Below are positions 1 through 64,000 of a DNA stretch of 64,000 nt, piece after piece. The first letter of the stretch is position 1. Each line of letters begins with the position of its first letter. Made by a program: the position numbers and the translations under genes. The notes under the pieces were generated by a model. The model was not told where the DNA came from and ran no database searches. It saw nothing but the letters and a program-made list of their open reading frames with translations. The stretch comes from Patescibacteria group bacterium (GTDB taxonomy: Bacteria > Patescibacteriota > Minisyncoccia > Phycocordibacterales > CAIRYW01), in the NCBI GenBank assembly GCA_040389185.1, contig JAZKAJ010000019.1:15523-79522 (forward strand), written 5' to 3'.

Positions 1-153
1 ATACCATATTTGTCTCCAATAGCTTCGAGAGTTTGTTTTGCAGGATCTGTTCCTAGTCCATACCGGCTAACAAGTACTTGTCGTGCTCTCTCTGGGAGTG
101 CCTGAAGGAGCTTTTTTGTGACTATTTTTGGCTTAAATGAAAGATTTGGCATA
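1..153 (-). CDS. partial CDS, N-terminal 51 codons; sigma-70 region-4-like HTH motif (LPERARQVLVSRYGL...TLEAIG); gene continues beyond the window start
   Basis: ATG at 153 on the minus strand with an open frame running to position 1. The motif resembles a sigma-factor region 4 HTH. Confidence 0.3.
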
Positions 154-219
154 ATTTGTTTGGTTTATATACTACTTTTTATCATTATTATGGTATAAAG
201 TCAAGCTTTTCAACAATTC

Positions 220-3105
220 CTAAATAACTATATTTATCAAGCGATTTTTGACCACAATCACCCGCTTTATTTGACTCTTCCCCACAAATTCGGCTACTTT
301 TGGATTTTCGAGAGCCAGATCCTTTGCTGCCTCGTCGTCAATATCTCTGTCAATAGAGAGTTCAGCTTTTATTTTTCCGTTCACTTGCACTACGACTGTT
401 ACCTTTTCTGATTTGAGATACTCTTCTTTGTATGTTGGCCACTTCCCTTTAAATATTGTTTGTTTATTTCCAAGATTTTTCCAAATCTCTTCTGTCATAT
501 GGGGGGCAAAGACCGAAAGAAGAACGAGGAATGATTCGTAACTTTTCTTTGTAATCGATTTTGATTCGTAGACTGTGTTTACAAATATCATCATTGTAGA
601 AACTGCGGTGTTAAAAGAAAATGTTTCAATATCCTCACCTACTTTTTTGATTGTTTTATGGAGTGTTACTGTCACTTCCTCATTTTCTTTCTTTGAAATA
701 AAATCCTGCATCGCCCATACTCGCTCGAGAAATCTTCTTGTACCTACAATACCTTTATCATTCCATGCCACCTGCGCTCCGTGAGGTCCAAGAAACATCA
801 TATAAAGTCTTGTGGTATCTGCTCCGTAGATTTTGATTACATCATCAGGGTTCACTACATTACCCCGACTCTTACTCATCTTTTCTCCGTCAGGACCCAA
901 AATAATTCCATGAGGCACTCGTTTTTTGTATGGTTCTTTGACTGACACCAACTTTCGATCATAAAGAAATAGGTTCCAGAATCGAGAATAGAGAAGGTGA
1001 AGTGTTGTATGTTCCATTCCTCCAAAATAAAGATCAACAGGTGACCAATATTTTTGAGCTTTAAGACTTGAGACTTCTTTTTTATTTTTTGCATCCATAT
1101 ATCGAAGCCAGTACCAAGAACTTCCCGCCCACTGTGGCATTGTGTTTGTTTCTCGTTTTGCCTTACCTTTACACTTGGGACATTTTACGTTGACCCATTT
1201 GTCGATTGCAGCGAGCGGAGATTCTCCTGTACCTGTCGGTTCATAGTTTTTGACCTCTGGAAGCTTCACTGGAAGATCTTTGTCGGCTACAGGTACAATT
1301 CCACATTTTGGACAATGTACAAGCGGAATCGGTTCACCCCAATATCGCTGTCGTGAAAATACCCAGTCTCGAAGTTTGTATTTTGTAACTGTCTTTCCGT
1401 TTACAAATTCAACAATTTTATTTTTAGCTTCAGTTGTTGTAAGTCCATTGAACTTATCTGAATTTACAAGGAGACCTTCTTCTGTAATAGGTTTATCTTT
1501 TTCAAATCGCTCAAAGATAAGGTCCATTTCTGCATGGTTGAAGAATGTTTTTTTAAGATCTTGTGCAGGTACCCAAATGAGTGAATGCTTCTCCTCCTCT
1601 TCAGCAGTAATTTCATTTTGAAGAGGTGAGGTAAGCTCACAAAGCATAGTCCATGTATGCGCCACTCTGTTTACATCTTTGTGAGCTGCAAAGAAATGAG
1701 ATTCTACCGGTCCAACAATTGTTCGGACAAATTTCAAATCCTGAAATCCTGTTTCTTCTTTTATTTCTCGAAGAGCTGCTTCTTCTGGAGTCTCACCTTC
1801 TTCGATTCCACCAGTTACAAAAGTAGTCCACGGCTGCTGTTTCCATTTGAGTGTGAGATATGAGTCAGCTTTTGGATCTCGAAGAATTGCAATAACCCCT
1901 TTTCTAAAAGTTATTTCTTTACCAACTCGGTGAGGGTTGCCATTGTCTACTCTCTTTGGAGCAATGACATTTTTAATTTCAAGATGATACTTCTTTGCAA
2001 ACTCAAAATCTCTCTCGTCATGTGCAGGTACTGCCATAATAGCCCCAGTACCATATCCGCCAAGCACATAATCAGCCACGAACATTGGAATTTCTTCACC
2101 GTTTGCAGGATTAATGGCTTTTACACCCTTGAGTTCGACTCCTGTTTTTTCTTTATCGAGTGCACTTCGCTCAATATCTGTCTTTGCTTTAACTTTTTCG
2201 AGATATGCTTTGACCTCTTCTTTGTTTTCCAAAACATCATGATTGTTATCGGTCGCCAAAGTCACCCAGAGATGCTCAGGGGCAAGCACAAGATAAGTCA
2301 CACCAAAAAGTGTATCTGCTCGAGTAGTGAACGCTTTAATATGCGCACCTTTACCGTCCGGACCTTTGTTTAGGTTGGCACTTGGATCTTTTATAAATCT
2401 CAAATCAAAATCGATTTCTGCCCCTTCAGATTTACCGATCCAATTCTCTTGCTGGATTTTCACTGGTTCTGGCCATTCTGGAAGATCTGTGAGTCCTTCG
2501 AGAAGCTTTTCTGCATAGTCTGTGATCTTTAGATACCACTGTCTGAGATTTTTCTTCTCGACTGTCGTTCCACATCGTTCACACTTTCCATCAATCACCT
2601 CTTCGTTCGCAAGACCAGTCTTGTCTTTTGGACACCAATTTACTTCTCCAAACTTTTCGTATGCGAGTCCTGTTTTATAGAATTCGAGAAAAAGTTTCTG
2701 AGTCCATTTGTAATATTCTGGATCAGTAGTATTTATTTCCCGAGACCAGTCGTACCCAGTGCCCCATGAAAGAAGCTGTTTTTTTGCATTTGCTATATTT
2801 TTTGCTGTTGAAACTTTTGGATGGACTTTGTTTTTGATTGCAAAGTTTTCTGCCGGAAGTCCGAATGCATCCCATCCAATTGGATACATTGCATTAAATC
2901 CACGGAGTTTAAAATATTTTGTTGTGACATCTCCAGCAATAAAAGGTCGCATATGACCCATATGAAGTCCTGCTCCAGATGGGAAGGGAAATTCTACCAA
3001 AACCAGCTTTTTCTTTCCGTTATTGTTTTTTACTTCAAACGTTTTCTTTTTTAACCATTCAGCCTGCCATGCTTTTTCTATTTTTTTAGGATCGTAATTT
3101 TTCAT
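220..3105 (-). CDS. leuS: leucyl-tRNA synthetase (961 aa) carrying an embedded Nudix domain (about residues 398-535)
   Basis: HMGH and KMSKS class I signatures are present. The editing region has TTRADT and AVPAHD, and the anticodon-binding C-terminus is present. A Nudix box GGIEEGETPEEAALREIKEETGF lies at nt 1744-1812. Confidence 0.95.
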   Translation of the reverse strand: MKNYDPKKIEKAWQAEWLKKKTFEVKNNNGKKKLVLVEFPFPSGAGLHMGHMRPFIAGDVTTKYFKLRGFNAMYPIGWDAFGLPAENFAIKNKVHPKVSTAKNIANAKKQLLSWGTGYDWSREINTTDPEYYKWTQKLFLEFYKTGLAYEKFGEVNWCPKDKTGLANEEVIDGKCERCGTTVEKKNLRQWYLKITDYAEKLLEGLTDLPEWPEPVKIQQENWIGKSEGAEIDFDLRFIKDPSANLNKGPDGKGAHIKAFTTRADTLFGVTYLVLAPEHLWVTLATDNNHDVLENKEEVKAYLEKVKAKTDIERSALDKEKTGVELKGVKAINPANGEEIPMFVADYVLGGYGTGAIMAVPAHDERDFEFAKKYHLEIKNVIAPKRVDNGNPHRVGKEITFRKGVIAILRDPKADSYLTLKWKQQPWTTFVTGGIEEGETPEEAALREIKEETGFQDLKFVRTIVGPVESHFFAAHKDVNRVAHTWTMLCELTSPLQNEITAEEEEKHSLIWVPAQDLKKTFFNHAEMDLIFERFEKDKPITEEGLLVNSDKFNGLTTTEAKNKIVEFVNGKTVTKYKLRDWVFSRQRYWGEPIPLVHCPKCGIVPVADKDLPVKLPEVKNYEPTGTGESPLAAIDKWVNVKCPKCKGKAKRETNTMPQWAGSSWYWLRYMDAKNKKEVSSLKAQKYWSPVDLYFGGMEHTTLHLLYSRFWNLFLYDRKLVSVKEPYKKRVPHGIILGPDGEKMSKSRGNVVNPDDVIKIYGADTTRLYMMFLGPHGAQVAWNDKGIVGTRRFLERVWAMQDFISKKENEEVTVTLHKTIKKVGEDIETFSFNTAVSTMMIFVNTVYESKSITKKSYESFLVLLSVFAPHMTEEIWKNLGNKQTIFKGKWPTYKEEYLKSEKVTVVVQVNGKIKAELSIDRDIDDEAAKDLALENPKVAEFVGKSQIKRVIVVKNRLINIVI

Positions 3106-3335
3106 TTTTTAATATTATATTTATTGAATTTTAACATCTTAACGTAGTCAAAATATTATTTGGAAAGACTTCGCAGGCGGGTAGCCGAGACCGAGCAAAA
3201 TTTCAACAGAAATTTATGCGGGCTTTCCAAATAGTGTTTTGCGGAGTCTTTTTTGGGTCGTATACTGCCGGTTTTTTTGGATTTCATTTTAAAATATTCG
3301 TGATTGATTTGGTGTATTATACAACAAAATATAAG

Positions 3336-3376
3336 AAAAGCGAAGCACGCCATTCTGGCGTGCTTCGCTTGTTTTG
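3336..3376 (-). terminator. rho-independent terminator hairpin (agcgaagcacgcca/tggcgtgcttcgct), with a T-run on the minus strand
   Basis: Perfect 14-bp inverted repeat downstream of the 3388..4299 gene. Confidence 0.6.
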
Positions 3377-3387
3377 TCTCAAGAGCG

Positions 3388-4299
3388 CTATTTTGTATTA
3401 ATCAGAGGATATTTTTGTGGATCAATGTTTCGCGCAAAACAAGTTCTCTCCGCACCATGCTGCCAACTTTCATCACCATTCATTGCATACACGGCTTTTA
3501 CCTGATTATTATCTGATACAGTTTTGAAATCTGCACATACTTCAAAAGATAACTTTCCAGTTGTTCTGTATTCATACCCTTTCAAAGTCTCTGGATCAAG
3601 TGGAATCATATTGCCTGAAAGAGGATCCACCATATCACTCAAAACTCCTGGCAACACTCCCTTTTGTTGATAGTAATTCACAACCTGATATTGCAGATTG
3701 CTTAGATCATTCACTCTTTGTGAGTCAAAGTTAACATCGCGCTGATGCTTTGGCGAACCAATCATCACAAATCCAATAATAATTGAAAGTAGAACTATGA
3801 TAGATACTGTCGTTGCCCAGACCTTTGATCTCTTTGGATCTTCGTTGAAGTATCCTTTAAGATCCTTGAGGCAATATGTAAATATTGCGCCCGCGACCAC
3901 GAATACAGAAAGCACCTTGAGAAGAAATCCTGTTGTAAAGTCGAGTCCCGCAAGGAATGAATTAATAAGAACGATCGCATCACCTGCAATTGTTGCCCCA
4001 GTTAAAGCAAGTGTGAAATAAATAATCCACTTTCGAAGCTTACCTTCTTTGAATTCAATATTTTCTGTAATGAAATTTCGATATACTCGACTAAGCCAGA
4101 TAAAGAGCGGAAATACGACAATGAGTGTTGAGATGGAGAATCTAATGGCAGAAGTATCTGGGTAATAGTCTAATACTTGAGGAAATACATTGTTGATAAC
4201 AGAGAAAAGAAATACCAAGAAACTAATCGCAGAGATATAGAGTGTTGCGAAGATGCCGATTTGAATAAAGAAATTCTTTGGGGCTTGTGAGGACTGCAT
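3388..4299 (-). CDS. multi-pass membrane protein with a C-terminal soluble domain (DUF5671-like family common in Patescibacteria; assignment by recall)
   Basis: 303-aa ORF with four or more hydrophobic helices and then a hydrophilic tail. Confidence 0.6.
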   Translation of the reverse strand: MQSSQAPKNFFIQIGIFATLYISAISFLVFLFSVINNVFPQVLDYYPDTSAIRFSISTLIVVFPLFIWLSRVYRNFITENIEFKEGKLRKWIIYFTLALTGATIAGDAIVLINSFLAGLDFTTGFLLKVLSVFVVAGAIFTYCLKDLKGYFNEDPKRSKVWATTVSIIVLLSIIIGFVMIGSPKHQRDVNFDSQRVNDLSNLQYQVVNYYQQKGVLPGVLSDMVDPLSGNMIPLDPETLKGYEYRTTGKLSFEVCADFKTVSDNNQVKAVYAMNGDESWQHGAERTCFARNIDPQKYPLINTK

Positions 4300-4375
4300 A
4301 AATAATTAAGTAATTAGTAATAATGTAACTAATATAAATTATATAATGGAAATCTATATATAGAAAGACAACGAA

Positions 4376-4467
4376 TTTCCCCTCCCCTTGAGACGAAGGG
4401 GAGGTTGGGAGGGGTTTGAGTTTAATATCAGAACACCCCTCAGCCCCCCCCTTCATCTGAAGTGGGG
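4376..4467. repeat. GC-rich palindromic intergenic repeat, copy 1 (cccctcccc..ggggagg hairpin plus the core ggggaggttgggaggggtttgagttt)
   Basis: The 26-nt core is shared with 24704-24730. Both copies lie between two tandem minus-strand genes. Confidence 0.6.
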
Positions 4468-4487
4468 ATGAAATGCAAAATCAATAA

Positions 4488-4880
4488 TTATGAATTTTGA
4501 CGCAATGCAATTTTCAAAACAGGAATTATACCTTTTTGATGAAATCCCAATTCAAGTTTTTCAATCTCATCTATTGTCATCCATTGCATTGCTAGACCCT
4601 CATTAAGTTTTGGCTCTTGAGTTGAATTAATTTTACAAACATAAACTTTATCAGCTCCATCATTATAATCCATCAGATAATTACATTGATCGAGTTTTAA
4701 ATTCAAATCATATTCTTCTTTAATTTCTCTTAGCAGAGTTGTTTCATAATCTTCACCTTCTTCAGTTTCTCCGCCTGGCAAACACCACATAAACGGAAAT
4801 CGTTTACAGTTCCCATCTCGCTGCTGCATAAGAATCTTTTTATCACGAACCAAAGCAAAGATTACTCCAGTTTTTTGCAT
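4488..4880 (-). CDS. Nudix hydrolase (MutT-like)
   Basis: Nudix box GGETEEGEDYETTLLREIKEEYDL. Confidence 0.8.
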   Translation of the reverse strand: MQKTGVIFALVRDKKILMQQRDGNCKRFPFMWCLPGGETEEGEDYETTLLREIKEEYDLNLKLDQCNYLMDYNDGADKVYVCKINSTQEPKLNEGLAMQWMTIDEIEKLELGFHQKGIIPVLKIALRQNS

Positions 4881-4883
4881 ATT

Positions 4884-5981
4884 TTATACTCTAAATTCCA
4901 TCACATCCCCGTCCTTCACTATATATTCCTTCCCTTCTGTTCGGAGCCACCCTTTTTCTCGAGCATTACCGAAGCTTCCCGCTTCGAGTAGTTTGTTCCA
5001 CTCGATTACTTCTGCTCGAATGAATTTATCTTTAAAGTCGTTGTGAATTGCGGTTCCTGCAATAGGTGCTGTTGAATTCTTGGCGATAGTCCATGCCCGC
5101 GTCTCTACTTCTCCTGTCGTAAAGAATGTCTCAAGTCCCAAAAGGTCGTAACCTTTTTTAATGAGTGTATTGATACCGTCATCATTTGATCCGAGTTCAC
5201 TTCGAAACATTGCTTTTTCTTCTCCTTCGAAATCCTTGAGTTCATGCTCAACACCTGCATCCACGATACAATATCCTGCCTTTGAAGTTTTAATAAAATC
5301 CATGAGTTTGTTCCATCGCTCATCTTTCATTTCATCAAGGTTTGTTCCACCTGCTTTTTTGTTGAGTACATACATGATCGGTTTGAGTGTAAGAAGCGCC
5401 AAACTTTTGAGTGAGAATCTTTCTTCATCTGTAAGTTCTGCGTCGGTTGCGAGCTGACCATTTGCAAGAACCTTCAACACCTTGTCGAGAGTTTCTTTGA
5501 CTTTAATTGCTTCTTTGTCTCCTCGCTTCACATCCTTTTCAATAGTTCCGATTCTTTTTGATACTGTTTCATGATCTGCGAGCACGAGTTCGAGATTGAT
5601 GACGCCGATATCTGATACAGGATCGATCTTGCCATCCACGTGGATCACATTACCGTCTTCAAAGATTCTAACAACTTCACAAATCGCATCCACCTCTCGA
5701 ATATGAGAGAGGAACTTGTTACCAAGACCTTCCCCTTCTGATGCACCTTTAACGAGTCCTGCAATATCTACAAATTCTACGATTGCCGGAACTGTTTTTT
5801 GGGTTTTTGAAAATGCTGCGAGTTTGTAGAGTCGTTCATCAGGCACCGGTACAACACCTACAGATGGATCTATAGTACAGAAAGGATAATTCTCGGCAGG
5901 CACAGACTTTTTAGTGAGTGCATTAAAGAGTGTTGATTTACCGACGTTTGGGAGACCTACGATTCCAATTGAAATTTGCAT
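4884..5981 (-). CDS. ychF: ribosome-binding ATPase YchF (Obg-family GTPase with a TGS domain)
   Basis: [16 protein letters not shown]-loop and a C-terminal TGS-like segment; 365 aa. Confidence 0.9.
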
Positions 5982-6261
5982 CGGTTTAATATAGCAAACA
6001 AATAGATTGTTTCAAAGCAATTTGATATGATTTTAGCGATGAAAAATACATTCCACCCTGTTCTTTCAGTTCGTGTTCAAAGTGTCACGGCACCTTGCCC
6101 AGAGGAATGGCTCCGCCATATTTTGGAAGGATTTCCAGCAAAGACCTTTCACCGGCTTGCATCTCCAGTGGTCGATCTCACGACACAACGCCAATTGTTC
6201 ATCAGGTAATCTGAAATACGATAACCGCCAGTCTTGCAATAATGCGGGACTGGATTTTATT

Positions 6262-6741
6262 TTAGATTTCTTCCTTCGCGTGTTCCAAAGTAAGAATCAA
6301 ACGAGGCTCACCATTATCAAAATAATTTTCTTTTGTTTCACCTTTTTTAAATCCAGCCGATTCATAAAGTGCAACAGCGGCAGTATTATCAGGGTGAGTT
6401 ACAAGCCAGACTTTTATTGCATTTTTTAGATCATCTAAATCTAAAACTTGCGAAAGTGCGAACTTTCCTATTCCTTGACCCTGATATTTTTGATCTATAG
6501 TGAAAGTATTAAGGTATATACTTCCATCTTCATCTTTTCTATAAGATACAGCACCCACCGTCTCTCCGTTATGTCTTATCATAAGCACAGGACCTCGGGA
6601 CATTTCCTTTTCGAAATCAGTTACTGGAACATACGTTCTACCTGCTACCTCTTGTCCAATTCTAAGAAATGTTTCTTTGTCATTGGCAGTTGCCGCTTCC
6701 AATATTGGCATTTCTCTTATCTGTTCTTTTCCCTCTGTCAT
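6262..6741 (-). CDS. GNAT family N-acetyltransferase
   Basis: Q/RxxGxG/A-type motif QGQGIGKFAL; 159 aa. Confidence 0.7.
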   Translation of the reverse strand: MTEGKEQIREMPILEAATANDKETFLRIGQEVAGRTYVPVTDFEKEMSRGPVLMIRHNGETVGAVSYRKDEDGSIYLNTFTIDQKYQGQGIGKFALSQVLDLDDLKNAIKVWLVTHPDNTAAVALYESAGFKKGETKENYFDNGEPRLILTLEHAKEEI

Positions 6742-6756
6742 TTTAAATGTTTAAAA

Positions 6757-7662
6757 TTATTTCAAATACTTCTCAATATTCTTCAAATGCTCCGCATAAG
6801 TTTTTGAACAATATATTTGTCCTTTACTATGAAGATAATAAATACAATCAGTCTTTTGAGGATTCAAAGCTGCAGTTATTGCAGCGAGCCCTGGATTTGC
6901 GATTGGAGATGGTGGAAGTCCTTTATTTTGATATGTATTATATGGTGAATCTAATTTTTTGTCTTTTGATAGAACATCTGGCCACCAATCACCTTCCACA
7001 CCTTTCACATATTGGAGTGTCGCATCCATCTGAAGTGGCATACCTGCAAAAAGTCTGTTCCAAATAATCCCAGAAATGAGATTCATATCACTCTTGCCAG
7101 CCGCTTCTCGCTGAATTATTGATGCAATAGCAAGTACTCGATCGGTGCTAATCGTGCTTGTTGATATTCCACTTTTAACTTCAGCATAATTTTTGGCAAA
7201 TCTTTCATTCATCATTTGTTTGACCTCGGCGCCACTTGCATCTCGAGGAATGAGATAGACATCAGGATAATATTTGCCTTCAAATTTGTTTTGTCTAAAT
7301 TCATCATGCCCAAGAAAATCAGCAGTGTCAGTCGCATCCCATGCAAATTTATCATCAAGCGCAGACTCTATTTCCTCTTTCCGAAGCCCCTCTGCTACTT
7401 TGACATATCGCACTGTTGGATTGGCAAGCGCCTCATAAAATTCAGGATGAGAAAAATTATCGATAACATCAGCTACAAATTTCATTGTACTTTTATTGGA
7501 AAGTGTAAATGCAACACTAAAACCAATAAGTGTTGTGAAGAGGATTATGAAAACTACCTTAAAATGGAAACGAAATTTCATATTCTGATTATATGACATT
7601 TCCTTCCAAAAGAACACAATATTTGATACAGTAGTAATATTAAAACTAAAAGAAAAGATCAA
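6757..7662 (-). CDS. mltG: endolytic murein transglycosylase MltG/YceG family
   Basis: C-terminal SPYNTYQNKGLPPSPIANPG...YYLH motif and an N-terminal TM anchor. The true start may be an internal Met. Confidence 0.75.
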   Translation of the reverse strand: MIFSFSFNITTVSNIVFFWKEMSYNQNMKFRFHFKVVFIILFTTLIGFSVAFTLSNKSTMKFVADVIDNFSHPEFYEALANPTVRYVKVAEGLRKEEIESALDDKFAWDATDTADFLGHDEFRQNKFEGKYYPDVYLIPRDASGAEVKQMMNERFAKNYAEVKSGISTSTISTDRVLAIASIIQREAAGKSDMNLISGIIWNRLFAGMPLQMDATLQYVKGVEGDWWPDVLSKDKKLDSPYNTYQNKGLPPSPIANPGLAAITAALNPQKTDCIYYLHSKGQIYCSKTYAEHLKNIEKYLK

Positions 7663-7883
7663 TGTTCAAAGATTTTATAATGCGCAAAATGCTCGATAGA
7701 CAGCTCAAAGATGTTCCAGAAGACCAAAAGGAGAAGATAATGAAGCTTATTACAGAAAAGCCGGAATTATTCCAAAAGATCGCTCTCGAAGCACAGGAAA
7801 AAATGAAGCAAGGTAAAAGTCAGATGGATGCGATGATGGAAGTTGCAAAAGCTCACCAAGATGAATTAAAAGGTATACTATAA
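7662..7883 (+). CDS. small hypothetical protein (73 aa, helical, Lys/Glu-rich)
   Basis: ORF; its 3' end is duplicated in the remnant at 8990-9063. Confidence 0.5.
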   Translation: MFKDFIMRKMLDRQLKDVPEDQKEKIMKLITEKPELFQKIALEAQEKMKQGKSQMDAMMEVAKAHQDELKGIL

Positions 7884-7885
7884 AA

Positions 7886-8863
7886 ATGAAAATCAAAAAG
7901 AAGATTCTTTTGGGACTTATTGCACTAATTATTATTTGTCTTGTTTTTGTATATATCCCAAGAAGTATAAAACTAAATCCAACAGAATTAAGTGCCAATT
8001 GGAGTGACTATGAATTTCCAGAAGCTGGTTTTTCTTTTAAGTATCCAAAAGATGTCTTAGCAATATCAACAGAATTCTCACAACAGTCTGATTTACCAGG
8101 AGCACTTACTCTCAGAAAAGATGTTGCTGAACTTACATTTAAACCCCTGCAAAATACCAATATTACTTTAAATGAGTTTTCAAAAATTTTTTTTGCAAAC
8201 AACGAACACTGTAATTCGGTTACAAAAAAATACACCATAAATGATTCAATAGATGCAGAAGGTTTTGAGTGTGTTCAGGCTGAACTTGGAGCAAAAAACG
8301 AGACAACGTGGACAGTTATTATACTTAAAACCACTAATACCGCTTATGGTATTGCTTACAACAGCAATTCAGATAATCAGACCGAAAAAATATTTAAAGA
8401 AATCATTGCAAATTTTAAACCAATTCCAGTCACAAAAAAAGATGGTATAAAATACACTGATCCGGACAATTTGTTTACTCTAAACTATCCTGAGCATGGA
8501 TGGAAGATAATTGCAGGAAGAAGTCCAGTTTATTTTCCTGAGGGAAATGAAGACAGTATTGATGTTAATCTCTTTTCTACAGATTTAAAAACTGTAAGTA
8601 TTATGGCTATTAAAAATACTACTCTAGAAAAATATGAAAAATTTCAAAGAGGATCTATAGTAAACTGTGGACCAAAAAGTGAGTATTTTTTAAGCAAAAT
8701 GACTGGGTTAAAATGTACATACCAAGATGAAGATACTTACTTCTTTGAAAAAAATAATAATTTGTACTTTATAAAAATAGGAATTTTTCCACCTTCCGAT
8801 AAAGTAGATTTAGAAAATGACCCGGAAATAAAAAGCATATTGAATCATTTTATTATTCTTTAA
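7886..8863 (+). CDS. hypothetical membrane-anchored or secreted protein (325 aa)
   Basis: N-terminal TM/signal anchor (ILLGLIALIIICLVFVYI) and an internal two-module architecture. Confidence 0.6.
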   Translation: MKIKKKILLGLIALIIICLVFVYIPRSIKLNPTELSANWSDYEFPEAGFSFKYPKDVLAISTEFSQQSDLPGALTLRKDVAELTFKPLQNTNITLNEFSKIFFANNEHCNSVTKKYTINDSIDAEGFECVQAELGAKNETTWTVIILKTTNTAYGIAYNSNSDNQTEKIFKEIIANFKPIPVTKKDGIKYTDPDNLFTLNYPEHGWKIIAGRSPVYFPEGNEDSIDVNLFSTDLKTVSIMAIKNTTLEKYEKFQRGSIVNCGPKSEYFLSKMTGLKCTYQDEDTYFFEKNNNLYFIKIGIFPPSDKVDLENDPEIKSILNHFIIL

Positions 8864-8880
8864 TTATATAATCATTAAAA

Positions 8881-9063
8881 AACATGTCAGATATAAAAAC
8901 ATAGATCTCAAAGTTGAAGGTAAAAAGCGGATAGAATGGGCAGAGACCGCAAACCTTATGATCACACTTGAAGCTCAAGTGACGACAAACAAGACAAAAG
9001 CCAAATGGATGCAATGATGGAAGTTGAAAAGGCTCACCAGGATGAGCTTAAAGGAATTATGTA
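8881..9063 (+). pseudogene. mosaic remnant: the first ~58 nt of ahcY (stop at the 7th codon), then a second ahcY-like fragment, then the last ~65 nt of gene 7662..7883 in a different frame
   Basis: Direct sequence comparison with 9559-9617, 9715-9750 and 7820-7883 in this window. Confidence 0.7.
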
Positions 9064-9175
9064 GAAAGTGATGAACAAATCCAAAAAAGAGCAGCACCTT
9101 TCTGGTGTTGCTCTTTTTGACAATAAAAAATCCCAGTTCTTTTTAAAACGGGGATTTCATCGTTCATGATGAGAT

Positions 9176-9481
9176 TCAGAGCCATGCTCCTGTAAGAATA
9201 TCTTGCCAGAGTACACGGCTTGCACAATAGGTCCCATCCCAAAACGGTGCACATTCTGATCCACTACCGACATCACTAAAAGCATATGTACCCCAAGCTG
9301 AGTTGCGCTCCTCATTATGGCAAATAGCTCGAGACTCATCCTCTTTTAAGCGCAAGTTCTCGACTAAAAACTGTCGAGCCCTCTTTGCCCACGCAAGATC
9401 ATCGAACTGAAGGTAGGCGACACCATCACGAAGTTCATCATCATGATGAACAATAATAAAATAAAGAGCAAACTTGTTCAT
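9176..9481 (-). CDS. hypothetical protein (101 aa, Trp/Cys-containing, atypical composition)
   Basis: ORF only. Confidence 0.4.
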   Translation of the reverse strand: MNKFALYFIIVHHDDELRDGVAYLQFDDLAWAKRARQFLVENLRLKEDESRAICHNEERNSAWGTYAFSDVGSGSECAPFWDGTYCASRVLWQDILTGAWL

Positions 9482-9483
9482 AA

Positions 9484-10815
<1,332 letters not shown>

Positions 10816-10856
10816 ATTTGTAATCAAATTTAGAAGTATCCAAATAAAATTAAAAT

Positions 10857-10886
10857 GCACCGCGACCTCATATTGAAGTGCGGTGC
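10857..10886. terminator. bidirectional hairpin gcaccgc..gcggtgc; the T-run lies on the minus-strand side
   Basis: 7-bp GC stem. The same stem sequence recurs after atpB at 15985. Confidence 0.5.
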
Positions 10887-10892
10887 AAACCC

Positions 10893-11183
10893 TTAACAAT
10901 CAACAGTGCTCTCGTCGAGCAGGCGAGGCCTTGCAACTGGCCACAGATGGAAAGGAACAGAAGTGTCCAAGGACCCGACGTTTTTGAAATTTTCTCGAAT
11001 TTGTGCCTGGCGGCTTAGAGAACCCGAACACGTCTGTGTTGCAAAGAGATGACGATCTTTACCTGGTCCAGCCCCACTTAGTGGACTTGTGTGCTGCCTT
11101 GTAAACTCGTCATATAGACGAGCCGAGTTTGATCTTGAGACTTCTTCTCCACATCTGTCACAAATAAATGAGGTAGTATTCAT
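10893..11183 (-). CDS. ORF with Ser/Arg/Gly/Pro-rich composition atypical for this genome; possibly a non-coding structured RNA instead
   Basis: A roughly 48% GC island in an otherwise ~35% GC genome. The ORF is open on the minus strand and ends at the terminator hairpin. Confidence 0.25.
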   Translation of the reverse strand: MNTTSFICDRCGEEVSRSNSARLYDEFTRQHTSPLSGAGPGKDRHLFATQTCSGSLSRQAQIRENFKNVGSLDTSVPFHLWPVARPRLLDESTVDC

Positions 11184-11225
11184 ATCTAATTTGTATTTAA
11201 CCACGATTATTGGTACTATGCAAGA

Positions 11226-12176
11226 ATGCAAAAAAATAAAAAACACCCCTCAATTTTAGTTTCCGGCTCACTAGTTTTTGATACCATCTTTGAACTTCAA
11301 AGCGCGATCAAGGATCAGGTCAGAATTGAAAATGGAATCGCAGGTAAACAAAACCTCATGTTCACCGCAAAAGAAAAGCAGGTTTATTTTGGGGGGACTG
11401 GAGGAAATATTTGTTATGGACTTGGACTTTTAAAGCAATCTTCATTTGCACTCTCAGCAGTTGGTAAAGACTTTGCAAGCTATAGTGCATGGCTTGAAAT
11501 GAGCAATGCTGAATTTCGAGGAAAGATAGATGAAGCAGGCTTTACAGCAACTTTTTTTGGAATGACAGATACTAGCAAAGATCAGCTAGGAATTTTTCAA
11601 GGAGGATCATACAACAAACATGTCGCTTCCCTATCGTTAACATCAAATTTTTCGAACAAAGAATTAGAACAAATCAAGTGTGCAATCTTTTCTCCAGGGA
11701 CTGCCAAAAGTATTGCAAAACAAATAGCGGAATTTAGAAAAATAAATTCCGAAGCTTTTACAATCTTTGATCCAGGACAGATGCTCGCAATCGATTTCAC
11801 ACCCGAACTTCTTATAAAGTCTCTCAAAAATTCAGACATACTTATATTGAACGATACGGAATTTTCATACCTCAAAAATTCTTTTGGAATTGATATAGAA
11901 AAAATATTTAGTCTCGGTGTGTCATACATTATTGAAACTAAAGGTGCGGACGGAAGTATCCTTTACGAAAAAGAAGACGAGAGTATCAGAGAAACAAAAA
12001 TAAAATCTCCCAAAGTAAAGAAAGTACTTGATCCAACAGGCGCCGGAGATGCATATCGCGCTGGAATTATGTATGGAATAGTAAACGATCTTGATATAAA
12101 AGAATCGATGACTCTCGCATCAAAACTTGGAGCAGAATGTGTAAAACATCGAGGCGGACAAACCTATTCAATATAA
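11226..12176 (+). CDS. PfkB-family nucleoside/sugar kinase (adenosine kinase-like; adjacent to ahcY)
   Basis: DPTGAGDAYRAGIMYG signature near the C-terminus; 316 aa. Confidence 0.75.
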   Translation: MQKNKKHPSILVSGSLVFDTIFELQSAIKDQVRIENGIAGKQNLMFTAKEKQVYFGGTGGNICYGLGLLKQSSFALSAVGKDFASYSAWLEMSNAEFRGKIDEAGFTATFFGMTDTSKDQLGIFQGGSYNKHVASLSLTSNFSNKELEQIKCAIFSPGTAKSIAKQIAEFRKINSEAFTIFDPGQMLAIDFTPELLIKSLKNSDILILNDTEFSYLKNSFGIDIEKIFSLGVSYIIETKGADGSILYEKEDESIRETKIKSPKVKKVLDPTGAGDAYRAGIMYGIVNDLDIKESMTLASKLGAECVKHRGGQTYSI

Positions 12177-12196
12177 TTATTTTTGGTAAATAAATC

Positions 12197-12232
12197 TTGT
12201 AATTATCCACACGGGTGTAGAAATAATTACAA
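12197..12232. promoter_or_regulatory. imperfect 36-bp palindrome ttgtaattat-ccacacgggtgtagaa-ataattacaa; terminator or operator
   Basis: Shares the half-site gtgtagaaa(t)aattaca with the 12735-12766 palindrome. Confidence 0.45.
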
Positions 12233-12252
12233 TATTTATTTATAATAGTATT

Positions 12253-12738
12253 ATGTCTCTTATTCTTGATATTCTAAATGAAATGTGGGATGCAACCTTA
12301 AACTACAAAGGTGTAACAGTGAATTTCTTTGGAGTACCATATTTTAAAACTAAGAAGCAGTCATCGCTTAGAGTCACTTTGTCCAGATTAGAAAAGAAGA
12401 AATTAATCCAGAAAAACAATAATGGCTGGGAAATACTGGAAGCTGGTAAAAAGTATCTGAACGAGCATAATAATCTTATTAAACTTCAATCCCCTTTTGA
12501 TAAATCATCTCCAAAAAATTTGATATTAATGTTTGATATTCCAGAGGATATGCGACAAATGAGAGACTGGTTAAGAGATCAACTAAAGATTTATGGATAT
12601 AAAATGGTGCAACAAAGTGTTTGGGTTGGGCCATCACCACTACCTCAAGAATTTAAAAAGATTATAAATGATTTAGGTATGAAGAAAAATATTAAGACAT
12701 TTAAATTAGCTTCACCCTACAAACAAAAAATAATGTAA
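12253..12738 (+). CDS. winged-helix plus Cas2/VapD-like domain protein (PaaX-like small regulator?)
   Basis: N-terminal wHTH (LRVTLSRLEKKKLIQKNNNGWEILEAGKKYL). The C-terminal LILMFDIPEDMRQMRDWLRDQLKIYGYKMVQQSVWVG matches the Cas2 pattern (V.V.YD....R.R..L...L...G.RVQ.SVF). Confidence 0.5.
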   Translation: MSLILDILNEMWDATLNYKGVTVNFFGVPYFKTKKQSSLRVTLSRLEKKKLIQKNNNGWEILEAGKKYLNEHNNLIKLQSPFDKSSPKNLILMFDIPEDMRQMRDWLRDQLKIYGYKMVQQSVWVGPSPLPQEFKKIINDLGMKKNIKTFKLASPYKQKIM

Positions 12739-12766
12739 TTTTCTACACGGCCGTGTAGAAAATTAC
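12735..12766. terminator. perfect 32-bp palindrome gtaattttctacacgg/ccgtgtagaaaattac followed by a T-rich run
   Basis: Overlaps the stop codon of 12253..12738. Confidence 0.55.
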
Positions 12767-12788
12767 ATTATTTTATTTATTGCTATAG

Positions 12789-13247
12789 CTAGATTATTTT
12801 AATAAGTGCAAGAGCGGCTTCGATGCCTTTATTTGTTGCACCACTTGAACGAATTTTCGCCTGTTCAAGATTGTTTACAGTAAGAATTGCATTTGTGATT
12901 GGAAGATCGTGCTTCAACATCACATCCATAATTCCTCGAGTTGATTCGTTTGAGATCTGGTAGTAATGGTCTGTATCTCCTTTGATGACGCATCCGATTG
13001 CGATGATACCTTTGTATTTTTTAGTTTTGGCCAATCTTTGACAGAGAAGTGGTATTTCAAATGCACCAGGCACATTCACAATTACGATGTTTGCTTCTTT
13101 TGTTCCATGAAATTTTAACTCTTCAATCGCACCATCTCGCATTGGAAATGTGATGTCACTGTTGTATTCAGACACAACAATTGCAATTTTTACTTTCGAT
13201 AAATCTTTAGCTTTATTCATCCCCTTTTTTTGCTCTCCTCGTTGCAT
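12789..13247 (-). CDS. ribH: 6,7-dimethyl-8-ribityllumazine synthase
   Basis: KIAIVVSEYNSDIT...GAFEIP...IAIGCVIKGDTDHY motifs. Confidence 0.85.
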   Translation of the reverse strand: MQRGEQKKGMNKAKDLSKVKIAIVVSEYNSDITFPMRDGAIEELKFHGTKEANIVIVNVPGAFEIPLLCQRLAKTKKYKGIIAIGCVIKGDTDHYYQISNESTRGIMDVMLKHDLPITNAILTVNNLEQAKIRSSGATNKGIEAALALIKII

Positions 13248-13266
13248 ATTATTTTTGATTTTTGAT

Positions 13267-13851
13267 TTATAATTTTTGATTTCCCAATATATATTTTCCC
13301 ATCACATCCACCTCAACATTTACACTGTCTCCGAGTGTGAGTTCACCAAGATTTGTATGTTCTAAAGTATACGGTATCAAAGAAATATTAAAAGATTTTG
13401 AATTGCGTGCTGACACTGTGAGTGACACTCCATTTACCGCAACAGATCCCTTATAGACTACATATTTAAGAAATTCTTTTGGAATACTAATCTCAAAAAA
13501 TCGAGAATCGCCTTGTTTTGTAATGGTTTTTATCGTACCCACCGTATCAATATGACCGTATACAAAGTGTCCATCTAAAGTATCCCCGAGTCGCAAACTT
13601 GGCTCAAGATTCATCTTCCCTCCAACACCCCATGTACCCACATTTGTTTTACTCAAAGTCTCCTTCATGTATCCAACCTTGAACTCATTTTTTGTAAATG
13701 AGATCACTGTTGAGCAAACCCCGTTTATAGAAATACTTGCACCTTTTTTAATATCAAACTTTTTTGGCAATTCAAAACTAACAACGAGAATTTCATTTTC
13801 TTTTTTGACACTTTTTATCTTTGCAGTTTTTTGTATGATTCCAGTAAACAT
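13267..13851 (-). CDS. ribE: riboflavin synthase alpha subunit
   Basis: MFTGII N-terminus and duplicated GxSIxxNGVCSTV / SxAVNGVSLTV barrel halves. Confidence 0.85.
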   Translation of the reverse strand: MFTGIIQKTAKIKSVKKENEILVVSFELPKKFDIKKGASISINGVCSTVISFTKNEFKVGYMKETLSKTNVGTWGVGGKMNLEPSLRLGDTLDGHFVYGHIDTVGTIKTITKQGDSRFFEISIPKEFLKYVVYKGSVAVNGVSLTVSARNSKSFNISLIPYTLEHTNLGELTLGDSVNVEVDVMGKYILGNQKL

Positions 13852-13892
13852 TTATCGGAGAATTTTTTATCTATTAAAAAGTGTGGATGAAT

Positions 13893-14237
13893 TTATTTGT
13901 GACCAAAAAGAATTGCCCATGCATCCATAGTATCTTTTTCTATTTTTTCTTTAAGTAATCCTATATCAGAAAATTCTTCGTCATCTCGTATCTTTTCTAA
14001 CACCTCAACCTTAATCGTCTTTCCATAAATATTTTTTTTGAAATCAAGGATGTGTGCCTCCAATATCTCCTTTCGTTTTTTTCCCACATAGAGTACCGCA
14101 TCAAGAATCTCCTTACCCAGAACAACTCTCCCAGCATAAATTCCTGGCAATACATTATCTTTATTGTTTATATTCGCTGTCGGGAATCCTAATTTTGTTG
14201 CACTTTTATCTCCTTTGAGTACTTTTCCTTCAGTCAT
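13893..14237 (-). CDS. riboflavin kinase (monofunctional flavokinase domain)
   Basis: LGFPTANI...G.Y...HILDF....YG signature; 114 aa. Confidence 0.7.
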   Translation of the reverse strand: MTEGKVLKGDKSATKLGFPTANINNKDNVLPGIYAGRVVLGKEILDAVLYVGKKRKEILEAHILDFKKNIYGKTIKVEVLEKIRDDEEFSDIGLLKEKIEKDTMDAWAILFGHK

Positions 14238-14251
14238 TTTGGTTAAAACAG

Positions 14252-14791
14252 TTATTTTTTAATACTATTTATTTCTTTCATTAAATGCTCGAGTGATTTC
14301 TGAATACTTTCAACCGTTGCCTTGATTTCTTTATCTCTCTTTTCTTCAACAGTATCCCCTTCTTCAATATCATCAACATCCTCTTGGATTTCGTCGATAT
14401 CTTCTTGAATCTCATCCACGTCTGTTTGAATTTCTCCCACATCAGTCTGGATTTCATCAATGTCCTCTTGAATTTCATCAATGTCCTCTCCGACTTTTAA
14501 GAGATTTTCTGTATTTCTGTTGACTGTAAGCTGAATAAGAATCGCAAGATAGATTGCTTCAAGAGATACTACCGTTGTAAGAAAAAGAAGCATATGGTCT
14601 ATCTCACCAAATATCCACCCGAAAAGAAAGCAGACAATAAAAAATATTGTGTGAAATATTATTGACGCCGGTGAGCCAATCCATTTGGTCACCCGGAGTG
14701 ATAGAGCTTCAAATACAGACTCCGGTTTTGCCTTCTGTTCATTTGGAGTATGTTTGTGACGAGGTTTTGACATTTCCCTATAATACCACAA
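14252..14791 (-). CDS. DUF1003-like membrane protein with an acidic heptad-repeat C-terminal region
   Basis: Two TM helices, then (E/T)D(I/V)DEIQ repeated about six times. Confidence 0.55.
   Translation of the reverse strand: MWYYREMSKPRHKHTPNEQKAKPESVFEALSLRVTKWIGSPASIIFHTIFFIVCFLFGWIFGEIDHMLLFLTTVVSLEAIYLAILIQLTVNRNTENLLKVGEDIDEIQEDIDEIQTDVGEIQTDVDEIQEDIDEIQEDVDDIEEGDTVEEKRDKEIKATVESIQKSLEHLMKEINSIKK
14358..14497. repeat. 21-bp tandem repeat (about 6.5 copies) inside the CDS, encoding EDIDEIQ-type heptads
   Basis: Periodic ttgaat(c/t)tcatc(c/a)a(c/t)gtc units visible in the sequence. Confidence 0.7.
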
Positions 14792-14830
14792 AACATTGCG
14801 AAATATAGGGTTTTAATTTATAATCACAAC

Positions 14831-15091
14831 GTGGAAAATAACGATAAAGAACCAATAAAACCAAGCGCTTTTGAGACAAAAGAACCAATGACAACTGCCG
14901 AACTCGTCTCCTTTGCATCTGAAGTTGGATTTTCTATCGCCCTACCACTTGCCGGATTTGCGGTTGTAGGACACTTACTTGATAACAACTTAGGGACTGG
15001 AAAAACATTCCTCATTGTCGGACTCCTTCTTTCAATCATCTCTACAAGTGTCATTATTTATAATAAAGTTAAAGGATTTTTAATTAAATAG
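14831..15091 (+). CDS. AtpZ/AtpI-like small membrane protein preceding the atp operon
   Basis: Two TM helices, immediately upstream of atpB. Confidence 0.45.
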   Translation: MENNDKEPIKPSAFETKEPMTTAELVSFASEVGFSIALPLAGFAVVGHLLDNNLGTGKTFLIVGLLLSIISTSVIIYNKVKGFLIK

Positions 15092-15220
15092 CCATGAATC
15101 CCGTTAGAAGCCGCGGTCACGATTTAATAGGAAGCTGTAGTATAATATGAAAATGAAGCAAAAAAATTACAAATTTAATCTAAGTAGTAGCGAGATGATC
15201 GCGACCTGCTTCTAAACGGG

Positions 15221-15967
15221 ATGAATATTTCAATTTCAGCAGAACCTGTATTCCACATAGGATCACTTGCATTCACCAACGCATTTATGACAAATCTTCT
15301 TGTGATTTGTATCATTTTGGTTTTAGCTATCACTTTTTTCAAAAAAATAAAAAAGGTTCCAGGACGATTCCAGGCACTTGGAGAGATTGTTATGGAAGAG
15401 TTTATAAAGTTTATGACAACTTTTGCAGGCTCAGAAGCACGAGTTCGACAATTCCTACCCCTCGTTGCAACAATATTTTGTCTCGTACTTGCTTCAAACT
15501 GGATTGGGACAATACCAGGATTTGAATCGATTGGATTTTATGAAATGGAAAACGGACACGAAATATTTGTACCACTCTTTCGAACTGCAAACTCAGATCT
15601 TAATATGACATTAGCACTGGCCATTATTGTGGTGATAGGATCACACATTGTTGGGCTCACAACCCTGAAAGGCAGGCACTTCAAAAAATTCCTTGTAAAC
15701 CCTTTTAAACACCCTATTGGATTCTTTGTTGGAATTCTTGAAATTGTGGGAGAGTTTTCTCGACTTATCTCCCTCACATTCCGACTTTTCGGTAACATTT
15801 TTGCAGGATCAGTTTTGATGCTTATTATGACCACTCTGGCGCCATATATTGTGCCTGTACCTTTTTTGGGACTTGAGATCTTCCTTGGATTCATCCAGGC
15901 GCTCGTATTTGCGGTTCTTGCCATGATGTTTATGGCAAGCTCGATGGAGATGCACACAGAGCATTAA
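15221..15967 (+). CDS. atpB: F0F1 ATP synthase subunit a
   Basis: LTFRLFGNIFAGSVLM conserved Arg-helix. Confidence 0.9.
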   Translation: MNISISAEPVFHIGSLAFTNAFMTNLLVICIILVLAITFFKKIKKVPGRFQALGEIVMEEFIKFMTTFAGSEARVRQFLPLVATIFCLVLASNWIGTIPGFESIGFYEMENGHEIFVPLFRTANSDLNMTLALAIIVVIGSHIVGLTTLKGRHFKKFLVNPFKHPIGFFVGILEIVGEFSRLISLTFRLFGNIFAGSVLMLIMTTLAPYIVPVPFLGLEIFLGFIQALVFAVLAMMFMASSMEMHTEH

Positions 15968-15984
15968 AATTTTAAAATGCGATT

Positions 15985-16017
15985 GCACCGCACCTTTAGG
16001 CGCGGTGCTATTTTTTA
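15985..16017 (+). terminator. rho-independent terminator gcaccgcacc..ggcgcggtgc plus T6
   Basis: GC hairpin and T-run after atpB. Confidence 0.6.
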
Positions 16018-16114
16018 TGCAATAAATATGCCGAATTATCAATCCCCTCTTTCCTTTTGTTTTAGTGTGTTTTTTGGTATTATAGCGTGCATAAAGGGCT
16101 CAAAAGCTCAATAA

Positions 16115-16399
<285 letters not shown>

Positions 16400-16543
16400 T
16401 TAAAACAATTAATTTATAAAATTTCGTTGCATTTCTTAAATTCAGATTTCTCCGTAGTACAATTAGTACAACTACAAAATCCGAATCAGAACTGCTTAGA
16501 AATTTTGTAAATTCTCTTGTTTTAATAGTAATTTTAATTATTT

Positions 16544-17062
16544 ATGGAATCATTTATCCAGTCGTTCGGAATAGAATGGAAGCTACTCATCGCCCAAATG
16601 ATAAACTTTGGGATTTTGGCTTTTATCTTGTTTAAACTTCTCTACAAACCATTGCTTAAGGTTTTGGACGAACGAACAGCAATGGTAAAAGATGCTGCAG
16701 AAAAATCTTCATCTATTGAAGCGAAGCTTGAAGAAATAAAACAACTTGAAGAAAAAGTTCTTGCGGAAGCTCGAGCTAATGGCGCAAAGCTTTTGAAGGA
16801 TGCAGAAATTTCTGCAAAAGAACTTCGAAATAAGCTTGAGATCGATGCTCACAACCATGCTGAAAAAATAGTGAAAGTTGCCGAAGAGAGACTTATGGCA
16901 GATCAAAGTAAGAGAGATGCTGAAATTCGAAAAGAGATAGTCTCTGTTGTTGCAACTGCTATCGAAGCAACTGTTGGAAAGTACTTGGATGCAAATGCAA
17001 AGCAAAAACTTAGCGATGAAGCAACAAAAGAAACTCTTAAGGTAGAATCATTCATAAAATAA
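16544..17062 (+). CDS. atpF: F0F1 ATP synthase subunit b
   Basis: N-terminal TM plus a long charged helix; position in the operon. Confidence 0.8.
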   Translation: MESFIQSFGIEWKLLIAQMINFGILAFILFKLLYKPLLKVLDERTAMVKDAAEKSSSIEAKLEEIKQLEEKVLAEARANGAKLLKDAEISAKELRNKLEIDAHNHAEKIVKVAEERLMADQSKRDAEIRKEIVSVVATAIEATVGKYLDANAKQKLSDEATKETLKVESFIK

Positions 17063-17431
17063 ATGAAATTATCACTCAAACAATATGCGAAAGTTCTAGA
17101 TCAGGCACTCGCCGGGTCTAAAAGTGATGTTGAATCAAAGCAAATTGTAAGTGAATTCATCGAATCTGTTACCAAAGATGCAAAGCTCTCAAAAATAAAC
17201 GAGATACTCGCGCACTTTGGTAACCTCTGGGACACCCGCCACAATGTCTTGAATGCCGAAGTTCAAACTGCCGATGGCGAAGAAATATCTCTTCCACACG
17301 AAATCAAAGGAAAGAAACTTGTTGTAAAGACAAGATCAAACCCGAGTATTATCGGTGGAAGTATCATAAAGATCGGAGATTACATTATCGATAACAGTGT
17401 TTTATCAAAAATAAATACACTTCGTAAGTAA
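17063..17431 (+). CDS. atpH: F0F1 ATP synthase subunit delta (short, 122 aa)
   Basis: Operon position and an OSCP-like C-terminus. Confidence 0.65.
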   Translation: MKLSLKQYAKVLDQALAGSKSDVESKQIVSEFIESVTKDAKLSKINEILAHFGNLWDTRHNVLNAEVQTADGEEISLPHEIKGKKLVVKTRSNPSIIGGSIIKIGDYIIDNSVLSKINTLRK

Positions 17432-17517
17432 AAGCATTTTTGCAAACGCAAGCTCTTAAAATAATTTAAAAGTTAGCGTTTGCAAAAAAAAATAAATTAT
17501 TAACACAACACACAATT

Positions 17518-19050
17518 ATGAACAACAAAGAATCAATCATCGACACAATAAAACGAGAAATCACTGGAATCAAAAGTGATGCAAAGGTCGCACACACAGG
17601 ACGAGTAACAAAACTTTCTGACGGAGTAGTTACAATTTCTGGACTTGGAAATGTAGCATACAACGAAATGCTCGACTTCATCGATTCAAAAGGAATGACA
17701 ATTCAAGGAGTTGCCCTGAACCTTGAAGAAGATTCTGTTGGTGCGATTCTCTTAGGTGATGGTGCTCACATCAAGGAAGGTGGTGTTGTAAACAGTACAG
17801 GACGAATCCTTTCTGTAAACATTGATGATTCTGTGATTGGACGGGTACTCGGAGGACTTGGAACTTCAAAGGATGGAGGACCTGAAATAAGTTCTAGTAA
17901 TGCAAAGGCATATCCTCTTGAAAAAATCGCTCCTGGAGTTATTACACGAGAAGGTGTTAACCAGCCAATGCACACAGGTATCAAAGCGATTGATGCGATG
18001 ATCCCGATTGGTCGTGGACAGCGACAGCTCATTATCGGTGACCGACAGACTGGAAAGACAGCGATTGCAATCGATGCAATCATTCATCAGAAACGAGAAA
18101 AAGTTCCAACTATTTGTGTGTATGTTGCGATCGGTCAAAAAGAATCAAAAGTTGCACAGCTCGTAGAAAGATTAAAAAAAGAAGGTGCAATGGATTACAC
18201 AGTCATTGTTTCAGCTTCTGCTTCTGATCCTGCTGCGCTCCAGTACTTGGCTCCATTTACAGGTTGTACTATTGCAGAATATTTTATGGCACAAGGAAAA
18301 GATGTTCTCGTAATTTACGATGATCTCTCAAAACACGCATGGGCATACAGACAGATTTCACTTCTTCTCAAACGACCGCCAGGACGAGAAGCATATCCTG
18401 GAGACGTATTCTACCTACACTCACGACTTCTTGAACGAGCAGGACGATTGTCAAAAGAATACGGAGGTGGATCTATTACCGCTCTCCCTATTATCGAAAC
18501 ACAGCTTGGAGATATTTCTGCATACATTCCAACAAACGTAATCTCAATTACAGACGGACAGGTATTTTTGGAAACTGAACTTTTCTTTAAAGGTATTAGG
18601 CCAGCTATTAACGTTGGACTTTCTGTGTCTCGAGTGGGATCATCAGCTCAAACAAAAGCAATGAAGAAAGTTTCTGGAGGTATGAAACTTGATCTTGCAC
18701 AGTACCGTTCTCTTGAAGCATTCGCACAGTTCGGATCGGACTTGGATCCAGCTACAAAGCGACAGCTTGATCGAGGTTCACGACTTACAGAACTTTTGAA
18801 GCAGTCACAGTTTGCAGGTCAATCATTTGAAGAACAAGCGATCGCAATCTATGCGGTATCAAAGGGATACACTGACAAAGTGGAAGTATCAAAGCTTCGA
18901 GAATACGAAGCTAAGCTTATCCAGCACCTTCGAACAAGTCACAAAGACATTATCGAAAGTGTTCACAAAGAAAACCAGATGATTGAAGCAACAGAAAATT
19001 CTTTGAAGGAAATTCTTGCGGATTTTACCACAAATTATTTTAATAAATAA
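17518..19050 (+). CDS. atpA: F0F1 ATP synthase subunit alpha
   Basis: GDRQTGKTAIAIDAI P-loop. Confidence 0.95.
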   Translation: MNNKESIIDTIKREITGIKSDAKVAHTGRVTKLSDGVVTISGLGNVAYNEMLDFIDSKGMTIQGVALNLEEDSVGAILLGDGAHIKEGGVVNSTGRILSVNIDDSVIGRVLGGLGTSKDGGPEISSSNAKAYPLEKIAPGVITREGVNQPMHTGIKAIDAMIPIGRGQRQLIIGDRQTGKTAIAIDAIIHQKREKVPTICVYVAIGQKESKVAQLVERLKKEGAMDYTVIVSASASDPAALQYLAPFTGCTIAEYFMAQGKDVLVIYDDLSKHAWAYRQISLLLKRPPGREAYPGDVFYLHSRLLERAGRLSKEYGGGSITALPIIETQLGDISAYIPTNVISITDGQVFLETELFFKGIRPAINVGLSVSRVGSSAQTKAMKKVSGGMKLDLAQYRSLEAFAQFGSDLDPATKRQLDRGSRLTELLKQSQFAGQSFEEQAIAIYAVSKGYTDKVEVSKLREYEAKLIQHLRTSHKDIIESVHKENQMIEATENSLKEILADFTTNYFNK

Positions 19051-19090
19051 TTTGTATCTCTTAAATATTTAAACTTTTAAATTTATTACT

Positions 19091-20023
19091 ATGGCCGGAG
19101 CAAGAGCAATCAAAAGCAGAATAAAATCAACAAAAAACATCCAGCAAATCACAAAAGCGATGCAGGCTGTTTCTGCTGTCAAAATGCGAAAGAGTGAGTC
19201 TATTGCTATTAGTGGCCGACTCTATGCGCTCCACGCACTCAATATTTTGAAGAAAATCGAAAAGAGTACAGCGATGGACATCAAACTTCTCTCCCCTCTT
19301 TTTGATTCAAAAATCAAATCAGATTCTGAATGTCTCGTTGTTATCACTTCAGACAAAGGTCTTGCTGGTGCATTCAACTCAAATGTAATCAAAAAATCAG
19401 ATACTCTTATCACAAAATCAAAGTACAAGACAGATATTGTTGCTGTTGGTAAAAAAGGTCGAGATTTCTTTGCTCGAAAAGGACTCCATGTAGTTAAAGG
19501 TTTTGAAGGTGCGGGGGATTTTGGAAGTATTGCAGAAGCAAAAGAAATTTCTGATTTTGTTATCAATCTTTTTATTGAAAAGAAATATTCAAAGATCGAT
19601 ATTGTATATACAAACTTTATTTCAGCTCTCAAGCAAGAAGTTGTTGTACGACCACTTCTCCCTCTTCACAAAGAAACTCTTGAACAAGTGGTGGCGAACA
19701 TTATCCCTGAAACTGGAAAGTATTCTGATATCAAATCCGTTTTCAAAGATAATGCTCTCTACTCTTTTGAACCGAGCCCAGAGACAATTGTCCACGAGCT
19801 CGTTCCAAAATTAGTTGAGCTCGAGATTTATCACAGTATTCTCGAAGCCAATGCTTCAGAACACTCGGCCAGAATGGTGGCAATGAAAAATGCCTCCGAA
19901 AATGCGAAAGAAATGATAAGTACACTGACTATCAAATACAACAAAGAAAGACAGGCACAGATCACGAAGGAACTTATCGAAATCACATCAGGCAAAAACG
20001 CATTAGAAGCAGCAAACGAATAA
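19091..20023 (+). CDS. atpG: F0F1 ATP synthase subunit gamma
   Basis: MAGARAIKSRIKS N-terminus and a C-terminal helix. Confidence 0.9.
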   Translation: MAGARAIKSRIKSTKNIQQITKAMQAVSAVKMRKSESIAISGRLYALHALNILKKIEKSTAMDIKLLSPLFDSKIKSDSECLVVITSDKGLAGAFNSNVIKKSDTLITKSKYKTDIVAVGKKGRDFFARKGLHVVKGFEGAGDFGSIAEAKEISDFVINLFIEKKYSKIDIVYTNFISALKQEVVVRPLLPLHKETLEQVVANIIPETGKYSDIKSVFKDNALYSFEPSPETIVHELVPKLVELEIYHSILEANASEHSARMVAMKNASENAKEMISTLTIKYNKERQAQITKELIEITSGKNALEAANE

Positions 20024-20043
20024 AATTAATAAATTATAAATAA

Positions 20044-21450
<1,407 letters not shown>

Positions 21451-21561
21451 TTATCAATAACCAAATACCAAATCACAAACAATAACCAATCATCGAATTT
21501 TTAAATAATTGAAAATTAGAATTTGTTTGATTATTGGAGCTTGTAGTTTGGACATTATTTC

Positions 21562-21783
21562 ATGGAAATCAAGATTTATTCACTCGAAGGGACAAAATAT
21601 GAAGGCAACGTGCCACAGGTATCAATGCCTGCAACAGATGGTGTGATTACAGTACTTCCACATCACGTAGCACTCATCACAACTCTTAAGGCTGGAGAAA
21701 TAAAATTCAAAGATCAGATTATTTCTATAAATGGAGGATTTGCTGAAGTTGGAAATAATAAGGTGGTGGTACTTATAAACTAG
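21562..21783 (+). CDS. atpC: F0F1 ATP synthase subunit epsilon (beta-sandwich only, 73 aa)
   Basis: Operon position and N-terminal domain pattern. Confidence 0.7.
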   Translation: MEIKIYSLEGTKYEGNVPQVSMPATDGVITVLPHHVALITTLKAGEIKFKDQIISINGGFAEVGNNKVVVLIN

Positions 21784-21796
21784 AATACAAACAAAA

Positions 21797-21824
21797 AAAC
21801 ACCCCGGTCGGGGTGTTTTTTTGT
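21797..21824. terminator. bidirectional terminator aaacaccccg gtc ggggtgttttttt
   Basis: Hairpin with A-run and T-run flanks, lying between convergent genes. Confidence 0.8.
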
Positions 21825-21831
21825 TTGTACT

Positions 21832-22569
21832 TTATTTCACACTAAAGTTTGCTTTGACTGTCGCAGTGATCTTCTTTTTAATAACAGAGGTATCATATGA
21901 ACCGCTGTCATCATAGTTAACGCTATTCTCTGCCGTTACCTGGAATACTCCAGAAGAAAGTGAAGTGATTTTACCTATATTTGCACCACCCGCATCTGCA
22001 ACGCTTTTGGCTCGTTCGAGCGCATTCTTTGTCGCTTCACTTAGCATATCAGCTCGGATATTCTTAAGATTATTGTAGTAATACTCAACATACTGATTGT
22101 AATCAATGTTTGAGAGATTTGTTGTTATATCTTTTGATAGCTGATCAATAGTTTTGATATCACTACTTTCAACAACAATAGTTTGGCTTAAAGTATAGCT
22201 TGTTATACCGAGCGCACAGTTCTCATACCCTTGTGATGAGAGTGCACAGTGCTGCATATTATTAAGAGTTCCGAGAGTTATTTGTGTTGTAGCGATATTA
22301 TGAGCATTGAGATAATCTTCAATTTTCTTCACAGCAGAATTCACCTGCGGAGTTCCCGCTTCAATTGTCTTTGAATCTACGTTAACTGTGATTTGCCATT
22401 TTGCAGTATCACTATCTACCACACGTTCCGCTGAACCCGTGACCGCGATAGAATCACCCTTGTTTGCAAAAGCTTTGGCGCTATAATTTAAAACAATACT
22501 GGTAATTACGATAGCAAGACCAATAATAAATGCTGGGGCAATAAGTTGATTCTTTTTTATGTTTTCCAT
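21832..22569 (-). CDS. SIMPL/DUF541-like secreted protein (N-terminal TM anchor)
   Basis: Domain pattern by recall; 245 aa. Confidence 0.4.
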   Translation of the reverse strand: MENIKKNQLIAPAFIIGLAIVITSIVLNYSAKAFANKGDSIAVTGSAERVVDSDTAKWQITVNVDSKTIEAGTPQVNSAVKKIEDYLNAHNIATTQITLGTLNNMQHCALSSQGYENCALGITSYTLSQTIVVESSDIKTIDQLSKDITTNLSNIDYNQYVEYYYNNLKNIRADMLSEATKNALERAKSVADAGGANIGKITSLSSGVFQVTAENSVNYDDSGSYDTSVIKKKITATVKANFSVK

Positions 22570-22590
22570 ATTAATTAATATTTTTAATAA

Positions 22591-22995
22591 TTACTTTCCC
22601 CTTATTCCTCCGAGTTTTAGTCTTTGTTCAATTTCAGCATTCTTCTCTCTTTTTGCTCTTCTACACTCCTGAAGAAATAAATTAAGGGCATCATTATAGT
22701 TCTCGATCTGAGCTGGACCCCAATTCAACGAATTTCCAATCCCCCAAGCAAATTCAACCGCTTCCAAATCTTGCCTTACATGCGCAGCGGTGCGGGCTTG
22801 ATGAAATAGATCAAATTCTCGATGCAATTCACGACGATAAGCGGGCCACTCTTCAACCGTAGGAATATGCGGATGACCTTCTTCAACCTCACGAAGAATT
22901 GGTTCTTCAAATGGTGTATCACCAGCAACAGGATCAACTGAAACAACTTCTAAGTTTTCTTGCAATAGTGCTACTGGATTAGTTTCTGATTCCAT
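22591..22995 (-). CDS. hypothetical protein (134 aa; composition less K/I-rich than neighbours)
   Basis: ORF only. Confidence 0.4.
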   Translation of the reverse strand: MESETNPVALLQENLEVVSVDPVAGDTPFEEPILREVEEGHPHIPTVEEWPAYRRELHREFDLFHQARTAAHVRQDLEAVEFAWGIGNSLNWGPAQIENYNDALNLFLQECRRAKREKNAEIEQRLKLGGIRGK

Positions 22996-22999
22996 ACCG

Positions 23000-23701
23000 T
23001 TATTGTATCAAACTCCCCACAAATTCCTTACCTTCAAGATAATTTTCAAGCTCACCTAGTTTCTTTCCATTAATGATTGCCACCTCAAGTCCAATACTTT
23101 CCGACTCTTTACTCGCTACAGGATCAAAGGGACTTGAGAGTCCCGGTGTCCATTTTTTTGGGATTAACTTTCGGAATTCTTTCCAAGTAATTCGTTCTAT
23201 TTTTGTCGCATCTGGGTTTGTTTTTGGATCTGCGGTATAGACATAGTCAATATTGGAAAGATTAATAAGTTTTTTGGCTTTAAATCTTTTTGCGAGGAGC
23301 ACCGCATCATGATCTGAACTAAATCCAGGTTTCCATCCACCTGCCACTATCACACTCTTTTTGAACACAAACTTTTCAAGTGGACTCTGAATGATATGAT
23401 CTTCTGCTTTTGAACCCAGCACAGCTTTGACCAAACGAGCATTCAAGCGTGTTGCATCAATACCAATCCAATCCGCATCAGCAACAGATCCACCAAGCGA
23501 ATTAGCCGCATGTTGATATTTACGACAGACTTTGCCTCCACCAGTAATGATAATAAATTTTTTACCTTTCTTTATCCCGCGAAGTATTAGATCTTTCAAA
23601 GATGAAAGAAAAACAGTATCAATCTCTTCCGGAACGATCATTGAACCTCCTACAGATACCACAACCACCTCTTCCTTTGACTTTTTTGCTGTTTTTTTCA
23701 T
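23000..23701 (-). CDS. pyrH: UMP kinase, archaeal type (amino-acid kinase fold)
   Basis: VSVGGS, IITGGGK.CRKY, GGWKPG.SSD, NIDYVYTADPKTNPDA motifs; 233 aa. Confidence 0.7.
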   Translation of the reverse strand: MKKTAKKSKEEVVVVSVGGSMIVPEEIDTVFLSSLKDLILRGIKKGKKFIIITGGGKVCRKYQHAANSLGGSVADADWIGIDATRLNARLVKAVLGSKAEDHIIQSPLEKFVFKKSVIVAGGWKPGFSSDHDAVLLAKRFKAKKLINLSNIDYVYTADPKTNPDATKIERITWKEFRKLIPKKWTPGLSSPFDPVASKESESIGLEVAIINGKKLGELENYLEGKEFVGSLIQ

Positions 23702-23787
23702 CTTTTATTTAAATTATTTGTTCTTCACACTATACCAAAAAACCTTAATTTTTGCCATTTTACAGCCCTATTGGAGTTTAGAATGGA

Positions 23788-24060
23788 ATGGTACAATTAG
23801 AACATATGCAAGAAAATCAAACACTCGGTGACGGGCAAGACATCATTAGTAATACACCAGAAATCGACCCTCGACAAAAATATGTTGAGATACGTAAAAG
23901 AATGGATGAAGTTACCTCTGAAATTAAAATGGCTGCTCAGGCAGAAGTTAAAGATATAGGAAGACTCGATGATCTTTATGCATTATTAGGAAGTCTCGGA
24001 AAAGAGCTTCATGAAATTGAATTAGACACTTTAGAAAGAGACAAATTAGAACTTGAATAG
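23788..24060 (+). CDS. hypothetical small protein (90 aa)
   Basis: ORF only. Confidence 0.35.
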   Translation: MVQLEHMQENQTLGDGQDIISNTPEIDPRQKYVEIRKRMDEVTSEIKMAAQAEVKDIGRLDDLYALLGSLGKELHEIELDTLERDKLELE

Positions 24061-24061
24061 A

Positions 24062-24637
24062 CTAGATTTTAATAGCACCCATTCGAATAATCTTCGTCTC
24101 TCCATTTTCGATCTCTACAATAGTTGATGGAACAATTGGCAGATCCCCTTTGTCCATATAAAAATCTACACTGGCTCCAAAATATTTTTGTGCCTGATTG
24201 ATGTTTTTTGATGGTCTGTCTCCTTCAGTGTTGGCACTTGGCGCCACGATCGGTCCTGTTGCAGAAATAAACTCACGAAGTTTCTTATCTTTAGGTAGCC
24301 TAAACGCGAGCTTGTTTGTCCCACGATGGAGATACTCAAACTTTTTTTGTTTGCATGGCAATATGACACTCACTTTGTTTGGCCAAAGTTTTTTGAGTTT
24401 TTTTTCCAGTTCAGTATCAATTTTAATATTAAATATATTTAGATCAGAAATTTTTGAGATAAGAATAATGAGAGGTTTGGATGGAGTTCTCTTTCGCACA
24501 ACATAGATTCGCTCTACTGCTTTTTTATTAAGTGCACTCCCAACAATCCCATACATAGTATCTGTCGGCATTACTCCAATTCCTCTTGCTTTAATTGTCT
24601 CAATTATTTCTTTCATAATTATAATTAATTCAAACAC
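24062..24637 (-). CDS. tsaC: L-threonylcarbamoyladenylate synthase (YrdC/TsaC family)
   Basis: VMPTDTMYG, RLPKD, APSANTEG motifs. Confidence 0.85.
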   Translation of the reverse strand: MFELIIIMKEIIETIKARGIGVMPTDTMYGIVGSALNKKAVERIYVVRKRTPSKPLIILISKISDLNIFNIKIDTELEKKLKKLWPNKVSVILPCKQKKFEYLHRGTNKLAFRLPKDKKLREFISATGPIVAPSANTEGDRPSKNINQAQKYFGASVDFYMDKGDLPIVPSTIVEIENGETKIIRMGAIKI

Positions 24638-24730
24638 CCCTCAAATCCCCTCTTTATCCAAAGAGGGGAAGCTAATCCGTATTTCCCCTCCCCTTTGTCC
24701 AAAGGGGAGGCTGGGAGGGGTTTGAGTTTT
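24633..24730. repeat. GC-rich palindromic intergenic repeat, copy 2 (two hairpins plus the core ggggaggctgggaggggtttgagtttt)
   Basis: Shares modules with 4376-4467. Confidence 0.6.
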
Positions 24731-24746
24731 GAATTTATTTCATTCA

Positions 24747-26028
24747 TTAGAGTTTCGCGATTAATTCCTCAATCTCCATTGTTGTACTTTCCATCCCCAT
24801 TCCACCCGCCACAATTCGTAGTATTGGCTCAGTATTTGACGATCTGATATTAACCCAAAACTCATTAAAGACAAATGTGAGTCCATCTCGCCTATCAATT
24901 CGATTTGCCCTTTTTCCTAAAGATTTTTCGACTTCAGTATAAATCACCGCCATATCTTTGCCTTCTGTTTTGATTTCTTTTGTGGTTACTATATGCTCTC
25001 CAAATTCTTTTTGCCATTCTGAAAGATTCTTTTCCATCTTTGAAATAGAATTCAAGAATGTAATCGCAGCAAATATTCCAGAATCAGCATTAAAGAACTC
25101 TTTAAAATAATAGTGTCCAGAATATTCCGCTCCAAAGTCCGCATTTTGACCTCTGAGCGTCTCTTTGATGAAATATGCACCAATTCTCGATGGTACCATT
25201 TGCTCCTCTGGAACAAGCTTCAAAAGCCTCACAGACTGATATACAAGTTCATCGAGAATGTAGGGTGGATTAAATTCGCTCTTCAGAAGCCCTACTACAA
25301 AACATGCAGGAATCATCTCTCCTCTATCATCCAAAAAGAATGCACGGTCTGCATCAGCATCAAACATTAGACCGAGATCTGCACCATTTTCAAGTATCGC
25401 TTTTTTACACTGTAGACTCGCCCCATCAAGTAATGGATTTGGTCCATGGGCTTTAAAATCAGCGTCAATCTCATCGTTTATAACAATCGCATTCACGTTT
25501 GTCTCTGCAAATAAGTCTTTTATTATCATTCCTGCAGGACCATTGGATACATCAAAAATTACTTTGAGAGGCTTACTCACATTTAACTTTTTCTTCAAAA
25601 AATCTATATAAGTATTTTTATAATCCATTTGTTTCAATAACCTTGAGTAATTCGATACCACTAAAAGGCAGCGCTTTTTCTTTGACCGCTTTGACTCCAC
25701 TGTATTCTTTTGGATTATGAGATGCGGTGATCATTACACCCCCTGAAGCCTTGAAGTGATTAACAAGAAAATAAAACATCGGGGTCGTCGAAAGACCAAC
25801 AGAAATTATTTCAAATTTTTTGTTCAAAGTTTCACCGTACGAAACGATTTCCTTTTCGAGAGTTGCTGTTAGCTCTTCGCCACCATGTCGTCCATCTCGA
25901 GCAACAACGATACTTCCAGATGGAAGAAGTATTGCGAGCGCATGGGCAATTACCGTCACAGCCTCAACATTTACATCTCTAGGATATATTCCACGAACAT
26001 CATAAGCTTTAAATATCTTTTTATTCAT
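24747..26028 (-). pseudogene. phosphoglucosamine/phosphomannomutase (alpha-D-phosphohexomutase) interrupted by a single-nucleotide frameshift near 25620-25650
   Basis: The N-terminal ORF 25618..26028 has TASHNP. The C-terminal ORF 24747..25700 has the domain II-IV pattern. The two overlap in different frames around LLK. Confidence 0.6.
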
Positions 26029-26146
26029 CCCCGTTTCGAAGCAGGTCGCGGTCGGTCCGCTTCTGCTCGGTTTAATTTATAAACGTTTTTTCTGTTCATA
26101 TTAGATTTATATTTAATTCAAATCGTGACCGCGGCTTCGAACGGGG
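26029..26146. mobile_element. MITE-like hairpin element B (variant termini ccccgtttcgaagc / gcttcgaacgggg)
   Basis: Inverted termini related to the family TIR. It abuts the ATG of the phosphohexomutase gene. Confidence 0.5.
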
Positions 26147-26407
26147 TCATCCCGTTCGAAACAGGAAGCGCTTTAATCTTGCTTTAAGATAACACTTACC
26201 TCTTCCAGATTTTAAATATAATTCTCTCGATCGAGCATCATCTTCGTTAATTGAGGCTTCATAATATACGAGTATAAACGGGCCTCTGCCTTTTGTCCAA
26301 GTCGATTCACCATTTTGATGTTGTTTAAAGCGCTTCCGTAGATCCTTTGTAAATCCAGTATAAAACTTACCATCTTTGGTACTCATTATTATGTAAGTGT
26401 AGAACAT
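26147..26407 (-). CDS. GIY-YIG nuclease domain protein (86 aa; YhbQ/COG2827-like)
   Basis: FYTYIIMS...GKFYTGFTKDLRKRFKQH...E...R.RELYLKSGRGK motif set. Confidence 0.65.
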   Translation of the reverse strand: MFYTYIIMSTKDGKFYTGFTKDLRKRFKQHQNGESTWTKGRGPFILVYYEASINEDDARSRELYLKSGRGKCYLKARLKRFLFRTG

Positions 26408-26429
26408 AACTGAGGGGTTTCGAACGGGA
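26150..26429. mobile_element. 280-bp element A with perfect 13-bp TIRs (tcccgttcgaaac / gtttcgaacggga) carrying only a GIY-YIG gene
   Basis: TIRs read directly. The left TIR encodes the C-terminal residues FLFRTG* of the nuclease. Confidence 0.6.
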
Positions 26430-26837
26430 TTAATTCCCAGGGCAAGGTGCGAATTCACAATTTGGTCCCTGTCGCCCGATATAAGATCCATCAGGACACT
26501 GTTTTGCTTCCATAGTACAAGCCACTTGATCTCCTGGTTCATCTGCAGAATGAGGTGGCGCCACTGGGTCAGGTTGACTTGGATCATAGGGAGTTTCTGT
26601 AACAGGAGTAGGATATGTATATTCGTTTCCCTCAGGCAGAGGATACGCTTTGAAATTTCCGTTAGTTGGAACAGTAATATTCATTGGTGGTCGAGGAGAA
26701 ATATCTACCGGAATGTTTCCATTATTACTATTAAAAAACGGCCTATGAAATACAACTGGCCAGAGCCAGATGATGAGATACACAATGAATATGATACCAA
26801 TGATTTGCCATATTTTGTCGTTTTCTTTCATGTTCAT
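26430..26837 (-). CDS. secreted or membrane-anchored Pro-rich protein with a Cys-rich C-terminus (135 aa)
   Basis: N-terminal TM; C-terminal CTMEAKQCPDGSY..CEFAPCPGN. Confidence 0.5.
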   Translation of the reverse strand: MNMKENDKIWQIIGIIFIVYLIIWLWPVVFHRPFFNSNNGNIPVDISPRPPMNITVPTNGNFKAYPLPEGNEYTYPTPVTETPYDPSQPDPVAPPHSADEPGDQVACTMEAKQCPDGSYIGRQGPNCEFAPCPGN

Positions 26838-26931
26838 ATTTTATCATAGGGGTAAGAAGTTATAAACTGCTTTGCATATTTTATATATATGCTATATTGA
26901 AAAAAGAAATTACCACCCCACCCTCCACACT

Positions 26932-27408
26932 ATGAAAGACCAGCTACTTGACCACCTTAATGAACACCTCCCGGCCTACGGCCTTTTTGTGCTAATTCTC
27001 CTCATTCTGATAGCAACAGGAATTGCATTCCCATTTGTAGCAGAATGGGCAGGCCTGCCCAAATGGCGCTGGCACAGAACGCAGCAAGATGAAAAGCAAT
27101 TCGGTAAACCCTTTATCCTGAAACCAGGGGAAGACAAAAACTATGAGTATTCCGATGGAACGCTCACTGTCTGGTTTACAGGGGTGAATGAGGGGATCCT
27201 ACTCATCGTTCTCACCTTCATCTTCAAAGAGAAGAGACCTGAAAAGGAAAGAAAGGGTAAAGATGACGACGGCACTATAGCAATATGTCACCGTCTCCAA
27301 CTACACCCAGGGGCAACGATTGTACCCAATCGCCTTCCCGCACAACACCACCTATCAGTTCTCTGTGAAAAGATTGGGAATGAATATCAATTCAAACTCA
27401 GCCCCTAA
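26932..27408 (+). CDS. hypothetical membrane protein
   Basis: ORF with two hydrophobic helices, followed by a terminator. Confidence 0.45.
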   Translation: MKDQLLDHLNEHLPAYGLFVLILLILIATGIAFPFVAEWAGLPKWRWHRTQQDEKQFGKPFILKPGEDKNYEYSDGTLTVWFTGVNEGILLIVLTFIFKEKRPEKERKGKDDDGTIAICHRLQLHPGATIVPNRLPAQHHLSVLCEKIGNEYQFKLSP

Positions 27409-27435
27409 ACGGATGAAGTTCATTCAAGGACCATG

Positions 27436-27476
27436 AAACCCGCGACCCATTCAATTGGTGGCGCGGGTTTTTATTT
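27436..27476 (+). terminator. hairpin aaacccgcg..cgcgggttt plus T-run
   Basis: 9-bp GC stem. Confidence 0.7.
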
Positions 27477-27502
27477 TATAGAAATTTTATTCAGCTATAA
27501 AT

Positions 27503-28135
27503 TTACAATCCAAAATGAAGATCCATCTGGTCTTGGTAATATTTTCGTACTTCAACATTCTTTATCTGATCACTTACATAATTAGAATGCCAATCCCTTT
27601 CTTTTCTTTGGCTTACTATTCTATTTGGATCTGTCACAATCTCCCCAATATCAGTCAGAATGATCTTACCCTCACTATTTAATCCAAAATTCACTGCGAT
27701 CTTGAAACTAAGATCAATAAATCCAAGCTCCATCATCTTTTTGTTTAATATTATAAATTCATCAACCAGTTTTTTGGCTTTTTCTGTATCCAAGTTATTC
27801 AATAGTTTCTGAAGTGGTACAACTTTGTCTTGAGTATAATCAAAGTTTGGCAGGAGTTCTGGATTACCAATGAGATCTTTCGGTATTTTATTTTGTCTCA
27901 ATATTTCAAATGACCGAGTCACTTCTGCCACCATTCGTTTTGATTCTTTATGGATATCGAGAAAAGACATCTCAGAATTAAATCCGATATGAAAAAATCT
28001 GTTCAAAGGAGATCTAAATTTCTTGTAGACTCTTCCGTTTCCCATATCGTATACAACATGTTGCCATCCACCGCCAAGTTTTTTCATATTCATAATTATA
28101 TTAAATATGACACACATCTGCATCATTCTTTCCAC
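27503..28135 (-). CDS. hypothetical protein with a possible atypical kinase-like fold (Gly-rich loop LGGGWQHVVYD, VYKK, DLSFK..N, ILTDIGE)
   Basis: Motif resemblance only. The likely start is an internal Met near 28087. First gene of a minus-strand operon with the Nudix array. Confidence 0.4.
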   Translation of the reverse strand: MERMMQMCVIFNIIMNMKKLGGGWQHVVYDMGNGRVYKKFRSPLNRFFHIGFNSEMSFLDIHKESKRMVAEVTRSFEILRQNKIPKDLIGNPELLPNFDYTQDKVVPLQKLLNNLDTEKAKKLVDEFIILNKKMMELGFIDLSFKIAVNFGLNSEGKIILTDIGEIVTDPNRIVSQRKERDWHSNYVSDQIKNVEVRKYYQDQMDLHFGL

Positions 28136-28148
28136 AGAATAAGGGGTT

Positions 28149-28679
28149 TTATTTTAAATAATTAGATAGTAGTTCATATTCTTCCGAACGTGGCTGAAGA
28201 TCTGTTTTTCCATCTTTAACCCATTTTTTGAAAGTGTCCAGGGATATATATTCCACCTTTTCCACTTCACCGTCACTAAATCTGAAATCTTCAATTTTTA
28301 AATCTGTTTTTAGGAGATAAATATCGTTAAATTGATTATCAATAAATGTACCACCATTTAGAATAGAACAGTTGATCACTGTACTTATAAACTTAAGATC
28401 ATCTTTCTCAATAACAATACCTAATTCTTCTTCTGATTCACGAACGGCACTTTCCAAACTTTCTTCTCCTGCAGAAATGTGTCCCGCAACAGATACATCC
28501 CATGTATTTGGATACGAGATCTTATCTTTTGATCGGAGCTGAAAAAGAATTTCATTTTTAAAATTAACGAGCCATACATGCACCGTTCGGTGCCAAAGTC
28601 CCAGAACATGGACCTCATCCTTAGATTTAATCAAACCAGTCTTATTCCCCTTTTCATCTAACACATCTAAGTATTCCAT
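28149..28679 (-). CDS. Nudix hydrolase
   Basis: GHISAGEESLESAVRESEEELG Nudix box. Confidence 0.8.
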   Translation of the reverse strand: MEYLDVLDEKGNKTGLIKSKDEVHVLGLWHRTVHVWLVNFKNEILFQLRSKDKISYPNTWDVSVAGHISAGEESLESAVRESEEELGIVIEKDDLKFISTVINCSILNGGTFIDNQFNDIYLLKTDLKIEDFRFSDGEVEKVEYISLDTFKKWVKDGKTDLQPRSEEYELLSNYLK

Positions 28680-28682
28680 AAT

Positions 28683-29174
28683 TTATCTTTCAATATTAAT
28701 ATATCTGCCAAATGTTGGAATAAAGTCTGACGGAGAATCCTTGTACCAAGTTCTTAATTCCTCAATATTTACCCAGCGAATTTCGGCCACTTCATTATCC
28801 TGTTTTTTGAACGCTTCAATTGACTTATCTACTACAACTAGAAAAGTAGTCGAGAAATACTTGTGACTTGTTTCTCTATACTCATGTGATACAAATTTTA
28901 TATCAGATTCAGAGATAATAAGACCTATCTCTTCTTCTGCCTCCTTTATGATATTAGATTCATATGTCTCCCCCTCCTCCACCGTTCCCGCAACTGCAGG
29001 ACCCCATTTGCCCGGATCTGTCTTTTTACTCATTACCCTTTGGGCAATGAGCATTTCGTTTTTTGAATTAAGTATTACAAGCCCTGATACTCTACCAATT
29101 TCAGATGGAAGTCTTTCGTTTCGAGGTCTGTAGCCGATTATCTCGTCTTTTTCGTTTACAATGATTACGTTCAT
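28683..29174 (-). CDS. Nudix hydrolase (paralog of 29179..29673)
   Basis: AGTVEEGETYESNIIKEAEEEIGL. Confidence 0.8.
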   Translation of the reverse strand: MNVIIVNEKDEIIGYRPRNERLPSEIGRVSGLVILNSKNEMLIAQRVMSKKTDPGKWGPAVAGTVEEGETYESNIIKEAEEEIGLIISESDIKFVSHEYRETSHKYFSTTFLVVVDKSIEAFKKQDNEVAEIRWVNIEELRTWYKDSPSDFIPTFGRYINIER

Positions 29175-29178
29175 ATGC

Positions 29179-29673
29179 TTATTTTTTTATATTAACATAA
29201 TACCCAAAAGTTGGAATGAAATCTTCAGGGGTGTTTTTGTACCATTCTCGAAGTTCATTCATATTTACCCAACGAATCTCTTCCACTTCTTCATCCTCCT
29301 TTTTGAATTCCGTTATTGGCTTATCAGCAATAACTGAAAATACAGTTGAGAAGTATTTAAAACTTGTTTCTTGGTATGTATGTAATACAAACTTTAAATC
29401 TGATTCCTTGATACAAAGTCCGATTTCCTCTTGTGCTTCTTTGACTATATTTGATTCATAAGTTTCACCTTCTTCAACTGTACCAGCAACAGCCAGATCC
29501 CACTTACCTGGATCATTCTTTTTGGTCATCACCCTCTTTCCCAGAAGCATTTCATTGTTTGAATTAAAAATCACGAGCCCTGCAACCCTGCTGATATCTG
29601 TGGGTAATTTCTCATTTCGAGGTTTGTATTCAATTATTTCATCCTTTTCATTAACAATGATTACATTAGGCAT
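29179..29673 (-). CDS. Nudix hydrolase (paralog of 28683..29174)
   Basis: AGTVEEGETYESNIVKEAQEEIGL; about 70% identical to its neighbour. Confidence 0.8.
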   Translation of the reverse strand: MPNVIIVNEKDEIIEYKPRNEKLPTDISRVAGLVIFNSNNEMLLGKRVMTKKNDPGKWDLAVAGTVEEGETYESNIVKEAQEEIGLCIKESDLKFVLHTYQETSFKYFSTVFSVIADKPITEFKKEDEEVEEIRWVNMNELREWYKNTPEDFIPTFGYYVNIKK

Positions 29674-29706
29674 CTTTCAATTATAGCAGAATGCGTTGGA
29701 TTTATT

Positions 29707-29746
29707 AAAAAAATACCCTAGGCTGATGCTCAGGGTATTTTTTTAA
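29707..29746. terminator. bidirectional terminator aaaaaataccctagg...cagggtattttttt
   Basis: Hairpin flanked by A-run and T-run. Confidence 0.6.
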
Positions 29747-29764
29747 AAAACTATTTCTAATAAC

Positions 29765-29950
29765 TTATTTCACCTCTGGGGCAGCGTCCCAATTCTTATG
29801 AAACTCAGTTTCCCATTCCTCGTGCTCAGTCTCTGTCATATTGGACATCTTCTCAGCAACCTCAGGATGTGACTTCATAACATGTTCAGTCATTTTTTTT
29901 TGCCATATCGCTGCTCGTTTCTGCACAGATCTCCATATCACAATCTCCAC
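29765..29950 (-). CDS. small hypothetical protein (61 aa, His/Glu/Trp-rich)
   Basis: ORF only. Confidence 0.35.
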   Translation of the reverse strand: MEIVIWRSVQKRAAIWQKKMTEHVMKSHPEVAEKMSNMTETEHEEWETEFHKNWDAAPEVK

Positions 29951-30032
29951 CCATCTCTCTACAAGTCATTGTTTTCATAATTATCTTTATATTTAGCTTA
30001 TATAAAGAAAAGACGGTCCAGGGTATTAAATA

Positions 30033-30536
30033 TTAAATTGACGCTTTATAAAAAGGTTCTGTGCCGTACTTTTCTTTGTATCTCTGCATTATTTCTTGTT
30101 GATAAGTACTAAGCTTGTCTTCTGGAATATTTTCCAGCTTCGTAAAGAAAAGTCTTGAACACTTGTCTGGTTCTTGTATAGTTGGTATGCCAGAAATAAG
30201 TCGGCAAAGATAGATTGGCAAAACCCACCAGAAATTTGGATCTTTTGTACTCGGACGAATTATAACAGTAAACAATGTGTCGATAGACACCTCAATATCT
30301 CCTACTTCTTCTTTTATTTCTCTCTGCAAAGTCTCGTACAAATCAGTCTCACCTTCATCAACAGCACCACCCACTCCTTCGAGTGTTCCCGGTTCACTTC
30401 GTACTTTTTGTCCACGCTCTTGGAGTAAGAGTTCACCATTTTCATTGAAAATAAGAGCAGCCACAGCTACTCCGTAGTTTATTGGAGCGTTCTCTTGCGA
30501 GGATACATAGCTTCTTAATTCATCTATAAATTGCAT
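30033..30536 (-). CDS. Nudix hydrolase
   Basis: GGAVDEGETDLYETLQREIKEEVG. Confidence 0.8.
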   Translation of the reverse strand: MQFIDELRSYVSSQENAPINYGVAVAALIFNENGELLLQERGQKVRSEPGTLEGVGGAVDEGETDLYETLQREIKEEVGDIEVSIDTLFTVIIRPSTKDPNFWWVLPIYLCRLISGIPTIQEPDKCSRLFFTKLENIPEDKLSTYQQEIMQRYKEKYGTEPFYKASI

Positions 30537-30550
30537 ACTTTCTATATATT

Positions 30551-31042
30551 TTAAGAGTTTAAATCACAAACCTTAGTTTTTTTATCCAAATCTTCTTGAT
30601 CAAGAAGATAAATTCCGTGTTTGCCTGGAAGTGTGTAAATCGTTGTGTGCGGTACAGGAGGTAAAATATTTAATCCAAATTTTTTATTTACTAAATCATA
30701 AAAATCAGAAATATTTGAAGATTTACACATAACAACGACAGATTTTCGATCGTTACCCTCAACATATCTGTATTCATCACCAAATTCAACCTCTATATCA
30801 TTATTGATCAAAAATTCTGTGAGCATTCCCTGAATATCATCTTCAGTTAAGCTAAGTTCATACTTCTCATTAATTTCATTAACAGGAAAAAGACTTATGT
30901 GATAAATATCTTTCAGTACAAGTTCAACGCCTTTAATGGAAAGTTTCTCTGGATACTCTCTTGGCAAATCAGTCTTTTCAATCCTAAGTGCCAGGGTTTT
31001 ATTTTGACTAAAGAAACATTTTTCTGAATTAAAGATAGGCAT
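30551..31042 (-). CDS. hypothetical protein (163 aa)
   Basis: ORF packed into the operon. Confidence 0.45.
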   Translation of the reverse strand: MPIFNSEKCFFSQNKTLALRIEKTDLPREYPEKLSIKGVELVLKDIYHISLFPVNEINEKYELSLTEDDIQGMLTEFLINNDIEVEFGDEYRYVEGNDRKSVVVMCKSSNISDFYDLVNKKFGLNILPPVPHTTIYTLPGKHGIYLLDQEDLDKKTKVCDLNS

Positions 31043-31054
31043 AATAGAAAATAT

Positions 31055-31567
31055 TTATACTTCCAAGTTTGGATCGAAAATCATTTTATAGTGAGTATCC
31101 GTTTCTTCTTCTTTAATTTCTTTAAACCCCGATCTGTCATATAGCCTCTTAGCATCATTATTTTTCAAAACTTGAAGTCTCAATAACTTGTTTTCTGTTA
31201 TTGCTCTTTGAATTATTTGCTTTAAAATCCTAGTACCAATTCCTTTACCTTCAAATTTGGGAGATATGACCAGTTCATCAAGCAGAAGATGATCACCTTC
31301 ATATTCAACATTACAATAACCAACTTCAGTACCGTCAGCTAATATGATTTGATAAGTAGCAGGCGCCCAACAATTTCTAAAAAATTCATCCTGTTTTGCC
31401 ACGTCCCAACCAAATCTTGACTTACTCACAACATCTTCATACGCATCATGATGCGTCTTTAATGCAAATTCGTAATCCGCTTCCGTTGCAGGACGAGTGG
31501 TTAGTACATTTTCTACACTTTCATCTTGAATTAATGGCTGACCATCTAGTGTTTGTTTCATAATCAA
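31055..31567 (-). CDS. GNAT family N-acetyltransferase
   Basis: EGKGIGTRILKQII motif A. Confidence 0.7.
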   Translation of the reverse strand: MIMKQTLDGQPLIQDESVENVLTTRPATEADYEFALKTHHDAYEDVVSKSRFGWDVAKQDEFFRNCWAPATYQIILADGTEVGYCNVEYEGDHLLLDELVISPKFEGKGIGTRILKQIIQRAITENKLLRLQVLKNNDAKRLYDRSGFKEIKEEETDTHYKMIFDPNLEV

Positions 31568-31741
31568 ATTATATCATAGGACCTAATTCATATTCCCACC
31601 CTGCCTGCCATTTAAATGGAGTAGAGGTGGATTGTTCAAGAGGTATGTTTTGATATAGAAATCAAGTGCATACTGGGTGGCTCGATGACCGATTATCATA
31701 ATCTTTCTCGGCAAGGGGTCCAACCCCTTGCTGTACCCTAA

Positions 31742-32509
31742 CTAATCGGCTTTGGTTGAAAAATCCCCTTTTTCAAATTGAATCTTACGATTAGGAGTCA
31801 TACTTTTTGAAAGATAGGATACCAAGTTTTCAGCAATCTCCTTACACTCCCCAGTTAGTTCAATATATAACATTGAGCCACGCAAATCAGCGAATTCCCA
31901 TTGAAAACCCAATAGACCATTCTCACTGACAACCAATTTAACTAATTCAGAAATATTCTTTTCTGCTTCTCCTTGATTTTTCACTAAAAGATGTCTAATA
32001 GATTTCAAATAAAAGAGTAGTATTTGATCAGATGTTTCTTGAAAAATATTTTTCTTTAACTTTGGCTGATTTTGAGACATTTGAATATAATCATCAAATG
32101 TTTCGAAGTCGCCAATAAATAATAAAGCTTCGCATAAATTACTAAATACTGTTGGATCAGGACGTATATAAAAAGCTTCTTTCCATTTATGAAAAGCTTT
32201 TAAATAATGGTTTGATCTCATTTCGCTTAACCCAGCCTCATCAAGGCTTATAAATCTTGTCTCAACAAGTTGCCTAAGTCCAAAATATGCAGCAAAAACT
32301 GCCAGAAACAAAGTTGCGCCTTGAACCAAAAGATTTAGAACGGATAACTGATCATTTACAGTAACAATGATCCCTGTTTCAAATAGGAGTAACCAACCGA
32401 TTATCACAAAAATAAATAGTCCCAATATTATAGTAGCCCAAAACCTTGTATTGAATGAAGGATAACCGAATAATTCTTCCCACAAATCTTTCTTAACTTT
32501 TTTAGACAT
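31742..32509 (-). CDS. hypothetical membrane protein (two N-terminal TM helices, helical-repeat C-terminus)
   Basis: ORF only. Confidence 0.45.
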   Translation of the reverse strand: MSKKVKKDLWEELFGYPSFNTRFWATIILGLFIFVIIGWLLLFETGIIVTVNDQLSVLNLLVQGATLFLAVFAAYFGLRQLVETRFISLDEAGLSEMRSNHYLKAFHKWKEAFYIRPDPTVFSNLCEALLFIGDFETFDDYIQMSQNQPKLKKNIFQETSDQILLFYLKSIRHLLVKNQGEAEKNISELVKLVVSENGLLGFQWEFADLRGSMLYIELTGECKEIAENLVSYLSKSMTPNRKIQFEKGDFSTKAD

Positions 32510-32516
32510 GAATTAT

Positions 32517-32738
32517 TTAATTAAATTCAAAGACAACAACACCCCTACCAATTGCCGCTATTCTTTCCAAACTGACGGGCAATAATTTTTGTGCATTTCT
32601 AATATATAACTTTGCGCCAGATGAAACAGCCAAACTAGCAAACCGATCAAGGCTCATTGGTAAATAATACGATGCATCGACTGATACACTACCACCAATT
32701 GATATTATTCTTTCTATACTCTGTGGTAAAAGTGACAT
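32517..32738 (-). CDS. hypothetical protein with an internal duplication (LPQSIERIISIGGSVSV / LPVSLERIAAIGRGVVV)
   Basis: ORF only. Confidence 0.35.
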   Translation of the reverse strand: MSLLPQSIERIISIGGSVSVDASYYLPMSLDRFASLAVSSGAKLYIRNAQKLLPVSLERIAAIGRGVVVFEFN

Positions 32739-32881
32739 AATTATGATTTATTATTTTTACTTCTAAATTTTGGATGCAGTTCGAGGCGTGGACGAGCGAC
32801 AACGACCAAGGTGTACTCAGATGTACTCTGCGGGAGTGTCGCGAGTCCACAACGAAGAAATGCGCCGAAATTTAAAGTAAA

Positions 32882-33883
32882 CTATTCTGCCTTCTTATGG
32901 CTTCCACTTGCTGAAGAATCCACCTCATAACTTGTGTTTTGAGACTCAAAGAAGTTCACGAGCTCATACACATCCGTCGCACCTGCCATCCACTTCGCAG
33001 GATTAGTCACTCCAAATTGTTTTTCAAGTCCAAGCTCTTCGAGTCGTCGGTCCGCTACATACTGCACATACTGGTTCACGTAGTCCGCATTCAAACCGAG
33101 AATTCCTGTTGGGAAAAGATCTTTGTTGTAAGCGTTTTCAAGTGCCACGCCTTCGATAACGATACTTTTAATCTCAGCTGCAAATTCTTCTGTCAAAAGG
33201 TCTGCATTCTCCTCGAGCACATTGTGAATGAGGTTGATACCGAATTTGAGGTGAAGAGATTCATCTCGAAGTACCCAGTTGATCATTGAACCGAAGTTTC
33301 GGAGCTGGTTTCGCTGTCGGAATGAAAGAGCCACAAGAAATCCTGAGTAGAACCAAATTCCTTCCATCACAATATTGTACGCAACAAGGTTTCGAATAAA
33401 ATCCTTCTTCCCTTCTGTTGTTTCAATATCAAGTCTGTCATCAGTCATTCGAGTGAGATATTTCATCACGAATGCTTCTTTCGCTTTCATTGATTCTACT
33501 TCGAGGTGTACATTGTAAATAGTCTCTCGGTCAAATGGGAATGTTTCAAGCACATATTCAAACGCTACACAATGGTTTGCCTCCTCCCACATTTGCTTTG
33601 CAAGATACAAGTGACACTCAGGAGATTTGAGGTATGGATACACACCGAGAGCGAGCACACGGTTCACAATGAGTTCTCCAGGGTTGAAGAATGCCATAAC
33701 GAACTTCACCGCATGCCGTTCATCCTCTGTCATTTTTTCGAAGTCTGCAAGGTCTTCCTTGAGCGCAATTTCGTGTGGGAACCATGTGTTTCGTACAGCC
33801 TGGTTGTAGAGATCATACGCCCATTGATATCGTAGCGGGTGCAGGTTTACATCTTCTGGTGACGGTTTTCCGATGAGAGTCAT
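32882..33883 (-). CDS. nrdB: ribonucleotide reductase class I beta subunit (R2)
   Basis: Di-iron ligand pattern (EEANH..., E..H); 333 aa; adjacent to nrdA. Confidence 0.8.
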   Translation of the reverse strand: MTLIGKPSPEDVNLHPLRYQWAYDLYNQAVRNTWFPHEIALKEDLADFEKMTEDERHAVKFVMAFFNPGELIVNRVLALGVYPYLKSPECHLYLAKQMWEEANHCVAFEYVLETFPFDRETIYNVHLEVESMKAKEAFVMKYLTRMTDDRLDIETTEGKKDFIRNLVAYNIVMEGIWFYSGFLVALSFRQRNQLRNFGSMINWVLRDESLHLKFGINLIHNVLEENADLLTEEFAAEIKSIVIEGVALENAYNKDLFPTGILGLNADYVNQYVQYVADRRLEELGLEKQFGVTNPAKWMAGATDVYELVNFFESQNTSYEVDSSASGSHKKAE

Positions 33884-34006
33884 AAAGGATAATTTTTAAT
33901 TTTATAATTCTAAATTTTTAAACCTAATTTCAAAGTCTTAATTTTAGGTCTAGAAATGATAGCATTTCACCTACAAAATTACAAAATTTGAAATTGAAAA
34001 TTCTGT

Positions 34007-36811
34007 CTACTGACAACTGTCACACTGAGCAAGCTCTGCAGGGTCTGTAGGACATGTCTTTGCTCCTGCGAAGATTACTTTAGGTTTTGCTTTAACCTCT
34101 GAGAATCCTCCTCGAGAAACTTCTGAAAATCCGCCTCGTGGTGCCTCGTAAGCTGGCGCTGTGTTTCGTACTGGCTCATTGATTGATCGAAGTCGATCGA
34201 TATCAAGTGAAGGCTGGATTGATGCTGGAACAGAGACAGGTTCTGGTGCTACGTATGCCATTTGTGGAACATGTTGTGGAGCCGGTGCATATACGGGAGC
34301 CGCATGTTGAACAGGTGCTACATGTGCGTGAGCAACAGGCTGTGCAATCGGCTCTGGCTCTACTGTCATTGTGATTGGTGCAGAGTCTGCCAAGAGTTCT
34401 GATTCGTCAGACATTTTTACTTCTGCTGTTTTTTTCAAAGCTCCGAATCCTACCTTTCCTGTCATTGAAGACTTGTTTACATTCACAGTACTTTGTTCTG
34501 CTGTGTGTCGAGGCTTCATGTGGAGGTAGTATGTACTCTTCACACCTTTCTCCCACGCTGTCATATAGATCTTCATTGTCTCATCGATGTCTCGTGTATC
34601 GAGATACATATTTCGAGAGATCGCCTGATCCATCCACTTCTGAGCTCGTGCTGCGACTTCGATAAATGCGTACGCTGAAGTTGTAAATGAAGTTTTGTAG
34701 ATTGCTTTGATGTGATCTGGAATTTCTGTGATACCTGAAATATCTCCCTGGAATTCTACAATTTTTTCTTTTACTTCTTCCCAGAGTCCAAGGTTCTTCA
34801 AATCTTTTACAAGGTTATGGTTGATGTCGAGATATTTTCCAGAAATCTTGTTTCGAGAGAACACCTGTGCGAATCGTGGATCAACTCCAGGAGTTGTCGC
34901 TGCAATGAGTCCAATGTTTGCGTTCGGTGCTGTCGCAAGAAGTGTTGCATTTCGCATTCCCTTCTTTACCTTTGCTCGAAGCACATCCCAGTTGAGTCCT
35001 TTGTGTTTGCTTTCTCGTGAGACTGTGACTTTGACTCCTCGATCCTTCTCCATCACATCAAGAGTATCAAATGGCACCATTCCTTTTGACCATCCTGATC
35101 CTTCGAAGTGTTTATAGCTTCCTCTTGTGACTGCGAGATTCGCACTTTCGTCGTATGACATGTAGCTTATGAATTCAAAAATTCTGTCGATGAAGTCATA
35201 TGCAGGAGCACTCTCGTATGGAAGTCCCATTTTCTCGAGCGCATCTGCAACACCCATCACTCCAAGTCCTACCGCTCGGTTCTCACTGTCAGATTTGACT
35301 GCTTCTGGTACCGGAAGAACGTTGATGTCAATAAGGTTGTCAAGCTGTCGGATCGCAAGTCGTACTGATTCTTCGAGTTTACCCCAATTGATTTCTTTGT
35401 TTACTACGTGAACTGCGAGGTTCAAAGATGCAAGGTTACATACCGCGATATTGTCTTTGTCCTGTGGAAGACAGATTTCTGTACAGAGGTTCGACATGTG
35501 AATTGTCCCTGTATTGTTGTTCATTGCTCGGAGATTAATATTGTCTTTCCAGGTAATCCAAGGATGTGCTGTTGTCTGAAGAGAAATAAGCATCTTTCGG
35601 AAAAGTTCTGTTGCAGGCACTTGCTTGAATACTCTGAGTTTCCCTGCCTTACCTAGTTCTACATATTCTGTATATCGAAGACTAAATGCATTACCATAAA
35701 GTTCACAGAGGTCCGGTGTTTCTGCAGGGTCAAACATATACCACGGAGCATTACTTTTTACCCGCTTCATGAATTCGTCAGAAATAAACGCTGCGGTGTT
35801 CGCAGTTCTCATTCGAAGATAGTCATCTCCCGCATTGTGCTTCCAATCGATAAAGTCTGGGAAATCACAGTGCCAGTTCTCCATATAGAATGCGAGCGCA
35901 CCCTTTTTCTTGCCACCTCGCTGAATAGCTCGGATCGCTGTGTCGATAATTTTTGCAAAAGGAGTAGGTCCTGTTGATACACCATTGTTTGATTTGAGTG
36001 GAGATCCTGTTGCTCGAAGTTTTGTTACTGATGCGCCGATTCCTCCTGATCCTTTTGAAAGAAGCATCACGTCTGCAACAGATTTTGCAATGTTAGTCAT
36101 ATCATCTTGGATCTCAAGAAGAAAACAGTTTGAAAGTGCTGGGCTTACTGTACCAGCACCAAGGTTTGTAGATCCTCCAGCAATGTATTCAAATCGAGAC
36201 ATCTTGTTGTAAAATCTTTTTGCCCACATTGTAGGATTCTCTTCGTTGTAAGAAAGTCCCATCGCAACTCGCATAAAGAAATACTGAGGAGTTTCCCTTG
36301 GAGTCTGATCCATATTTTTGAGTGCATATCTGTTTTCAAAAGTTGAAAGTCCTGCGTACTGGAAAAGTTCGTCTCTTTCAATGTTTAGAGCCTTTGAAAG
36401 TTCTTTGAGATCAAATTTTTCTACCATCCGTGGATCGAGCTTGCCATCTGCAACACTTTTTTTGATGAACTCGACAAATCCTGCCTGATGTTTGAGATCG
36501 AGATCATCATCATTGTCCTTGTCATACTCGCCCACCACCTTTCGGTAGATGGTTTTGAGCAAGAGCCGAGTCGCCACTTTGTCATAAGCAATATCATCCT
36601 TCACGTTTTGAAGCGCGGCATTGATGGTCGCCTGGTCCATCTCGTCTGTTGTGATGCCGTCATAGAGTGTAAGCTCTGTTTCTGTGGCGATCTGTGTCAC
36701 CATCGAGATTGGATCCATAAGTCCCTGACATGCTCGCTCGATAGACTTGTTGATCTTGTCCGCGTTGAAAGGAACTTTTGTACCGTCAAACTTTGTAATT
36801 GATATGCTCAT
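34007..36811 (-). CDS. nrdA: ribonucleotide reductase class Ia alpha subunit with an ATP-cone and a long low-complexity C-terminal extension
   Basis: N-terminal ATP-cone (VPFNADKINKSIERAC), catalytic core, C-terminal CPTDPAELAQCDSCQ pair; 934 aa. Confidence 0.9.
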   Translation of the reverse strand: MSISITKFDGTKVPFNADKINKSIERACQGLMDPISMVTQIATETELTLYDGITTDEMDQATINAALQNVKDDIAYDKVATRLLLKTIYRKVVGEYDKDNDDDLDLKHQAGFVEFIKKSVADGKLDPRMVEKFDLKELSKALNIERDELFQYAGLSTFENRYALKNMDQTPRETPQYFFMRVAMGLSYNEENPTMWAKRFYNKMSRFEYIAGGSTNLGAGTVSPALSNCFLLEIQDDMTNIAKSVADVMLLSKGSGGIGASVTKLRATGSPLKSNNGVSTGPTPFAKIIDTAIRAIQRGGKKKGALAFYMENWHCDFPDFIDWKHNAGDDYLRMRTANTAAFISDEFMKRVKSNAPWYMFDPAETPDLCELYGNAFSLRYTEYVELGKAGKLRVFKQVPATELFRKMLISLQTTAHPWITWKDNINLRAMNNNTGTIHMSNLCTEICLPQDKDNIAVCNLASLNLAVHVVNKEINWGKLEESVRLAIRQLDNLIDINVLPVPEAVKSDSENRAVGLGVMGVADALEKMGLPYESAPAYDFIDRIFEFISYMSYDESANLAVTRGSYKHFEGSGWSKGMVPFDTLDVMEKDRGVKVTVSRESKHKGLNWDVLRAKVKKGMRNATLLATAPNANIGLIAATTPGVDPRFAQVFSRNKISGKYLDINHNLVKDLKNLGLWEEVKEKIVEFQGDISGITEIPDHIKAIYKTSFTTSAYAFIEVAARAQKWMDQAISRNMYLDTRDIDETMKIYMTAWEKGVKSTYYLHMKPRHTAEQSTVNVNKSSMTGKVGFGALKKTAEVKMSDESELLADSAPITMTVEPEPIAQPVAHAHVAPVQHAAPVYAPAPQHVPQMAYVAPEPVSVPASIQPSLDIDRLRSINEPVRNTAPAYEAPRGGFSEVSRGGFSEVKAKPKVIFAGAKTCPTDPAELAQCDSCQ

Positions 36812-37106
36812 TTTTTTATTAATATTTTATTCATCCGGAGTCATGTAAAAAGACGATAACAAATTTGAGAATTACGATCGCCTGTTTAAATAACTTCGAA
36901 AAGTACTTTTAATGTGATTCGCTTACTATTTTACCTTAAAAAAAAGTGGATTGCATAGTGGAAATCGATCAAAATGACCATTCCGACACAAAACAAAACT
37001 CGCTTCAAGTGAACCGCCAAAGGAGGCTTAATTTGCGGTTCGATTCGAGGCATGAAAATAAAAAATAAAAGTCAAGAAGGAAGAAGTTGTGCTCAATAAT
37101 AACTCA

Positions 37107-37145
37107 AAATGCACCGAAGCTTCGCTTCGGTGCATTTTCTTTTCA
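37107..37145. terminator. hairpin gcaccgaag cttcg cttcggtgc plus T-run
   Basis: 9-bp stem. Confidence 0.7.
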
Positions 37146-37179
37146 TTATTACTCACTACTCATTACTTTTGACTTAAAA

Positions 37180-38592
37180 TTATTCTCTCGGATCAAAGAT
37201 TGAATCATCAAATTCATCACCTCTAATTAATTTTGATATTTTTGAACCGCCATAGATCGAAGTCATAATTCCAACTCCATTACATCCGAGGTTGTACATC
37301 AAAATCTTGTTCTTTGGCTCAAAACCAATCACTCTCATGCTCGTTGGCGTATAGCACATAATACCGTGCCACTGAAACTTGTATTCCATATCCTTTTTTT
37401 CTTCTCGAGGGATCGTTTTTTTGACAAAATCGTCTATAATCTTGCCCTTTTCTTCTGAAAATTTGCCCTGCCTGTCATAATTTTGAGTTTCAGCAATGAT
37501 TTCTTCAGGCCCACCAATACAAACAAGATTATGAGTCTGATTATCTTCGAGTTCATACGGCCGCCGAGTCATATAGACATACGGAGTTGCAGTGTATGCA
37601 TCATTACCAGAATCATTACTCTCTCCCTGATCATAATATCCGAGCGCAGTTGGAGGATTTTTTATATCTTCAACATACGCGGCCATATATCCGATGTCAC
37701 CATTTACCATATGATGAAACTTTACATCAATATCATCCCCAGATTTGTTGAGGATATGAATTCTTTCAAATCCATTCGTACAGAGTACAACTTTTTTTGC
37801 ACTGACGACATATTTCTGTTCTGGTGTGCCATCTTTTTTGTTCGTCGAAACACGAAGTATTGCGTTCTCTTCATTTAATTCTGCAATCTGCACTGTAGTA
37901 TGCTCAAAAAGAGAAAACCTCTTTTTGTATTCTGTGAGGAGATACCCTGCGATTTCTTCGGAGAGAAGTGCGCTGTTCACACAACCTTTTTTTGTAGCGA
38001 TCGCTGCCACATAGCTCGTATCTTTGGTTTCAAGAAGTGAAAGAATATCTACCTGAGGAACTATTTCATAAAGTCCTCGATATTCTTTTGGGATTTGATC
38101 CAAGTGCTCAAAATTATCTGCAACATAAATACAATATACTTGCACACCCGCCTCTATTCGAAATGCATTAGCTTTAATCTCCTCAATAATATGAGAGATC
38201 GATTTATAACCATTGTAACCCATAAAAGAAGAGAACGGAGTGTTGAGTTTGGCATTTTGATAGAGTTCTTCCAGAAGCACCCAGGCAGATTTGGCAGATT
38301 CTTCTGCATCCACCGCTTTCTCTAGGCCATATTCTCGAACAAGGTCTGTAAATTCTCTTTCAAATTCGGCAACGATCTGTCCCGCGTTGTGTCCTGTGGC
38401 TCCGTGAGCCACTTTGTTACCTTCAATCAAAGTCACTTTCCTCTCTGTGTTCTTCAAAGTAAAGTATGCAGTCATAATACCTGCTATACCACCGCCCACG
38501 ATCACCACATCAGTATCAAGATCTGAAGAAATAATATCAACTGGGCGGGTTCGCTTGAGCTGATAGAGCCACGGGGACATGTTTGGATTCAT
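37180..38592 (-). CDS. FAD-dependent oxidoreductase (DAO-like)
   Basis: DVVIVGGGIAGIMTAY Rossmann dinucleotide motif; 470 aa. Confidence 0.65.
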   Translation of the reverse strand: MNPNMSPWLYQLKRTRPVDIISSDLDTDVVIVGGGIAGIMTAYFTLKNTERKVTLIEGNKVAHGATGHNAGQIVAEFEREFTDLVREYGLEKAVDAEESAKSAWVLLEELYQNAKLNTPFSSFMGYNGYKSISHIIEEIKANAFRIEAGVQVYCIYVADNFEHLDQIPKEYRGLYEIVPQVDILSLLETKDTSYVAAIATKKGCVNSALLSEEIAGYLLTEYKKRFSLFEHTTVQIAELNEENAILRVSTNKKDGTPEQKYVVSAKKVVLCTNGFERIHILNKSGDDIDVKFHHMVNGDIGYMAAYVEDIKNPPTALGYYDQGESNDSGNDAYTATPYVYMTRRPYELEDNQTHNLVCIGGPEEIIAETQNYDRQGKFSEEKGKIIDDFVKKTIPREEKKDMEYKFQWHGIMCYTPTSMRVIGFEPKNKILMYNLGCNGVGIMTSIYGGSKISKLIRGDEFDDSIFDPRE

Positions 38593-38630
38593 ATTGTTTC
38601 CATTTTACCAGAAAATGAAACAAGGGGCAA

Positions 38631-38672
38631 AAACAATGCTGGGCCGCATAAGCGGCCCAGCATTGTTTTTTA
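38631..38672. terminator. hairpin aaacaatgctgggccgc ataa gcggcccagcattgttt plus T-run
   Basis: 17-bp perfect stem. Confidence 0.8.
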
Positions 38673-38689
38673 CAATTTTTGTTTCTCTA

Positions 38690-39583
38690 CTAGTATCCTA
38701 GATTCACTGCACCACCAACATTTACATTTGCATTACCTGCACCAGTGTTTGCATTCGCACCAGTATTCACATTTGTATTTGCTCCCGCGTTTGTTGTTGT
38801 AGTTCCATTTGTAGATTCCTGTGCTGAGCTATTTTCAGAGTAAGTCTTCCCTCCAAGCATAAACTTTACAGAACCCAAAAGTGATCCATCTACTTTGAGG
38901 TCAGTTCCAGTTGTAAGACTGAAATTTGATCGAGAAGTTCCATCAATGTCCACCCCAACACTCACTGAAGAATCTTTCATTCCCCCTGTAGATTCTACTT
39001 CATTTGAATCTCCAACTGCTACCTCTGCACCACTGTGTGATTCGGCATTAACAACTGGCGCAAAAACATATTTGTTATCAGATGTTGAATGAAGCGATTT
39101 GTCAGCAAGGAAATCAAGTCTTAGGTTAGTATTACCTTCTTTCTGTACATTGACCGCCATATTCATAACCACCTGATTTGAAGGAGAGTATGCCTTAACA
39201 TCACCATTTGTCTTTGTCTTTACAACAGTATCTCCGAGAGTTACTCGAACCCTGTCATAGGTACCCGCAACCACCTTTGCCTTTGCATAGAGCTCAGTCT
39301 TGCCCTCAGAATTCAAAGTCAAAAGATTATAAGATTTCGAATCAGATGAAGCAGTCACCCAACCTTGTGTTGCGCTATGTACTTCCACTTTCTTTACCTC
39401 CATGTTTACTTCATTTACATTACTTATGTCTGCAGTCGCATCCGTAATACCGACATAGAGCGATCCCCCTTTATCATCCTGCATCGCTCTTTCATTTTGA
39501 TACCAAAAGACTCCACCGATAGCAAGGATCACGATGACCGCTCCTATTATTACTCCTCCAAGATTGCCATTATTATTGTCCAT
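38690..39583 (-). CDS. DUF4382-like secreted protein (N-terminal TM anchor, Asn/Thr/Gly-rich tail)
   Basis: Domain pattern by recall. Confidence 0.45.
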   Translation of the reverse strand: MDNNNGNLGGVIIGAVIVILAIGGVFWYQNERAMQDDKGGSLYVGITDATADISNVNEVNMEVKKVEVHSATQGWVTASSDSKSYNLLTLNSEGKTELYAKAKVVAGTYDRVRVTLGDTVVKTKTNGDVKAYSPSNQVVMNMAVNVQKEGNTNLRLDFLADKSLHSTSDNKYVFAPVVNAESHSGAEVAVGDSNEVESTGGMKDSSVSVGVDIDGTSRSNFSLTTGTDLKVDGSLLGSVKFMLGGKTYSENSSAQESTNGTTTTNAGANTNVNTGANANTGAGNANVNVGGAVNLGY

Positions 39584-39624
39584 AGAATTTTATTTTTTTA
39601 TAATTTTATACTTCCTATCTTACA

Positions 39625-39777
39625 CTATCTTACAGGATTTTCTCCTTTAATAATTCGAATAAGAAATACAATGATCGCAATCACAAGAAGGATGTGAATA
39701 AATCCTCCCAAGACATGAAAGCCCAAGAATCCAATAAGCCACAAAAGCACTAATACCGTAGCAATTGTTGTTAACAT
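39625..39777 (-). CDS. lmo0937-family small membrane protein (50 aa; MLTTIATVLVLLWLIGFLGFHVLGGFIHILLVIAIIVFLIRIIKGENPVR)
   Basis: Translated by hand. Below the ORF-track size cutoff, but matches the family's conserved LW..GF.GFH..GG.IH.LLVIAII pattern. Confidence 0.55.
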   Translation of the reverse strand: MLTTIATVLVLLWLIGFLGFHVLGGFIHILLVIAIIVFLIRIIKGENPVR

Positions 39778-40017
39778 AAAATTTTATGATTAATTAATAG
39801 TATTCATCAAATTCGGATGCACATCTCGTTGCTTGCACCCTTCTTTAATGTCACATATCCCCAAACCGAGTCCTGTCTAGAAATATGTTCTATAGTTGTA
39901 GACGCGCAGGATTACAATATATTTCAACTCCAAAAGATAGTTTGCATTTCTTTATCTAAAAGGTAATATGTTTTTTAGACCAACCCGCTTCAGAAACCCC
40001 AAACATGCTCACTCAGT

Positions 40018-40251
40018 ATGTATATTCATAATCTCACTCCTGATGACTGCTTACCCGAGGGCACAGTCGAAATCAACATCATTATCTGGGACAGTGTCAA
40101 AGAGGAGCTTGTAACAGAGTTCTTTATAAACTTTCATCGCAATCGAACCATAAGAGAACTGGCTCGCCAAACACCTTACAAAGGCGAAATATCAGTTAGA
40201 GGACTCCATACCAACAGGAAACTTTTGGTACTCGATCAGATATCTCGATGA
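40018..40251 (+). CDS. hypothetical protein (77 aa)
   Basis: ORF followed by a terminator. Confidence 0.4.
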   Translation: MYIHNLTPDDCLPEGTVEINIIIWDSVKEELVTEFFINFHRNRTIRELARQTPYKGEISVRGLHTNRKLLVLDQISR

Positions 40252-40263
40252 TTCATCTTTCTT

Positions 40264-40298
40264 CCGCCTCAACCCCACCAGGTTGAGGCAGTTTTTAT
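40264..40298 (+). terminator. hairpin gcctcaacc ccacca ggttgaggc plus T-run
   Basis: 9-bp stem. Confidence 0.7.
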
Positions 40299-40327
40299 TA
40301 AATTTTCATATCCTTAAATATTTAAAT

Positions 40328-40657
40328 TTACAGATAATTGACTAGATCTCGATCCTTTCTCTCCTTTTCTTTAGCTTTTACAAACAGTATTTCCTGAATT
40401 TCTTTATAAAACTCTTCAGGATTTTTATCGTACACTTCTTTAGATAGAAATCTATCTCTTATTTTCATATCTGGATCATTATATAATTCTGCAAAAATAG
40501 TTCCAAAATATTTTACCCAATCTTCTTCACTTATTTTTAAAAATTTGCACCCATATTCCATAACACCTCTTTCAAGCCCTAACTTCACTTCAAGATCATC
40601 TGCAGGCCTTCCTGTCTCTACTACGAGACTTTGCTGTTTTGTTTCTTCAATACTCAT
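40328..40657 (-). CDS. hypothetical protein (109 aa)
   Basis: ORF only. Confidence 0.4.
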   Translation of the reverse strand: MSIEETKQQSLVVETGRPADDLEVKLGLERGVMEYGCKFLKISEEDWVKYFGTIFAELYNDPDMKIRDRFLSKEVYDKNPEEFYKEIQEILFVKAKEKERKDRDLVNYL

Positions 40658-40682
40658 AAGATAAGTATATCAAGAAACAATC

Positions 40683-40719
40683 AAAACAAAACCGCCCTTT
40701 CGGGCGGTTTTGTTTTGTT
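40683..40719. terminator. bidirectional terminator aaaacaaaaccgccc tttc gggcggttttgtttt
   Basis: Perfect 15-bp stem with A and T flanks. Confidence 0.8.
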
Positions 40720-40725
40720 AATAAT

Positions 40726-41139
40726 TTACTTAAACCACTGACTCTGCCATCCCTTCATCATCTCAATCTCTTTTGTTTGAGCCGCAATAATGTCGTTTGC
40801 AAGCTTTATAAGCTCCGGTCGCTTTGATGTCGCGAGTACTTGCTTTGCCATTACTACCGCACCTTCGTGATGTACTATCATCTGCGCCAAGAATTCTTTG
40901 TCGAATGCATCTCCAGTTTTTCCCTCAAGTGATGCTGTCATTCCCCTCATCATTGAATCCATACCCATGCCGACATTATTCATCATTGTTCCGTCTGACA
41001 TACGATGTGTGGCTTGACCATTTCGTGCGTACCCATCATCATCTCCCCGTCTCTCATCACCTCTTCCTGTCCATAGACCCATAGCAATAAGTCCGATACA
41101 AATCCCTACAATTCCATAGATAATATTTTGATTTTTCAT
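40726..41139 (-). CDS. DUF305 domain protein (metal/copper-associated four-helix bundle)
   Basis: FDKEFLAQMIVHHEGAVVMA...ANDIIAAQTKEIEMMKGW pattern; N-terminal TM. Confidence 0.7.
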   Translation of the reverse strand: MKNQNIIYGIVGICIGLIAMGLWTGRGDERRGDDDGYARNGQATHRMSDGTMMNNVGMGMDSMMRGMTASLEGKTGDAFDKEFLAQMIVHHEGAVVMAKQVLATSKRPELIKLANDIIAAQTKEIEMMKGWQSQWFK

Positions 41140-41179
41140 TTTTTATTTTATTAGATAGATAATTAAAAGTGAGTTTTAA

Positions 41180-41551
41180 TTATGGAATCTTGGGATGTAA
41201 TACCCCTGTCGCAAACAGCATTTCAAAATACGAGATGTATTTTCTTCTTTCACGGCGCAGTCTCGAGAGATACAGAGTTACAAACAAGGACAAGTCCGCA
41301 ACAACAAATAGTTTTGAGAAATTTTGAAGACCGATTGATAAAACAAAAATTGTGAGTGTTGCAAGAGCAAATGTTCTCCATGCTTTCATGTGATCAAAAG
41401 GTGTCATGGTACACATGGAATGTTCACCCTCTGCAAACGGGCAGTACTCCATAGGCATATCCATTTCTGCCATTTGGATAAAGTGAAGTGGAGCAGAGAA
41501 TATAAGGCCGATGTATGAAATAAGAATTGTGAGAGTAAAAAGGAGTTTCAT
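41180..41551 (-). CDS. hypothetical membrane protein with a Met/Cys-rich segment (MAEMDMPMEYCPF..HSMCTM)
   Basis: ORF; possible metal-binding motif. Confidence 0.45.
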   Translation of the reverse strand: MKLLFTLTILISYIGLIFSAPLHFIQMAEMDMPMEYCPFAEGEHSMCTMTPFDHMKAWRTFALATLTIFVLSIGLQNFSKLFVVADLSLFVTLYLSRLRRERRKYISYFEMLFATGVLHPKIP

Positions 41552-41673
41552 AAGTTGATTATATCAAAAATTATTTTATCTGAAAGTAAAAATACTTAAA
41601 TAAAAAACCGCATTGCAAATGCCAAAATATTTACAAAATCAATATTTTATTGTAATGTGTTGGTAGCCTACTT

Positions 41674-42012
41674 ATGTACACCCTTGCACTCATTATCTTC
41701 GCCGTTGTAGTCTACATCTTCAGGAAAAAAGTCGATCGTTACGACTACCTCACAGTCCTTCGGACAACCGAATGGAAATCGGGTCAAACAATCCGTAAGG
41801 AAGTCATGCGAACCTTTCGTGTATGGATTTCTCTCGGAAATGTATACATTGCGATGCGTCACCTTGAAGCTGAGGGGCTTGCCGAGCGCAGAGAGCTGAA
41901 GAAAAAGGAACGACCTGTCCGCGAGTTTCGACTTACTCCAGGTGGATTGCATCATAAAAACAAGCAATCTATTCACCCCTACCAAGGAACAGGACAACAA
42001 GCGACCTGCTGA
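41674..42012 (+). CDS. PadR-family transcriptional regulator
   Basis: GNVYIAMRHLEAEGLAERRE...RPVREFRLTPGG matches the PadR recognition-helix and wing pattern. Confidence 0.6.
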   Translation: MYTLALIIFAVVVYIFRKKVDRYDYLTVLRTTEWKSGQTIRKEVMRTFRVWISLGNVYIAMRHLEAEGLAERRELKKKERPVREFRLTPGGLHHKNKQSIHPYQGTGQQATC

Positions 42013-42057
42013 ATACAACAAACGCTAAGCCAAGATGAAAACATCTTGGCTTTTTTA

Positions 42058-43101
42058 TTACAAAGACTTCATATCTATCACAAATCTGTATCGCACATCG
42101 CCTTTAAGAACTCTCTCGTACGCTTCATCTATTTTGTCGATTGTTGTCATTTCTATATCAGAAACAATATTATGTTCTGCACAGTAGTCGAGCATTTCTT
42201 GAGTTTCTTTGATTCCACCTACGAGCGATCCGGAGAGACTTCTTCTTTTACCTATCAGTCCAAAGACATTTATCTCCGCTGGCTCTGGTGGCACGCCAAG
42301 ACAGATCATATTTCCGTTTGTTTTAAGTAGTCCAAGACAGAGATTGTAATCATGGGGTGCAGAAACGGTATCAATAATGAAATCGTAAGCACAAGAAAGT
42401 CTTTGAACATTTTCTGGAATTGATATTACTTCAAAATGATGAGCTCCGAGCCTTTTTGCATCTGCATCTTTGTCGTTTGACCGACTGAGCACCGTCACTT
42501 CAGCTCCGAATGATACTGCGAGTTTGAGTGCCATGTGTCCCAATCCTCCGAGTCCAACAATTCCCACCTTATGACCCTTGCCCACTCTCCAATGTTTAAG
42601 TGGTGAGTATGTTGTAATTCCAGCACAGAGAAGTGGTGCAACTGCATTTATATTTTCTTTGTGAGTGATCTTGAGTACAAAATCTTTATCCACAATGATT
42701 TGTTTTGAGTATCCTCCATATGTTGTTCCTCCACTCACTTTGTCTGGCGCGTCATAAGTACTTGTTGCACCATTTAGACAATATGATTCTTCGTGATTCT
42801 GACAATTCTCGCAAGTACGACATGAATCAACAAAACATCCGACGCCTACGGTGTCGCCTATTTTAAAATTATTTACTTCATTTCCAATTTCTATTACTTT
42901 TCCAATTATTTCGTGACCCGGCACACATGGATACACAGTCCCCGGCCATTCGTTTCGAGCGGTATGGATGTCAGAGTGACAGATTCCACAATACAATATC
43001 TCGATTGAGACATCTTGAGGACGAACTTCACGCCGCTCGATTGTGAGGGGTGAGAAGGGAGAGGTTGGGGATGTGACGGCGTAAGATTTTGTTTGTTTCA
43101 T
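42058..43101 (-). CDS. zinc-dependent alcohol dehydrogenase (cinnamyl/aryl-ADH-like)
   Basis: CGICHSDIH, GHEIIGKV, GLGGLGHMALK motifs. The start was moved to an internal Met, since the ORF's N-terminal extension is non-homologous. Confidence 0.8.
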   Translation of the reverse strand: MKQTKSYAVTSPTSPFSPLTIERREVRPQDVSIEILYCGICHSDIHTARNEWPGTVYPCVPGHEIIGKVIEIGNEVNNFKIGDTVGVGCFVDSCRTCENCQNHEESYCLNGATSTYDAPDKVSGGTTYGGYSKQIIVDKDFVLKITHKENINAVAPLLCAGITTYSPLKHWRVGKGHKVGIVGLGGLGHMALKLAVSFGAEVTVLSRSNDKDADAKRLGAHHFEVISIPENVQRLSCAYDFIIDTVSAPHDYNLCLGLLKTNGNMICLGVPPEPAEINVFGLIGKRRSLSGSLVGGIKETQEMLDYCAEHNIVSDIEMTTIDKIDEAYERVLKGDVRYRFVIDMKSL

Positions 43102-43537
43102 GAGGGTAAGTATAGAATAAAACAAAGAAATTAGGAATTTAAAAAATAAAAAACCACCTCCCGAGACAACGCTCGAGTCAGGTGGTACGGTCAAGTTATG
43201 CGTTACTGATACCGCTCTGTTATTCCACCTTTTTAAAGGGTGCACAGAGAAGGAACACAATAATCCAACACAAAGAGTTTGATGTATTACTATGTTGTGG
43301 AAGAAACAATCCCATCAGGGCAATGCCAATGCCCAAAAGAACGAGTAGCCATTTAATATTCATGAAAAACCTCCTAGGATAGTTTGATATTACGATTCTG
43401 GTCGATTTTGTCAACCGCCTCAATCGTTCGAATCTGGTGAGGTCCACCCTAGCGGAATTTCGACCGCGACCAAATTTTGAGAAATAAAAAACCACCTACC
43501 TTTTCAGGCAAGTGGCAGGCGTTTTAAGTAAGCCAAA

Positions 43538-43957
43538 TTAAGAAGCGGGTTGCTGTTTTTTGATGACCCAAACCAGACCTTCAGTCAATAAGATTGGCGT
43601 ACCCACATTAATCATGAAGGCAACGATCGCAATCATCACTCTCTTGTCTGTTGTTACATCAAGCCAAAAGGCCCAAGGAACCGCGGTCGCCGTAATAATT
43701 ACGATCACCATAGTTATAGCAATCACCCAGTAAATAAGAGAGTACTTTTGTTGCGTTGACACCTTCCCACCCCCATTCAGTCTTTCAGACAACTCTGACG
43801 AAAGAAAAAAACAAAAGAATGAGATCATTGCGGCAACATGGGTTTTTGACAAAAACATTGCAGCAATGCCGACTTGAGTGGCATATAGCACAAAGACGAT
43901 GGCGCAGATGGTTACGGCAATCCCGGAGCCAAGAGCGATTTTTTCAAGTTTTTTCAT
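43538..43957 (-). CDS. hypothetical membrane protein (139 aa, four TM helices)
   Basis: ORF only. Confidence 0.45.
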   Translation of the reverse strand: MKKLEKIALGSGIAVTICAIVFVLYATQVGIAAMFLSKTHVAAMISFFCFFLSSELSERLNGGGKVSTQQKYSLIYWVIAITMVIVIITATAVPWAFWLDVTTDKRVMIAIVAFMINVGTPILLTEGLVWVIKKQQPAS

Positions 43958-44227
43958 GATATTAGAAGTTTGGATTTGAACTGACAGACAATAATCCTTA
44001 GCAAACCTAAGAGATTGATTACAGCCTTTCTCTCAAATCCAATCCAACTTACCTTTTAAAGAACTTTCTCATTCATTCAAAGAAATAACATATTTTATGC
44101 AAGTAGTCAATTTATATACTTTATAATTTTGTGGTCACAAATATTTTTCCTGACGGAAAAATTTCGCGACCCCGCCTCGCGGTTTTTGCCTTTCGGAGTA
44201 CCTCAAACAAAAACATCGCTGTGACTT

Positions 44228-44279
44228 CCACATAAATACAAAAACTCCCCAACTAAGGGGAGTTTTTGTATTTATGTGG
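44228..44279 (-). terminator. 23-bp perfect hairpin immediately 3' of tRNA-Ala (ccacataaatacaaaaactcccc / ggggagtttttgtatttatgtgg)
   Basis: Read directly. Overlaps the last 3 nt of the tRNA. Confidence 0.7.
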
Positions 44280-44349
44280 ACCCTACCAGATTCGAACTGG
44301 TGACCTCCTCATTGCAAATGAGGCGCTCTACCAACTAAGCTAAGGGCCC
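44277..44349 (-). tRNA. tRNA-Ala (anticodon UGC); G3:U70 present; CCA not encoded
   Basis: Cloverleaf folded by hand: GGGCCCT acceptor, anticodon loop TTTGCAA, T-arm CCAGTTCGAATCTGG; 73 nt. Confidence 0.85.
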
Positions 44350-44578
44350 ATATTTAATTTTCTTTACCTAACTGACTCCGATCAGAACTTGTATCTTTTG
44401 CCTCATTTGTGCAAATGAGTGTCACAAATAATTTTCTACTGAAAATTTTCGCGACCCCGCCTTAGTACCTTCGTACTTCCGGCCTTGCAAAATGGGTCCC
44501 TACCCTTTTTTCACTCTACAACTAAGCTTAAGGGCCTTTCTATGAACATTTCGGCTACAAAATGTTCATAGAAATATA

Positions 44579-45568
44579 CTATTTTTTGGCTTTTAGTGCA
44601 AGTGTGATCAGATGATCGAGGAGTTCGGGGTATGATGAGCCGATAGCCTTCATAGCCTTAGGTACAAGGGAGTTTGGAGTTAAGCCTGGCAAAGTATTAA
44701 TCTCAAGGCAGTAAATACCTCTTTTTGGATGGATTATGAAATCTGTTCGAGAATAGTGTCTTGCGTTAATAGATTTATGAGCAAGCTGTGCTAGTCTTTG
44801 AATCTCTGCAGATTCTTCTTTTGTAAAATTACCTGGGCAGATCTCTATTTCAGAATTTGTGTCACTGTATTTTTCTGCAAAATCAAAGAATTCATGCCCT
44901 TTTCGAGGTGCAATTTCTATCGGTAACAAGTTATACACTTCTTCACCACGAAAACCTTCAAGCACACCAGCAGTTGCTTCCTTGCCTTTGATGAATTCTT
45001 CAACGAGCACTTTGTCAGATACTTCAAAACATTTTCGAAGCGCCTCTTCAATCTGCTCTACTGTTCCAGCAATACTTGTCGCTACAGACGATCCTCCTGA
45101 GACAGGCTTTAGCACTGATGGTTGTGGAAATGTTTTGTAGAGGTCGATTGCAGTTTGCTCTGGTACATACTCTTCTTTTGTAACTACTCTGTGGACTGGA
45201 GTTTTGATGCCTGCATTTACGAAATGTTTTTTGGCCAAGACCTTGTTCATCCCTATCGCTGATGCGAGCGACCCAGAGCCTGTGAATGGCACATGGAGCT
45301 GTTCGAGAAGTCTCTGCACTGTTCCATCCTCACCGTATTCTCCATGCATCGCGATGAATGCAACATCAGCTCTTTTGTCGAGATGCTTTGGATCAAAAGG
45401 TACTCCGTGGATATGCCAGACTCCTTTTTTGTCGATTAAAACATCTATCGCCTCGTATTTTTCTCCGAGATTTTGGAGTACTCCTGCACCCGTTTTAAGT
45501 GACACATCATATTCACTTGATGGTCCTCCACGAAGTACTGCTACTTTTATTTTCTTTTGAGTTTTCAT
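44579..45568 (-). CDS. ddl: D-alanine--D-alanine ligase
   Basis: ATP-grasp; GGPSSEYDVSLKTG, HGEYGEDGTVQ motifs. Confidence 0.85.
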   Translation of the reverse strand: MKTQKKIKVAVLRGGPSSEYDVSLKTGAGVLQNLGEKYEAIDVLIDKKGVWHIHGVPFDPKHLDKRADVAFIAMHGEYGEDGTVQRLLEQLHVPFTGSGSLASAIGMNKVLAKKHFVNAGIKTPVHRVVTKEEYVPEQTAIDLYKTFPQPSVLKPVSGGSSVATSIAGTVEQIEEALRKCFEVSDKVLVEEFIKGKEATAGVLEGFRGEEVYNLLPIEIAPRKGHEFFDFAEKYSDTNSEIEICPGNFTKEESAEIQRLAQLAHKSINARHYSRTDFIIHPKRGIYCLEINTLPGLTPNSLVPKAMKAIGSSYPELLDHLITLALKAKK

Positions 45569-45713
45569 GGAGTAGTGAAAAATGACATCGCTTTAAAAAG
45601 CGACCTTATTTTTATAATTATTATCTATTAAGTTTATTGGTGTAAAATTTTCTTTCATATCCATTGTTTCAATAATGTCATTTTCTACTACCTCCATTCA
45701 TTAATTAATTATA

Positions 45714-46985
45714 TTATACCAAAAAATTCTTTCTTCGCATTTTTTTGTGATATCCGATTGCAAATCTATGAGCCTCGGCATTTGAAAGGAGTATTTCTTT
45801 TCGGTATTTCATTCCAAGTGTTTGATCTCCGAGCACATCTTTTGGCTGATGTCGTTCGTCTTTGAGTACTGAGACTACAGGGATCGAGAGATTGGCTTTA
45901 TCAATAATTGTATTCATGACATTCAACTGTGCAACGCCTCCATCCACTACAATCAAATTTGGCATCTGCCATTCAGGATGGGTCAGACGACGTTCAAGCA
46001 CTTCTGCAAGTGCTTTTGTATCATTTGAACTATCCACAGTTTTAATTTTAAACTTTCTGTATTCGTTTTTGTCTGCCACACCATTTGTAACGACAGTCAT
46101 CACTCCTACCATGTTTTTGCCTGACATATGCGCGATATCGTATGACTCAATACGAAAACCTAGACCCAATCCTGCATTATTTCGAAGAAGTGAGTCCTCT
46201 TTGATGAGTGAGACATCATTGATGTGTTGTAGTGCGTATATTTTATCCCGAAGAATCTTTGCAGCTTCAAATTTCTGTTCCTTAGCAAGATCAGTCATAT
46301 CATCTTCAAGATCCTTTACCACAGATTTAATATCCCCTGAAAGGAATTTCTCAATTCTTCTTATTCGTATTGCGTAACAATGCTTATCGAGAACACCAAT
46401 ACACGTCCCCGGACAAAGTCCGATCGAGTAGTTAAAACATGGTCGCTTTGAATTGAGATGGCATTTTTCATCGCGATATGGAAATATTTTTCGAATAATC
46501 TTCAACGCTTCTTTAAGTTGCATTCCATTTATGAATGGACCGAAGACTGTTTTGATCTTTATATCTTTATACTTTGGATTTACTTCTCCTCCGTTTTTGA
46601 CATTCTGAATCTGAAGTACATCTCTTTTGCGAATGATCATAATCCGTGGGAAATCTTCTTTGGTGATGACAACACAATTAAAACTCTTGTCATCCTTTTC
46701 TTTTGTATTGAAAGTTGGTTTGAATTTCTTGATGAGGTCAGCTTCGAGGAGGAGCGCTTCGAGCACCGACTGCGTCTCTCGGAAATCAATCTGAGTCGCT
46801 TCATCTACCATTTTGACCAAGAGCTTGCCTCGAGTATCTATTAAGTCAGGCGAGAAATAGCTCCTCACTCGGTCAGTGAGAGATGTTGCCTTGCCTATGT
46901 ATAGGATTTTCTTTTGATTATTTAAGAAAAAATATACTCCAGGTGTGTCAGGAAGTTTTTGTTTTTTGAAATGTTCGAGATTCAT
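45714..46985 (-). CDS. uvrC: excinuclease ABC subunit C, short form lacking the C-terminal (HhH)2 domain
   Basis: N-terminal GIY-YIG (PGVYFF...ILYIGKA), Cys-rich segment, RNase H-like endonuclease domain ending HRFAIGYHKK; 423 aa. Confidence 0.75.
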   Translation of the reverse strand: MNLEHFKKQKLPDTPGVYFFLNNQKKILYIGKATSLTDRVRSYFSPDLIDTRGKLLVKMVDEATQIDFRETQSVLEALLLEADLIKKFKPTFNTKEKDDKSFNCVVITKEDFPRIMIIRKRDVLQIQNVKNGGEVNPKYKDIKIKTVFGPFINGMQLKEALKIIRKIFPYRDEKCHLNSKRPCFNYSIGLCPGTCIGVLDKHCYAIRIRRIEKFLSGDIKSVVKDLEDDMTDLAKEQKFEAAKILRDKIYALQHINDVSLIKEDSLLRNNAGLGLGFRIESYDIAHMSGKNMVGVMTVVTNGVADKNEYRKFKIKTVDSSNDTKALAEVLERRLTHPEWQMPNLIVVDGGVAQLNVMNTIIDKANLSIPVVSVLKDERHQPKDVLGDQTLGMKYRKEILLSNAEAHRFAIGYHKKMRRKNFLV

Positions 46986-46991
46986 TTATTA

Positions 46992-47690
46992 TTATTTAAC
47001 TTTTCTTAATACCAGTAAGTGGCAGCAAGTTTTAGGATGCGAAGGATCCATTGGAATTCTCTCCGGTAATTCTTTCTGCTCTTCGAGGAGGAATCCTGCT
47101 GATTCGGCGGCAGAAATAGTATTTTGGAGTGGTCTAAATATATCATAAGAAGTCCATGATTCTCGTACAGTTTTTGTAGTAACAACTCCATCCCTAATTT
47201 CCATTATATCAATACTAAGCAGATCAGCTCTCGGACCAATATTATATGATTTATCACCAATAATAAGATAGAACAATCCCTTTAAATTTAGAAATGAATT
47301 TATCTTATTAAAAGCCTCCTGCAAATCAAAAATATGCTCAAAAACCATTACTGCAATACAAACATCTACAGAAACAGGGCTCACATAATTTTGAAGCGTA
47401 TTCTTTTGAACATTCACACCTTTGTAATTCGATTGAACAAAATCGATATTTTTTTGAGATGGATCAAAACCATAAATCTCGGACGCACCCATTTCTTTTA
47501 GGAGTTTGAACAATTGTCCAATACCACATCCAATATCCAGAACTTTTTTATCCTTTAGGCTTGTTATTATTGATTGCAGATGGGATTGAAAATATTGTCT
47601 TGATGGAGAGTCTTCTCTACCAACTTCACTCCAGTTAACTTCAGGAGAATCATATTGAGCTGGATCAGTTGCTAGTTTCAAATAATCCAT
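46992..47690 (-). CDS. class I SAM-dependent methyltransferase
   Basis: VLDIGCGIGQL motif I. Confidence 0.65.
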   Translation of the reverse strand: MDYLKLATDPAQYDSPEVNWSEVGREDSPSRQYFQSHLQSIITSLKDKKVLDIGCGIGQLFKLLKEMGASEIYGFDPSQKNIDFVQSNYKGVNVQKNTLQNYVSPVSVDVCIAVMVFEHIFDLQEAFNKINSFLNLKGLFYLIIGDKSYNIGPRADLLSIDIMEIRDGVVTTKTVRESWTSYDIFRPLQNTISAAESAGFLLEEQKELPERIPMDPSHPKTCCHLLVLRKVK

Positions 47691-47698
47691 AAATATAC

Positions 47699-48559
47699 TT
47701 AATCAAGGAAATTGAAGAATTTGAGTTTATCTGTCACCACTTTTTGGACTGCTTCAAGAGATGGTTTGAGCATTTTGTATGGCGCCACTTCCCCTGGATT
47801 TTCTTCTACAACTTTCACAAGTGCGTCATGGAAGGCAACGCGAATTTCTGTATTGATGTGTACGATCGCCACTCCATTTTTGATTGCATCCTGAATGTCT
47901 TCTTTGCTGTTGCCTGATGCTCCATGAAGTACGAGAGGAACGTTTGTTGCTTTTGAAATCTCCCCTACTCGTTCGATATTGAGCCGAGGATCAGGAATAT
48001 CTTTGAGCATTCCGTGGATATTTCCTACTGCAGGAGCAAATAAATCAACTCCAGTCTCGCGGACGAATTTTTGTGCATCCGCAACACTTGTGAGTTCTAC
48101 TCCATCTGGCACTGCATCAAGAATCTTTGAAGATTGTCCGATGTATCCAAGCTCTGCTTCAACCAGCACTTCTCGTCCACAATTCTTTGCATATTCAACA
48201 CACTGTTTTGCAATGATGATGTTTTCATCAAGTGACAACTTCGCTCCATCAAAGATCACAGAATCATACCCTGCATCAATCGCTTCTTTTACTCGGTCGA
48301 ACGAATATGTGTGATCAGCATTGAGAAATATTGGATAATCATTTTCTTCTCGAAGAGATTTTACGAGAGCCACCGCTTCGTGGACACCAACGAAATCTCG
48401 TTCTCCTTCTGAAACTCCGATAATAACGGGAAGTTTAAGTGCCTTTGCTGCGTTGAATATCGCGTGAAGTGCCTCCAGGTTTGAAATATTAAAATGACCT
48501 ATTGCCACACCCTTTTCTTTCGCTTCAATAATGTATTGTTTTAATGATTTTATTTGCAT
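47699..48559 (-). CDS. fba: class II fructose-bisphosphate aldolase family
   Basis: GHFNISNLE...PVIIGVSEGE, HGASG zinc-ligand pattern; 286 aa. Confidence 0.7.
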   Translation of the reverse strand: MQIKSLKQYIIEAKEKGVAIGHFNISNLEALHAIFNAAKALKLPVIIGVSEGERDFVGVHEAVALVKSLREENDYPIFLNADHTYSFDRVKEAIDAGYDSVIFDGAKLSLDENIIIAKQCVEYAKNCGREVLVEAELGYIGQSSKILDAVPDGVELTSVADAQKFVRETGVDLFAPAVGNIHGMLKDIPDPRLNIERVGEISKATNVPLVLHGASGNSKEDIQDAIKNGVAIVHINTEIRVAFHDALVKVVEENPGEVAPYKMLKPSLEAVQKVVTDKLKFFNFLD

Positions 48560-48808
48560 TGCTAGATTATATCACCCATTTGCCTATTTTATAAAGAGGA
48601 GTAGCATTATATACAGAAACAACCCAACCACCAACCATGGAAGATAGCCGTGTCAAAAAGCTTCCAGACTACCCAGATTGGGTATATGGATTTATATATT
48701 TTCTTTTTTTACTCTTCGCATTGGTGTCGTATCCATTTCGAACAGTATGTTCAATACTCACCCTGAAATAAAGGTGGGTTTTTATTATTTATTTGATATA
48801 CTTTATCC

Positions 48809-49810
48809 ATGATATTTTTTAAACCACAATACGACATCGTCGCCATCGGAGACACCGTCACCGATGCTTTTATTAAACTTAAAGAGGCACACCTTACTTG
48901 CAAACTTAACAGTCATGAATGTGAGATTTGTATGAAATACGGAGACAAGATCCCATATGACTTCGTTGAAGTCTGTCCTGCTGTAGGAAATAGTGCAAAT
49001 GCTGCAGTTTCATTTAGCCGACTTGGGCTCAAATCAGCAATTATCACAGACCTCGGCAATGATACAAATGGTACGGAAGCGGTAGAGACTTTCAAAGCCA
49101 ATAATGTTGGAACAGATTATGTAAAACTCCACAACGGCAAAAAAACCAACTACCACTATGTGCTCTGGTATGATGTTGACCGAACTATTCTCATCAAACA
49201 CGAAACATTTGAAAGACATATTCCTGCAATGAAAACTCCAAAGTGGGTCTATCTTTCATCCCTCGGACAAGACAGCCTCCCGTTCCATAAAGAAGTAGCA
49301 CAATATCTCAAAACAAATCCTGAGATCAAACTCGCATTCCAACCTGGGACATTCCAAATGCAATTCGGCACCGAAGAACTTAAAGATATTTATGCGCGAA
49401 CAGAAGTCTCGATCTGCAACCTTGAAGAGTCACAAAGAATTCTAAAGACTGAAGAAAAAGATATCAAAGTGTTACTCGCGGGTATGCGGAAGCTTGGACC
49501 AAATATTGTACTCATTACAGATGGCCCAAACGGCGCATATGCATCGTATGATGACAAGAATCTTTATATGCCTCTCTATCCCGATACAAAGCCTCCATAC
49601 GAGAGAACAGGGGCCGGAGATGCTTTTGCATCAACATTTGTTGCCGCAATCGCACAGGGCAAGACCGTGGAAGAAGCACTTACTTGGGCACCAATCAATT
49701 CCATGTCAGTTGTTCAAAGTATCGGTGCACAAAAAGGCCTTCTTGATCAAAGATCTATACAATTCTTTTTGGATAAAGCAAAAGAGGACTATAAGGTGAA
49801 GAGTATATAA
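48809..49810 (+). CDS. PfkB-family sugar kinase
   Basis: GAGDAFASTFVAAI signature; 333 aa. Confidence 0.7.
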   Translation: MIFFKPQYDIVAIGDTVTDAFIKLKEAHLTCKLNSHECEICMKYGDKIPYDFVEVCPAVGNSANAAVSFSRLGLKSAIITDLGNDTNGTEAVETFKANNVGTDYVKLHNGKKTNYHYVLWYDVDRTILIKHETFERHIPAMKTPKWVYLSSLGQDSLPFHKEVAQYLKTNPEIKLAFQPGTFQMQFGTEELKDIYARTEVSICNLEESQRILKTEEKDIKVLLAGMRKLGPNIVLITDGPNGAYASYDDKNLYMPLYPDTKPPYERTGAGDAFASTFVAAIAQGKTVEEALTWAPINSMSVVQSIGAQKGLLDQRSIQFFLDKAKEDYKVKSI

Positions 49811-49815
49811 TCAAT

Positions 49816-50226
49816 ATGTCGCAAGAAGATTTGATAATATTAAATCAGAATTCGGGAGCAGAAAATTATAATATACTGCTCAATGTGGCAGACGATAAAC
49901 TAGTCAAACTAAAAAGAGAACTTGTTACTAGTCATTTTCCAAAATTTTTACCTGCGTTTGAGATACAGAATCAAATTGAAATGTTGGATTCTCAAAAAAC
50001 ACAACTTCCACGTGATGAATCTTATGATTTTAAGATTTCACAAATTGAATCGGCACTAACTCAATTGGTATCAATTCAACATCAGATGTATGCCGAAGCG
50101 GGTGTAGATATATTGAATCCAGGTAACAGCTCTGAATATTTAGATTATCTTGCTGCCACGAAAGGAATTGACCGTAGATTTTTGAAAACACTCCCTCCTA
50201 GTGAGGAAGAAATTAAACAAAATTAA
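49816..50226 (+). CDS. hypothetical protein (136 aa)
   Basis: ORF only. Confidence 0.4.
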   Translation: MSQEDLIILNQNSGAENYNILLNVADDKLVKLKRELVTSHFPKFLPAFEIQNQIEMLDSQKTQLPRDESYDFKISQIESALTQLVSIQHQMYAEAGVDILNPGNSSEYLDYLAATKGIDRRFLKTLPPSEEEIKQN

Positions 50227-50235
50227 TATAAATTT

Positions 50236-50646
50236 ATGTGCCATCGACTGCCCGAATTTGGAGAACCTTCAGACGAAACAAACCCTTTAGGAAGATTAAC
50301 TCCAGACCTTATGCATAAAGCTGAGTTAGGTGCATTATTGAGCAGATTTGCTGGAATACACGAATTTACCCAAACATTCCCTCATCTCTCTTTATCAAAA
50401 GAAAATATTGAAGCCCAGCAAAATTTTGTATTACAAAATTACAAACTTGATATTGAAATGCTTCAAAAACTACAGGGAAAAGAAGTGTTAGACAATATTG
50501 AATTACAATCAATAGAATCCCTAGAGAAAGATATGGATGATCTAAGACAAAAAGGAAAATGGCTGCAACAAGCACATAATGAATTTGATATTTTCAATGC
50601 AGCAAAAGAAAGTATAGAATCGCATTATGGAAACAACAGACACTAA
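50236..50646 (+). CDS. hypothetical protein (136 aa)
   Basis: ORF only. Confidence 0.4.
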   Translation: MCHRLPEFGEPSDETNPLGRLTPDLMHKAELGALLSRFAGIHEFTQTFPHLSLSKENIEAQQNFVLQNYKLDIEMLQKLQGKEVLDNIELQSIESLEKDMDDLRQKGKWLQQAHNEFDIFNAAKESIESHYGNNRH

Positions 50647-50864
50647 CTAAACTTCACAAATCTCGGCACCATTTCCCCATTCACTTCCACTATCTCAGTA
50701 AAATTACTCAAAGGTCTCGCCCATATTTTGGCGAGATCGTTTTCATATAATGTTTCGTAAATCACGAGATCTTCAAGAGTCTCACTGTCTTTTGCAATAG
50801 CAAGTATTTTGTATGTACCGCCCTTCTTGCTGTGTTTATAGATATCTCCAACTTTGATTTCCAT
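50643..50864 (-). CDS. DUF1653 domain protein
   Basis: YKHSKKGGTYKIL..A..SE....VIYE.LY......WARP..NF pattern. Confidence 0.6.
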   Translation of the reverse strand: MEIKVGDIYKHSKKGGTYKILAIAKDSETLEDLVIYETLYENDLAKIWARPLSNFTEIVEVNGEMVPRFVKFS

Positions 50865-50970
50865 CCCGATTAGAAAAATTAAGTAATTACTAATGTTTAA
50901 ATAAATTTGTTTATCACCGCCACATTCTCGTTTGAAATAGATATTTATCTTTTTCTAACGGGACTTTGTA

Positions 50971-51117
50971 TTATTTCTTTGGTTCTATTTTCTTATAACA
51001 CTGTTTACAAATATGAAATTTCTTTACCTCCGACTTTTTGTTTGGAGGACTAAGTAGTATCCCACCAAAATCAGTTAATACTTTCTTGCAGTAATCACAT
51101 TTAGGAGATATAGACAT
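50971..51117 (-). CDS. small zinc-ribbon protein (48 aa; CDYC...CKQC)
   Basis: Translated by hand; two CxxC pairs. Confidence 0.35.
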   Translation of the reverse strand: MSISPKCDYCKKVLTDFGGILLSPPNKKSEVKKFHICKQCYKKIEPKK

Positions 51118-51164
51118 GTGTTTTTTTATTAATTAATACTGGAGTTCCCGCACAACTTTTTTGC

Positions 51165-52160
51165 TTATTTTCTACTAATTACTTTTATTACAGCTTTTTC
51201 TATAAATTTCTCTGTCATCTCATAGTGCTCTAAAAGTTGTTCGGGAGTCCCTGACTGGCCAAATAGATTCTTCACACCCACAAATTCAATCGGTACAATA
51301 TAATTCTGTGCGAGACACTCTGCCACGGCTGATCCCATTCCACCAGCGATCTGATGCTCTTCAACAGTGACGACAGCTCCGGCTCTATGCGCCACTTCTA
51401 CAATAGTCTGCACATCAAACGGTTTAATCGTTGCAAGATTAACCACAATTGATCCAACATCCTTCTTCTCCAATTCTGAAGCGACAGCAAGAGCCTTGTG
51501 TACGAGCGCACCTGTCGCAATAATCGCAACTTTTGGTTTCACACTTTCAAAAAATATTTGAGCTTTACCTACTATAAATGGCGTATCCGAAGTTGTGATG
51601 ATCGGAGTCTTTTCTCGTGCAAGTCTCAAATACACAGGAGTTTTAATATCGTCTTTAAGTATTGCTTGCGTTGCTTTTTTGGCTTCAATCGCATCACAGG
51701 GAGATATGACTGTCATGTTTGGAATTACACGTGTGATGGCAATATCTTCAATCGCTTGATGTGTTCCACCATCAGGTCCAACAGAGACTCCGGCATGCGA
51801 ACCTGCAATAATAACCTTCCGGTTGTTGTAACAAATAGTGGTACGGATCTGCTCCCAATTTCTTCCTGGAGAAAACATTGCATATGAAGAGATTACAGGC
51901 ACCTTGCCCATTGCAGCCATTCCAGACGCAACAGATGCAAGGTTTTGTTCTGCAACTCCAATCTCCACAAATCGATTCGGGAATTTATTTTTGAAATCAA
52001 GCATCTTTGTAGATTCTGTAAGATCTGCACAAAGAGCAACGATTCGTTCATCTTTTTCTGCAGACAATACCAATCCTTCTCCAAAACCATTTCTAATTGG
52101 AGTCTGTTCAACATCTTTGTCGAAAATTTTACTATTTAGTTTTTGATTTGGATTTAACAT
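51165..52160 (-). CDS. transketolase, C-terminal subunit (pyrimidine-binding and C-terminal domains)
   Basis: Split-transketolase architecture; 331 aa. Confidence 0.8.
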   Translation of the reverse strand: MLNPNQKLNSKIFDKDVEQTPIRNGFGEGLVLSAEKDERIVALCADLTESTKMLDFKNKFPNRFVEIGVAEQNLASVASGMAAMGKVPVISSYAMFSPGRNWEQIRTTICYNNRKVIIAGSHAGVSVGPDGGTHQAIEDIAITRVIPNMTVISPCDAIEAKKATQAILKDDIKTPVYLRLAREKTPIITTSDTPFIVGKAQIFFESVKPKVAIIATGALVHKALAVASELEKKDVGSIVVNLATIKPFDVQTIVEVAHRAGAVVTVEEHQIAGGMGSAVAECLAQNYIVPIEFVGVKNLFGQSGTPEQLLEHYEMTEKFIEKAVIKVISRK

Positions 52161-52179
52161 TTAATAAATTATATCACAG

Positions 52180-52560
52180 CTACTTATTCTTCTCTCGGTA
52201 TTCCTTTTTTATTTTCCAATAAAGTTCTGTTCCGGGGGTTGCTCCGCTTTCTTTAAAAAGTTTTGCGGGATATTTTTTATTTACTTTTTTAAGCTTTTCT
52301 TTTGTTGCCTTCTCAAGATCAAATCCAAGCCTATCCGCTATATCTAGGCAATAGATGAATACATCAGCAACTTCTGATTGGATTTCTAAGAATTTACCTT
52401 TGTCCATTCTCACTTCCTCAGGCGTTGGACTGCCCCACTGAAAATGTTCAAGAAGCTCAGATGCTTCAATAGATAAAGCTTTTGCCAAATCGGCTGGAGG
52501 TAATTTGTCCCACCCTCTTGCTTTGAGATATGTATGAATTGTATTCTGAAGCTTAAACAT
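52180..52560 (-). CDS. MazG-like nucleotide pyrophosphohydrolase
   Basis: EASELLEHF...EVADVFIYCLDIADRLGFDLE EExxE/D motif set. Confidence 0.7.
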   Translation of the reverse strand: MFKLQNTIHTYLKARGWDKLPPADLAKALSIEASELLEHFQWGSPTPEEVRMDKGKFLEIQSEVADVFIYCLDIADRLGFDLEKATKEKLKKVNKKYPAKLFKESGATPGTELYWKIKKEYREKNK

Positions 52561-52570
52561 TTCCTTATAT

Positions 52571-53179
52571 TTATCGATTCTTATTTGTCCAAATTGAATT
52601 CCACCAATCAGACGGATTCATATCAAATATTGTCTTGCCTAATTTTTTTGCTGATTCAGTCTTTAGATATTGTATTTGAGCACATCCTTTCTTTTTATCC
52701 TTCCCTTTGCCTTCGAGCCATATTTTTGCCTCTTTGTTGCCTTGCCAATCGTATTCTTTGAGAAGGAGCACCTGATCAAGCATATCAGCATCTTTTGCAA
52801 TGACAGATTCCTTCGAATCTCTCTTTTCATATTCTTTGACCAAGTCACTGAAGTCAGAGATCGGCAGATTATCGAGCTGATCCTTTCTGATCTCTTCATC
52901 ATAGATCTTTACATATCGCTTGTGCACCCAGTTATGATCACCACTGCGCACTTCTGCTATGTCGTGCAAAAGACACATCATCACCACTTTCATCGGATCA
53001 ACACCTTCTTCTTTGGCAAGAAAATATCCAATCATCGCCACACGATACGAGTGAGTTGCAATGTTATCTGTCATATCATCAGAAAGAAGCGTCTGCCTGT
53101 GCATTCGAGGAAGCTTTCGCATAGTTCCTACTTCGTAGAGAAATTCGGCTATCTTTTTGTTTGTATTATCTTTTTTCAT
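52571..53179 (-). CDS. HD-domain phosphohydrolase (YfbR-like 5'-deoxynucleotidase family)
   Basis: H...HD...E (LLHDIAEVRSGD) motifs. The start was moved to an internal Met to avoid overlap with the upstream Nudix gene. Confidence 0.65.
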   Translation of the reverse strand: MKKDNTNKKIAEFLYEVGTMRKLPRMHRQTLLSDDMTDNIATHSYRVAMIGYFLAKEEGVDPMKVVMMCLLHDIAEVRSGDHNWVHKRYVKIYDEEIRKDQLDNLPISDFSDLVKEYEKRDSKESVIAKDADMLDQVLLLKEYDWQGNKEAKIWLEGKGKDKKKGCAQIQYLKTESAKKLGKTIFDMNPSDWWNSIWTNKNR

Positions 53180-53190
53180 AAAAATCAAAA

Positions 53191-53655
53191 CTATTCTGAT
53201 AATTCTTTCAAGGCTTCTATTGCATAAAATTTTACATTGGGCACTAAGTCCATCTTTTCTAGATCTTCGAGCGTTGCCCAGACACAATCATCACTCCGGT
53301 CGCCTTCATATTGTGCATTAATTGTATCACTTTTTGACCTTGCAAAATAAACGAGCGGGATGTGCTCGTGAGTTGGACTTATTCTATTTCTGCCCATATA
53401 TCTTGGACCAATAAGCTCATGATAGAGTGGATCGTTTGTTTGATATTCTCCTTTGTTTCCTACAAGCTCAATTTCGAGCCCAACCTCTTCTCGTACCTCA
53501 CGGATTGCTGCCTGATTTGGGTCTTCGTCAAGTTCAATATGTCCCCCAACAGAAAGCCAAATACCAAGCTTGTCATGTTTCCGTAAAAGCACTTTGTTTT
53601 TGTGAACAATGAATGTCTCTACTGTAAAATCGATTTTCTCGTGAATATGAGGCAT
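53191..53655 (-). CDS. Nudix hydrolase
   Basis: GGHIELDEDPNQAAIREVREEVGL. Confidence 0.8.
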   Translation of the reverse strand: MPHIHEKIDFTVETFIVHKNKVLLRKHDKLGIWLSVGGHIELDEDPNQAAIREVREEVGLEIELVGNKGEYQTNDPLYHELIGPRYMGRNRISPTHEHIPLVYFARSKSDTINAQYEGDRSDDCVWATLEDLEKMDLVPNVKFYAIEALKELSE

Positions 53656-53690
53656 AGAGGTAGAATTTTTAATTTTATAATTTTAAATTT

Positions 53691-54059
53691 TTAAGAATTA
53701 AGGATAATTTCGTCTTCTGGTTTCCAGGCTGGATCTACAATACAAATAAATTCCAAATCTATATTATCAATATTTTTAATTTTTTGTTCTGCAAATGGTG
53801 GAATATAAATGATATCACCCTCTGAAACTTCTTTTTCCTCACCATCAATATACATCAGACCCTTTCCTTTCAAAATATAATAAACTTCAGAAGTTTTTAA
53901 TTTATGCGCCAATGAAATATTCCCCGGAGCAATCGTTGCGTGAGCAAAACTATATCTCAGATCTAACTCTTTATCTTTTAGTGGATTAAAAAGCTCTCGA
54001 AGCTTAGTACCATCTCCAGCAACAAATTCACTACAATTTTTAAGAGATCTTATAAACAT
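53691..54059 (-). CDS. cupin-domain protein
   Basis: G...Y.DGEEKEVSEGDIIYIP two-motif cupin pattern. Confidence 0.6.
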   Translation of the reverse strand: MFIRSLKNCSEFVAGDGTKLRELFNPLKDKELDLRYSFAHATIAPGNISLAHKLKTSEVYYILKGKGLMYIDGEEKEVSEGDIIYIPPFAEQKIKNIDNIDLEFICIVDPAWKPEDEIILNS

Positions 54060-54061
54060 AC

Positions 54062-54928
54062 TTATTCGTGTTCGGCCCTAATCTTTCCTCCAAGCGTTCG
54101 AAGTTCTTTGAGAGCCATAATTCCCTCTTCTTTGTTATGTATATATCCATGGAATTCATATTTGCCTTCAAATTCCTTCACACCTTTTCCTGGAACAGTC
54201 TTTGCAATAATTGCAGATGGTTTATCTGTTACTGTGTAGGCTTTTTCTATTGCATCTACAATTTCTTTTATATTATTTCCATCGATCGTTTGCACATTAA
54301 ATCCAAACGATTCGATTCGCATATCAAGTGGTGAGAGCGGCATGATATCATCTGTAAATCCATCAATCTGAATATTATTTCTATCAGTGATTACAATAAG
54401 ATTGTGTAGTTTTTCTTTGCCCGCAAGCATCATAGCCTCCCAGTTTTGCCCTTCATCGAGTTCTCCATCTCCCGTGAGACAGAAGAATTTCTTTGTTGAT
54501 GTCTTGTTATCAATCCTCTCTGCAATAGCCATTCCTACAGCCTGTGAGAGCCCACTACCAAGTGGTCCCGAGCTATTCTCGAGTATTGGCAAGAACTCAC
54601 GATGTGGATGTCCCTGGAGTCTTGAGCCGAACTTCCGTAGAGTCTTTAGTTCTTCAAGTGGAAAATATCCGGAATGAGCAAGTGCCGCATAATACACTGG
54701 ACAAATATGCCCGTTTGAGAGAATTAGTCGATCACGATCATCCCACTCTGGATTCTTTGGATCATGCTTCAGTATGTGAAAAAAGAGAGTTGAGAAAACA
54801 TCTGACATACCAAGTGGTCCCGCAGTATGACCCGATCCTGCAGAGAGAAGCATTTCGATAATAGACTCGCGAATATTATTCGCTTTTGCTTTCAGGAACT
54901 CTAATTTTTCTTCAGTCAATTTTTCCAT
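54062..54928 (-). CDS. transketolase, N-terminal subunit (TPP-binding)
   Basis: GHTAGPLGMSDV, GDGELDEGQNWEAMMLA motifs; 288 aa. Confidence 0.85.
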   Translation of the reverse strand: MEKLTEEKLEFLKAKANNIRESIIEMLLSAGSGHTAGPLGMSDVFSTLFFHILKHDPKNPEWDDRDRLILSNGHICPVYYAALAHSGYFPLEELKTLRKFGSRLQGHPHREFLPILENSSGPLGSGLSQAVGMAIAERIDNKTSTKKFFCLTGDGELDEGQNWEAMMLAGKEKLHNLIVITDRNNIQIDGFTDDIMPLSPLDMRIESFGFNVQTIDGNNIKEIVDAIEKAYTVTDKPSAIIAKTVPGKGVKEFEGKYEFHGYIHNKEEGIMALKELRTLGGKIRAEHE

Positions 54929-54970
54929 TTATTTTTGTATTTTACTTTTGACTTGCGACTTTTCACTATT

Positions 54971-55660
54971 TTAAATCGAATCCTTTACCTCTCGTATTGC
55001 GTCAACCGGGCTCACACTATTTAATATATATGAACCCACAACAAATCTAGTTGCCCCAGCATCATAAGCATCACCTACACTTTCTGGAGTTACTCCACCA
55101 TCAATAGCTATTGGCATCGTAGGAAGCTCGGTTTTGAGCCACTTTATTTTTGCGAGGACTCTTTCATCAAATTTTTGTCCTTGGAATCCAAGGTGTTCTA
55201 TCGCAACAAACATAATAAAGTCTGCGTATGGAAGCAATTCCTGAACTCTTTCAACACCCGTTTGAAGCTTAAATGCAATTCCTACTTGGACCAATCCTTC
55301 TGTTCGAAGCTGATCAAGAAGCAGTCTGTCTTCATCAAGATCGATTGTTTCTGCATGAATGATGATTTTGCTTGCACCAAGCTTAATAATATCCGGAATA
55401 AGAGCAAATGGGTTTTTAACCATCAAGTGAAATTCAAAATCAAAATCCTCCCAGAAAGGCATTCCTCTTTCTTCATTCAATATCTCCTCATAATTAAGGT
55501 CGGGTTTGCCGAGTGGCCATGTAGCCTCTTGAGTAAAAAGACCATCGCAAATATCGATATGTACTGTGTCAGATACACCTTTAATAATCTCGAGTTTGGT
55601 CTCAAGGTCTTTGAAGTATTTTGGGATTATAGCTGGAATAATTTCAATTGATTCGTCCAT
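54971..55660 (-). CDS. rpe: ribulose-phosphate 3-epimerase family
   Basis: HIDICDG, HLMV, HAE, IDGG pattern; 229 aa. Confidence 0.6.
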   Translation of the reverse strand: MDESIEIIPAIIPKYFKDLETKLEIIKGVSDTVHIDICDGLFTQEATWPLGKPDLNYEEILNEERGMPFWEDFDFEFHLMVKNPFALIPDIIKLGASKIIIHAETIDLDEDRLLLDQLRTEGLVQVGIAFKLQTGVERVQELLPYADFIMFVAIEHLGFQGQKFDERVLAKIKWLKTELPTMPIAIDGGVTPESVGDAYDAGATRFVVGSYILNSVSPVDAIREVKDSI

Positions 55661-55668
55661 GTATTTTC

Positions 55669-56118
55669 TTAATTATTTAAATTTTCTATTTTATCTATTC
55701 GTCTCTGATGTCGTTCGTCTCCAGAGAATGGAGTGTCTATCCAGAGCTTGAGAGCTTGTTTTGCCTCATCAATACTCACAAATCGAGCACCAAGAGACAG
55801 TACATTAGCATCATTATGCTCTCGTGACAATTTTACAATGTCCATGTTTCCTCCATACCAAAGTGCCGCACGCACATTCGGAAATCTGTTAGCCACAATT
55901 GCCTCTCCTTGTCCTGAGCCCCCGATCACAACTCCTTTTGCACTCGGGTCCTGACTAACCTCGCGCGCAGCAAGTGAGATAAAGTCTGGATAGTCATCAA
56001 GCGCTTCAAATGTAGTGTTACCTTTATCTATTGCGTCAAATCCGAGTGTTTTTACATATTCAACAAGCGCGTTTTTGAATTCAAAGCCTGCATGATCACT
56101 TGCGAAAAAAATTTTCAT
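55669..56118 (-). CDS. rpiB: ribose-5-phosphate isomerase B
   Basis: MKIFFASDHAGFEFKN N-terminus; 149 aa. Confidence 0.8.
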   Translation of the reverse strand: MKIFFASDHAGFEFKNALVEYVKTLGFDAIDKGNTTFEALDDYPDFISLAAREVSQDPSAKGVVIGGSGQGEAIVANRFPNVRAALWYGGNMDIVKLSREHNDANVLSLGARFVSIDEAKQALKLWIDTPFSGDERHQRRIDKIENLNN

Positions 56119-56130
56119 AATAAGTAATTA

Positions 56131-57195
56131 TTATACGTAACGCGGAGTTTCTGGACCGCTATCTTTGACTGGAGTTTGCCCTGCTTTTAACACATGGAGA
56201 ATAAGTGAGTGTGTATACCCAATCTCATTGTCATACCACGCGCACACCTTAACCAGGTTATCATCCACCACTCGAGTAAGACCGAGGTCCGCAATAGATG
56301 CATATACTGACCCTACAATATCTGAAGAGACAAGCTCATCTTTTGTTATAGCAAACGTTTCTTTCCATCTCGCTTCGTTTGCGGCAGTTGTAAGAATCTG
56401 ATTTATTTCTTCTACAGTAGTTTTTCTTTTTGTGAGAATTGTTATATCTGCAATTGATCCTGCGACAACAGGTACACGCATTGAGATACCATCAAACTTC
56501 CCAATAAGCTGAGGTAATGCTTTCGCTACAGCGAGAGCTGCACCTGTTGATGTTGGCACAATATTTTGTGCCGCTGCGCGACCTTCTTTCCAATCCTTTG
56601 GTTTTGGACCATCAACAAGTGACTGACTTGCAGTATATGCATGAACAGTTGAGAGAATTGCTTTTTCAATACCGATTGCTTCATCAATAATTGCCATCAC
56701 AGGACTTGATGCATTTGTAGTACAAGAGGCATTTGACGTAATAGGAGAATCTCCAAACTGATTTTCGTTGATACCCATAAGAATTGTTGGAACCTTTGGA
56801 CTTCCCGCTTCATCTTTTGCAGGAGCTGAGATCACCACACGTTTTGCTCCAGCTGTAATATGACCCGAAGCTTTTGTGTAGCTTGTGAAAAATCCGGTTG
56901 ATTCAACAACCACATCAATTCCAAGGTCTTTCCAAGGCAAGCTTGCAGGATCTTTTTCACTGAAATACTGTACTTTTTTACCAGCAATCGTCAGCGACTT
57001 TTTGTCAGCCGCAACTTCAATAGCAAAACCACTTTTTCCATACGCACTATCAAACTTCATTAAGTAGGCAATGTTATCGATATCACCCAAGTCATTGAGT
57101 GCCACAACTTCAATATCAGGCACCCCAAGGGCTACTTTATAAAAAGCTCTTCCAATTCTACCTGCGCCATTAATGGCAACTTTTATTTTATTCAT
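56131..57195 (-). CDS. gap: glyceraldehyde-3-phosphate dehydrogenase
   Basis: INGAGRIGR, SNASCTTN active-site region. Confidence 0.85.
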   Translation of the reverse strand: MNKIKVAINGAGRIGRAFYKVALGVPDIEVVALNDLGDIDNIAYLMKFDSAYGKSGFAIEVAADKKSLTIAGKKVQYFSEKDPASLPWKDLGIDVVVESTGFFTSYTKASGHITAGAKRVVISAPAKDEAGSPKVPTILMGINENQFGDSPITSNASCTTNASSPVMAIIDEAIGIEKAILSTVHAYTASQSLVDGPKPKDWKEGRAAAQNIVPTSTGAALAVAKALPQLIGKFDGISMRVPVVAGSIADITILTKRKTTVEEINQILTTAANEARWKETFAITKDELVSSDIVGSVYASIADLGLTRVVDDNLVKVCAWYDNEIGYTHSLILHVLKAGQTPVKDSGPETPRYV

Positions 57196-57384
57196 CCTGT
57201 TCTAAATAGGAGAGGCTTTAGCAATCCCAATATTTTATTTAATAAATTGATAATGGTTATTTTCTAGCTTATACTGCACTAAAACTAAGCGCTTCCGAAA
57301 TATTTAGGATTTAAACTGTTTATCAATCCTATAGTCACACATTTAATAATGTAACTTCGGACAACTGTGGGATTTCGAACGGGA
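57195..57384. mobile_element. MITE-like element C (degenerate left terminus tcctgttctaaat, perfect right terminus atttcgaacggga); about 90% similar to element D
   Basis: Aligned by eye to 62455-62643. Its left end abuts the gap start codon. Confidence 0.55.
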
Positions 57385-57440
57385 GACGCTCCAATAATTA
57401 TACCTTAAAATACTTTGGGCACAAATATTTTGAGGAGAAT

Positions 57441-58919
57441 TTATGCAAGAATACTTAACATTATTTCCTTGAAAAGTTGAGGGTTTCCAGAACCTTTACT
57501 TTCTTTCATACAAAGACCAACAAGAGAGTTCAAAACCGCCACTTTCCCAGCTCGATATTCAGCAACAATAGCATGATTATCGCTCATAACTTTTTCTACA
57601 ATTATTTTGAGTGCTTCGGGATCATTCTTTTGAATAAGCCCCCTTTCGTCAGCAATTTTTTCTGGATCTCCACCTTCTTTAAAGAGTATTGCAAGAATGT
57701 CTTTTGCTCCACGACTTGAGAGTTTCCCATCGCGAACCATGAGCATCATTTTTCCAAATGCGCTTGGAAATACTTGCCCTGGTTCTGCAATATTATTATT
57801 TTTCATCAGTCCCGCAAGGTCAGAAACGATATAGTTTGAAGCGAGCTTCACACATTCTTTATCATCACAAAAATTCTCTATAGTCTGTTCGAAGAAATCA
57901 GAAAGAGGTTTGTTATCAACATAAAACTCAATGTCTTCCGCTTTGATACCATACTCCTTTTCGTATCTTTCTCTTTTTCCACTTGGCAGTTCCGCCATTT
58001 CTTTTCGAAGTTCAATTTCGGCAAATTCTGGAATCTCTGAAATATAGAGCTTTGGAATATCTGGCTCTGGAAAATATCGGTAGTCATGAGAATCCTCTTT
58101 CTTCCGCTGTGAAAAAGTCTTGCCCGTACTTTCATCGAACCCCCGAGTTTCTTGTGCGATAGTTTCACCATTTTCAAGGACTCCAATATGTCGCTCGATT
58201 TCATAGACACATGCTCGCTCCACAGATCTGAATGAGTTTAGGTTTTTGACCTCAACCTTTGTTCCGAGTTTGTTTGGGTCTTTTGATACAGAAATATTCG
58301 CCTCTACTCGCATCTCACCTTTTTCCATGTTTGCATCCGATGCGCCGAGATATTGAAGGATAAGCTGGAATTCTTTTGCAAAAACACTCGCCTCTGCTCC
58401 TGAATGCATGACAGGTTCAGTCACAAGTTCCATAAGAGGAAGTGACGACCGATTGTAATCCACAAGTGAATAATCACCAGTGTCATGTGATGATTTTGCA
58501 GTGTCTTCTTCAAGATGGATTCGAGTGAGCAAAATATCACGTGTGACATCAACTCCATTTTCTTTTATTTTTACTTTGATTTTTCCTCCAGAAACGAATG
58601 GATATTTGTACTGACTGATCTGGTATCCTTTTGGAATGTCTGGATAGAAATAGTTCTTTCGGTCAAATTCTGAGAAGTCTGCGAGAGTCCCCTCTACTGC
58701 AAGACCAACTTTGAGCGTGTGCTTTACCGCCTCTTTGTTTGGTACTGGAAGCGTACCTGGATGACCCATACAGATAGGACATATATTCACATTAGGATTT
58801 TTCTCCTCCGGATCGTTCTTACAAGGACAAAACATCTTACTCTTTGTTTTGAGCTCTGCATGTATCTCTAATCCTATAGTTGGTATGTATTCGTTCATAT
58901 TTTTATATTCCTTACCCAC
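57441..58919 (-). CDS. gatB: Asp-tRNA(Asn)/Glu-tRNA(Gln) amidotransferase subunit B
   Basis: GLEIHAELKTKSKMFC, HPGTLP motifs; 492 aa. Confidence 0.9.
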   Translation of the reverse strand: MGKEYKNMNEYIPTIGLEIHAELKTKSKMFCPCKNDPEEKNPNVNICPICMGHPGTLPVPNKEAVKHTLKVGLAVEGTLADFSEFDRKNYFYPDIPKGYQISQYKYPFVSGGKIKVKIKENGVDVTRDILLTRIHLEEDTAKSSHDTGDYSLVDYNRSSLPLMELVTEPVMHSGAEASVFAKEFQLILQYLGASDANMEKGEMRVEANISVSKDPNKLGTKVEVKNLNSFRSVERACVYEIERHIGVLENGETIAQETRGFDESTGKTFSQRKKEDSHDYRYFPEPDIPKLYISEIPEFAEIELRKEMAELPSGKRERYEKEYGIKAEDIEFYVDNKPLSDFFEQTIENFCDDKECVKLASNYIVSDLAGLMKNNNIAEPGQVFPSAFGKMMLMVRDGKLSSRGAKDILAILFKEGGDPEKIADERGLIQKNDPEALKIIVEKVMSDNHAIVAEYRAGKVAVLNSLVGLCMKESKGSGNPQLFKEIMLSILA

Positions 58920-58953
58920 TTGAAATTTGTAGTGTAGTCAAATTTCACTTGAG

Positions 58954-58984
58954 TTGCATAATTGTGCAAATATAGTAGCATAAA
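58954..58984 (+). promoter_or_regulatory. promoter-like motif gttgcataattgtgcaaatatagtagcataaa (copy 1)
   Basis: Near-identical 31-nt motif recurs at 59282-59312. Each copy is about 35 nt upstream of a small plus-strand ORF. Confidence 0.4.
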
Positions 58985-59018
58985 TTTTGAAGCTACGAAA
59001 CCTTGCACCTTACGTGAT

Positions 59019-59189
59019 ATGCCTACACTTTACATACCAGCACTTGGACCAATCTTCCCTCAACAATTCCACGGTCGTGAATTACATCCAGACACCTGCT
59101 TCTTTCAAATCCCCCCACTTCATCCAAAAGCTTTAGAATGGGCACGCATTTTTGTGGAAAACCGGGCACCAAAAAATGCTGAAGAGTAG
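59019..59189 (+). CDS. hypothetical small Pro/Phe-rich protein (56 aa from ATG; the ORF track starts at a TTG at 58962)
   Basis: ORF bracketed by the promoter-like motif and a terminator. Confidence 0.3.
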   Translation: MPTLYIPALGPIFPQQFHGRELHPDTCFFQIPPLHPKALEWARIFVENRAPKNAEE

Positions 59190-59201
59190 TCGAATCAGCA
59201 T

Positions 59202-59236
59202 CCCACACGTTGCTCATAAGCTAGTGTGGTTTTTTA
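59202..59236 (+). terminator. hairpin ccacac..gtgtgg plus T6
   Basis: Read directly. Confidence 0.55.
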
Positions 59237-59281
59237 TTTCAACTAATTCCTAAAAATATCTAATATGGAAAACTGTTCCGG

Positions 59282-59312
59282 TTGCATATTTATACAAATG
59301 TAGTAGCATAAA
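59282..59312 (+). promoter_or_regulatory. promoter-like motif gttgcatatttatacaaatgtagtagcataaa (copy 2)
   Basis: See 58954-58984. Confidence 0.4.
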
Positions 59313-59348
59313 AATGAACCTAAACAAAAACACTTTACCCCTGTTCTT

Positions 59349-59564
59349 ATGACCCCCTGTGACTACCATGGCTGCGAAAGTGAAGGAACTCATACCATTC
59401 TTTGTATGGGAAGTTACTGCGAGACTCACTTCGACTTAATCAAACGGCGAGAAAACGATCATGATGATGACGACGATGACAATGACGATGATTTCGAAGA
59501 TTCCGAAGAAGACAATGATGATGAGGAAGATGAGGAGGGCGAGGATGATGATGAAGGAAAATAA
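59349..59564 (+). CDS. small Cys/His zinc-binding protein with a poly-acidic (D/E) tail
   Basis: CDYHGCE...CMGSYCETH followed by about 40 residues of D/E. Confidence 0.5.
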   Translation: MTPCDYHGCESEGTHTILCMGSYCETHFDLIKRRENDHDDDDDDNDDDFEDSEEDNDDEEDEEGEDDDEGK

Positions 59565-59585
59565 TCCCATATCATACTCTTATCA

Positions 59586-59626
59586 CACACCGCACACCTC
59601 TTTATGGTTAAGTGCGGTTTTTTATT
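59586..59626 (+). terminator. hairpin accgcac..gtgcggt plus T7
   Basis: Read directly. Confidence 0.65.
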
Positions 59627-59630
59627 TCTT

Positions 59631-59673
59631 GTCCAGCACTAAATAAATTCTTGAAATTTATTTAGTGCTGGAC
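59631..59673. terminator. perfect palindrome gtccagcactaaataaat tcttgaa atttatttagtgctggac overlapping the obg stop codon
   Basis: 18-bp stem. Confidence 0.6.
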
Positions 59674-60653
59674 TTGTTGAAAGTCGAGGTAAGATAGCTT
59701 GAAAGGTGTTTCAATGCTTCTGTGTCATAAACAGACACTGTCATTACTTTTTTACCAGCCCAAATGCCTTTTCCTTTTATAAGTTTTTCATATTTTGCCG
59801 AAAGCTCCTCAGGAGTAAGTAGGTCTGATTTTGTAATGAGAATTATTTCTTCTTTTTCAGTCAGCGTTTTATCTGATTCTCCCAATTCTTTTCTGATTGT
59901 TTGATATACTTCTTTGAAATCTTCATTCTCAGCAGAAATACAATGAAGGATCGCTCGAGTTCTCTTAATATGTCGAAGAAATTTGTATCCAAGTCCTCGT
60001 CCTTCTGATGCACCTTCAATAAGTCCTGGAATGTCTGCGAGTATCACACCGAAGAGGTCCCCAAGATTTGGCTCGATAGTCGTAAAGGCATAAGCACCCA
60101 CTTTTGCATGCGCTCGAGTAAGTGCGTTCAATAGTGATGATTTACCTGCATTTGGAAGCCCTACAAGACCTATGTCAGCAACGATCTGAAGTTCAATGTA
60201 GAATTCTGCTTCTTCACCAATTGCACCTGGGGTGAATTCTTCAGGAGAACGATTGATTGAACTTTTGAAAAACTCATTTCCCACCCCACCTCGTCCACCC
60301 TTCAAAATCATTTTTGTTTCTTCACGGTTTACAAGAGAAAATACTTCTCCGGTGTCGAGATTTTTGACCACAGTTCCAACCGGAAGTTCAATATAGAGAT
60401 CGATACCATCCTTTCCATGCATACTGTTTTTTGCTCCCGGTTCACCATTTTCTGCCCAGAATTTCTTCTTTGTTTTGTATCTCTGAAGAATCGAAAGGTC
60501 ACTCACCGCTTTGATGAATACATCGCCACCTCGCCCTCCGTTACCTCCTGATGGACCAGAAAACTCTTTTCCTTTCTCATGTCTCCATCTGACGACTCCG
60601 TCGCCTCCTTTACCCGCTTTCGCACTAACTGTTAGTTCGTCGATGAATGACAT
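59658..60653 (-). CDS. obg: GTPase Obg
   Basis: Gly-rich Obg fold (GKGGDGVV..GGNGGRGGDV), then the G-domain (GLPNAGKSSL). Confidence 0.9.
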   Translation of the reverse strand: MSFIDELTVSAKAGKGGDGVVRWRHEKGKEFSGPSGGNGGRGGDVFIKAVSDLSILQRYKTKKKFWAENGEPGAKNSMHGKDGIDLYIELPVGTVVKNLDTGEVFSLVNREETKMILKGGRGGVGNEFFKSSINRSPEEFTPGAIGEEAEFYIELQIVADIGLVGLPNAGKSSLLNALTRAHAKVGAYAFTTIEPNLGDLFGVILADIPGLIEGASEGRGLGYKFLRHIKRTRAILHCISAENEDFKEVYQTIRKELGESDKTLTEKEEIILITKSDLLTPEELSAKYEKLIKGKGIWAGKKVMTVSVYDTEALKHLSSYLTSTFNKSSTK

Positions 60654-60749
60654 ATGTTTAAGTTATGAGTTAATAGTTTAAATACTGTTGTAGTATAACA
60701 CAAAAGTTGCTTGGGACCTACGGTACCAAGCAACTTTTGTGAATCTATT

Positions 60750-64000: not shown

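Follow-up and report, generated by a model that had tools for sequence, protein, structure and literature searches.

The stretch analysed here, 64,000 nucleotides long and referred to below as the window, carries two short repeats, copies C and D, each lying directly in front of a host gene. Copy C (57195–57384) is preceded by a promoter-like leader downstream of gatB (57441–58919), with a GGAG 4 nt ahead of the element, and extends to the ATG of gap (glyceraldehyde-3-phosphate dehydrogenase, 56131–57195), whose start codon occupies the same position as in the relative L088. Copy D (62455–62643) takes up the entire gap between the TAA stop of an ABC transporter ATPase gene (62644–63369), which abuts it, and the ATG of an ABC-2 permease gene (61664–62455). 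All of these features read on the minus strand, and the two repeats measure 190 and 189 bp, respectively, in agreement with the sequence-only reading, which had placed two repeats of about 190 bp at these positions.

The termini of both copies are TCCCGTTCGAAAT/ATTTCGAACGGGA. The 5′ terminal inverted repeat (57372–57384 in C, with the sense sequence TCCCGTTCGAAAT; 62631–62643 in D) is an exact match to ATTTCGAACGGGA in both cases, while the inverted copy at the 3′ end is exact in D (62455–62467, sharing its final base, an A, with the permease start codon) and carries two mismatches in C (57195–57207, ATTTAGAACAGGA), giving 13/13 paired positions in D and 11/13 in C; the proposal that the copies share a 13-bp terminus thus holds for both at one end, but at the other only for D. 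The 3′ terminus of C ends in the A with which the gap start codon (ATG 57193–57195) begins. Inside the termini lies a second inverted repeat, whose 5′ arm, GGAAGCGCTT, is a relic of the codons R-K-R-F in C (57287–57296) and is also found in D (62548–62557). Its 3′ arm immediately adjoins the 3′ terminus in D (62469–62478, AAGCGCTTCC) and is decayed in C (57209–57218, AAGCCTCTCC). An internal inverted copy of the left end, predicted to give a long hairpin, had been claimed for each element. This is borne out by D, which has perfect 11-bp arms (62469–62479 and 62547–62557) and folds well (z = −3.6 as RNA, −4.5 as DNA), but not by C, whose outer arm has decayed and now reads GGAGAGGCTT and which folds weakly (z = −2.0).

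Local alignment of the interiors identifies C and D as clear homologues (z = 26), and ATTTCGAACGGGA occurs 12 times in the window at up to two mismatches against 1.7 expected, a count reached in 0 of 100 shuffles. The identity between the copies is lower than the roughly 90% first put forward, ranging from 73% (MAFFT) to 82% (gap-permissive global alignment). As had been noted, both lack the nuclease gene of the related element A described below: no related open reading frame was found in either, and when the six-frame translation was searched with a protein HMM, element A was the only match, with no nuclease relic in C or D. Neither copy is flanked by a direct repeat (left and right flanks GGAGCGTC and ATGAAT for C, AAAAGTAA and ATGAAA for D), promoter and terminator scans of both stayed at chance level, and a search of the whole window against Rfam 15 at the gathering score matched nothing except a tRNA at 44277–44349. 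The copies of this type are 15–27% diverged, C being the older and more decayed, with its inner hairpin and 2 of its 13 terminal bases gone; both are old and may already have lost their mobility.

Comparison with syntenic relatives (L088–L091, 75–81% nucleotide identity) supports the view that C and D were inserted and are not ancestral spacers, because the corresponding spacers in the relatives are short and nucleotide homology stops exactly at the element edges. D is absent from L088–L091, where the spacer between the ABC ATPase and permease genes is 9–47 nt long as opposed to 188 nt in the window, and C is absent from L088, whose gatB–gap spacer measures 48 nt versus 245 nt. A 420-nt spacer between gap and rpiB in L088 was also considered and proved not to be an element.

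The candidate autonomous partner of C and D is element A, a full-length unit of 280 bp (26150–26429, minus strand) with 14-bp terminal inverted repeats (ATCCCGTTCGAAAC/GTTTCGAACGGGAT) and a strong match to the family profile (nhmmer E = 3.6e-66). Its intact open reading frame (26147–26407, minus strand, with the stop TGA at 26147–26149) encodes an 86-residue protein in which the GIY-YIG domain (PF01541, E = 1.4e-16) spans residues 1–67; a second domain is absent. Every family-invariant residue (Y3, Y5, Y16, G18, R24, R26, H30 and E62) is retained, and the inner repeat arm and the terminus together supply the final codons (..LKRFLFRTG).

The inner-end matches between A and the short copies on which the sequence-only reading relied are indeed present (AGGAAGCGCTT by one terminus, ..ATGTAA..ACAACT.TGG.. 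by the other), but the pairwise alignment check that it had proposed was borderline: with the termini and the AAGCGCTT motifs excluded, the interior of A scored z = 3.1 against D (8 of 500 shuffles) and z = 0.5 against C, and local alignment of A with either copy found no significant similarity. Profile methods were therefore required. An nhmmer profile built from 70 foreign full-length elements did not detect C on its own, and aligned D colinearly to positions 2–122 and 253–277 (E = 0.054 and 0.0022 when the entire window was searched, and 2.8e-4 and 1.2e-5 when the search was targeted). Conversely, a profile of C, D and a third copy (E, below) matched A over its first 102 nt (E = 1.9e-4) and last 33 nt (E = 0.011, in 1.3 Mb). 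The link thus covers the first ~96–120 nt and the last ~25–33 nt of C and D, which retain the 5′ third of the unit (the terminus, a decayed start of the open reading frame and the LRKRF-coding arm GGAAGCGCTT, at offset 86–88 compared with 92 in A) as well as the 3′ end, consisting of AAGCGCTTCC and the terminus, and lack ~130 nt of the coding middle. A, C and D, all in one genome, additionally share a TTCGAA terminus (ATCCCGTTCGAAAC in A, ..TCCCGTTCGAAAT in C and D) that is otherwise rare: among 71 full-length elements it occurs in one, namely A, and the corresponding 3′-end pattern has a single exact match in a metagenome collection of 241 million records, which is copy E. Together with the intact reading frame of A, the profile matches and the common rare terminus support the interpretation of C and D as gene-less, MITE-like derivatives of the GIY-YIG element; the protein of A may be what mobilises them. 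The derivation proposed from the sequence alone is hence upheld, but to call the pair a “classic” autonomous and nonautonomous couple is too strong, since we know of no transposon family that uses a GIY-YIG nuclease.

Copy E lies at 3675–3862 of a metagenome contig (L087), ahead of a lexA-like gene, and carries the same internal deletion as C and D. It is 85% identical to D along its entire length, the non-coding middle included (E = 7e-55), and the element is all that the contig has in common with the window. Its termini are perfect across the 12 bases scanned and its flanks read ATTGA and ATGGA (4/5 matching). An open reading frame of 86 aa on the same contig (4869–5129) is not a GIY-YIG protein, and a metagenome scan with a 5′ pattern specific to C and D gave no match. 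The three copies align throughout, their non-coding middle included, with identities of 85% for D and E, 76% for C and E and 73% for C and D, and occupy unrelated sites, upstream of gap, the ABC-2 permease gene and the lexA-like gene. Because E carries the same non-coding middle on an unrelated contig, the deleted form itself most likely spread.

Full-length units of 272–293 bp were found in ~70 genomes (70–71 elements from different genomes). Each is bounded by a 14-bp terminal inverted repeat of the type (A)TCCCGTTAGAGAT, replaced in the window by the rare TTCGAA variant, that co-varies and codes for the C-terminus of the protein, and a second co-varying inverted repeat of 10 bp has one arm inside codons 24–27 and the other beside the 3′ terminus. 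Terminus positions −1 to 12 form Watson–Crick pairs in 67–71 of the 71 elements, with several pair types per column, and the arms of the inner repeat match perfectly in 42 of 52 compared with 9.0 expected for permuted partners (maximum 19 in 2000). Among ~990 paired terminus positions there are no G:T and a few A:C combinations; this wobble test gave no RNA signature, and we rejected an RNA stem as the explanation of the family termini.

The units are further flanked by a 5–6-bp direct repeat (ATGNN, typically ATGAA(T)) that includes the host start codon. Bases 4 and 5 of this repeat agree on both sides in 21 of 24 cases, as against 9.8 expected (0 of 20000 permutations), and an ATG stands directly 3′ of CGGG in 40 of 47 class-1 elements; in the CCCCG..CGGGG subclass the direct-repeat test was not significant overall, and individual short elements show GTNNAC/GTNNAC. 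The nuclease stop codon overlaps the host ATG (ATGA), and surviving copies are co-oriented with the host gene and sit at its very start. Some copies lack an ATG of their own and could start only at the duplicated host ATG, which is in frame with the nuclease in 14 of 29 cases, a proportion not clearly above one third. Homologues with inverted and direct repeats stand upstream of many different genes, and a genome scan returned at least 554 stretches encoding a relative of the GIY-YIG protein. The association with start codons may reflect survivorship, ATGAA-type targets being tolerable only where insertion restores the start of the gene. In the literature that we searched, which covers a minority of subscription journals, there was no description of GIY-YIG mini-elements flanked by inverted repeats, and this tiny (~280 bp) element, widespread in Patescibacteria, has apparently been undescribed so far.

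Shorter elements with related termini accompany the full-length units. In the window, a type-2 element of 122 bp (15099–15220, plus strand; termini TCCCGTTAGAAG.../...CTTCTAAACGGGA) has ATGAAT as a direct repeat on either side, the right-hand one forming the start of atpB, and its site is empty in the relatives L093, L094 and L096. A second type-2 element of 117 bp (26029–26145, minus strand; fold z = −5.6) forms a tandem with A and immediately precedes the ATG of the phosphoglucomutase gene, and a degenerate 98-bp element (50865–50962, minus strand; CCCGTTAGAAAAA/TTTTTCTAATCGGG) likewise abuts an ATG. Across 663 kb of related loci, ~40 short elements (35–139 bp) carry family termini, many with matching flanking repeats, and inverted pairs number 116 in total versus 5 in a reversed-sequence control.

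The protein of A is closest to UPF0213 protein BH0048 (1zg2, E = 2e-12), followed by 1ywl (E = 5.5e-5) and SLX1 (7wme, E = 0.0065). With this Slx1/UPF0213 group (COG2827, YhbQ-like) it shares the minimal GIY-YIG domain and the conserved Tyr, Tyr, Arg, His and Glu residues. Eukaryotic Slx1 incises branched DNA close to the branch point (PMC6902002), whereas the prokaryotic members are regarded as chromosomal, repair-type proteins of unknown function, for which no terminal inverted repeats or mobility are described in PMC1564403. GIY-YIG homing endonucleases (I-TevI, T4 Seg; TIGR01453) resemble A in their catalytic domain and as small selfish genes placed between conserved host genes. However, they possess a C-terminal DNA-binding domain, recognise a single long cognate site and generate neither inverted nor direct repeats, in contrast to A, which consists of the catalytic core alone and has relatives at many unrelated sites. 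We rejected a homing endonuclease identity for A, which scores 28.8 bits against TIGR01453 (cut-off 56) and has no DNA-binding domain, and likewise the reading of its gene as a homing endonuclease gene, given the many sites and the repeats of its homologues. Since its only open reading frame is a GIY-YIG domain, A also falls outside the known IS families (DDE, HUH and serine or tyrosine recombinase).

As for C and D, they resemble bacterial MITEs (Neisseria Correia, pneumococcal RUP, MITEAba12; PMC3184786, PMC10969869) in being non-coding elements of ~100–300 bp with terminal inverted repeats that are intergenic, co-transcribed with their neighbours, capable of forming a long hairpin, variably present among relatives, and derived from, or sharing ends with, a coding element. 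Unlike known MITEs, whose ends match IS elements with DDE-type transposases, their sole cognate is the 280-bp unit with its 86-residue GIY-YIG protein; the family, moreover, inserts at a start codon with an ATGNN repeat, and C and D have no detectable direct repeat. The combination of one small nuclease-type gene with many short palindromic intergenic derivatives, and the probable recognition of structure-forming ends, recalls the REP/REPIN sequences and their RAYTs (IS200/IS605-like; PMC3116915, PMC2817692). RAYTs, however, are HUH/Y1 enzymes, usually single-copy, REP-flanked and without target duplication, whereas the present family has a GIY-YIG enzyme, an open reading frame inside and overlapping the repeats, and a 5–6-bp direct repeat. 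Insertions in CPR rRNA genes come from the same bacterial group and are also GIY-YIG-encoding non-introns; they sit inside the rRNA genes, and the passages of PMC11270868 consulted describe no inverted or direct repeats for them.

Taken together, these comparisons make it probable that C and D are non-autonomous, internally deleted, MITE-like copies of an ultra-small mobile element family of Patescibacteria. That they are instead AT-rich intergenic spacers with a chance resemblance has a vanishingly small probability: the background-level interior score of A and C fits that idea, which is refuted by the homology of C and D, the excess of termini, copy E on its unrelated contig and the profiles that tie C, D and E to A. 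It is highly improbable that C and D were two separate full-length insertions that lost their reading frames in place and were never copied in short form. Both copies are old and degenerate, neither has a flanking direct repeat, and in the sampled loci full-length elements far outnumber 190-bp ones (70 versus 3, one of the latter unrelated), all of which would suit such decay, but C, D and E agree in length (189–190 bp) and in the deletion that they carry, occupy three unrelated sites distributed over two genomes and align throughout their non-coding middle, and three independent deletions would not yield an identical product.

We also regard it as very unlikely that C and D now serve the host as exapted leaders, supplying a promoter, an RNA stem for translational coupling or mRNA stability to gap and the permease gene. 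They do fit precisely into the interval from the upstream signals, among them the GGAG ahead of C, to the start codon; the terminal stem of D would bring the upstream TAA beside the downstream ATG, and TGATAWACAGTTTAMAT..TATACT, a weak promoter-like match directed towards the host gene, is conserved in C, D and E. Such matches are, however, as frequent in shuffled sequence, Rfam families are unmatched, the stems of C are decaying, the lack of G:T pairs in the family termini is unlike selection on an RNA stem, and the same genes are presumably expressed without the elements in close relatives. Finally, an unlinked enzyme (a transposase, or host recombination or repair) could move the units, the GIY-YIG gene being cargo or an addiction or homing module and C and D the MITEs of that enzyme. 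In its favour, GIY-YIG nucleases hydrolyse DNA and to our knowledge none joins strands, and many short elements combine the same termini with unrelated interiors (e.g. 15099–15220 and 26029–26145), which implies that termini alone suffice for propagation. We nonetheless consider this unlikely, as the termini and inner repeat are embedded in the reading frame and co-vary with it across ~70 genomes of many lineages, a 280-bp unit cannot accommodate a further gene, C and D have the rare terminus of the resident GIY-YIG copy, and no transposase adjoins any of the loci inspected, an unsystematic sample.

Our preferred reading, that C and D are deleted members of the GIY-YIG family, can be set out as follows. 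The unit inserts at the start of a host gene with a 5–6-bp direct repeat, typically ATGAA(T), such that the right-hand repeat rebuilds the host ATG in overlap with the nuclease stop (ATGA) and the left-hand repeat could be used as the nuclease start codon. C, D and E have kept the two termini along with the inner repeat and the unit's 5′ third, have lost ~130 nt of coding sequence and most likely spread in the deleted form. By analogy with Slx1, the nuclease may cleave the structure produced by pairing of the termini at its base, thereby moving full-length and deleted copies in trans, and pairing of the termini in the mRNA may juxtapose the host ribosome-binding site or upstream stop with the host ATG, so that the insertion is tolerated. 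Among these components, sequence comparison demonstrates the homology, the insertion, the dispersal of the deleted form, the co-variation of the repeats and the direct repeat. As strand transfer is known for no GIY-YIG enzyme, the joining step may be carried out by an unlinked transposase or by host repair. Beyond these steps, we tentatively suggest, giving the idea rather less than even weight, that the 272–293-bp unit represents a new class of autonomous transposable element, possibly the smallest known. Its sole protein, the 86-residue Slx1-like nuclease, would recognise the branched or hairpin structure generated by two co-varying, partly coding inverted repeats; the 5–6-bp duplication would capture the host ribosome-binding site and start codon, ribosomes being returned via the overlapping ATGA; and C, D and E, along with many 35–139-bp elements, would be its MITEs.

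If these interpretations are correct, the abundant genes for “GIY-YIG nuclease family proteins” in Patescibacteria and other uncultured lineages would be mobile-element cargo, and probably the engine, rather than repair genes, and their branch of the superfamily, Slx1/UPF0213-like and stand-alone, would gain a functional context for the first time. This would answer the question, left open in 2006, of whether further GIY-YIG members act as molecular parasites (PMC1564403), and would add one more nuclease fold to the few enzymes tied to transposon-type mobility. Units and MITEs would inflate intergenic spacers and create false N-terminal extensions (93–96-residue variants) and possibly fusion reading frames, so operon and start-codon prediction in metagenome-assembled genomes could be misled. 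For the bacteria themselves, the family would represent a parasite that can reside at low cost where operons are tightly packed and genomes very small, because its termini lie within coding sequence, it duplicates the host start codon, and stop and start overlap.

Copies C (57195-57384) and D (62455-62643), both on the minus strand of a low-GC contig (window GC about 38%) of a Patescibacteria (CPR) metagenome-assembled genome, are intergenic repeats of 190 and 189 bp, lying between gatB and gap and between the genes for an ABC ATPase and an ABC-2 permease, respectively. As the sequence-only reading had described, neither contains a nuclease ORF and the two are clearly homologous (interior z = 26), but different alignments put their identity at 73-82% rather than the roughly 90% it had proposed. 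The 13-mer ATTTCGAACGGGA, which has 12 matches in the window when as many as 2 mismatches are allowed (1.7 expected), forms the sense 5' end of both copies exactly and is found inverted at the other end, so that the common terminus claimed earlier is exact throughout in D and carries 2 mismatches at the inverted end of C. Likewise, the predicted internal inverted copy and long hairpin are borne out in D, which has a perfect 11-bp arm pair and folds into a 13-bp terminal stem plus inner stem (z = -3.6 as RNA, -4.5 as DNA); C, with a decayed outer arm of the inner repeat, folds weakly (z = -2.0).

Comparison with relatives shows that both copies are insertions. The related contig L088, collinear with window positions 55278-63995 at 75-81% nucleotide identity (ABC ATPase, permease, MYG1, Obg, GatB, Gap, RpiB and Rpe genes), has 12 nt at the site of D and 48 nt at the site of C and its 57-nt leader. 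D is also absent from L089 and L090/L091, homology to the relatives ends exactly at the edges of C and D, and the host start codons occupy the same positions. A 40-nt motif at 44108-44147 recurs with 78% identity at 57392-57431, just upstream of C, where the minus strand reads TTGTGC-16 nt-TATAAT; this second copy is probably the gap promoter, now parted from its gene by the element.

The candidate autonomous partner, element A (26150-26429, minus strand), is 280 bp long, ends in terminal inverted repeats of 14 bp and carries an intact ORF of 86 aa (PF01541, E = 1.4e-16). Once the termini and AAGCGCTT motifs had been removed, the refutation test proposed with the sequence-only reading, done pairwise on similarity to A, was borderline (z = 3.1 for D, 0.5 for C); it is the profiles that settle the homology. 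A DNA profile built from 70 full-length elements of other genomes aligned with D at profile positions 2-122 and 253-277, and a profile of C, D and a third deleted copy, E, matched A in a 1.3-Mb search over its opening 102 nt (E = 1.9e-4) and its final 33 nt (E = 0.011). The landmark GGAAGCGCTT is also colinear, its offset from the 5' end being 92 nt in A, 88 nt in C and 86 nt in D, and AAGCGCTTCC adjoins the 3' terminus. Taken together, these landmarks and profile matches make C and D the full unit minus about 130 nt of its coding middle; the finding is real, and its earlier interpretation as deletion derivatives of the GIY-YIG element essentially right. Among 71 full-length elements the TTCGAA terminus, rare elsewhere, occurs once, in A, and this rarity makes A, C and D appear to be a cognate set. 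The phosphoglucomutase gene that follows the element array downstream (24747-26028, minus strand) falls into two ORFs that overlap in different frames (domain I, 25618-26028; domains II-IV, 24747-25700); a frameshift, pseudogene formation or an assembly error could each account for this.

Chance similarity is refuted. Scanning metagenomes for the TTCGAA-subtype 3' end turned up a single match, copy E (L087 3675-3862, 189 bp), which matches D at 85% and C at 76% identity from end to end and lies directly upstream of a lexA-like gene; apart from the element, L087 and the window have no DNA in common. In-situ decay of separate insertions is disfavoured as the origin of C and D, because the same deletion stands at three sites and three independent deletions with one product are implausible; rather, the deleted form itself spread. 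Movement by an unlinked transposase is a less probable alternative, and no positive evidence turned up for exaptation of C and D as regulatory modules.

The best-conserved interior block of C, D and E (TGATAWACAGTTTAMAT ... TATACT; 57299-57326 and 62560-62588, both minus strand, and the same block in L087) contains a weak sigma-70-like match directed at the host gene; such matches were no more frequent than in shuffled sequence. Just before E, a 32-bp mini inverted-repeat hairpin, TCCTGTTCGAAAGACAAAATATTTCTGAGGGA (L087 3863-3910, minus strand), has ATGGAG ahead of it, and the gene downstream of E opens with ATGGAC, an arrangement suggestive of insertions in tandem, or of a footprint, at a single start codon.

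Relatives of the 86-aa protein number in the hundreds (65-77% identity) and come mostly from Patescibacteria. Across 70-71 elements from different genomes, the unit measures 272-293 bp and its 14-bp terminal inverted repeat has the consensus ATCCCGTTAGAGAT. Terminus positions -1 to 12 are Watson-Crick in 67-71 of 71 elements, with several pair types per column, so that the two termini co-vary (for example, CCCGATAGTGTC/GACACTATCGGG and CACGTATGAAAT/ATTTCATACGTG); no G:T pairs were found in the family termini, which points to constraint on DNA rather than RNA. The right terminal arm codes for the last residues (..RFLxxTG) and stop codon, and a 10-nt inner inverted repeat, pairing codons R24-F27 with K79-L82, is free of mismatches in 42 of 52 elements, where permuting the partners predicts 9.0. 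The internal repeat of C and D is this family repeat, an ancestral selected feature. In the TCCCG terminus class the host ATG directly follows CGGG in 40 of 47 elements, usually as ATGA with the nuclease stop. A 5-nt direct repeat, ATGNN, stands on both sides of the CCCG...CGGG core, with a near-invariant T between its left copy and CCCG, and its variable bases match left and right in 21 of 24 cases (9.8 expected; 0/20000 permutations). The left ATG shares the reading frame of the nuclease ORF in 14 of 29 cases and is the sole possible start codon in several copies. The left ATGNN copy is missing at both C and D, perhaps because it has decayed or because a spurious start codon was selected against.

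Nuclease variants of 93-96 aa (e.g., homologues P0003, P0017, P0041 and P0081) carry N-terminal extensions (such as M-D-H-V-R-N.. = ATGGATCACGTTAGAAAT) that arise when translation begins at the duplicated host ATG and reads across the left terminal repeat, making these long forms an annotation consequence of the element architecture. At L035 3243-6555, three CCCCG-class copies within 3.3 kb have ORFs that read without a stop into the next ORF (224, 599 and 234 codons), which could be N-terminal fusions or unrecognised internal starts.

The window also holds three short elements of 98-122 bp with related CCCGTT.GAA termini and differing interiors: a type-2 element at the atpB start (15099-15220, plus strand) with ATGAAT on both sides, one in tandem with A (26029-26145, minus strand) and one at 50865-50962 (minus strand). 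At the atpB site of relatives the type-2 element is absent and a single ATG lies 3-8 nt past the upstream stop codon, matching the picture expected of an empty site. Across 663 kb of related loci (L007-L086), about 40 further short elements (35-139 bp) carry family termini; inverted pairs there total 116, against 5 in a reversed-sequence control. Many short elements have matching 5-6-bp flanks (ATGAAT/ATGAAA, GTNNAC/GTNNAC, GTAAAC/GTAAAC, GTGAGC/GTGAGC, GTATGC/GTATGC), the first and last base being complementary (A..T or G..C) in each pair. A 52-nt G/C-rich repeat, 87% identical at 4372-4423 and 24678-24729 (plus strand; hairpin CCCCTCCCCTT..AAGGGGAGG), is unrelated to the GIY-YIG elements, and direct repeats at 7806-7886/8987-9067 and 8895-8943/9571-9619 (79-96% identity, spaced by about 0.7-1.2 kb) point to paralogous genes duplicated in tandem.

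Overall, this is a mobile unit bounded by inverted repeats, with a direct repeat and cognate short derivatives, and selection on the two inverted repeats is strong. Its protein is nearest to UPF0213 proteins and SLX1; Slx1 cleaves branched DNA close to the branch point (PMC6902002). Pairing of the termini and of the inner repeat would produce a branch of the kind cut by Slx1; by analogy, it is plausible that the nuclease cleaves at the base of this branch and that host functions complete the joining. The association with start codons may be largely a matter of survival, an ATGAA-type target being tolerated only where the duplication rebuilds the gene start. The terminal stem of C and D would place upstream signals beside the host ATG, namely the GGAG 4 nt ahead of C and the TAA stop that directly abuts D.

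C and D have most of the defining features of bacterial MITEs, the exception being a direct repeat at their own flanks. Their coding partner, A, fits none of the known insertion-sequence families. Nor is A a homing endonuclease, since it is without a DNA-binding domain, occupies many sites and has end repeats. A 2006 survey of the GIY-YIG superfamily classed the stand-alone Slx1-like proteins as of unknown function (PMC1564403), and a 2024 study described GIY-YIG-encoding non-intron insertions in CPR rRNA genes that do not resemble homing (PMC11270868). A literature search for the present architecture returned no description, and the finding leads to a family of tiny mobile elements that seems not to have been described before.
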